From Phaeosaccion multiseriatum (Eukaryota; Protista; Ochrophyta, other classes), in the NCBI GenBank assembly GCA_965112735.1, contig OZ218960.1, forward strand, positions 1,302,001 to 1,366,000: a DNA stretch of 64,000 nucleotides. The letters run 5' to 3'. The notes under the pieces were generated by a model that made no database searches, was not told where the DNA came from, and saw nothing but the letters and a program-made list of their open reading frames with translations. Shown here one piece after another: positions 1-64,000 of this stretch. The stretch's first letter is position 1, and every line of letters starts with the position of its first letter. The position numbers and the translations under genes are program-made.

Positions 1-493
1 GTCTTAAAACCCTTGGGAAGCCCCCCTCCACATGTCTTCTCGAGCGTCTGAATGTCCTCTGGGGTGGCGGGGTCACCATCCTCTAGAACTATGCTGGAGC
101 ACCGCGTGAACCAAGCGCACACATCTGCACAGCGAGAGGAGAGAACGGAAGATGAGAAGGTGGTCGTTCCCCCACGGCCCTTTCCTTCTTTCCTTACCTA
201 AGACGCACTGCTGTATTTCGTCTATTGACATGCTTCCCCTCCTCCGGTTCCCCTCCACCGCAACAGTCACCATGTTGCCACTACGTCAGGCCGTGGAGAG
301 CACCGTGACGAAGCAAGAGAACGGCGGGATGGTGGGGGCGAGTCAACCGTCCGGTGAAGAACCAACGTTTGTACCTGTGAATCCGTTACTTTTTTCACGG
401 GAGATGCATCTGATCTGTGGAGCCATTGACTTCCTTCTCTACCTTCTGAATTGGCCTGCATTGCATGGTTCGCTAGAGAGCGCTGGCACTGCC

Positions 494-1456
494 ATGCCGA
501 CAACTGCAGCCCCCGGTTTCAGCAGCAGCTTGCTCTCAGGTGGGGGCAGCGAGAAGAAGCGGATCTACGTGACCTTCGAAGGAACCACCGCATGCGTAGC
601 ATGGTTCAGTGGCGCTAGCGATGAGAGCATTTGTAAGGGAATCGCGCAAGCCTTGCGACTGCCTGCAGGCGCCGGTTTCTGCGTCATCGATCCCAGCGAT
701 GATGAGGGAAGCGTGCTTGCCATAAGTGACTCCATGCCTTCCGGGCTCCAGGTAACCCTTCAATTGGGCAGAGAAACAAAGCCACCAGCATCAGCGGTGG
801 AACGGGAGGCACGAGGAGGAGAAGAAGAAGGAGGAGGAGGTGTAGGAGGAGCGTCAACACATCAGCAACAGTCACCCTATCAACCTTCGCTGCCGCTGAG
901 CGGGAGTGGACACAATAGCGACAGCGAGGAGGCGGACCGCCATGAGGGAGAGGGGCGGCCAACCGCAGCAACGAGCTACGGTGGAGTAGCGGTGAGTGGC
1001 GGCCTGAATGGTGGGGGCGGCAGCGGGAAGAAGCAAGGGGACCACAACAACAAGGGGGAGGGCGAAGAAGGAGACTTTCGAGGCCAACTACTCAAGTTCG
1101 AGCGGATCAACGCGCACCTGGCCAACGAGCGAACGTGGCTAGCGTGGGTGCGCACCGCCCTCTCCGTCCTCACGCTCGCCCTCAGCTTCCTCAGTCTCAC
1201 CGAAGACCTCAACACGTGGACAAAGGTGTGCGGGGGCATCCTCGGCATTGCGTTCGTGTCGAGCACTTTGCTTACCTATGTCACGGGGTGGAAACGCTAC
1301 CAGCGGGTGACGGAGGTGCTGGCGTGGAGGGGCAAGCAGATCCAGGGCAAGTTTGGGCGCTTTAGCCTTTCGTACCAAGCCCAAGTGCTGGCGTTTTCGC
1401 TGGCGCTGGCGCTACCGCTGTACGGCTATGCGGCCTACCGAGTGGACAGTTTGTAG
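494..1456 (+). CDS. DUF202 (YidH/VTC1-like) three-TM membrane protein with an N-terminal soluble domain
   Basis: ORF 152..1456 contains RINAHLANERTWLAWVRTALS (DUF202 signature ANERT-x-L-x-W-x-RT) followed by three hydrophobic segments. Start is uncertain: ATG 494 (MPTTAAP) chosen, upstream in-frame ATGs exist. Confidence 0.75.
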   Translation: MPTTAAPGFSSSLLSGGGSEKKRIYVTFEGTTACVAWFSGASDESICKGIAQALRLPAGAGFCVIDPSDDEGSVLAISDSMPSGLQVTLQLGRETKPPASAVEREARGGEEEGGGGVGGASTHQQQSPYQPSLPLSGSGHNSDSEEADRHEGEGRPTAATSYGGVAVSGGLNGGGGSGKKQGDHNNKGEGEEGDFRGQLLKFERINAHLANERTWLAWVRTALSVLTLALSFLSLTEDLNTWTKVCGGILGIAFVSSTLLTYVTGWKRYQRVTEVLAWRGKQIQGKFGRFSLSYQAQVLAFSLALALPLYGYAAYRVDSL

Positions 1457-1771
1457 TAAGACACAGTAGTGGGAGAAATGAAACAGAAACTGATACATAC
1501 TTACATTACATGATACTAAGCCGAGTTGTTTTGTACCCATATATTTATTTTATGTGTTCATCTGTATATTGGGGGGGGGGAAGGCGATCTAAAGGCGCAA
1601 ACCCAAAAAGCTTTCATTGAAATATTCAGTATGAACAAGTTGAAGTTGAGAGAGTGTTGGTTGCCTGCTGAGTACGTGGCGAATGCCTCCTCCTGTCTAA
1701 CCAGTCTCTCTGGAAAATGGCGTTGGTTATTTACACGAGCATTGTCATCAACGGGCCTGGTTTGCCCAAGA

Positions 1772-2549
1772 TAAGGGTCGATGAAAGTGCCAACATACAT
1801 AACAAACGCCCTCGTCCAGAGATATGACCAAGGACGGAAGTCCGTAGTGCAGAGCTGTGACTTTGTCTGTCATATCTCTGGAAGAGGATGTTGGTGATAT
1901 ACACCGGCTTTGTGACCAACACACTTGGCCAACAAGCCAATACGAGGGTCGATTACCAAGCCGACATACATAACAAACGCCCTCGTCCAGAGATACGACC
2001 AATGACGGAACTTCGTAGTCCAGAGCTGTGACTTTGTCTGTCATATCTCTGGAAGAGGATGTTGGTGATATACACCGGCTTTGTGACCAACACACTTGGC
2101 CAACAAGCCAATACGAGGGTCGATTACCAAGCCGACATACATAACAAACGCCCTCGTCCAGAGATACGACCAATGACGGAACTTCGTAGTCCAGAGCTGT
2201 GACTTTGTCTGTCATATCTCTGGAAGAGGATGTTGGTGATATACACCGGCTTTGTGACCAACACACTTGGCCAACAAGCCAACACGAGGGTCGATTACCA
2301 AGCCGACATACATAACAAACGCCCTCGTCCAGAGATACGACCAATGACGGAACTTCGTAGTCCAGAGCTGTGACTTTGTCTGTCATATCTCTGGAAGAGG
2401 ATGTTGGTGATATACACCGGCTTTGTGACCAACACACTTGGCCAACAAGCCAACACGAGGGTCGATTACCAAGCCGACATACATAACAAACGCCCTCGTC
2501 CAGAGATATGACCAAGGACGGAAGTCCGTTGTGCAGAGTGGTGACTTTC
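1772..2549. repeat. Tandem repeat, 171-bp unit, ~4.5 copies
   Basis: The anchor acatacataacaaacgccctcgtccagaga recurs at 1793, 1964, 2135, 2306 and 2477 (period 171), with few substitutions between copies. Confidence 0.95.
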
Positions 2550-2728
2550 GCCAAGCCTCTCTCTCTCCCTGCCTGGGGGAGACTGCTGGTCGTGTAGGTT
2601 GTAGGTAACATGCCTTCCATCGTATGTCCCAGGCGTGCCACTTACAACATACACGCATCACCTGCCATCCATCCAATACCGTCTGCTGTTCGCTCCTTCC
2701 CTTCCCTTCAGGAGGGGAGGTTTATTGT

Positions 2729-3824
2729 TTATTTCTGGGGGGGGTCCGGTCTTTTGTCCGCCTTGAGAAAGAGTTTGGCGATCAAGGGCAAGATACCCGT
2801 CTCGGGCTTACGCGACTGCACCTCCTTCCTGTAGGCCTCCTCCTTCTGGGGCATCTTGGCCAAGTTCTGCACGATTGGGGGCGGAGGGGAGGGGGGGGGG
2901 CGGGCCCAAGAAAGGCACGGGCGAGGGGGTGAGGAGGGAGAGAAGGTGACAAAAAGCTCTCGAAAGGCGCAAACTTCGTCGTACTTCTCTGTGTGTCTCT
3001 CCGCCACATGACACACACATTGAAAGCAGGCAAACTCCTATTGGCGAATGCCCCCCCCCTCCTCTTTCTCTCTTCCTCCGAGCTCACCTCTGTGATTTTC
3101 TGTGCTCTGGCTTCTCTCGTGCGACTCCTCTTGGTGCCTTTCAGAGGCTTGAGTTCCCAAGGGGTACGCGGGGTGTCCCATCGCGAGTCCCACCCGCCTG
3201 AGGCAGAGTAGGCAGACCACATGGGGAAGGGGTTGGACAGGCAAACAGACACACACACAATCAAAACAAAACATTAGGCGGTGTGGCATTGCTCTGGCGC
3301 GAAGTCGTCTGGAGAGAAGGGAGTAGCGACAGCATCATACAGTAGGTGTGTCGGCACATCGACTTAGAGAAGAAACAACAAAAGGGGGGAGGAGCTCCTC
3401 CTGCCTTTCGTTCACCCACCTTCTTCCAACGAGACAGCTCTTGGCCCAAAGTTTCCCTTAATGATGGCTTGCTTCCTCAAGGCTGCGGCTTTGCGGGCCG
3501 ACACGTCGGCTTTTCTCCAACGTCCAGAGGGCTGTGACCGTAGGGAAGAAGGGTGTGTGTGTGAGGAGCGAGGGCGGGGGAGGGTGGATCGGACACAGGA
3601 TAGCGATGAATGCATGTGCGAGTGAAACAGAGAGAAGCCTGTGCAGCTAGGAGTGAATGATTGGCCGCTCAAAAAGGCCATTAAAGTGACCGAGGGCATG
3701 CACGCACAGGCATTTGCTCTTCGGAAAGTGCTCGTAAGAATCTGGTGTGGTCACTGACCTGCAGCTTTGGTCGCAGACATGTCGCCCCGCTGGAGACCAG
3801 CTTCCGCAGCGTCGCCCCGGCCAT
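2729..3824 (-). CDS. Probable mitochondrial large-subunit ribosomal protein mL59 (yeast Mrpl25-like), 4 exons, ~141 aa
   Basis: Exons 3824-3759, 3531-3420, 3197-3088 and 2866-2729 have GT-AG borders and join in frame: MAGATLRKLVSSGATCLRPKLQ-PSGRWRKADVSARKAAALRKQAIIKG..-GGWDSRWD..KPLKGTKRSRTREARAQKITE-NLAKMPQKEEAYRKE. The W-x-x-x-x-x-S-x-R and KG-x-K-x-x-R..KI..MP pattern resembles mL59 (from memory). Confidence 0.65.
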
Positions 3825-4267
3825 GGCCTTCGATAGGCCTCAAAGAGAAGAGTACAGCAGGACCCCTTATGTGCGCGATGCGTTTGGTGCGAGAGAGTGA
3901 TAGCGACTGTGAGGAGGCGCACACAGGGTGGGAGAGAGAAAAGCCCGTATGACTCCAAATCTCTCGTTCATTTTCCGCCGTTACTTTTACTCACCCTCTC
4001 TCGGGACATCTCTCCAATCTATCACATTTTTATCCCTGCTCTGGTCAATGGGAGACGTCAGTCAGAGCCTTCGGTACTGATTCCAACGCTGGTGGGAGCC
4101 CTTCTGCATCGTCCTATCCAGAGCAGTGCACCTTTTCCGGTGCAGGATGTGCCTTAATTGAGAGGGGAAGGATGGCAGAGTGGAAGCTTGCCTGATGACA
4201 GGACAGGAGAGATCCCTTGCACGAGCCGCGCAGCTTCGTTGGGCCAGGCCGAACGGCCCAAGACACC

Positions 4268-6052
4268 ATGCCAGCCTTAGGCGCTCAAGTGGAGACCAGG
4301 CGGGGACGCCCCCCCCCTGCGTTTGACCGCGACGACATTCCGGAGAAACGCAAAACCTTGAGGCCTTCGTACTCGAGATACTACGGGCAGCCTTCAAGGG
4401 TCGATGGTGGTGGGGCGGATGCACATGAGCAGCGCCAGCTACAAAGCAATCCAACGCCCAATAATGGTGGCAAGGACGACCCCTTTCATCCAGATCGTTT
4501 GACCCCGGCCGGCATTCCCACTAGGCCCAAGTCGTATGACACACAGGCTTTGCTCACACAAGTCGGTGAGTCTACCATTGGAACATCGCCTCCGTGAGAA
4601 TACTGATCGTGACCCGCACCCTGGCCCTGCTCACATCCTGACCCCGAGATGAGCTCACCCTATCATTGCCGTCTTTCCCTCTCCCCCTCTCTCTCACTTT
4701 TCCCCTCTCCTCCTCTCTCCCTCTCTCTCTCACCCCCCCCCCTCTCTCTCCCTTTCTCCCCCCCCCCCCCCCGCGCTTTCTTCCTCTCTTCCTCCTCACC
4801 CGATCTCCATCACCCTCCCTCTCCCTCCCTCTCCCTCCCTCTCCCTCTCCTTCTTGGACATGAGCAGTAGACCTTGCGTTCACGCAACAGCAAGCTCAAG
4901 CTAGTAACGCGGGCCAACTCATACGGTATCCGGAGGCCTATCGAGACCACGTGAGGGCTTTAGTAGGAGGCTATGTGGAGGGTGATACCCAGGCGATCGC
5001 AGGGGAGTCTAGGCAGTGCAAGAGAATGGCCCAACTCAAGTATCGTGCCCTATTGGAGGTTCAAATCGAGGAGACGAGGAGGAGGAAGGAGGAGGAGCGC
5101 AGGGCCGTGCGGGAGAGAGATGAACGTGAGGCGGCCGTGGCAGCAGCGGGGGTGAGTGAGTGAGACGCAGAGGGGATTCAGCGAGACAACTTTGAGGGGC
5201 ATGAATTTGAAGTGGGGGATTGAGCGAAATTGTCAGGCAAGGTTGATTGATATGATTGATTGAATGGATGGGCTGAGTGATTGATTGACTTATTGATCGA
5301 CCGCAGGTGTGTGTCCGTGTGTCAGGAGGTGCGGGACCTGCTGCCCTCTTACACCCCCCCCCCCCGCCCCACCCCTCTCTTCATCACGGGGCGCTAACCC
5401 TACCCATCACACGGAACTTACGTTACCTTCACCGTGTTCCGAACACCACAGGCGGACCCCTGGGGAAAGCCCGGAGGGGGTGCGCCTTTCCGAGACCCTT
5501 CCGGGAAAGTTGCCACGAATGTCAAGCGCCTGTGCAGAGAGCAAGAGCTGAGCAGGCAGCAGCAGCGACAGGAGCTGCAGAACTGCACCCGTCAAGGCAC
5601 CACGCCCTGGGAGCAGCAATGCCCGCACGAAGAACTCCCCGGGGGGGGAGTGATAGACACTGCATCTACCGTTGGTGATACAGAAGTACACAGAGCACCG
5701 CCGCCGCCGGAGACGGCAGGGCGGAGGTATTCGATGGATCGCGAGAGACCCGAGGGGAAGATGCATCCTCAGGCCGCCGTCGGAGCATCGGACCCCCCCT
5801 GGGGTCATGACGACCCGTCTTTCTCTCCAGTGTCAGTGGCGCAGAGGGAGTCTGTGACAAGGGCCGCGCGTCAGCGCCAATATAGGGTGAGGAGGGGAGG
5901 AGGGGGAGGAGAGGGAGGAGGGTGGGAAGGGTGATGGGGGTGATGAGGGTGATGAGGGTGAGTATGGTAAGAAGAGTGAGAGAAAGGAAGAGAGAACAAA
6001 AGAGACCTGACAGGTGGCAGCAGATTGCGGGCCATTGGTGAGTGGCGTCTCT

Positions 6053-6102
<50 letters not shown>

Positions 6103-6172
6103 ACACACACGCACACACACACACATACACACGCACACACACACACACACGCACACACACACACACACATAC

Positions 6173-6221
<49 letters not shown>

Positions 6222-6777
6222 TCCATTCCTTTCTGCGCCACAACCTTGGCCCCTGTGCGCGTTCTCCACCCTCCACCCTTACTCGACCCCTCTTCGTACT
6301 GTACAACTGCAGGTGGCTCTGAATCAGCAGGTGGAGGAGAAGCGACGGCTAAGGCAGAGAGAAGCAGAGGAGGAGCATGAGAGGGAGGTACGCCAACGGG
6401 CCCGACGGGCGGCGGCAGCGGCAGCAGCTTCGGCGGTGGCGGTTTTCGAGGCACAAGGAGAGGCGGCGGCAGCAGCGGCGGCAGAGGCAAGAGCTGAGGC
6501 AGCCCCGGCTCCTGGAGACAGCAAGAAGCGCATTACCGCTAAGAGCAGGGGCAGGAGCAGCGACGGTTACAGTTACAATTACGGTTACACAGCGGATCCG
6601 ATGGCGGGAGGTGGGGGAGGGGGTGGGACGATGAAGCAGCGCCAGCCAAACGTGAGTCCGGTGCGTACACCTGCCCCCCCAAGGGGGTATGAGGCAGCAG
6701 GATTAGCAGCAGGAGGAGGAGGGGCAACAGGAGGAGGAGCAGCAGCACCACCACCAGGGGGAGGAGGAGGAGGAGGA

Positions 6778-6833
<56 letters not shown>

Positions 6834-8325
6834 CAGAAGCAGGAGCGACACAGCCTCCGAGGCGGCCGTGAGGGAGGCCATCCGCCGCCATGAGGCCATC
6901 ATCAGGCAGCTCTCGCAGTCACTGGGGGGAGGGGGAGGAGGAGGAGGAGGAGGAGGAGGAGGAGGAGGAGGAGGAGGAGGAGGAGGAGGAGGAGGAGGAG
7001 GAGGAGGAGGAGGAGGAGGAGGAGGAGGAGGAGGAGGAGGAGGAGGAGGAGGAGGAGGAGGAGGAGGGAGAGGGAGAGGCCAGTCGCAGGCCGCAATCGC
7101 TAGTGCACCTCGCCTACCAGACAGAGATAGAAGCAGCCACGGCATTGGTGGGGAGGGGCGTCCGAGCCGTCGCCAACACCGTCCTCAGCACGAGCACCAA
7201 CAACCCTATTCCCAGCCCCCCGCCTCGTTGTATGGGAAGCAGCAGCAGGAGGAGGAGGAGGAGCAGCAGCGGAGACTCGCTCTTCCCAACGACTCGTCCC
7301 AGGGGGGCCACAACCCAGGGGGGCGGGGTGAGCCTCCGAGCTGGTATTCGCGCAAAGGCCGACTGCTGCGCCCTTGGGACGAAGACACAAAAGCCCAAGA
7401 AAACGGTCCATTGAGGTGTGTATACCATCTCCTAATCTCCTCCTTTCCTCCTCTGTGTGTCCTTTATCTCCTCTGTCTCCGCCCCTCCCCCTCCCTACCT
7501 GCCTTGCGCTTTTGGCCCGTGCCCGAGGAGGAGGACGTGCCTTCGTTTGACTCTGACACCCAACTTCCTTCGACTGCCTTCCATCCTCAAACCGCACTGA
7601 CAACTTGTTCATCCTTCTCGTCGCTCCCTCTCGCAGCTGTCCGAACCCTCCATCTTACGCTTCCCGTGAGGTACGAACGGGGCTGCGTTGCCTTTTTGCG
7701 TGCTTTGCTTGTCTCTCCTTCTCGCCCTCTGACAAAGTGCCTGTCATAAGCTGCCATCCTGCTGCTTCTGCTGCTGCTGTATGACCAGCTGCTCCTGGTG
7801 TTGCTGCTACCGCTGCTACCCCACCGTACGGTTCAGTCCCGCCATGTCCTCTTCGAACATAATCTCCCTTCCCCTCACTCCTCAATCCCGTTGACTTACT
7901 ACCTTCCCCTGACCCATGCAGTGGTCCCTGGAAACCCATCGGCCTCAAAGCCCCTCCGCGGTTTCCGAGCGCTCAGCCTTTGCCGACGACGGTGGCTATT
8001 GTTTGGACGGAGGGGATCATCGCGGACGATCGTCATACGGAAGCGGGGTAAGACTGTGCGGCAGGCATTTAACGTGCATATGGACAGTGTTTCTGCTACC
8101 CCCCCTCTCTCTCTTTTGCTCGCTCTGCCTCTCCCTCTCTCTCCCTCTCCGTCTCGCTGTCTCTTTGTATCTCTCTCCCTCTCTTCGTTGACTTCCAAAG
8201 TGGGATATGAGTAGGCATCTTATCTCATCGGATCATATGTGCTGCTCCGATTGCCTGCCCGCCCTGTTCCAAACACACACGCACGCAATCCACGGACGCA
8301 CACGCACACACACACACGCACACAC

Positions 8326-8369
<44 letters not shown>

Positions 8370-8743
8370 GCACGCACACCCACACACCCACCCACACACC
8401 CATGCCTCTGTTGCAGTACGGAGGTCTCAGCAGGCTTGGCAGCTGTGCAGGAGGAGCAAGCTCGTCTACCTTCAGATCGCTCCTGCCCAGCGGGAGTAGG
8501 AGGAGTACTCTCACCCTCGGTAGCAGCGTCTCTGGCATCGGTGGCGAAGGAGGGTTTCCACTCCCTCGTGGTGTGGGCTCTTTGTCTGCTTTCGAGCAGG
8601 ACGAGGACGAGCTAGACTCGCTCTTGTCCAGGTTGGGAGGCGCTGGGGGGGCTGGGGCCCAAGAGCACTCGCCGGCCGCTTGGTCTGCCGTGAAGGATAT
8701 GGCCAAGTATCACTCCTCCAGGAGCAGCCGGCAACTGAAATAG
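4268..8743 (+). CDS. CSPP1/CCDC66-like coiled-coil centrosomal/ciliary protein (multi-exon, low complexity)
   Basis: Motif [17 protein letters not shown] (ORF 5434..5934) resembles the CSPP1/CCDC66 WG-x-x-GGGAP-x-RD motif. Repeated Y-R-x-x-L-x-x-Q-[IV]-EE-x-RR coiled-coil segments at ~5040 and ~5880/6313. GT-AG introns. The 3' exon structure is uncertain. Confidence 0.55.
6054..6221. repeat. (CA)n compound microsatellite in an intron
   Basis: Directly visible; source of the spurious THTH/VCVC ORFs. Confidence 0.95.
6934..7066. repeat. (GGA)n trinucleotide tract, read as poly-Gly in the CSPP1-like exon
   Basis: Perfect GGA run within ORF 6025..7749. Confidence 0.9.
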
Positions 8744-8998
8744 CAACAGCAGCAGTAGCAGCAGCAGTAGAAGGTCAGGTGCGGCGGCGATGGCGATGAG
8801 GCGTCTGACCACTGGCACCAGATCATGAGAGCATGGCAACAGGGGAGAGGGAGAGGGCCCTGTCGAGCTGTTTGTGCGGCGCGCAAGAGTGTAGTCGGTG
8901 CACAATTGTATACAGCAGAAGTAGTGTAGTAGTAGCAGCAGCAGTAGTAGTAGCAGTAGTAGTACTAGTACTAGTAGAAGAAGAAAGAAGAGAGTAGG

Positions 8999-9030
<32 letters not shown>

Positions 9031-9070
9031 GAGGAGGAGGAGGCGGAGGAGTGTAGTAGTGTAGCAGTAG

Positions 9071-9309
9071 AAGTATCGAATCCTGACGCGTTATTGAGCT
9101 ATCGCCGATAGCTGCGAGGTTGGCCCTTCGGGCCCAATAGCGCGCTATTGGTACGCATCAATAGCTGATAGCGTGCCGGCTGACGCGGGCAATAGCGTGT
9201 CAGGGGTCGAGAGACCCTGGACGCTTCATTTAGTTAAGAAAGCTCTCCACTTGGTCTTTACGGGTTCGGTAGTGAGTTCAAACCCGAAAAAGAAAGGAAA
9301 AGTATCGAA
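9071..9309. mobile_element. Putative small non-autonomous insertion (SINE/MITE-like), highly self-complementary
   Basis: 10-bp direct repeat aagtatcgaa at 9071-9080 and 9300-9309. Imperfect inverted repeat 9076-9096 / 9190-9210. Internal palindromes at 9097-9113 and 9134-9151. A-rich 3' end. Lies between two convergent genes. Confidence 0.45.
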
Positions 9310-9659
9310 GCTTCTGTGCCTACTCATACCCATGTGCATCGCCCAATCTTACTATAGTTGTCAGTCCTACGGTCCTGCCCGGGTCCTGGCCCCGAGAAGC
9401 TACAGGGAAGCCGAGGGGGAGGGCTGCCTAAGCAGAGAGGGTGTAGAGAGTGTCTCTCTCTCTCCGCAGCACCATGGGAAGGAGAAGGCGTCAAGCAAGC
9501 CTCCACTACCTTTCCTTCGACTGCTATTCCCGCCGCCGCCGCTGCTGCTCTCCTCCTATTGCTGCTGAAGCCCCACCTGTTGCTGTGCTGCTGAAGCACC
9601 AACTGTTGCCGTGCTGCTGAAGCACCAACTGTTGCTGTGTGTGGCGGGGCGATACGCGC

Positions 9660-12162
9660 TTACACCTCCTTGGCGAGAGCGAGCGCCGACAATGAGCCAG
9701 TCCCACTGCCTCTGCTGAAGTGAAGGCTGTCTTCTTCCCCACCCCCACCATCAGTTGTGTCGTCTGCGCTCCTGCCTTGCCCAGGCGGGAGTAAGTCACT
9801 CCAATGCGTCGCCATTTGGCGCACGCCTTTCTCGTCTTCAAGCATCAGTCCGACCACCCCTTCGAGCTTCAAACCCTGACCCTGACCCTGCCCTTGACCC
9901 TGGCCCAGACCCTGACCTTGACCCTGCCCCTGACTCTGACCCTGATCCTGACTCTGATCCTGACCTTCACTACTACAATTGGATACACCCTGCTGGAGAG
10001 AGCCTTCGGAGAAGAGACTGAGAGAGTGGCTCGATCGGGTGACTTCTTGGCGCGAAACCGTTACGTGCGGCAGTCCTGATGTGACCATGGCCTGAAGGTC
10101 TAGACCAGCAGAGCTCTGGGCAAGCGTTGCAGCAGCAGCAGGTGAAGGAGGTGGATGAGGAGGAGGAGGAAGAGGAGGGGGCGGAGGAACAGTAGCAGTA
10201 GCAGCAGCAGGAGGAAGAGTGGGAGGAGGAGGAGGAGGAGGAGGAGGAGGAGGAGGAGAGGCAGACAGGGAGACAGGCAGACAGGCAGACAGGCAGAAAG
10301 CAGACATGCAGAAACGAATAAGGAAAGCAGGGATTGTGGATGATTGTCATTCGGAGCTGCGCTACAGTCTCTGCGTGTGAATGCCTGGTGTCCGGACGGT
10401 GTGCAGACGTGGACTCACCTCTGCGGTGCTGCTCCTCTCCTCCTCTCGGAGGGCAAGGGTGACGGCAACTGCCTGGGCCTGCTCATCGGAAACGTGCCCA
10501 ATTGCGGTCAGGTCGACCACCGCTCCCATGGGTAGGGAAGGGCATTCAGCCCAGGGGGGCTTGTAGGCCAGAGTGACGTGATCGGCGCAGCCACTGAAGA
10601 CGGTGTGTAGCGGGCGGGACTGCTCAGGGGGGGGGGGGGGAGAAGAGAGGGGAGAGGGAGGTGGAGAGGGGAGAGGGGAGAGGGGAGAGGGGAGAGGGGA
10701 GAGGGGAGAGGGGAGAGGGGGGAGGGGAGAGGGAGAGCGGGAGAGAGGGGCGAATCAGCCCACGATACCCATAAGAATACATGTAGTTGATGTGTCTCAA
10801 GCCCAACCAGAGGCAAAGACACACAGATTTCCCACCCCAACCGAGGGGAAGCCGATTGCCTCTCCTACCCACCCCTGCCTCCTTGCCTGTATCACCCTCC
10901 CTGCCTCCTTGCTGTATGGTACCTTTGCCCAAGCCTACTTCACTTACCCAGTCGAGCAAGGCTTGACGAGACTTCTCCGTCAGAAAGACAGCGCTGTACG
11001 CCACATGCAGCCCCCTTCCCTCCGCCGCCTGCCCGAGCTCAAGTAGCGCCGCGCTTGAAGTTGAAGTTGAAGTTGAAGACGAAGTCGCTGAGGGTGGAGC
11101 TGACGATGTTGGAGCCGCTGAAGCCAACAAAGGAGGTGAAAGTGTGGGAGCGGAAGGCGGAGGAGGTGATGGCAGTAGAGGAGATACGTGTGGAGGAGCT
11201 GCTGCTGCTGTGTTGAGCAGCGACGCCTCTACGCGGTAGAAGGAGTTCGGCCGGCGACCCTGCATGGCGCACAGGTGAATGGATTCCACCTTTTGGTAAC
11301 CCAGTGGCGGTTGTCGGCCTTCTCCTGCTCCTCCTGCATTACCAGCTGCTGCTACTGCTGCTGCTACTCCTCCTGCTGTTCCTCCTGTCCCTGCCTCTCC
11401 TCCTCCTACCGCCCCTCCTGCTTTTCCCCCACCCTCTCTTCCTGCTGCTGCTCCTCTTCTTGGAGAGGCCATATAGTGCAATAGTGAAGCTGGTACGTCT
11501 ATAGTGCTGATGTCATCGCGTGCTGCGCCCTTGAGCTGGGAAAGCTTGCATATGGTCATGTGAGGCTCGTAAGGGTCTCTGTTGCCAGCCAGTCCTATAC
11601 CCTCCTCTCTCATCCTCGCCAGTAGCTCCGCCACGAAGCTCTGCAGACGGGGAACCCCGTTGGGCTGAGCGTGCAGCACAGACCGCCCAAAGAAGCCCAT
11701 TCCTTCAAAACGGAACTCAAACTCCCGAGAGAGGTACTGCCGCAGCAAGCCTTCACTGCCCCTCAATACGTTGCTTGCCGTGCGGATCGCAGCTTGACTC
11801 CGCAGCTCAAGCACCGCCAGCGTGATGTGCAGAGAGTGAGGGTCCGTTGAGGCGTCGCTCAGACGCGGGTCACCAGCCACCAGCTCGCTCTGGACGTACT
11901 GTACAGACTCGATGAGGGCAGGATCTGTGATGCGAAATCCGATAAAGTGAGTAGGTCGGCTACCGCCGCCTCTCGCCCCCACCCGCCCCCTCCATTGTCG
12001 CCGGCCGCTTTGGCCCCTTACTGCCATTTCTCCTCTCCCTCCTCGTCCTGTTTGCGGCTGGTCTCTGACTCTTGCCCGCCCGCCGCTTGTGCTACTCGCT
12101 CCTCCCAATGGTGGTGCTCCTATCCGATCCTTTCCAGCTTCTTGTCTCCACCCCTCGCTCAT
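9660..12162 (-). CDS. Protein with two 2H-phosphoesterase domains (AKAP7/LigT-like plus a second, CPDase-like domain)
   Basis: Domain 1: RPTHFIGFRITDP..LHITL..EPHMTI (AKAP7-type). Domain 2 after the intron at 10947: YSAVFLTEKSRQALLDW|SRPLHTVFSGCADHVTLAYKP..GHVSDEQAQAVAV ... LPHVTVS. Start is ATG 12162 or the upstream ATG 12393. Confidence 0.75.
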
Positions 12163-12510
12163 CCTTTTCCTCTTCGTCTTCTTCTCCCCCACGCGGGGGA
12201 GCTTGGCAAGGGGAAGACCTCTCGGGAAGGACGTCGAAGGGAGCGGCCAGAGCAGGCGCAGGCAAAGCCAAAAGGGCAAGAAGCGCGCCGAGCCTGCTCT
12301 GCTTCTGTACGCCCTGTACACACTCCCTCTCAATCTACCCTTTCGCTCGCGATGTGAGCTGAGGCGGGGGCACTGGGACCGGCAGCTCCTCATCAGGGGA
12401 ATAAAGAAGGGAGGAAAAAGTAAAAGAGGGACACCTTTTGATCATCGATGATCGCATCGGCGTACGCCAATTTGTATCACCAACTCCCCTTTCATTTTTC
12501 TTCACTTCCT

Positions 12511-12567
<57 letters not shown>

Positions 12568-12627
12568 GGTTCTCTCCTCCTTCTATGTAGCACTGACCCG
12601 ACCACTCTTAAGAACAGGACAGCGACG

Positions 12628-13485
12628 ATGAGCGTGACAGGGTTGGTAGTGCTGGTGACGGGAGCTTCCTCAGGCCTGGGCCGGAGTATGGCGATGACCC
12701 TGGCGAGGCACGGGGCCCATGTCGCGGTGGCAGCTCGAAGGTTGGACAAGCTGGAGGATCTGGAGCGAGAAATACGCCAGGAGCAAGACAACAGAGCAGA
12801 GAGGGCAGGAAGGGCGACAACAGGGGCGGCAGCAGCAGGGGCTGCAGGTGTTGGCTTGGCAGCAGGGGCGAAGGGTGGGGGAAGGGGCAGGGTTTTGGCT
12901 TTAAAGATGGATGTGACCGATCCGGACAGCATCAATGCGGCCGTAAAGCAGGCCGAAGAGAGTCTTGGGCCTATCACCGTGCTGGTGAACAACGCAGGGG
13001 TGGCGGTGGACAAGCCGGCCCTGCGGCAAACGCCCGCCGACTGGAGCAAGTGCATCGACACCAACCTCACAGGGCCCTGGCTCGTGGCTCAGGCAGTAGG
13101 GCGCCGCATGCTTAAACACAAGACGGGGGGGAGCATCATCAACATTGCCAGCGTGGCGGGCCTGGCTCCCACGAGCTACATGCCGGGCTACTGTGCGAGC
13201 AAGGCGGGGTTGGTACACCTTACCAAATGCCTCGCGCTCGAGTGGGCTCGCTTCGGCATCCGAGTCAACGCCATCTGCCCCGGATACATTGAGACAGACA
13301 TGAACAAGGCCTTCTTCAAGACGCCGGCCGCGGAGAAGGTTCTGAAGAAGATTCCGCAGCAGAGGCTCGGGCACGCCTCAGACCTGGACGCACTTCTGCT
13401 ACTCATGGCAGACTCGGCTGCGTCGGGTTATATGACGGGCACCATCGTTAACGTGGATGGAGGCATGTTGGTCAGCAACTTGTGA
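12628..13485 (+). CDS. Classical short-chain dehydrogenase/reductase (FabG-like), intronless
   Basis: TGASSGLG cofactor motif, NNAG, catalytic S...YCASK, IRVNAICPG, and YMTG-x-x-x-x-VDGG. Confidence 0.93.
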   Translation: MSVTGLVVLVTGASSGLGRSMAMTLARHGAHVAVAARRLDKLEDLEREIRQEQDNRAERAGRATTGAAAAGAAGVGLAAGAKGGGRGRVLALKMDVTDPDSINAAVKQAEESLGPITVLVNNAGVAVDKPALRQTPADWSKCIDTNLTGPWLVAQAVGRRMLKHKTGGSIINIASVAGLAPTSYMPGYCASKAGLVHLTKCLALEWARFGIRVNAICPGYIETDMNKAFFKTPAAEKVLKKIPQQRLGHASDLDALLLLMADSAASGYMTGTIVNVDGGMLVSNL

Positions 13486-13881
13486 GGCAGTAGAGTGGTG
13501 GGTGCCGAATGGGCCGTTGCGAACATGTTGATCTTGTTGGGCACCCCTCCACATGCGTCGCGAGAGACAGACAGACATGCCAGATACAGACAGAAGAGAG
13601 GCCGATGGCTGGGATCTGGGGTCTCGGTTTTGCCCCAGCTCATGCCCCAGCTCTATATGCCATGTCGAATGGGACTCGTCGTTAAATGCTAAATGTATGT
13701 ATAGCGAGGTCAATAAGCGGCTCTTCCCTTGCTGCGGGAGGCGCTCATTCGGTGGTGGCATGGGTTCATACTCTCCCTCCATCCTCCATCCTCCATCCTC
13801 GTCCTCATCCTCGTCCTCGTCCGTCCTCCTCCTCCCAGTCCTCCCCCCTCTTCCTTCTCCCAAAAAGGGGTCTGCCTGCCC

Positions 13882-16800
13882 TCACGTGAGGTCATACACG
13901 ACGATCTCTTTCTTCTTTTCCTCCTTGTCAATGCTCGGTCCACCACCACCCCCACCCCCACTGGTAGAGGCAGAAGCAGGGGCAGAGGACGGAGAGCGAG
14001 CCTTGGCCGCCTGGGGCTGAAAGAACGCCTTCATACTGGGCGAAGACGGCTTACCACCCTTTGCCTTGCCCCTCCCTCCTCCTGCTGCTGCTGCTCCCTT
14101 CCGCGGCTTTTTGGCCGCCTGCTGCTGCTGTGGGAGGAAGTTGTTGGTGTTGGAAGCCTTCCTCTTCAAAGGCTGTCCCACACTGCTGCTGGGGCTGCTG
14201 CTGCTGCTGCTACTACTGCTGCTGCTGCTGCTGCTGGAGCTGCTGGCCGTGGGCTTGAAGAAACTCGTGATGCTTTTGGGTGCCGTCATGGCGCTCTTCT
14301 GTGCCTGTTTACGCACGGGACGGGGGACACACACACACGCACGGGGGGGTAGGGGCACCCACCCAAGGGAGGAAGGGGATGGCCAAAGCCCACCCAAGTC
14401 GAGACGTGGTAAGGAGTAAGGGGTAAGGGGTTGATGGCGGCAACAAATAATCTGGTGATCAACACGGTGTCCCCGACACTGTCGAGACGGTCCACAGTCC
14501 CGACTGTGTAGAAGAGACGATCTCCCACCTCTCACCGCCTCACCAAGTTTTGTCGCATCGCGCCACACAAATTACACAGACATTCAATCGTGTTACCGTA
14601 CACACACACACACACACACGCGCGCGCGCTAACCCATTCTCTGCATGACTGTATTTGTCTGTGCCTGTGTGCGTATGTTTGCAGTGTTTGTGGGGCCTGA
14701 CTCACCTTGGGACATACGGCTGCGACATCCTCCGTCCGGGCCCGCAACAAATCCTTGGCCCTCGACTGCTGCACTACCGCACAGTGGCCCCTGAGATCGT
14801 CCAGCACCTCCTCGGGCAGCTTCACACCCACTATCTTGGTCTCATCGTCCAGCAAGGCACGGTATACTTTGAGCTTCTGGTCCTGCTTGGCTGCGAGGAG
14901 GAGAGAGGAGGAGGAAGAAGCACAGGGAGGAGGTTGGGGAGTGAGTAGGGGGGTGGAATTGAATGTAGGGTAGAGTGAGTCAAAGAGGGAGAAGAGTGTG
15001 GAGAGAGACGCTGTGGGAGGCGGTATATGCATGTGGTACATGCACGCACACGCACACACATACACACACATACACGCATACACACACGCACACACACACC
15101 ACACGCATACACACAACCCGCCCCCTTGCGACTCACTCATGTGGTGCCCTGAGGTGGCCACGGTGCTCTCCAGGGCCTTCCACAGGGCCATAACGTTGCC
15201 TGAGAGCATACCCACAACGACTCTCCTGCAGCCCTTCCCATCGGAGTCCGCTTTCACGAAGCAGGAGGTCCACGCCTCCTCTATCCTCTGGAGAGTGGTC
15301 GCCGATCGCGCGCGCCCCCTACTCTCCTCGTCGTCCTCCTCCTCCTGCTCCTCCTCTGCCCCCTCCTCCTCTTCCTCCTCCTCCTCGCCATCCTCGTCCT
15401 CCTGCTTCTCCTCCTCCTGCTCCTCCTGCTGCTGCCGCTTCTCCTCGCCCCCCTCTATCACCATATCCGCTTGGGATGCCGTATCCTCCTCGCACTCGGG
15501 CGTCTCACTACTCTCTGCCCCTGCCCCCCCTCCCCGCTTCCTTTTCCTGCGCTTCTTCTCCTCGCTCCGCCGGGCCTTTCTCTCGCTCGCCTCTCGCTCG
15601 GCCCAGCAGCCCTCTGCACCATCCACCCTGCGATACTTTGCCCGAAGTTCGTCTCTGCCCATCTCAAAGGGGCTGGTGCCGGTGTTGGGCCTCGTGATGA
15701 TAAACTGGTGCCGATCCTTCTGGACTGCGAGCACGTACAGCTGCTTCTGTGTCTTGATGTCCGTGTGGTAGGACTCATAGAAACCCGTACCCTTCAACAA
15801 CGGCTCTCCGTCTGCATTCTTGGGCGTATTGTCAATCGCGTCTCGCCGCTTCTGCACAGCAGCTTCCCAAGACACGCCCCGATCCATGACCAGAGTGGAC
15901 AGCAGCGTCTCCGCCCCTGTGAACGGGCATGTGCCCACCACCTCGGGCTCCTCGGGGCGGGTCACGGACGTCGCTCGCAGGTCCGCCACACCCTGACCAC
16001 AAGCGCACACACGGACAGACACATTCACGCACACCCACACACAAGCACACCACACCACACACACACACACCACACCCCACACACATACATACATGCACGC
16101 ACGCACGCACGCACGCACACACACACAGGCAGACACACACGCACGAGAAAGGGGCGGTGGGGACAGGCCCATGGCAAGCGGCCAGAGGCAGGGCACAGAA
16201 CAAACAAGACAAGGCGTAAAGAGAGGTACATGTATATGCAATCCATTCTCATGTCCTCAAAACTGCCATCTCCAGCGGGTATAGCGTCATCGCCTCATCC
16301 ATCTCCCTCACCTCATCGTACGTCCCCGCGGCCCTCGCCTCCATGATAGTGCCCTCAAGACACGCCATAAAGTAGTTGAACATGAGATTTTGGCGGCCGA
16401 TCTGCAGCCCCTGTAGCCTGTTGAGGAAGGCCTTCACGTTGCCGTCATCAGGCTTGTCGATCGACATGTCCTGTGAGTATGGAGCGTGGAGCATGGAGGG
16501 AGGAAGAGGGGGTGTGAGTGAGTGAGTGAGTGAGTGTGTGAGTGAGTGAGTGAGTGAGTGAGTGAGTGTGTGAGTGAGTGAGTGAGTGAGTGAAGTGAAG
16601 TGAGTGAGTGAATGAGTGAGTGAGTGAGTGAGTGAGTGAAGTGAAGTGAAGTGAGTGAGTGAATGAGTGAGTGAGGTGAAGTGAGTGAGTGAGTGAATGA
16701 GTGAGTCGCCGCGAAGTAAGAAGGAGTGGCCGTGGAGCGGGGTGTGGAGTATGGAGTGAGTGTGGTGGCGAACGAGGGCGTGGCGCAAGGGAGTGGGCAA

Positions 16801-18528
16801 GCCAGCAAGGAAAGCAAGCCACAAGCAAGCATGTCATCCCTCCCTCTCCCTCACCTCCATCGCCTTGCCCATCGCCTCGAGCGCAATTCGGCTCTTCTCT
16901 CTGTCGCTCAGCGGCCCTAACACGCCCCCCCCGTCCTCGGCCGTTACATACGGCCAAATACTGTCCATGGCAACATTCTTGACAAGTGTGGAGGCGGTAG
17001 AGGGAGCAGCAGCAGCAGCAGCAGCAGCGGCGGCGGCGGTGGCATCCGCGGTGGTGCCTCCACCCGCCGTGACGGCACTGGCCACCGCAGCCGCGGCCGC
17101 TGCGGCAGCCGCAGGGTTGCTAGCGCTAGCCCCACTGTAGTTTCCAGCCTTGATGTTTCTGTACATGGCGATGAGAGAGGTTCGGCCGTACTCTGTGCGA
17201 GGGGAGGGGGAGGGGAGGGGATGAGAGGAGAGCAGAGGGAAGAATGGAGGCAAGACCCCTGAGTTCAAAGCGTGGGAAACAAGGCGCGGCCTGGAGCGAG
17301 CCAAAGCGATTCGTACAGCTCGCTCCTCTATGTTGCTCACTCCTCACTAACTTACTGTTGTCAAAGTCGAAGCACTTGAGATCCTGCCCCGTGGCAGCCC
17401 GGCGATCGCCCTTGGTCAAAGCACCCAGGCTCATCAGCCTCTTGGCCACAGACGCCTGAAAGTGCAGCGACATTGCATGGGATAGGGGCAGGGGCAGGGG
17501 CAGGGTTAGAAGGTGGAAAGTAAGGGTGGAATCACCATGCCAGCCCAAACAGAAAACAAAAGTCAAAACAACACACACCAAATCCGCGCCGATCGATAAG
17601 GGAAGAAGCAGAACAAGAGAATGCCCCTATTGTTAGTGCCATAAAGTGCCCTCCTTCTCTCACCGCGAAGCGCCGCTCCCCCCCCAGGTTAGTGACAAGC
17701 AGTCGGAAGATTGGTGCCGTCATTTGGTTGGAGCGGTGGCTCCTTCCGAGCTGCTGAATGGCCTTGTCCGCACTCCAAGGCAGCTCGAGAGTAATGTGCA
17801 GGCGGCGAAAGGCCTGCCCCGGGGTGCCGATGGCCGAGTGGAGGGACACACCAGTGCTTGCGGCCTGTGCGGGTAGTGTATTGGAGGGGGTGTTTTCGTT
17901 GTTGTCAGGGTGTCACAGCGCGTATTGCACAGACGACAAGGCAGCACGTATTGCAGATGATAGGGCCAGAGAGCATATGACGGGGGGCAGAAGGACGTTT
18001 TGCCTTACTCACGTCTGAGATGATGGCCACGCGCTTCTTGCCTTGCATGAAGAGTTTGCGCTCGCTGTATAGCGTGTAGGGAGAGGGAAGGAAGGAAGGA
18101 AGGAAGGAAGGAAGGAAGGAAGGAAGGAAGGAAGGAAAGGAGAGAGAGGCGGGGGGGGGGGAGGGAGGAAGGGAGAGCGTCACAAGTCGCCGACGCGAAA
18201 GGCGCTGAATCGGGGATGGGGCGGGGGGACTGTGGAGCACCCACGCACGCACGCACACACTCACGCGACATTGATCTTGTCGTCGGACCCGTCGTGGCGC
18301 TGCTCGAAGCGGAGCTTGCCGTCCCTCTCGCTGCGGACGAGTCTGCAAGAACGACCAGTCATCTCCGCCACCTTACGTAGAGTTACGTGTTGGTTACGTA
18401 CGGTGAGGCAGTGAGGCGTGAGATTTAAGGTGTGAGATGTTCGGCGTGTGAGGTGTTAGGCGGGCACATGAGTTATGCTGTGAGCAGTGCCGTGATGCAG
18501 GGCCAGCATCGACCGACATGACGAACAG

Positions 18529-18590
<62 letters not shown>

Positions 18591-21500
18591 TCCCCGGGCC
18601 TCCAAGCTGGTCAATGAGGGCATCAAGAGGAGAAGGCGGCAACTGCAGCCCCCTCAGGGTTTCCAGTAGCCTCTGCTGGTGCTGCAGCCACTCGCCCACC
18701 GCCGCGTCGCCGTCCTGTGAGATGGCTATCTGCCTGGATGGTGGAGTAGAGAGTGTGTGGAGCAGCACAGCGGAGGGGAGGCGAGGGTAGGGGGGGCGGG
18801 GCGAGGAGGGATGAGAAGGCAGAGGGGAGAGGGGAGGCGGGGCAAGGGAGGCAAGGCGAAACCCTTGTACGTACATAAGTAACCTTACGCCTGTCCTTGT
18901 AACCCTACACGTACGTACCTGGCCTCTTCGCGGACCCTCGCCTCTGTCTGTCGCTGCTTGTACTCTGCGCGATACTTTGCTTCATCCGCCGCATCCACGG
19001 GCTTTCCCACCAGCGTCATCACTCGCTCCTTCCAATTAAGGATGGAGTACTCCACCTCTTCATCGGTAGGTACATGCTCCGGCGGCGGGGGCACCTTCTT
19101 CACAGGGAAAGTGCTCTCAATGAAACGCTCCACTCCGTAGCGAGCCGAGCACGGGATGCTCCCCCCCCCCTTGCCTCCTAAGGTATCCCCGGGCTTCTTG
19201 TTGAGTTGCGTCATCGCCTTGTCCAACCCTGCCTCGCCCGTCGACTGAAGACCCACCACCACTGACATGCCCTGCTCAATAGCTTCGAGGGCCTGCTCGG
19301 CAATGGGCCCTACCTTGGCCGCGTTGGCAAGCTCCTTGAAGAAGCGCTGCTGCACGCTCCAGAAGGGCCGCATGGGAGAGCAGCGGTGCTCCCCTTCCGT
19401 GCACCCCGACTTCTTCCCGCACATGCCGCCCCTCCCGAGGGCGCTCGCTGCTCGCTCCGTGGTGCGCCTCAGGTCCAAGACTGGGGGGTTGAGAATTCGG
19501 GTTTCGAGTTGATGAAGGGTTTGGATAGTGAGTTGAGAATGGGTTTGAGAGTGGGTAAATGACATGTTGACATGTGGGTTGAGAAGGGGTTGGTTTGTGG
19601 GTTTACAGTGAGTTGGTAAGTGCTATACTTGAGCTGATGAGGATGGAACGAATGGACATGTGGCGATACAACAGCCTCATGAACTTACAGAAGGTGGCGG
19701 CATCGTCGTACATCCGGGCCATGTCGGGCGCCAACTCAAATTCCTTCGTCTCAAACTCAGCGCCCTTCCACGAGAGACCCCTGGAAATGTAGGCCCCTGC
19801 CGCCTTGAGCTCCATACTCAGCATCTCCAGGGCACCCAAGCCGCGCTTCTCCATGCTCGAGGCGAATGCCTTGAAGGATTCAAAGGACGTGCCGGCTCCC
19901 CATAGCCCGAGGCGGTCCGCGTAGGCAAGGTTGCTTTGGTTGAAGGATTGATTCACAAGTCAACAAACGAACGGGAGAGGAGTGAGTGATTCGAAGTGGA
20001 GGCGAACCAAACTGTGCGTGCGCGTGTGCGTGTCTCTCTCTCCATGTGTGTGTGTTTGTGCGTATCTGTGTCCCTTTGTAGGTGTGCACAGGTGCGCGTG
20101 ACTTGCGCCTCTCTCGCTCCCTGTGCGTGCGTGCGTGAGTGCGTGCGTGTGCGTGTCGACGACAAGGCCTGCCGAAGTAAACGCAAAGCAAACTAACCTC
20201 ACGTCGGTCACTCCCGTTGCGGAGCAGTACACGATGCGGGCATTGGGCAGGGCTTGCTGCAATGCAATGACGGCCTTGGAAACCTTTGTGGACTGATCCT
20301 CGTTGGCGTGGTTGAAGTTCTTGGCCTTGTGCGCCTGTAGGAGGGGATGGGTGGAGATGGAGATGCTTGGCTCATGATGGATGGTCCGCATCGGCCACCC
20401 CTTCGCCCCTTCAATTACTCACTCACTCACTCACTCACTCACTCACTCACTCACTCACTCACTCACTCACTCACTCACTCACTCACTCACTCACTCACTC
20501 ACTCACTCACTCACTCACTCACTCACTCACCTCGTCAAACACAATACAACCGTCAAAGTCCTCCGCCCTGTTGAGGCTCTGCCCCGGCACAAAGTCCCCC
20601 TTACACCAATTCACCATCTGCTGCAGCCGACTGGGCTTGGCGCCTCTGCCCCCCATGATGAGCGTGCTGTAGGTGGAAAACATTACCCCCTTCTTCATGC
20701 TGCTCGCCATGCCCAGCCCCTTGCTCGTCGCCGCATCAATCTCCTGACACCCGTCCAAGACTCGGCAGTGGCAGCCAATGTCCGTCAGGTCTCTCTCAGC
20801 ATCGAGTCGGAGGTCGCCTGAGATGGACATCCAGATGTGCCGAGGCCGGCCTCTGCTGACGTTATCGAGTATGATGCCTGCAATCTGCCTGCCCTTGCCA
20901 ACGCCAGCCCCATCTCCGATGAAGAAGCCTGCCCTGCTGCCCCCCGGGAGTATCTGCTGGTGCCTCTGCCCTGCATACAGCACGCCTTCGAGCTGGAGGC
21001 GACTCAGCTGTGAACCGCCAACCAGGGTGTGCGTGAGAGAGGCAGAGAGGTAGAGAGGGTTGAGAGAGAGGAGGGTGAGAGAGGCAGAGAGGCACACAGG
21101 GAGCGAGAGAAGAGGGAAGGGCGGATACGGTAGATAAGCCACCAACGAAAAACGCATATATACAAGGGGGGGGGGAGGCGGGGAGCTTCGGGGCTTCCAG
21201 ACGCCTTCGGGAAAGAATGCATCGTGCCATCCTTCCGCGGTCATGCCACTTGCCTTGCACTGATCAATGATTCCCCCGGCCTCAAGGGCAACCTCGGGGT
21301 ATGTTCGCGTGGGCAGACGCACAGCCTGCAGCAGAGCACTCTCTGACACATCCCCGGGGTGCTTCTGGCCTGGAAATGCCATGGTAGAGAGCGGAAGGAG
21401 TGGGATGGACGTGGGCAGAAGAGGTGGGGGTTATAATTTCAGAAAGGGGGGAAGGTCAAGGGACGGGTGCGCGGCGAAGGAGTGAAGCAATCACGCAAGC

Positions 21501-21891
21501 TATACTTCAGAGAGGGAAGGATAGAAAAGGGGGATACCCAGAGAGAGTGACCACCCCCCCCTTCCTCTCTCCTCCTTCCACATCACTCACCAATGCTAAG
21601 TGACGAGCACGTGTAGTCAGAAAAGACTTCGATATTGACGTCCTCCTCTACCAGATCCTCCTCCTCTGCGTCCTTGGATTTCTTCTTGAGCTCCGGCTGT
21701 GGCTGCTGCGCGGGCGTGGCTCCCGCGTGTTGAGGCGGCGGGGGAGAACCGGCGCTAGCACTGCCTCCACCGTAACCAGGGGCAGCAGGATACTGCGACG
21801 AGTACTGCTGCGAAGGATATTGCGACGAGTACTGCTGCGAAGGATGCTGCTGCTGCTGATGCTCCATACTCTCCTCGCCCTTCTCCCCCAC
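13882..21891 (-). CDS. SBNO1: Strawberry notch homologue (SF2-like helicase; AAA_34 + Helicase_C_4), many exons
   Basis: [37 protein letters not shown]|[78 protein letters not shown]. The last exon (ending 13882) is inferred from an acceptor at ~14305. Start is 21891 or the next ATG. Confidence 0.92.
16514..16706. repeat. (GAGT)n/(ACTC)n tetranucleotide tract near the 3' end of an SBNO intron
   Basis: Directly visible. Confidence 0.9.
20417..20530. repeat. (TCAC)n tract; on the minus strand it is (GTGA)n starting exactly at the intron donor
   Basis: The minus strand reads GACGAG|gtgagtgagtgagt... Confidence 0.92.
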
Positions 21892-22246
21892 CCCCCGGCC
21901 TTCAACACCCTCTCGCCCCCGCCTCTCCTGCTCCGTCTTAAGGAGAAGGTGAGCCCACTGTACACGTCAGCAACAGCACTGTAGACGAGGTTCTCCCAAG
22001 GATGAAAGCTCTCTCTCACTCTCTCTCACTCTCTGGAGAGCGGCACAGGCTCGCGGGAACAACACGCGATTCAAATGCGAGCGGGAAGGTGTCGTGGAAG
22101 AGAGGATTAAGTCAGCGAAGGATGGCACTTCATGGTGTTTTTTTTCCTCCTTCTCTCCCATTTTTTTTTTCTTCTCTCCTCTTCTTTCACGTAGTACTTG
22201 GACAGTCAGCCAGTCCCCCACCCTTCACACCCTTCCTGGGAGCGTC

Positions 22247-23295
22247 ATGGAGGGGCCCAGGCGCCACAAGGGGGTGAGGAAGGCAAAAAGCGGCGCCAGG
22301 GATGCAGAGAGTGATGCCGCCGGGAGGCGCAAAAGCGCGCTGGAGGGACACGGGCCGCGCCGCAGCGGGGGGCGGTACAGTGGAAGCAAAGGGGGTAGGT
22401 CTATACGAGGGATTCGAACGGATGGTCAAGCAGAGACAGAAGGGGAGTTAGGCGGAGAAGGGCAAGAGGGGTCGAAGAAGGACATTGGAGTGAAGCTGAG
22501 GATGTGGGACTTCGAGCAGTGCGATGCCAAGCGGTGCACAGGGAGGAAGCTTTGCAGAATAGGTCAGTCGCTTAAGGAAGAGGGGAGGAAGAGCTGGGTC
22601 GCGTATGCAGGCTTTTTATGTCTTCCTTTCTCATTTCAGTGCCTTCTAACGACGGACCTCCCCCTTCCTCTCTCTGCAGGCTATGTCCAGGAGATGGAGC
22701 TCGGGGCCCCCTTCATGGGCCTTGTGCTAAGCCCCAACGGAGAGAGGACTGTATCGCCTGCAGACAAGGTATAGACAGAGACAGACACAGAGGGGCCGCT
22801 CATTCCCCCCATCTTTCGCTTTGCTTGTCTCCCTCTCCTTGCCCCCATCTTCCTTCCTTCCTCCCTTTCTAACCCCATCATTGTCGCCATGGCACTTGTG
22901 TGTTGTCTGCTCGCAGTCTATAGTTGCTCGTCTGGGCATGTCCGTCATTGACTGCTCCTGGGCCCGCCTCGACGAGATTCCCTTCCGCCAGATGAAGAGA
23001 GGTGAGCACCGACTGCTCCCCTTCCTAGTGGCTGCCAACCCAGTCAACTACGGGCGGCCCTTCAAACTGTCGTGCGCCGAGGCCATCGCGGCCACCCTCT
23101 TCATCACAGGTATAGAGGCAGGAAGAAGAGGGAGGGACGGGTGTGGGAGAGTGGGTGAGGGGATGGGATGGGGGTGAGGGGTGCGGGCTCTGCGTGTGGT
23201 GGGCGCTCGTTTGGGGGGCTTCAAGGAGCCAAGCCCCCCCCCCCCCCCCGAGCTACCTTCTCGTCAGGCTTAAGCTGAAGCAAAACGCTCAATTT

Positions 23296-23333
<38 letters not shown>

Positions 23334-24124
23334 TCCTTTCTCTCTTCCTTTCTCACTCTCTCTCCCCTGGTACCAACCAACTAGGCTATCCAGAGGCGGC
23401 GGAGGAGGTGATGGATCAGTTCGGGTGGGGCCCGGAGTTCCTACGAGTCAACGCCGAGGTGTTGCTGTTGTACGCCCAATGCAAGGATGGGAAGGAAGTG
23501 GTGCAAGCGCAGCAAGACTACCTCAACAAGTGCGACCTAGAGGCCAAGGGGAGAAAGGAACACACACGAGACATGGGAGGAGGAGGAGGAGGAGGAGGAG
23601 GAGGAGGAGGAGGAGGAGAAGAAGGAGGAGGAGCAGGAAGAGCAGGAGGGGGTGGTAGTGGTTGTGGCGGTGGTGTGGGTGGGATAGAGGGGACCAGTGG
23701 CATTAGTATTGGTGGCATCCCTGACAGAATGCTGCCGCCCGGCTACGACGATGAGGTGTACGGAAGTAAGGAGGGCGGGGCGGAGGACGGTTACGGCGGT
23801 TACGGAGGTTACGGAGACGAGTATGGAGACATGGACTCGGATGAGGAGGGAACTGGTGCGGGAGGAAGGATGCCTCCGGAGGGCGAGACGGGAGGCAAGT
23901 GGGAGGTGGATAAGATGGGCAACGATGTATATGTCAGGGCGGATGGGACTGTTGTACAGGTAGTGGAGGAGGAGGAGGAGGAGGAGGAGGAGGAGGAGGA
24001 GGATGATGATGAAGATGAAGAGGAGGAGGAGGAGGAGGAGGAGGAGAGAGGAGAGGGTAAGCGGTGGCGAGGAGAAGAGGAGAGACTAATACGAGGAGAG
24101 GAAGGCAAGGGTGGGGAGGATTAG
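22247..24124 (+). CDS. TSR3: 18S rRNA aminocarboxypropyltransferase Tsr3, with an acidic/Gly-rich C-terminal tail
   Basis: [70 protein letters not shown] and [11 protein letters not shown] across GT-AG exons. Confidence 0.95.
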
Positions 24125-24582
24125 CTCATCTTACGTTCGACGCTTACGTCCGTGTGAATAACCCCCCTCCCCCACCGGCCGCGGTTTCAGCGTCTGGCCT
24201 CTAAGGGGGAATATTAATGTGGGAAAATGGAACTCAAATTTATAACTTCCAACTCTCTCACAAGGGTACTTCACGTAAAAAGCATGCTGTTTACTTTTAA
24301 GTACTTTTCTCTCTCGTCTGTGCCCTCACCAACTCTGCTTATAAATGCGTGTCCACTGTGTGAACCTCTCAAATTAGGGAGTTTGAGTAAAAAAGGGGCC
24401 TCCCCCAATACCTCCTCCTACACTTGAGGGGTGTCTTAGGTTCAGTGCTGGGTACGTTCGTGACGCCACCGATGACCCTAAGAGACGTGTCACTTGATGG
24501 CGAAGCATGGGGGGAGATGGAAGAGAGGCCCTCCATTCAGTTCCAAGTGCTGACAAGTATGCTATACCCTCCCCTCCCTCCC

Positions 24583-27500
24583 TCAGTTGATGAAGATGGG
24601 CCCAAGCACAAGCACCGTTGTGGAGAGCAGCTTGATGACGACGTGCAGGGAAGGACCTGCAAACCAAACGAAACAAGCAAGGGAGGGTAGGTAAGAAACA
24701 CAACCAAACAAGGGAGGGTTGGGTTGGATTGGTAAGCGTGAGGTGTCGTCGTTTGACCTCCATACTCATTAAAACAAATGGCAAAATCGACCTTTCATAT
24801 GACCAAAATCGTTCCCAAAAACCCTACCGGGACAAGGGAGGGTTGGATTGGATTGGTAAGCATGAGGTGTCGTGATTTTTTTCAGGGACAGAAGGGCCTG
24901 GGTATAGATAGATAGACCTCCCTCACCCCCTCCCTCCCTCCCTCCCTCCCTCCCTCCCTCCCTCCCTCCCTCCCTCCCTCCCTCCTTGCCTGCTGTGTCC
25001 TTGAAGGGATCTCCCACGGTATCCCCTGTGATGGCCGCTTTGTGTGCCTCACTGCCCTTGCCTCCATAGTGACCTAACTCTACCCACTTCTTGGCGTTGT
25101 CCCAGGCGCCCCCAACATTATCCATGAAGAGCGCCATCATGATGCCCGAGACTGCTCGCGGATGGCAGCAGAAGACAAAGAGCAAGGGCAAGGGCGGGCG
25201 ATGAGAGAAAGAGGCCGACAAGGAGAAGACAGTGGAAAGGAGGGAGGGAGAAGGAGGAAGGAGGATCGAGAATCGGCCAGCCAGCGAACGAACAGGGAAG
25301 GAAGGAAGGGTGGAAGGACACTACTCACCCGTCGCGAACATGAGGTAGCTCGCCAGACACTGGGCCCCCAGCATGGGTCTGTCTGTATGGGCCCCCACCA
25401 CCCGAAAGGTCAGCCCTGTGGCAACGGGCATGGCCACGCACAGTACGCCCGGGAAGCGCATCTCCTTCAGGGCGGCTTGCGTGACGAGCTCCACACACTT
25501 ACGGTAGTCAGGCTTGCTTTCAAAGGTCAATATGCCCGGATACTCCTTGAATTGCCTCCGTACTTCGACCACCACCTCTCCTGCTGTCTTGCCCACTGCG
25601 GCAACGGCCAGGCCTGTGAACCAAAAGATCATCATGACTCCGAGGAGGCCGCCTATTAAGATCTCAGGCACAGCGATGTCCACATGTTTAAAAGGTTCGC
25701 CCGTGAATTCTTTAGAGCCGGAGGTGAGGGGAGGGGGCGGGGAGAGGGGGGCATGGAGGAGGGAGGGAAGACGCAGCCAGAGAAGCGTAGGTAAGTGTTG
25801 GCAGTGGTTAGAGCTTTAGCAGCGGCATCGGCGGTTGGAGGAAGAGGAGGAAGAGGAGGAGGAGGAGGAGGAGGAGGAGGAGGAGGGGGAGGAGGAGGAG
25901 AAGGAGGAGAGGAGGAGGAGGAGGAGGAGGAGGAGGAGGAGGAGGAGGAGGAGGAGGAGGAGGAGAGCTACCCACCACTAAATTCATCCATGAAGGCCCC
26001 GAACAACAAGAAACATGCGAGCGAAGCGCTGGCGATGGAGTACCCCTTGGTTATAGCCTTCGTGACATTTCCCGCCGCATCAAGCCTATCCGTTATGTCC
26101 CTTACTCCCTCAGGCTGCTGTGACATCTCAGCTATTCCTCCTGTGAAGCGAGAGAGCGGACGAGTACAACCAGCGACCACAGTAGTCGGAAAAAAGAGCA
26201 AGCAGCAGCAGCAGCAGCGCCATCAGGAGGGGGAGGAGAAAAGCAACAGATGGCATAAGGTGAATGTGGAGGCGGTGGGGCTTGCAGGGCGGGCAGCAGA
26301 TGAGGCGGATATACACAGATGGAAGAGAGAGGGGTGGCAGTGGATGGCACAGGAGATCAGAGGGATGGTAGTGGATGGAGCAGGGGATAAGAGTGACGGC
26401 AGGGGATGGAGCAGGAGGTAAGAGGAGCAGTCATACTCGGGGTGGAGCGGTAGACCACGGTGGGGGGGTAGGGGCACACGCTTTCCTCTCTCTTCCTCGG
26501 GCTATTACCTGCGTTGTCGGCTATCGGACCGAAGTTGTTCATCGACAGGACGAACACTAAAGAGGTGAGAGACAAAACGTAGGGGGTTGGGGGGATGGGG
26601 AGAGAGTTGGGGGTCGGGCAGGAGGTCTGCTGTCCCAATGCATGCGCCCCATCTCCGTATCAGGCGCACAGCAGCCAACACACATACAACACCTACACGG
26701 GACGGCACTGTACACCCACCCACCTGCGCATGAAAGCATCCCCATCGTGGCTACTGCGGTACCAAAGAGGCCTGCATTGTGGCCCGACCCAACTCCACTG
26801 GTGCGGCCAAGGTGGTAGGCGACCAGGACGCCAACTGAAACCGTCAAGCAAGGCACGACCGTGCTCTTCATGCCCACCGCCACACCGGTGATGATGTTGG
26901 TGCCGTGGCCTGTGGTGCTCGCCTCTGCGATGCTCTGCACGGGCCAGTACTTGTAGTCTGTGTAGTACTGCGTGCTGAGGATGATAATGTAGGCGGTGAC
27001 CATACCCGCCAGTCCACAGCCGGCAAAATTCTTCCACGCCCCGGGCACGCCAGGGACGTCCAACAACCACTTCGTCAGCCCCACAAACCCCGCAAAGCCA
27101 CACCCACACGCCACTCGGTAGCCCCTCGTCAGCTGCTCCATGGGATCGGCACCGCCTCCTCCTCCTCCTCCCGCCACCCCTCCTGCGCCCCCTGCTCCCC
27201 CTCCCCCCCCTCCTCCTCCGTGCCCTCTGCCGACCACGTAGATACCAATGCCGCTCACAATGAGGTCCATCGCATGTACACAGACAGGGAAGAGCATAAG
27301 GCCCAGTGGGCTCTCCAGCCCAATCTCGCGCGCCAGCGTCGAGCCGAGTATCATGGCCCCAATCATCTCTGCTGCGATGGATTCGAACACGTCAGCTGAG
27401 CTTCCACAGCAGTCGCCAACCATGTCTCCTACAAGATCCGCAATCGTTGCCGGATTGCGCGGGTCGTCCTCAGGGATTGAGTTTTCGACCTTACCAACCA

Positions 27501-28404
27501 AGTCGGCACCGACATCTGCGGCTTTGGTGTATATACCGCCTCCCAGTTGCATAAAGAGGGCCACGAACGACGCTCCAAAGCCGTACCCGACCATCAACAC
27601 GGGAATGTCTGTGCTCTCCAGCACCCCTCGCCACACGTACCACACGTAGAGCGACACGAAGAGGGACGCCACCCCGGCCACGCACAGAGTAATGTCCAAC
27701 ACTGCTGAGAAGGCTCCTCCCCTGAAACACACCACGAGTGCCTCTGCGTAGCTGTAGCGCGCAGAGCTGGCCACCCGAATGTTGGTGTGCGCGCTGACCC
27801 ACATGCTGACATAGCCCGCCACGGCAGAGCACGCTGCACCGATGAGGAAAGACCAGCCCCCGAGCAGCCCCATCTGGGTGTTACCGAGTGCCGTGACATG
27901 ATTACTCTTGGACTCGGGTCGCAGCACAAAGCTCAGGACGATGAATGTCATGACCACGGAAGCAATCTTGGCAATGGCAGTATACTGTACCTTGAGGAAG
28001 CCTTCCGCACCCTCCCTGATGGGATCTGCCACTGCTCTCATCTCCTGGGTGCCGTCGTCCATGCTCATGACCGCATCGCAGAGGTACTGGGCGAAGACGG
28101 CCCCGCCCATCACCGTGCACATGACAAGGACCATAGGGTACACGGTCCGGGGGAGCAGTAGTAGGAGCAGCAAGCCTACACCTAAAATAAAGCCCATACA
28201 TTTGCGCGTGTCGAAGGGCAGCCGGATAGGGGGCCGGTGATAACTCTTTCCCTTTGATACGTCCCCACGAAGCTCCCCACCTCCCCCACCGCTGCTGTTG
28301 CTGGTACCGATGCTCCCGATCCCACCCATCTCTGGGTCATTGTTACCGTAAGACACTGCGTTGCTGCTGTTTCGCCTGTTCACACCTGGACTCTGGTGCC
28401 GCAT
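24583..28404 (-). CDS. Membrane H+-translocating pyrophosphatase, type II (AVP2-like, K+-independent)
   Basis: [57 protein letters not shown] (Lys at the K+-dependence determinant), [25 protein letters not shown]|PSLHVVIKL. Stop TGA at 24583-24585. Confidence 0.95.
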
Positions 28405-28639
28405 GGTCTGCTGCTGCTTTCACCCCTTCCCAGTATACAGCACAATGAACTGAGGAGGAGAGAGAGAATGTTGCTTCTACTCCCAGCTCTTTCTCTTATA
28501 CGTATGACCTCCCTGCGTTGCACCTCAGACAAGCACGACGCAAGCAGCAGGGGAGGAAGGAAGAGAGAGAAGGAGGAACAAATAGGGCAGATGGCACCAT
28601 ACGCTGACCCCACCCTTCCACTTTATTTTGCCTCCATAC

Positions 28640-31349
28640 ATGCCTCTCAACACTGTCCGGACGGTAGCTTTGGGATGTACACTTAGGCAGGAGCTGTTCA
28701 CAAGAGCAGGCAGTGCTAGCTACAGTAGTGGCAGTAGCCCGGATGGAGGGAAGGATGAGCTCGAGATCCTGGTGGGAGAGGTCGTGCGGAGAGGCCGTAG
28801 CATGCAGAAGCATCTCGAGAGCGAGGGCTACACGGTGCAGGTAAGAGGTGGTAACGGGGTGGTGTCGGAGCCAGGACTTGCAGCTGTGGATTCTGCCTAA
28901 CGAGCCCGTGGCTGCTGCCCTTCCTCATCAGCACAGCCTCTGCCGCCGTCTCTCCCCCCTCTCCCACCCACACAAGGTCATCGCTCGTACCGCATCACCG
29001 GATCGAAGCAACCTTCGTTTGTAGTGGAAGGTGCCCCACCTCTATGATCCCTGCGTTCATGTCTAACATATGTCTTCTTTATTTTTTCCCTCTTGTTGTG
29101 TGATCCGCCCTTTCCTTCCCTTCAACCAAAACCCTTCAAACAACAGACCCTGCGCTTGGTCTTCAATCCCTTTGGCGAGTGGTTGGACTGCAGCAGCAGT
29201 GAGCGAGCTCTCGCGCAGATGGCCCTCCTCGGCCCCCTCCTCCAGGTAAGGTGGGCAGGGCCAGGGTCAGGGCCAGGGTGAGGGTAAGGGTCAGGATCAG
29301 GATGAAGGCTAACAGCAAAGAAGGAGAACGAGACAGCGGGACACGCGGGCTCATCCCTTCTTCTATCCCTGACCCTCCTACCTACCTACAATGCGTGTGT
29401 GAAACATTCAATCCAATGACGCCTATTGCTGGGACGGCACATATTTGCAACCCCCACCCAATCACTTGTCGCTTGTCCTTGCCGACCCGTCAGAGCGAGG
29501 ATATCCACTTTTGCAGCATCGGCCCCGCGCGTACACCGCAAGAGGCCTCCGTGCTGGTTCCCGTTCTGACACGCTGGAAGATGGTCAGTGCCTCTGTCGC
29601 CGTGGGATTCGAGCCCACCCTGGGGCTGCCAGACCTGGGCATGATTCATCAGGCAGCGGCCATTACGCTGGCCCTCGCACAAGGGAAAACAAGAAGCAAT
29701 GGTGGTCGTGGTGGTGATAGCGGTGGCAAGAAGGAGGCGGGTTCCCAAGTCGACGAGGAGGAGGAAGCAGGGGGGGCAAGAGGCGGCGGGGAGGAGGAGG
29801 AGGAGGAGGAGGAAGAGGAGGAGGAGGAGGAGGAGGAGGAGGAGGAGGAGGAGGAGGAGGAGGAGGAGGAGGAGGAGGATACGACTGCAAATTTTCGCTT
29901 TTGCGCGAGCTTTGCGGTGAAGGGCGGTACGCCTTTCTTCCCCTCGGCCTTCCACACTCCTCTCTCCTCTCCTCCTCCTCCTCCTCCTCAGCCTCCACTC
30001 AAACACCCCCCTCCCTCGAATGAGGGTGCAGCATCAGAATCAGCCTTGATCGCAGCGGCAGGATTGGCAGTGACGGTCGGGACGGAGAATGGGGCTCTTC
30101 TTCTGGACTGCTTCCAAGAGGCACAGATTCAGGCTGCTGCTGCTGCTGCGGCGGCGGCTGTATCACCAACTGCTGTGGCTGCTGTTGACACTCCTCCCGT
30201 GCGTAGCAGGGGTGAGGAGAGCTCGTGTGGAACATCTGGCGAGGAGGTCGCAGAAGACCACCACCAGCAGCGGCAGCAGCAGCAACAGCAGCAATACTGC
30301 ATAGGTCAGGGGCAGCAAGGGCTCCCAGAGAAGGTGTTGCGACTCGGCTGCGGGCTCTTCGCTGAGCGACTGAGCTCGGCAATGCTCTCCTTGGAGTGTG
30401 CAGTGAAGGAGGGTGCGGCGGCAGCTGGGGTGGGCTACGGGGGCTTAGATACGTCATTGGTGCCAGGCCTCAGCGAGGAGGGAAGCATCGCCCGAGCTAT
30501 GGAGTGTGTGTATGTCAGTGAGGGTGCGGTAAGCGCCACCACCACCACCAACAAGAAAAGGCCCGCCGACGACAACGTTGCATGTATCAAGGGCAGCAGG
30601 GTGATTGGCCAGGCTGGCTACACTCTCGTGGCCTCGGCCCTAACACGTGTACTGCAGCGAGTGCCTGTGCGGCGTGTGGGCTATTGCGGCCTCATGTTGC
30701 CAGTCATGGAAGACCTTACCTTAGCGGCACGAGCCGCGCAGGACCCACCCTGCTTTACTCTAGCGGACCTACTCAATCTCTCCGCCGTATGTGAGTGGAG
30801 TGAGGAGAGTGGAGGCGAGGGGAGAGGAGGGGAGGGGAGGGGAGGGAGCGGAGGGAGTGGAGGGACGGGACGGGAGTGGAGTGGAGTGAAGCGAAGAAAA
30901 ATGAAGGGGAGTGGGAGGAAGCCCTTGGTCTACTTCCTTCAAGACGGGGAGCGGGAGGCCGGGAGCAGGAGAGCTCAGTAAGCTCATAGCTCTCTTCTCA
31001 AGTCCTTTGCCCACTTCTGTCACCCCGCCAGCCTCGCTCCACCCACCCACCACTCCCTCCTCGCTGAACATCTTTGTCGCCGTTCCCGCCCATCCTTGCT
31101 CCCTCCACCCCCCCTCCCAATAATATGGAACCCTTCTCAGGTGGAGTAGGGTTGGACACGGTACCTATATCTGCAGAGGAGGAAGTGGATGCAGTGGCTG
31201 CACTCATGGGTGACGTGGCGGCGCTGGCTTTTCGGTGGGATAAGCCGCTCACGTGCCGCCTGTTGCCCATTCCAGAGGCCGAGGTGGGGCAACTCACCCA
31301 GTCGAAGAGCCCTTACTTGTGCGATACCAAAGTGTTCCGCATCGCATGA
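28640..31349 (+). CDS. DUF711 / UPF0210-family protein with low-complexity insertions
   Basis: N-terminal VRTVALG, GYTVQ|TLRLVFNPF, GLDTSLVP, RVGYCGLMLPVMEDLTLA, LSAVC|GVGLDTVPI, DVAALAFRWDKPLTCRLLPIP. Confidence 0.85.
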
Positions 31350-31648
31350 TGAAGAACAAGAGGCACCAGAGCTCCCCACAAGAAGCACTGTGATCGGCTT
31401 GCAATGACGAGGAAGGTGTTTTGAGTGCTGCGCGTATGTCAACAGAAGGCAGGGCAGAGGGAGGCAGCCCTTCTGCTTCTCAATGTGGACTCCTCCACGG
31501 CAAGGTCATACAAAAATGAAGCTACGCTCTTTACTCATCTTTGTTATCCCGCTGGTCGATGACGAAACACGAGCCAAGAAGAGGTGCCTCGAGCAACAAA
31601 CCGCCCCCATAAGGTCTCACTACACGGTTACAAGCCCTCCGCTTTCGG

Positions 31649-32513
31649 TTACAAGCCCTCCGCTTTCTGCAAGGCTGTGCTGCCCGCGGCATGTCTAGAC
31701 CTTCGGGAAGCGGACCTTCTCCGAGCATGTCGCCTCCTCCTGTCGGCCGGGCTCAGATCCGCTTCGGAACTGTTGGTTGACAATCGCTGCTGCAGAACGG
31801 TCACTTTGAGCATGTTCTCCACATCGTCCAACGTCTCGTCGTCGTCGCTGCTGTCGAAGAAGGCTTCCCGTTCGTCACCGCGCCTCCTTCCCCTGGTCCT
31901 GCTGCTGGGGCTTCGCGGGGAAGCGACTCTATTACTACTAGCCTTGCAGGCCATTCTGTGCTTCCTATAGTCTTGCCTGCTTGTTGCGGCTTCCCCCTCC
32001 TCTACGTCGGCGTATACGGAGGCCCGCCCTCCTCTGCCTCCTGCTGCTGCTGCAGACGATGCGCCTCCTTTGCGCGCCGTCTCAGCTCCTCGATTGACGC
32101 TGGGCCGTGGTGATCTGCCAGAGAAGGCTCGTCCGTTACCGTCGCCGACACTTGGCACCACTCGAATGCGGCTGCTGCTGCCAGCAGTAGTCGCCGCCCC
32201 GCTTGGTACAGAACTTTTCGTACCACCAGCTCCGTGACTATCTCCTGCTGCCCCCGTACTGCTCTTCTCATCCGCCCGGCTGCGTCTACTTTTCGCTTTG
32301 GCCTGCTTGATCTTCTTCTCCTTCGCCAGATCCGCTCTTCGCTTGTCCACGCGGGTACTCATCAGATTCACGCTCAAGCGCACATTGACGATAAAAGTCC
32401 GATACCACAAAGTCCGCATGAGTTTCCGGGTAGGAGCGTACCTCTCGCGGTCCAAAAGCTGTACGCACATAAGGACACACACACACATACACACACGCAC
32501 ACACACATACACA

Positions 32514-32562
<49 letters not shown>

Positions 32563-33229
32563 ACGCAGAGGAGACGACGTCATTGGATTCTTCCGAAAAG
32601 GGGAGATGCAGAGCTTAGAGCAAGACAGTGCGACAACAGCGACGAGTAGCTAAGACGGACCTTTCGCTTCCTTTTCAGCTCAGCCTTTTGCTGGTCCTGC
32701 TTGGCCTGGTCAATCTTGTACGTGGGAGCACAACGAATAAAAACCTATACCCGTTCATGGGAAAGAGAGGAGGGGAGAAGAGGGGACCAGCAAGAGCAAG
32801 ACAGGCGTTGAGGAGATGAAGGTGGCCGTTGGGGCTGAGTCTAGGCACCCAGCAAGGCCAGCAGTAGCAGCAGCATGAGTAGCCAGGTTACGGAAACCGC
32901 CGAGGTCCCGAAGAAGCACTTCTCTCCTTGAACGCACCATAAGGGACCAGAAGGCCTGCCTGCCCGTCGTGAAGCCCATGTCCAAGTACAGCAGCATCAC
33001 TGGGAAGGAGTGGATGGGAGGGACGAGGGAGCGATTCATTTTGTGTGAGACTGACAAGGGCAAGCGAGTAGTGAAGAGTGCACACGCACACGCACACACG
33101 TACACACACGCACACGCGCACACGCACACACACGCACACACGCACACACACACACCCACTCATACACACATACACACACATACACACACATACACACGCA
33201 CACACACATACACACACATACACACATAC

Positions 33230-33270
<41 letters not shown>

Positions 33271-36200
33271 CCGGTGATGGTCAAGGTCAGCATGCTCATG
33301 GAAATCATGAGAGCATATACTTCTGCGCTGAGGCTATCGTCAAACTGTGACGCGACGAGCAGCCCCAGCGTCATGCAGTTACACAACACGTAAAAGCCCT
33401 CCACGACGTTGGCCAGTAGGTTGTTAAAGGGTCCCACCACCGCGAGGGCCACAAGCTCTCCTAAGCCGCAAACCAAGAAGATGAAGGACGTTGCCTGCAA
33501 AAGCGATGAAGGGGGATGGAGGGCAAGGGCGGGTGGCAAGGTGAGAGCCACTCAGCGGCAGCGAGTACCGCCATGTCGAGGCGACTCTCCCCCTGCTGGC
33601 GCGCTGTCAGCAGCCAAGCAAACGCCAAGAAGCAGCGGAGGATTGTGGGCGCATGTCCTATCCTGTCGCCTGCCTGGCGTCCTTCCTCCCCTCTTACTCC
33701 TGCTTGTACGCCAATACAGTACCTTCGTTTCTCCCACTGCCCCCGCCACCACGCCCAGCACGAGGCCTTTGGCCAATATCACGAGAAGGTGCTTGCTTCC
33801 CTGTGAACACATCCACCAGGCGGACGGACGGACGGACGGACGGAAGCGCAACACAGACAGCACAAACGGGGTGAGGAGTCAATTCGTGGGATACCGCTTC
33901 ACTGAGGCCCTGAAGCCCTTCGCGCCCTCCAAGCCGAGCAAGCTCAAGCCATCTATGACGGACCTGTCGAGTGTACTCAGAGAAGAGGGGCTCGTAGCCA
34001 ATGCGCATGCGGCGTAAATTGATACGACTCGTTTCGTTCGCTTTGGTATGCCACTCCCCCCGCGCGGCCCTTGTACAATAGCCGGAAGATTGGCACCGAA
34101 GGAGGGCAACAGAAGCCACAGGCGAGGTGGGAGGGAAAATGATCGTCTCTTTAGACAGAGGGGTCGCAGATGAAGGGCCAAGCTGGTGATGGAACGATAG
34201 AGAGGGAGGGAGCGAGAGGACAGGACACAGCTGGGGAACGGACTTACCAGGTAAAGATGGATGTTCCTTCTTTCCATGCTCGCTTGAGCCCTCGCCATGC
34301 CCTCGTTCGAAGAGGCATGTTAAGACGCTGTTCCCAATTGAGAAATAGGGGTTGTTCAAGGGAGGAAGGTGGGGGGTGAGCGAGACAGAGACTCTCGCCT
34401 CTGCTGTCATGCTTCGCAGTCGACTGCCGTAGCTACGGAATGAATTTGTTCAGCAGGCGTTCCCATCCCCATGTCCCGCTCTTGCAGACGGACTCTCTTT
34501 GCTTGAACTCACTCACCACTTGGCGCTGGTACTCCTCGTAGTTGCGGTAGACGAGAGGAGCCGATTCGGCCACCACCTGCACAGGAGGAGAAGGGAAGGA
34601 AAGGGAAGGGGAGGGGAGGAGAGGTGAGGGAAGATGAGACTGCGTGAGGTGAGCGAGGCAGGGGAACACCATTGGGGCCCGAAGTGGGCGACACTGCGCC
34701 ATTCGTCTGATAAAAGCTTTGGCCGCAAGGAGCGAGGGCTTTCTGGAAGGCTGCCCTAGGGTACTCACCATTCGATGGATAACATTGTAGATGCTGTAGA
34801 GGAGCAGCACAGGGAAGCAGAGGAAGGACACCAAAGCCATCGCGGAGATCTTGGGGCAGCTCCCCCCTAGCACAATTGCTTCGCTCTGCCGGTGCATGGG
34901 CGTGGGAATGAGTAAGAGGCGGGGTCAAGAATGGGATAGCCCAGCGGTGATGTCCAAGCTCCTCTGCACAAGCGCTGCTTACCTGAGCCTCGACGGCCCC
35001 CTCGAAGCAAAAGAGAAGCCACAGTATCTCGATGTGCTGGGAGGTGCAAAGGGCACAGCAAAGGCGTGAGAGCCCGACGAGGACGCAAACATTGAGGGTT
35101 TCAGGAAGGGAGAAAGAGAGAGCAGCGCCGTCTGCTCGCTACGCACCGGGATGTAGATAAGGTAGTGAGGGTCTCGGCGCATCAGCTGCAGAACATGCGC
35201 TGTAGTGACCACATTCGCCTTTGAGTCGGCCCTTGCAACGGCTTGGGCATCAAAGCCGTCTTCTTCATCCTAAGGTGCGTGGTGAGGGGAAGGGCGGGAC
35301 GAGACGCGAGTTGTGATCAGAGGCGAGCGACGCTCACGTCAACATCAATATCGAGAGAATCGAGAACGTTGTGTCAACTCCTCCGCCGCCGCCCTCAGCC
35401 AGTGGGGACGATTCCCTAAACTCATCTTCAAACCACTCTCACCATACTCGTTCTCCTGACACCCAACTTGTCGTGGATGGCTCGGGTACGCATGAGCTGC
35501 TCCTCGTTCTTGGTCATTTGCTTGGTGCGCTCGACGGCGAAGATTGCTGCCTCTCGGTGGGAGATCCAGAGGAGATGCACAAGGATCAGCACCAGCAGAA
35601 GCCCGAACACCTGAGGACGAGCAAGAGAGGCGAGGGACGATGAAACGCAGGAGGGGGCGAAGGTCAACTCTATGGAAGACCAGCAGTCGAGCCGACTTCC
35701 CTAAGCTCATCTTCTGTACTTCGGGGGCACACAAGAAGCTGTACTTGCCATCGTGAAATTGCCCAGGAATTTGTTAACGCTCTCCCGACCATCCTCGTCC
35801 AAGTTGCTGCTCACAGGAAGGAAAGAGAAGGAAAGGGAAGCCACGCATGTACAAGTGAGTTGGGGGAGGCCAGGGCGCCAGGCACGTGGTCCGTTACAAA
35901 AGCTCAACCCAGAGAAAGGACAGTGGGGCAAGGACACAAGAGACAGACAGGCACCATTCTTTTATAAAGGATGACAGAAAGTGGAGGTGATGTAATTCAA
36001 GTGTTGCTCTCGCAGGCATCATCCACCATCACTGCGTGGAGGGACTGCAGCTCGTGCCACACTCACGTGCACACGGTCGGGAACGACACGATTCCCCACA
36101 GATTGAACTTGTCGAAAGACGCCGCTAAGGCCCCAAAGCCGGGCAATCTCGCCGGCTGAGAAGGGGGAAAGAGAAAGGCAGAAGAAGGGCCGTGTTCAGT

Positions 36201-39200
36201 TCGTTCGTCTGTTCGAAGGAAGTGTAGTCTCGGGAGCGGGGCGACGAAAGCTGTGATGTTGGTAGCGATAGCTGAAAGGCTGCACTGAGCCAACGCTTCG
36301 ACCGCCCATGACTTACATCCGTGACTTGGCCTAGCAGTGACATCATCTTGATCTAAGAAGCCGCGTGCGTAAAAGTATGTGCGTATGCGAAGCGCGAGCA
36401 GCGGGGGCAGCAACGAGAACGGCATCAGTGAGGGAGTGGGCCTTGGCATGCTGACCCTGCTCGTCCTTAGGGATATGAAGCCGTTCACAAATCAAGCTAT
36501 CCCTCCTCTCCGGCTTCCGTCCCAGTAGTCGTCTCGCGGGGTGCCAACATGCCCCTCCCTCCCCGCACAACGAGTGACCTGCGCCTTACCTGCCCGAGCA
36601 TGAGCCACGATGTGGACGATGAGCCGGACCGTGCACTGCCGTCGCTGGTATTGGTGGCCGTGCTCCCTTGCTGCTGCTCCCCTCCACCTACATCGGCGCC
36701 TTTGCCAGGATCGGCCATTCCTCCATCTGCTCCGGTGGTGGAGTTCGGCGCCCCTCCCCCGCCTCCGCCCCCTCCGCCTCCGCCCGCCCCTCCCGCCCCC
36801 CCGCCCCCTCCCCCTACCGCGGCCGAGTTGGTGCTTGCAGCAGCGCTGCAGCCCCCCAGATGCAAGAAGGTCCGACCCACACGGCCAGCGAGCGAAGCAA
36901 GTAGACAGTGAGTACTACGGGAGACAGGGGTAGGGAATAGAAACACCCTGACATGGAATGACCGGCAGCTCTGGCCCCTCGTTATAGTGCGGAGGGGAGG
37001 GGAGGGGAGGAGAGGGGAGGAAGTCTCTGGAACCACACCAACCCACCAACCGACCCGCCCGCCCACCCACCAGCCCACATACCCACCTTGCGGACGAGGC
37101 GGAAGCCGACGCCGACGCGGAAGCGGTCGTGGCCGCTGCGGATGCCGTAGCCGTAGCAGTAGCCGCCGCGCCTCCAACTGCGACACTTACTGCCACCGCG
37201 GCCGTCGTGCCCAGGGCCTCCTCCACCACCTGCTTGGGGGGCGGGGCTGGGGTGGGCGCGGGGGTGGGGACGTCCGTGGTGTTGATGAAGGTGAAGTCCG
37301 TGGTCACGTGGACGGTCGGAAGGTCCACGTCCACCCCAGTGATCGTCAGGGTGGAGGTGGAGGCTTGCAGGACCCACGAGGACAAGATTTGCCGGAAGGC
37401 CGAGGTGTTGGACAAGCCGTCCAGAATGGCCTCGGCTGCGGCGTTGGGTGTGTCTGAGAGCAGGTCGGCGGTGTTGTATGTGACCTCGGCCGTGTAGTTG
37501 AGCAGGTAGGAGCTGGTCAGTGCAGACACTGTCGATGGCTCCGCCGAGAAGAAGGGCAGCTGGACGGTCGGAGTCGAGTCCACAAAGGTGGGCAGCGATG
37601 CCCCGAGAACAAATAGCGTGCCGTTGTACAGCATCTGCTCCACGGTGGAAGCATTCGCGGACAGGCCTGCGCAGGAGTTGACGAGCACATGCGAGTAGCG
37701 AGTCGGCGGTAAAAAGAAGTAGACAAGTCAAGAACAGCGAGGCTCTGGGGGCGGGAGGTTGCCAAAGCAATGCTTTGTGCGCAAATCAGGCACACGGGTA
37801 CGGCGTTGTCGCCAGTGGGTCGCTTCGAAGGAGGTAAGTTGAGAAATTGATCGGATCGGACCAGGTCCCTGTGAACAGTGCATACCTTCCGATGAGAGAG
37901 CTCGCCGCCCGGATGTAGTGCTGTTGCCGCTTGTCGTGGAGTTGAAGGTGACAACAGTCCAAAGCTGCTGACTAAACGATGTCAGAGCTATAGGTGCTGG
38001 CGTTGGAGCTGCTGTTGCGGCATTCTTTGGCACGGCTGTTGGAGCTGCCGTTGGTGCTACTGTCGGAGCTGCTGTTGGGGCAGCTGTTGGGGCTACTGTT
38101 GGAGCTGCTGTTGGAGCTGCTGTTGGAGCTGCTGTTGGGGCTGCTGTTGGAGCTGCTGTTGGGGCCATTGTTGGCGCTGCTGTTGGAGCTGCTGTTGGGG
38201 CCATTGTTGGCGCTACTGTTGGAGCTGCTGTTGGAGCTGCTGTTGGAGCTGCTGTTGGAGCTGCTGTTGGAGCTGCTGTTGGAGCTGCTGTTGGAGCTAC
38301 TGTTGGGGCTGCTGTGGGTGCCTGTTAGATACACCCCATGCAGCGTGCGAAAGTTAGTGAGAAGCATGGTGGAGGAGGCCACAGAGGGGCAACAAAGCAA
38401 AACGAGGCACACGCAGGTAACCCTCATCTTCGACGGAGCAGCAGTAGGCCCCTGTGTAGGCGCGGCGGTCGGTGCCGCTGTCGGTGTCAAGGTGGGGGTC
38501 TGGCAGATGATGACACAGAAGGGATAGTGTGAAAGGTTGGTACGGCATAGATAGTTGGACACAGGCGAGGCAGGCAGACGAAAGCGGTTCGGGAGTGTGT
38601 GCCCGTGATCATCGGGAGGGCTGCGTACCTGAGTTGGGGCCAGTGTCGGAGCGGCGGTTGGAGCAGGCGTAGGCGCCGCTGTATCAAACGCGAAGTCCAA
38701 GCCGCCCGTCAAGGGAAGGTCTGCTGCTTCTTCTCCAACGTAGAGGTCAGCAGTTTCCAGCCCAAGCTGACCGCTGCGAGTAGAGCCGGTTTAGGGACAA
38801 GCACGCGGTTGGTTAGTGCTGGCCCGAACGAAAATGACGAGAAAGCAAGGCCAGCCTTCGGCCGGGTATCCCGAGTATGTGGTTTATACACAGCGCTGCG
38901 TTCCCACTCCCGCACACACGCAACACATCGCATGGCCTAAAAGCTCGGGACGGGGCCCTTCAGCATGGGGCCCATCCCGTCTGTGTTTGCTCATTCATTA
39001 CCTATCGTTACTTCCCCAGCACACGAGCTCCTCAGTCGTCTCGATGACCGCGCAGAGCCCTTTCTCTCCCACGCACAAGCTCTCTGCAATGCCATCACTA
39101 CTCGCGCCAAAAGGAACAGCGTCCAAGTTGTCGCCCATTTCACCAGTGCCGTCACCTATATTGGTGGTAGACCCAATGGCAAGTTGACCTGGTCACGTTG

Positions 39201-42200
39201 GGGCAGCGTCGCAAGTGGAAAGCAAGGAAAGAGCCGAGAAGAGTGCTGTCAAGCGCCGCACTTTGGGGTGGGGCGAGCAATGCGAAGCCCTTTTCATGTC
39301 CCTCGTCGTCATCAGAAGCAACCGCACGTACCGTATGTGTTACTTCCAAAGCACTTCACCGCTCCTGATGGGAATGCACAGCACATCAGAGCGTGAATGA
39401 GGGAGGGGGGGGGGGGCGTTGGTCATTCTTTTCAAGGAGGCCAAGGAGGCCACAGTCAGTCCGGAAGCCGAGCGGTGCTAGCCAAAAAGGTATCGGGTGA
39501 GCCAGAGCCCTCCCCAAGTCGCGACCAGAGCTGAACGCGTACATACCGTTCTCGAAAAGTACACACGTGAACTGTTTTCCCGCGTGTATAGCACTTGGAG
39601 TGAGGCCAGTGCCCAGATCCAGGCCGCTCTGTTGAATAGAAGAGGAGCCAGGCAGTAATGTAGAGGCACAGCCAAGGAGAGCGAAATTTAGAATCAGCTT
39701 TCCTGTCCCCATCAAAGGCCAAGTCTTGACTTCGCCCCGCTCCCTGGTTCCTCCACCTACCATGTTTGTGGGGCTCGTTTCGTCGTCTTCCAACCCGGTT
39801 CCCAGAGCTCCTGAGAAGAGGAGGAAAAGGTTGTGAGCCATTCGAGGATTTGAATAGAAGTCCGACACTTGATCGATGGCAGGCATGCTATGTAGTGTCC
39901 TCCTCTTCTCGCCTAATGCATTCCGCTTCGCGTGCGTAAGTGCTTACCGTCGTCGCCTCTCCCCCAGCAGACCACGTCCTTGTTGGTGCTATCCGTATCG
40001 TTCTGTCGAATCTGTAAGTACGCGGCATCGTCAAGGGGGCAAGAATGAGGAGGATGGCAAGGAAGCGGGCTCGAGCAGACCCAAGGAATGAATCTCCCCA
40101 CGGAATCTCCCTGCAGGCAAAGCACAAGCTTCGCTTACCACGCATGTATGGTCATAGCCTGTAGCGAGGGCGATGGCTGTGGTGCCAGCACCGACGTCAA
40201 CCTCGGCCAAGCCATCCCCCATCTCAGATGCCAGTGTTCCAAGCGTATTGTCCACCCCGCTAGTGCCGATGCCCAGCTGTGGTGTGAGCAAGACAGTGGG
40301 AGAGGGAGGAGGGCATTGATGATGAGGGCATGAGCTCATACATGCCATACGGAGATGCTCGCACTGGCTGGCTGGGCTGGTCATCTCCTCACCTGGCCGT
40401 AGGTGTTGTCTCCCCAGCACGCCACGTTGCCCGTGTCCAGAATCTGTTGGAGGTACGTGCACAGGAGGATGACGATGATGAATGAATGCATGCACGTTCG
40501 TCAGCTCGGGCAACAGGGGGCAGACAGTCTCAGGAGTGACGGAGCGATATGTAAGATGACCACCCTCTGTACTGATGGTCTGCGACCCTCGTGCTCCCTC
40601 CATATCTTCCTCCAACCACAGGAAGGTGGCGACAGGCAGGAAGGTACTTACCACGCACACATGCTCCTCGCCGGCAGCGATCGATGTTGCTGTCCTTCCA
40701 GTGGGGAGCTGCACAATCGTCATATCGGCCATCGATTCACCAGAAGAGCTCGATGCCCCAAAGGTGGCCTCCGTACTTCCCTGCCCGCACTGTTACGGTA
40801 CGTCCACAAGAGCGAAAGCGGTGCCTTCGTCAATCATCTGTGTGCAAGGGGGTTGATTTCCGCAGCTACCAATACATCTCTCCCCTGGGCTGACGGACAG
40901 CGTGCGAAGTACCTACTCCCTGCTGTGCTCACTCACCTGTCCCTTCCCATTGTCGCCCCAGCTGCGCACGGCCAAAGACAAACACGAGTGGGATGACGAG
41001 AAAGTGAGAGGAGGGCCGAAACAACAAGGAAAAGGCCGGACAAGCAGCTGACAGTCCAGGTGGAGAGAGAGAGGCAGAGGTGAGCGGAGTAGTCAGAGAG
41101 ATCATCAGCAGCGGCAGGTCCTTCCCCGCAGAGAAAGTCAAAGCAGGATATTACCATTTCACGTTCCCAGATGCCAGCAGCGCACAGTTCACTTGCTTCC
41201 CGCTGGTTATCTGTATAGCTGTCTCTCCCAGATCCACTGCTCATTCGAATGAAAGCGCGCAGCAAGGATCAGAGTTGGAAGGAAGCACGCGGGTCTCAGC
41301 CAGCCATCAGGGAGCTGACGGCAGCAACAGCAGTAACAACACCAATGGGAGAGCCTTCCTCAAAGGCTGAAGGACAAACCTGCCCCTCACCGCCGGTCAG
41401 AGCACTCAGAATGATCAGATTGAGATGGCAACCGAAAGAGCACAGAATGAAGGGCGGCCTTCTTACCTTCACCCAAGCTGTCGCCCTTTTGAAGCCACAC
41501 AGCAGCAATTCAAGACAACGGGAAAAGAAAGCACGTGTTTCAGAGGAAAAGGTAAGCACGGAGTATAGTAACTGACTCAACGGTTGGACTGAGCGCTGTG
41601 GACAGGACGAGACCCAGATTGCATCCCGCCACGTAGCTACTCACCATATCCGAGGCGTCCTCCCCTCGGTCATATGTGTCGTCCTGCAGGCACCAACGAG
41701 GGAACAAGACAAGCGATAGAGTGAAGCCGCATATACCACAGTCTACTCAATCTCCGTAAGCCTCCCCTAGACCCAGTACGGCCTGCCCTCTCCTACCTGT
41801 CCCAGCTGCCCCTTCGCATTCTTCCCCCAGCATTTTACCCCCCCTCCGGCGGAGCCAAGCTGTTGGACCAAAGAGTGAGAAGGGCACCAAGCCAGCAGGC
41901 AACGAAGACGCAAGTACTGAATTAGGCATGCTACAGCCGTGGCTAGAGGCTCTTGTGCCTTCTTACCGCACATCCGCCGTGATGCGAAGCGGAGATTTCT
42001 TGGGCACTGAATCCCGTGCCAAGATCAATCGGATTCTGTCCAGCAGGGCGAGGGAGGGGGGCACGTGTGCCAAGCAAGCAAACAAGAAGGGCACGTTAAT
42101 ACAAAGACTCCACCCGCCCTATACCTCCAGAGGTAGCCAAGAGCACAGGCAGAGGAGGCGAGGAAAGAGGTGTGGCTGGGCTCCCACCGTCAAGGCGAGA

Positions 42201-42629
42201 ATGTCGTCCATCTCGCCAGCTTCATCCCCCAAGTCTTCAAGGGTGTCCGTGAGGCCTATCCCCAGAGCACCATAGTTGTTGCTGTGCGGACAAGCACAGC
42301 AGAGCGACAGGGGACTGGATGTGTTTAGAGGGACAGATATGCATGATGCTTTACACTGCTTGGCTACATGCGTCCACCTCCTCCTGCCCTTGGCTGCTGC
42401 CGATACCCTCTGCTTAAGTGCTTCTGAACCGAGGCTTCTCCTCAAAGACTCACCTCCCCCAGCATTGGAGTACTCCAGAAGGAGTATGCAGGACGCATGT
42501 GCCTTTATGGTCCGCTGCACACACCACGTCCCCAGAAGCAGCCTTCGCAAGCCAAAACCGCGTGCCGCCTTGGAGCAAAAGATACGCCCACCACAAAGCT
42601 CCTCGCCACGCTCTCTCCCTGGGTGCCAT
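31649..42629 (-). CDS. Receptor-like surface protein, copy A: signal peptide, 7 RCC1/BLIP-II repeats, (TAAP)n stalk, glycosylated spacer domain, multipass TM domain, basic cytoplasmic tail
   Basis: Mirror of copy B. ATG 42629; last exon in ORF 31649..32554 ending LQKAEGL*. One intron donor is mutated GT>AT at 38427. Confidence 0.75.
37998..38321 (-). repeat. Coding 12-bp minisatellite, (PTAA)n mucin-like stalk of copy A
   Basis: Units of ttggagctgctg on the plus strand; 60 bp longer than in copy B. Confidence 0.9.
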
Positions 42630-42643
42630 GTAAGAGCAGCCTC

Positions 42644-42988
42644 CTGCCCGGTGAAAGAGTAAACTTCCACCCCACCAAGTTTTCTCGTTTCTCATCCATG
42701 GCACTAATGCACTAATGCTTTAAGACCGTCCACGATTTTACTTTTGCATCGATCCGCAGTCAAGGGTAGTTTCAGTTTCAGTGTCGGGGTGCACTCTAAC
42801 TTGCCGCCTGCTCCTAAGCCCCACCACAGGAAGCTCAGTTTGGGGCCCGTTGCGGTCTTGTCCTGTCCCTTCGTGCGTTCAGTGCTCGTACGTTCAGAAG
42901 GAAAAGAATAATAAGTCAGGGAAGTTTGTAACCGTCAGACCCAGCCATGGTCCTGTAAATTGGACTGGATCGTACGTAACAGCCGGCA
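42644..42988. promoter_or_regulatory. Unique 345-bp palindrome spacer; inferred shared bidirectional promoter
   Basis: The only unique DNA between the two divergent ATGs (42629 and 43003). More AT-rich than the exons; contains gcactaatgcactaatgc. Confidence 0.55.
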
Positions 42989-43002
42989 GAGGCTGCTCTT
43001 AC

Positions 43003-54451
<11,449 letters not shown>

Positions 54452-55080
54452 TTGCTCAAAGCTGCTTGGCTAGTGTTTGATGATAGACAGTAGGCTTGAG
54501 GAGGAGTCCAACCAGAGGGGCAGAAGGGTGCCTCTGCCCTGTACAATGATGACATGAGCCTTGGGTACTTTATTTCATTCTCTCTCCCCTCGTCTCCTCG
54601 CCTCTTTTCATCTCGCCTTCCTCTCTTCTCACCTATCCTCTCCCATTCTCTCTGCCCCCCCCCCCCCCTCCGCCTCCTCTCGAGTCACTTTTCGCCGCTA
54701 ATTGTCCTTCTCTCCCGATCACAATGAAGTATGTCCGTGCCTCCCCTTTTTACGTGAAAGACCCCCAACAAGATGCCCGGGGAGGGAGCGTGGCGGGCTT
54801 TCTGGTTATTACCCCCCCTTGACGGTGGCAGCCCCAGCAGTGAGGCACAAGCCATCCTCGCCTCATCTCTTTTGCGCCCCAGACTGCTGCTGCTGCTGCT
54901 GTTTTTTGTTTTTGTTTTTTGGCACTGCCTCGGGCTTTCGCGCCAGTTCCATCACCTCAAATGGCGCGGTAGTGAAGAACCAACATAACAAATTGAGGAT
55001 CCGATGTACTTCAAAAAGGAGAAGAAGACGCAAGACAAAAACAAGGAAAAGAGAAGAAGTTTTTTTGTTTTCCTCAACTC

Positions 55081-56440
55081 ATGTCGGTGACTACCCCCGC
55101 ACAGCTTGAGGCGATTGTCGAAAGGGATTACTCAAGCATGTAAGTGCTGCTGCTTCTTCTTCCCCCCAATCCCCTCTTCCCCCCACCTGCTGAATCAAAT
55201 GCCTCAACAAGTCCTTACGTAATCATCGTACTCTCCTTACAGGGTGGGGAGGGAATTCAAGCTTTCAGGACTGACGAGCGCTAAGGGACGGACTCTGAAC
55301 GGGCGCAGGTGTGTACACACAGCCTAGTGGGGGGAGCCCCGCCTCAATCCCCCTCCCCCCCTCATTTGCTCAAGAGCCCCACACCAAGCTCTCACCCACC
55401 TCCCTCCTCGACGAATTGGTAGAGGACGTGTTACAGGTCGCTCCCAATCCAACAGGATGCTCTTCATCTTCCAGCAGAGTCCACCAGCACCACCAGCAGC
55501 AGCAGCACCTGAGCCTCCACCCGCCCCCATCCTTGTAAAGTTTTGGAACCTCGCCAACCCAGATGTATACTGTGATTCTCCTGTGGAGTCGCCGTCAATC
55601 CCCCCGGATGAGCTGCGGGCTCGTCTATCCAAGGTCGTGAGGGAGAAAGAAGATGAGTGCTCCCTTGCTGCTGCTCGGGATAGAGACGACCAACGCGCCC
55701 GACTGGCGTTTCTGAAACGCCATTTAAGTGGAGGAGGAGAAGGAGGTGACGCCGCCGCTAGCCTTGCTATTCCATTGAGCGCGTGTATGGATCCCATGGT
55801 CCCTGAAGAAGAGAGGAACCCCTTTCTGATATTCATGTACAGCTTGCGGCCAGGGTGCGTGGGCCAGGGTACGGTGGACCTGGCGCACTTCGCCGAGGGG
55901 CTGGTGGGGTGCCGTGGCGGGTCTCAGTGTGCCATTTGCCTCGGTCAGATAGAGGAGGGCAGCCGTGCGGGGTCGGGGTCTGAAACAACAACAGCAGCAG
56001 CAGCAGCAGCAGCAGGAGGAGGAGGAGGAGGAGGAGCAGAAGGAGGACAAGGAGCAGGGCAGCTCTCCTTCCCATGCGGGCACGTTTTCCACTACTCCTG
56101 CGCGCAAGAGTGGCTCCTCCATCAGCAGAGCGAAATGACGAACAGCAGAGAGGGTGGAGGGGGGACTGCTCCTTCGTGCCCCATCTGTCGAGCACAGCTC
56201 GTCATGGCGCCGCAAGAGTTCCTGTCCACCTACGACTACGAGTACAAGCTTGAGCTCCGCCTCAAAGAGTGGGTCATCAGTGGCATGTGCCAGCGCTGCC
56301 AGATGCACTTCCATGAGAAGGATCCCTTGGTCACCTTTTGGGATGCCGCTCTGCAAGCCACCAGGGTAGTGCCGAGGAGCAGGTTGCCGGAGGCCATGGC
56401 AGCGGCGTTCGGGGACGACGTGCCGTTCGTGATGGCGTAG
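55081..56440 (+). CDS. RING-H2 zinc finger protein (putative E3 ligase), 3 exons
   Basis: CAIC..CGHVFHYSC..W..CPIC in ORF 55457..56440. Upstream exons 55081-55139 and 55243-55308 splice in frame to 55423, giving FKLSGLTSAKGRTLNGRRGRV..ILVKFWNL. Confidence 0.8.
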
Positions 56441-56498
56441 ATAGTAATCGAAACTCTTTGAATTTTCCTTTCAATTAAAAAAGTAATCATGTCCTTTC

Positions 56499-58038
56499 TC
56501 ACCATGTACCGCCAGCAGGGCCATTGCCGCTTGCCTGCGCCATTCGCTGCGCCTTGAACCTGGAAATCCTCGCGGGTGGAGGAGCAGCAGCCGCAGCAGT
56601 TGGTAATACAGCAGCAGCTTCTGTGCTACGCTCACCCGAGAATGGTACCCTCTCCCGCCCTTCTGAGCCTGCGGCTGCTCCCAGCTCTGCAGGATGTGCT
56701 GCCGCGGTACCTCCTTTCTTCTCTCTAACCTGGCCCACTATCCCTGGCTCTTCTCCCTCCCGCTGCCCCTCTCCCTCTCCACCTGCCTCTCCATCTCCCT
56801 CTCCCTCTTCTTCTTCATCTTCTTCTTCATCTTCATCTTCCTGTTGCGAGCCCCGCGGCGCCATCTGCATGTTGAACTCCTTCATGAGAGTAGAGGCACC
56901 CCCGACCTTGACGGGGGCCATTACGTCACGGACCACAGGCCCACCATTCTCCCCACCCTCCTCGTCCTGGTCTCTCTGGTGGTGAGAGGGAGCGCCATCT
57001 ACTCGCAATGGTGCTTTCGGGGCTCGTACTGCAGCTCGGCCAGCCCCCGATTTCACCGCTGCTGCTACTGCAGATTCTGTCCGTGTTGGCGGTTGTATTG
57101 ACTCTGCTGCTGTCATGCCTCCTCCTCCTCCTCCTGCTGCTGCTGCTGCTGCTGCGGCCGCGGTTGCTACTGTAGTGGACAATGCCACTTGCTTCTGCTT
57201 CTTCTTCTTGTTAGACTTGGCTGCGAGGAAGCCCTTCCCCCAGCTCCCCCCGAGGGCCCCCTTCTTGCCGTGACTCACAGTCGCTGCTGCTTGAGCTGCC
57301 GCCGCTGCCACTCCTGCTGCTGCAGAGATGGGAGTACGGCAAGGCGCCACACATGAAACCGTGTGGTGGGAGGTGGGCCGGGGGGGGGGGGGGGGGGGCG
57401 ATGAATGGCTGCGCCACGAGGTGGGCAGCGGAACAGACTACTGTACCAGGAAGGCTTCAGCTTGAGGGAGTAAGTGAGCAGCACAGCCTTCACCTCATCT
57501 CACCTTCCTTCTCTTTCTCCTCCGCCTCGAGCTCCATCCTTTCCAGCTCCGCGAGAGTAGCGTCAAGATCGTCCTCTTCGTCTGCGTTGTCCTTGCCGCC
57601 GTTGCCTCTGCTTTCATATCCACTCTTTCCCACGGCGCGGCTTTGGCCACTCTCTCCGCCCTCTTCCTGCTGAGCGAAATTCCGCGCAGTCTCGGGGGAT
57701 GCCTGAGGAAATCGCAGACACAGAAAGGAGGGAAATCCCCCCCCCCCCACATTGGTAAGTACCCCTGAAGGGGTCACAACGGCCGACAAAAGAACCCACA
57801 GCCTCCTCCCCTCCTCTCCGCTACTCGCACCCACCTTGAGTATCTTTCCTAGCTCCACGGCCTCAAAGCGCGTCTCCTTTCCCTCGTCGTCCACGTACTC
57901 CCTAATCTCCATCATCTTTAGTCCACCCATGTCTGCCATTCCCGCCTCCTCCCCAATCTCGTCCACATCCAAGCTTGAGCCCTCATCATCATCGTCATCA
58001 ATCACAGCATTCTCTTTTCCCACCTCATCCCCAACCAT
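56499..58038 (-). CDS. Acidic low-complexity protein with URI1/Bud27-like motifs
   Basis: GLKMMEIREYVDDEG near the N-terminus, WGKGFL in the middle and RISRFKAQR at the C-terminus resemble Bud27/URI motifs (from memory). Three exons; no prefoldin domain seen. Confidence 0.45.
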
Positions 58039-58241
58039 GGCGCTTCTTTTTTTTCTTCGAGGTCCCTATATTTCTTGGTTGTATTGTGTCGGCGGGATTA
58101 TATGTATCCGGTGGAGATATGAAAGAGGATCTGGAGGAAAACAATGGAGAGCACCGTCCCAAACAGTTGGTGGTAGTTTCGCTTCACAGATGGGCGGATC
58201 GCAGTGCGGGGGGGGAAAGAGGCTCTCCATCGTGATCTGCC

Positions 58242-59278
58242 ATGTCGATGTGGGGCCATCCTAATAAAGGGGCTCCAGAGTCATACATGGACCCAGAGGC
58301 TTTCATGAAGCGGAGAAAGCGAGGAGCGAGGCGCATGGTGGATGCTTCGGCAGGGATTGTCGACCATATCCATCATCGAGCCTTCTGGGGAAACCAAAGT
58401 AGAGACGCCCTCGCTATACAGCCAAACAGTACATATATCCGAAGGGTCATGCCGCCGAAGGTGGGGAAGGATAACCCCAACTCCGGGGTGTGTACGCAGT
58501 GGGTGCACACTTCTACAAACAAACAGAGGTGAGGAGGTGGGGTGGATGGAGGATTCATGCTGAAAGAAGGGGTGGAGGCGGGGTGTGTGTGTTAAATCAA
58601 AGCCCCCATTCCTCTCGTCCTCTCCTCTTCCTCCTCCTGCCTCTGCTGCTGCTCGTCCTCCTTCTCCTCTTCCCCCTCCGATACTCCTCCTTCACCTCCC
58701 CCCCCTCCTTCCTTTCCTCCTCCTCTCCCCCCCGCCTTCTCCTCAAAGGTGTCCAATTTTTAGTCTGACCTGGACGCCAGTGGGAGTGACTCGCCTCGTC
58801 ACGGGCAACAGCAGTGGAGAGTTTACATTGTGGAAGGATGGTGCATTCAATTTTGAGACGATTTTCCAGGTATAGCACGTATAGGACAGTAGCACCTACG
58901 CACCAGCCATAGATGGGAAAGAAAGGCTGACTGGGTAGTCCATACAGGAGCGCCTGCTCCCCCCCCCCTCCTATGTCCCTGATACCCCCCCCCCCACCAC
59001 CACCAGCACCAACTACTTAAGAGGGGGTATGCCTCTGACTCACTGCCACCGCCCGCCACTGCCGCTCTCGTCACCTGCCCCACGGCACCCTCTACACACA
59101 TCTCCCCCCGTCGATCGGCAAACACTAACAACTATTAACCACAACAACGACGCGGTACTCGGCCAGGCACACGACACCGCTGTCCGCTCCATGTGCTGGC
59201 GACACAACGGCAGTCACATGATCTCTGGCGACGACGGTGGAGTCATTAAGTACTTCGAGCCCAGCATGATGCAGGTAC

Positions 59279-59313
<35 letters not shown>

Positions 59314-59552
59314 TGTGCTTACATATAGATTGGTGCTTAAGTACTTATTCGTGCTTATTTGGGTGTGTGTATGGTATTTTTTGTTAACTACATGGAGAGA
59401 GGTTTTTTATGTGACTGCTGGCCTCTCTCTCTCTATCTCTGGGTAGGGCTCAGAGGGGGGACGGAGGTCACTGCTACCCGTCTTATTCCCTTCATCCCTC
59501 CCCAACAAACCTCCATTGGTCTCTTAACCTCTCCCCCCCTTCCCGGGTCCCG

Positions 59553-59632
<80 letters not shown>

Positions 59633-60581
59633 GGCGGCCTCCAGGTGAAAGACAATCAGGCCTTCCCCACGCACGGCGGACAGCGAGTTCGTGGGCTGAG
59701 CTTCAGCCCTGGCGACGGAAAGTTCGTGTCGTGCTCGGACGACTGCACCGTCAGGGTGTGGGATTTTGAGTTATTTCGGGAGGAGAAGGTGCGCCATCGC
59801 TCTGCTAAGGAGAAAGGCACGAGAGAGAGAGAGGGGGGGGGGGGGAGGGTGATACGCATAGAGAGAGAAGAGAGCGCATGAGAGAGACCGTCGTGACAGA
59901 GAGAGATGGAGTCGAGAACAAGACTTAAAGGCTACACTAGAGAGGGAGAGGGAGAGGTGGAGCGAAATGGAGAGAGGCAAGAGGAGGGTGGAAAGACAAC
60001 ACGTGATAGCGAAGGAGGGAAGATAGGCAACAGAGAGGGACGAGGGAAAGATAGCGCAGCAGAGAGACGATGAGGGGGGATAGAGCCCTTACGAGCAAGG
60101 CGCTGAAACTAAAACTGGAACCGAAGCTGAAACTGAAACTCCTCTCCTACCCCCCCCCCCCACTCCAGGTCCTCGCCGGGCACGGGTGGGATGTACGCAC
60201 AGTGGAGTGGCATCCCTTCAAGAGCCTTCTGGCCAGCGGTAGTAAGGACAAGAGCATCAAGCTTTGGGACCCGCGCACCGGTGACGTCATCTCTACGCTC
60301 AACAGACACAACAACACCGTCATGAAGGTCGGTAGTTGGTGCGTTGGCGGGTTTGTGGGCTGATTTGGTTTGCTTTGTTGGTGGAGCGGTTGGTTGCCTC
60401 TTTTGTTGTGTTGTGTTGTTCTGTGAATAGATGGAAGGAGGGAGAGAGCGAGAGGAGTCTCATGCACGAAGTAGCCAAGCGCTGCCCTGCCCGCAAGTCT
60501 CAAACTCGACTTGTTGAGCTCGAGATGGCCGTGTTTTGTCCCCACACTGCATCGCCCAAATCAATATCACCAACGCATGTA

Positions 60582-60615
<34 letters not shown>

Positions 60616-61168
60616 ACTGTTTGACCAACTGCTGTATCACCAACTGCAGGTGGCCTGGAACAAGAACGGCAACTGGCTACTGTCGGCCTCTCGAGACCAG
60701 CTCATCAAGCTGCACGACATACGTACCATGCGGGAGATGGAGAGCTTCAAGGGGCACTACCGGTGAGGGGTAGGAACTCGACTCTCTGTGCCTCTGTGCT
60801 TCTCTTCTCTCCTCTCCCTCTCCTTCTCTTCTCTCTCTCTTTCCCTATATTACTACAGTGAGGGAAGGGGGCAAGCAAGGCGCTATCTTCTTTCAGTTGT
60901 CTCTTTGTCTCTCTCTTCCTCCCTCTCTCTCTCACGTACACACACCCTCCCGTCCTTCCTTCCTCCCTCCCTCCTTCCCTCCCAGAGACGTGACCACCCT
61001 GGCCTGGCACCCCTTCATGGAGCAGCTCTTCGTCTCAGGTGGCGACGACGGCACCCTCATCTACTGGACAACCAACTCGGATAGGCCGCAGGCGGCGGTT
61101 CCCCAGGCGCACGGATATGGGGCGGTGTGGGGCCTGGCGTGGCACCCCCTGGGTCACGTGCTGGCTTC

Positions 61169-61203
<35 letters not shown>

Positions 61204-62368
61204 AGCGTGGGTGGGTGGGTGGGTGGGTGGGTGTGTGTGTGGGTGTGTGGGTGAGTGTGTGGAGGGGGGGGGGGGGGGGCTGAATGGGTGTGTGTCCCTG
61301 AGAATACAGCCTGAATGCTGCTCCCACTCCAACGACCTCTAACACACCGTTTGCGGATGCACACATACGTCTGCTCCACCACCACCACTCCGCCCCTCTT
61401 TGTTGTGCTGCTGCGCCGTATACACGCAGGTTCAAACGACCACACCACCAAGTTTTGGGTGAGGCCTCGGCCTGGTGACCCCCTGGGAGTCATGCCGGTG
61501 AGCGGAGCAAGGCGCACACGCAGACAGATAGACAGCGTGACTTCACCCCCATATGCCTCTAATGTCTCTTTTCATCTCTCTCTAATGTACCTCCTCCATC
61601 TCCTTCCCCACATACCTCTTCCATATCCCTCCCAAAAATATACCTCTAATGTCCCTTTTCATCTCCCTCCCCATGCATCCTCTCTTCCATGTCCCTCCCC
61701 ATCTCCCTCCCACACACCTCTTCCATCTCCCTCCCCACCTCCCGCTTGAATCTCCTTTCTTCTGTGGTAGGAGGTGGACGAGAACGGTGCCCCTCTCGAA
61801 GGATTCGTCCCAGGGGGGCTAGAGACAGGCTCAGGCGCACATCAAACAGAGACGGCAGGAGAGGACCAAGGAGGGCCCTCGTCAGCTGCCATCCCTGGAA
61901 TGGGGTCCAAACTGCGCGGACCTTTACCTGGGCAGCAGAGCCTCCTTCTTCCGGCGTTGCGAGGCGGCAGGGGCGGCGCGGGTGGAGGTGGGGAGGGAGG
62001 AGGAGGAGGAGGAGGAGGAGGAGGAGGAGGGGGGGGGTCGGGCAACGTACCGCCAGCGAACTACCTCTGCAACAAGTGCAAGGTTGGTAAATAAGGGGGT
62101 TGTGGTAGCTTGTGTTTCTTCTTCTTATTGCGTACCACGTCTCACGCAAGTAAGCACTTCGCTGTTGCCCTGTCCTATCTCTCTTCATAACGATGCTCTC
62201 TCGTGTCGCCCCGCGCGCACACACACACGCACACGCATACACAATACACACGCACACATACACACACTTCATGCGCACACATATACACACGCGCACACAC
62301 ATACATACCACATGCACACGGATACACACGCACACACACATGCACACACACACACGTACATACACACA

Positions 62369-62419
<51 letters not shown>

Positions 62420-62777
62420 TCACGCACCACGACAACAGATCCCTGGACACTACATCCAGGACTGCACAATGGCGAGCGTGCCCCCTCCGTCTTATGTGTG
62501 CCATGGCTGCGGCAAGAGAGGGCATTACAAGAAGGACTGCCCACTGCTCAGCGGAGGGGGGGGGAGAGGACGGGATGGGGGGAGAGATGGCGGCAGAGAT
62601 GGCAGCGGTAGTAGCGGCAGCAGGGGCGGAAGGGAGGGAGGGAGGTATGGAGGGGGAGGGGGCCGGGGAGGAGGGAGCTCGGGAGCATACGGGCCGGCCT
62701 CGCATTCATCGCCCCCACCTCCTCCTCCACCTCCCCCTCCCTCACAGCCATCCTACGCGCAGTTCAGGCCCAGCTGA
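58242..62777 (+). CDS. WDR33: Polyadenylation factor WDR33/Pfs2/FY WD40 protein with two C-terminal CCHC zinc knuckles
   Basis: [14 protein letters not shown]|[31 protein letters not shown]|[58 protein letters not shown]|SNDHTTKFW-x-RPRPG. Tail [11 protein letters not shown]|IPGHYIQDC and [21 protein letters not shown]. Confidence 0.92.
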
Positions 62778-62786
62778 GGGGCTGGG

Positions 62787-62824
<38 letters not shown>

Positions 62825-64000
62825 GCCACACGGGATGATGTTGCGCGTTTGTATACGCATTTGGCCATGTGGGGAATGAGAGGAAACGGGGCCTTGTGTT
62901 TTGCCTCCCTCTTCCAGAGCTTTTGATGTATTTCAGGAGCTACCAATTCATTTTACGATCGTCTGCAAGAAGCTTTGCGACTGTGCTTCCTTCCTTTCGA
63001 TGTCGATAACCCAAGAAAGCAACGCATGCACACACATTGCTCTGTCTACTGCCCTTCCCCTCCCCCTTTCGCCACCTCTACGAGAGGTAAAAGTAACGTG
63101 TAGCTATCAAGCTCTTGCTTGTTGCAGGCCCTGTCGGGGAGGGGGAGGGGGGCAGAGCGCTTCGAGGTGCGGGTGGGAGATGTATTCCATGCTTCCAATC
63201 AATCAGGAGCGGCCCACCTCCCATCTGTAGCCATCGCTGCTGCTGCTGCTGCCGCTGCTGCCGCTCCTGGTGCTGCTCGACCACCCGCTGCCAGGAGCTG
63301 TCGTGTATCGTTTGCTGCTCTGCTTTCGCGCGAGAGCGTCAAGGCTACGTCCATCTCCGAGGGCGAGCAGGAGCGTGAGCCGCGCTCTCTTTTCCTCCAT
63401 GGCGACGGCAAATGGGGACGCACAAGCGAAACCAAACGCCTCTGTCGGGGGACCTCGACCAACCCGAAAAGCAAACAGACGCAGGGCGGGATGACAAAGC
63501 TCCGACCCGTCGAGCCTTCCTTCCTCCCCTGTGAGTTTGGGTGCTGCGTCGTATAGCATTGGTCAAAACAGGTCGCCACGCTTCTCCCCTAATAGCAAGC
63601 AGTTGGTGCCAACATGACCTACTCTCGGGGTATAGCAGTTGGTGATACAGCAGCAGCAGCAGCAGCAGCACCAGCAGCGGAGCCCCTCGCTGTCCGCCTC
63701 TATGGAGCCACGTCCCCTCCCCCCCCCCCGCCGCAGAAGCTCTCTTCCGCTACAAGGGGCCACACAGCGGCGGCACTTCCGTCTCAACGGATGGCACTCC
63801 ACGTCATCAGCACTCCACTACGGGGTTAGAACACACACTCTATCCACCCACTCCTCCGTAGGATTGGACGATACCCTGACTCACTCAGTCACTGACTTAC
63901 TCAGTCACTGACTTACTCCCTCTGTCCACACGCCCCTGCGGGCTCTCCTCCCCACCAACAAAGCTCCGAGACTCTGCTTGCACCTGAGCCAAGGTCAAGG

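Follow-up and report, generated by a model that had tools for sequence, protein, structure and literature searches.

A probable old gene palindrome with unlike ends of a 345-nt spacer between two start codons in the alga Phaeosaccion multiseriatum

The gene palindromes of the primate X and Y chromosomes, such as P6 of the Y, have a unique spacer flanked by two inverted arms, each of which bears gene copies. The identity of their arms is upheld by arm-to-arm conversion in tracts of several kb, and inversion of the spacer or an arm is a rare outcome of crossover (PMC3723533; PMC8327919). In human P6, the conversion tracts averaged 2 kb, and the longest exceeded 9 kb. There were 56 conversions against 3 inversions, and inversion occurred at about 1.4-1.7e-5 per generation (PMC3723533).

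Shorter pairs also evolve in concert. The paralogues of the AttA2 (Attacin) pair of Drosophila subobscura, arranged head to head around a central spacer, are older than their sequence identity suggests, having been homogenised by gene conversion, and the inverted Hsp70 pair has been cited as a similar case (PMC7584159). The silkmoth chorion A/B pairs are head-to-head genes with a short common 5' region, in a family under gene conversion (PMC4639761). In the MAT flip-flop of the yeasts Ogataea polymorpha, Komagataella phaffii and Ascoidea rubescens, homologous recombination between inverted repeats of about 2 kb turns the enclosed segment around and changes which gene is expressed (PMC6692504).

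The locus described here belongs to a known kind, the gene palindrome or inverted paralogue pair evolving in concert. It has the inverted arms, gene copies and unique spacer of the primate palindromes, and the head-to-head paralogues of the AttA2 and chorion pairs. As in the yeasts, inverted repeats flank a segment. The window, the whole stretch of 64,000 nt that was analysed, covers positions 1302001-1366000 of a contig of the P. multiseriatum assembly (67.1 Mb, 22 contigs). The genome is about 58% G+C, and its introns are of the GT-AG type.

A repeat search placed the inverted arms at 39651-42643 and 42989-45981, with 100% complementarity and 345 nt between them. Alignment of the full arms gave no difference over 2,855-2,856 nt from the centre. 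The first arm difference (PSV) was at 39788/45844, 2.86 kb from the spacer, and beyond it the divergence was about 3%. The start codon of copy A is the reverse complement of 42627-42629, with the gene starting at 42629 on the minus strand, and that of copy B is at 43003-43005 on the plus strand. The start-to-start interval, 42629-43003, is 375 nt (Table 1).

Table 1. Positions of the features of the palindrome and its surroundings in the window
Feature	Position	Strand	Remarks
Copy A, whole gene	31649..42629	-	RCC1-like repeats, Pro/Thr/Ala stalk, TM-like segments; divergent last exon ~31649-32461
Copy B, whole gene	43003..54451	+	Last exon ~53735-54451; (GTCT)181 in last intron, 52982-53705
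Exon 1, copy A	42453..42629	-	59 codons, signal-peptide-like, ends at GT donor
Exon 1, copy B	43003..43179	+	Identical to exon 1 of A
Leader of copy A, 14 nt, common to B; inner end of left arm	42630..42643	-	
Leader of copy B, 14 nt, common to A; inner end of right arm	42989..43002	+	
Spacer between start regions, unique, 345 nt	42644..42988	.	Single copy; no Rfam match
Inner tract, left arm, no difference from right	39789..42643	-	Arm alignment
Inner tract, right arm, identical to left	42989..45843	+	Arm alignment
Family-type 5' flank element, copy A -45..-15	42644..42674	-	Homologous to same positions upstream of P5, G000:C1:4384227-4384249
Neighbouring exons (left flank, ordinary gene context)	26557-28404, 10624-12393, 152-1456	-, -, +	

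The earlier note on this DNA had claimed that arm identity stops sharply at 42643/42989, 14 nt before each ATG. The arm alignment and direct reading both bore out these end points for perfect identity. Similarity, on the other hand, did not stop there but ran on past -14 for about 10 nt in degenerate form (7/10 with a 1-nt indel; CACCGGGCAG vs CAGCCGGCA). Beyond about -25, the similarity between A and B was not above that of shuffled controls. Since each ATG lies inside the inverted repeat, the equal distances of 14 nt follow from symmetry and represent one observation, not two. The arm differences that the note had singled out as diagnostic, 39788/45844 and 38427/47206, were both real in the alignment. 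Also as claimed, the short unique spacer met copy A with one end and copy B with the other, and the asymmetry went deeper than first noted, as described below.

A search of the 67-Mb assembly returned the spacer only once, even with the threshold relaxed to E<=10. Its G+C content was 51%, compared with about 58% around it. No significant internal inverted symmetry was detected in it, and an Rfam search of the palindrome centre gave no match. GGAAGTTT and CCATGG were present on both sides of the spacer, in swapped order.

The two genes are members of a multi-copy family, with at least six others elsewhere in the genome: P1-P4 on contig C7, P5 on C1 and a decayed copy, P6, on C14 (G000:C14:1094960-1097900), which contains stops. 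The ATG is conserved at the same place in P1, P4 and P5, and is followed there by a signal-peptide-like exon ending in ...QCWG(R/T) at a GT donor. Judged by this conservation, the predicted ATG of A and B is the family's own start codon. In P2 and P3 (G000:C7:1632066-1632250 and C7:1647022-1647200), the exon-1 ATG was out of the conserved signal-peptide frame across a G-run, owing either to a genuine frameshift or to an error in the homopolymer.

The predicted proteins would consist of a signal peptide, an RCC1-like propeller, a Pro/Thr/Ala stalk, several membrane spans and a charged tail. A Pfam search with 20 exon-sized pieces gave only weak matches to RCC1_2 (PF13540). Exon by exon, the best of them scored 15-17 bits (E 0.005-0.02), short of the cut-off of 22. 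The motif C/S-W-G-x-N/D-x-x-G-Q recurred in six exons. TM-like windows were present in at least four later exons, and the tail was long and charged. ESM Atlas was uninformative on the largest exon, with scores below 0.8. A 12-nt stalk repeat, coding for Ala/Pro/Thr/Val units, was present in about 26 copies in A (38002-38315) and about 21 in B (47318-47571). The stalk thus differs in length between the two proteins, besides the tail.

One splice donor also differed. A small stalk exon has the donor GTGAGG in B (47206), where A (38427) has ATGAGG, a change of GT to AT. In copy A, this exon may be skipped or extended and, because of the lost donor, the predicted gene may now be failing. An apparent premature stop in A at 35272 (50322 in B; C>T, CAG to TAG) was rejected. 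The change stands directly before a block conserved in all paralogues, and most likely affects position -3 of a 3' splice site. The exons on the left flank encode, in the order of Table 1, an H+-pyrophosphatase (PF03030, E 3e-114), an AKAP7-type 2',5'-RNA-ligase-like domain and a DUF202 protein.

Copies A and B were 94-100% identical along about 10.9 kb, introns included, whereas either was 66-91% identical to the paralogues. The differences between the arms were mostly substitutions (more than 170), with few indels. They were unevenly spread: none fell in the inner 2.86 kb, whereas the divergence was about 3.2% between 3 and 5 kb from the centre, about 0.3% between 7.5 and 9 kb, and 5-7% between 9 and 10 kb. 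The identity was thus arranged in kb-scale patches, of 1.5-3 kb. Within the inner identical tract, 1,518 of 2,841 nt, or more than half, lay outside the blocks conserved as coding. This extension of identity over sequence not conserved as coding cannot be explained by selection on the protein. Since the A/B blocks take in the ends of introns, the counts of 24 non-synonymous against 6 synonymous changes in them cannot be relied on.

The arm homology ran to 32651/52955 and then continued beyond a microsatellite in each arm, an (AC)n run in the left one and the (GTCT)181 array in the right. Past these microsatellites, the identity was 93% at 32312-32461/53735-53884 and 65% at 31700-32076/54069-54409. 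The (GTCT) array of B is perfect and lies directly upstream of the acceptor of the last exon, where copy A has the (AC)n run (32462-32567). It roughly marks the fading of homogenisation between A and B. The same tetranucleotide array was present at this place in P1-P4 and P6 too, although the tails there have dS of about 0.5-0.9.

The last exons were far less alike than the rest of the genes. They were 65% identical in nucleotides, and B was no closer to A than to P1, P4 or P5. The tails were 46% identical in amino acids, a distance like that of either copy to a paralogue on another contig. Between the last exons, dS was 0.61 and dN/dS 0.55, and both tail ORFs were intact, with 238 codons in B and 270 in A. 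A tree of the tails placed A, B and P5 at equal distances, with terminal branches of 0.38-0.51 and no settled branching order among the three. An attempt to phase the ancestral flank with the ancestral tail by tail phylogeny gave nothing, owing to this equidistance.

With dS of 0.61 and equidistant tails on the one hand, and arm divergence of only 0-3% on the other, we interpreted the pair as old, with a body that has been repeatedly homogenised. The kb-sized patches, which take in introns, are the signature expected of arm-to-arm gene conversion.

The two ends of the spacer were compared with the 5' flanks of the paralogues. At positions -45 to -15, copy A matched the flank of P5 at 20 of 31 ungapped positions, while all unrelated pairs gave 5-14 and copy B gave 6 against P5 at the same positions. 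In an end-anchored alignment of -130 to -15, A against P5 gave z=5.6, and none of 300 shuffles was as good. By the same alignment, B had no significant match to any paralogue, and A had none further out than -46. A genome-wide pattern search with the A/P5 consensus returned only the A and P5 sites above the reversed-pattern control. This indicated homology rather than a common promoter motif, a homology at -45 to -15 that rests on one paralogue, P5.

As the A/P5 flank match had no significant counterpart in B, copy A, by these alignments, retains the proximal 5' flank of the family, and the family homology of B appears to end at about -14 to -25. A genome search for the source of the spacer end at B gave no match, even at E<=10.

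Upstream ATGs were also present. That of A, at 42698-42700 on the minus strand (-70), and that of P5, at L016:1691-1693 (-76), both stand in register +1 with respect to the main ATG, and each, if transcribed, would give a uORF overlapping the main start. Copy B has instead a 3-codon uORF at 42947-42958 (ATGGTCCTGTAA). No in-frame ATG further upstream was found for B.

The spacer is presumably the divergent promoter and 5'-leader region of both genes. It most likely acts as a short divergent promoter/leader for the two, with a different regulatory input at each end; the unlike ends make a difference in expression possible and no more. The description "asymmetric shared promoter", given by the earlier note, is a fair one of the anatomy, with the promoter activity itself presumed.

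We consider it likely that the locus is an old gene palindrome, the arms of which have been kept alike by arm-to-arm gene conversion. The observations agree with this in several respects: inverted arms of high identity (about 10.9 kb), a single-copy spacer, and arms too alike for the age of the duplication, introns included. The history would have begun with an ancient inverted duplication, the inner breakpoint of which on the B side fell some 14-25 nt ahead of the ATG. A breakpoint there would have left copy A with the proximal 5' flank of the family, and copy B would have acquired unrelated sequence. Since then, repeated conversion from arm to arm on a kb scale would have held about 10.9 kb per arm at 94-100% identity. 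The sizes of the tracts are like those of human Y palindrome P6 (PMC3723533). The latest tract, with 0 differences over 2,856 nt, would have reached the point where homology ends. The non-homologous spacer would be closed to conversion, which would also have failed to reach the greater part of the last exon, past the microsatellite of the last intron, so that the spacer ends and the tails stayed different. The tails could, instead of being old, have become unlike through ectopic conversion by other family members.

This history was weighed against a technical origin of the structure, in which the inverted arms would be a fold-back mis-join, or their inner identity the result of consensus homogenisation in assembly or polishing. 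Polishing might indeed leave such an abrupt change in divergence, from 0 to 3%. However, a fold-back would usually be expected at the end of a contig, with a turn of a few nucleotides and with differences due to read errors only. Here, the locus was 1.3 Mb inside the contig in a window without N, the loop was a 345-nt non-palindromic single-copy sequence, and the arms differed by the substitutions and few indels counted above, each joining its own unique flank. The tails, moreover, were anciently diverged intact ORFs. Homogenisation by mis-mapped reads should hit the whole arms rather than the inner part alone, and its restriction to the inner 2.9 kb is unlikely. We regard either kind of artefact as very improbable. 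An unlikely alternative of a biological kind is that only copy A is properly transcribed, B being promoter-less and looking intact only through conversion from A; in view of the donor loss of A, the roles could also be exchanged. Copy B is without the conserved element at -45 to -15, and conversion can mask decay in the arms. On the other hand, the last exon of B lies outside the converted zone, and is still open over its 238 codons, with dN/dS of 0.55 at dS of 0.61, which speaks for long-term expression of B. B has therefore very probably long been expressed from its non-family end. The tail of A is intact too and, with both tails under mild constraint, both spacer ends have probably driven expression.

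A crossover between inverted repeats always inverts the intervening sequence. The inner tract, perfectly identical over 2,856 nt, is a sufficient substrate for this. A crossover within it is mechanically possible, and would invert the spacer, so that the two ends changed places with respect to the outer arms and tails, which have diverged. The earlier note had raised on this ground the possibility of a eukaryotic flip-flop expression switch. In such a switch, the spacer would be inverted often enough, within a culture or population, to exchange unlike promoter ends between two receptor variants with different tails, and the exchange would be used by the cell. Consistent with it are the substrate around a short asymmetric spacer, the different origins of the spacer ends, and the differences between the genes in tail (46% of amino acids identical), stalk repeats (26 vs 21) and one splice donor. 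Inversion between inverted repeats is, besides, an established switch in yeasts (PMC6692504). The proposal nevertheless found no support in the window. A single orientation was observable in the one assembly, and neither silencing context, recombination machinery nor any other hallmark of a dedicated switch was found at the locus. Exact-product look-ups for two ORFs of the window returned no independent copy of the locus, and metagenome pattern scans with the spacer core and a degenerate exon-1 motif returned no match. Palindrome recombination, where measured, was mostly conversion, as in the P6 counts above (PMC3723533), and the yeast switches move genes beside silencing chromatin, a context not evident here. 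We thus find the switch highly doubtful. There is equally little to recommend a toggling of the spacer at a frequency visible in long reads, by which the family and acquired promoter ends would be re-assigned between variants with the same ectodomain and different tails. Such toggling, if true, would represent a recombination-based expression switch in an alga, and a spacer inversion that changed expression would extend flip-flop switching beyond yeasts. Under the preferred reading, an old palindrome with arm-to-arm conversion, any inversion of the spacer would be an occasional by-product of the same recombination and not a switch.

New at this locus are the age of the pair, the apparent conversion of its arms, and a spacer with one ancestral and one acquired end. 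The known systems differ from it in several ways. In the yeast MAT flip-flop, the invertible segment is 19-138 kb, compared with 345 nt here, and the MAT locus is placed beside centromeric or telomeric silencing chromatin, a context not known at this locus. Both orientations are documented in the yeasts, compared with one orientation in one assembly here (PMC6692504). The silkmoth chorion pairs consist of two gene types and not of inverted copies of one gene, and therefore have no inverted repeats able to flip the promoter.

The arms of primate palindromes extend from 10 kb to over 1 Mb, whereas those found here were about 11 kb and their spacer only 345 nt. The present palindrome is an algal locus with no known sex-chromosome context, and its arm identity is patchier (94-100%). 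It also differs in having the spacer directly between two start codons, from which we infer that the spacer is the promoter region itself. It would thus offer a clean non-animal, apparently autosomal case of a long-lived gene palindrome.

Compared with the AttA2 pair, the genes are intron-rich and far longer. Conversion here appears to end 14 nt short of the ATG on one side and within the last exon on the other, so that promoters and tails remain unlike. It would have homogenised all but the promoter region and the cytoplasmic tail, giving copies with a common ectodomain that are able to differ in regulation and signalling. Beside the AttA2 and primate cases, the locus should be useful for the study of concerted evolution and its limits.
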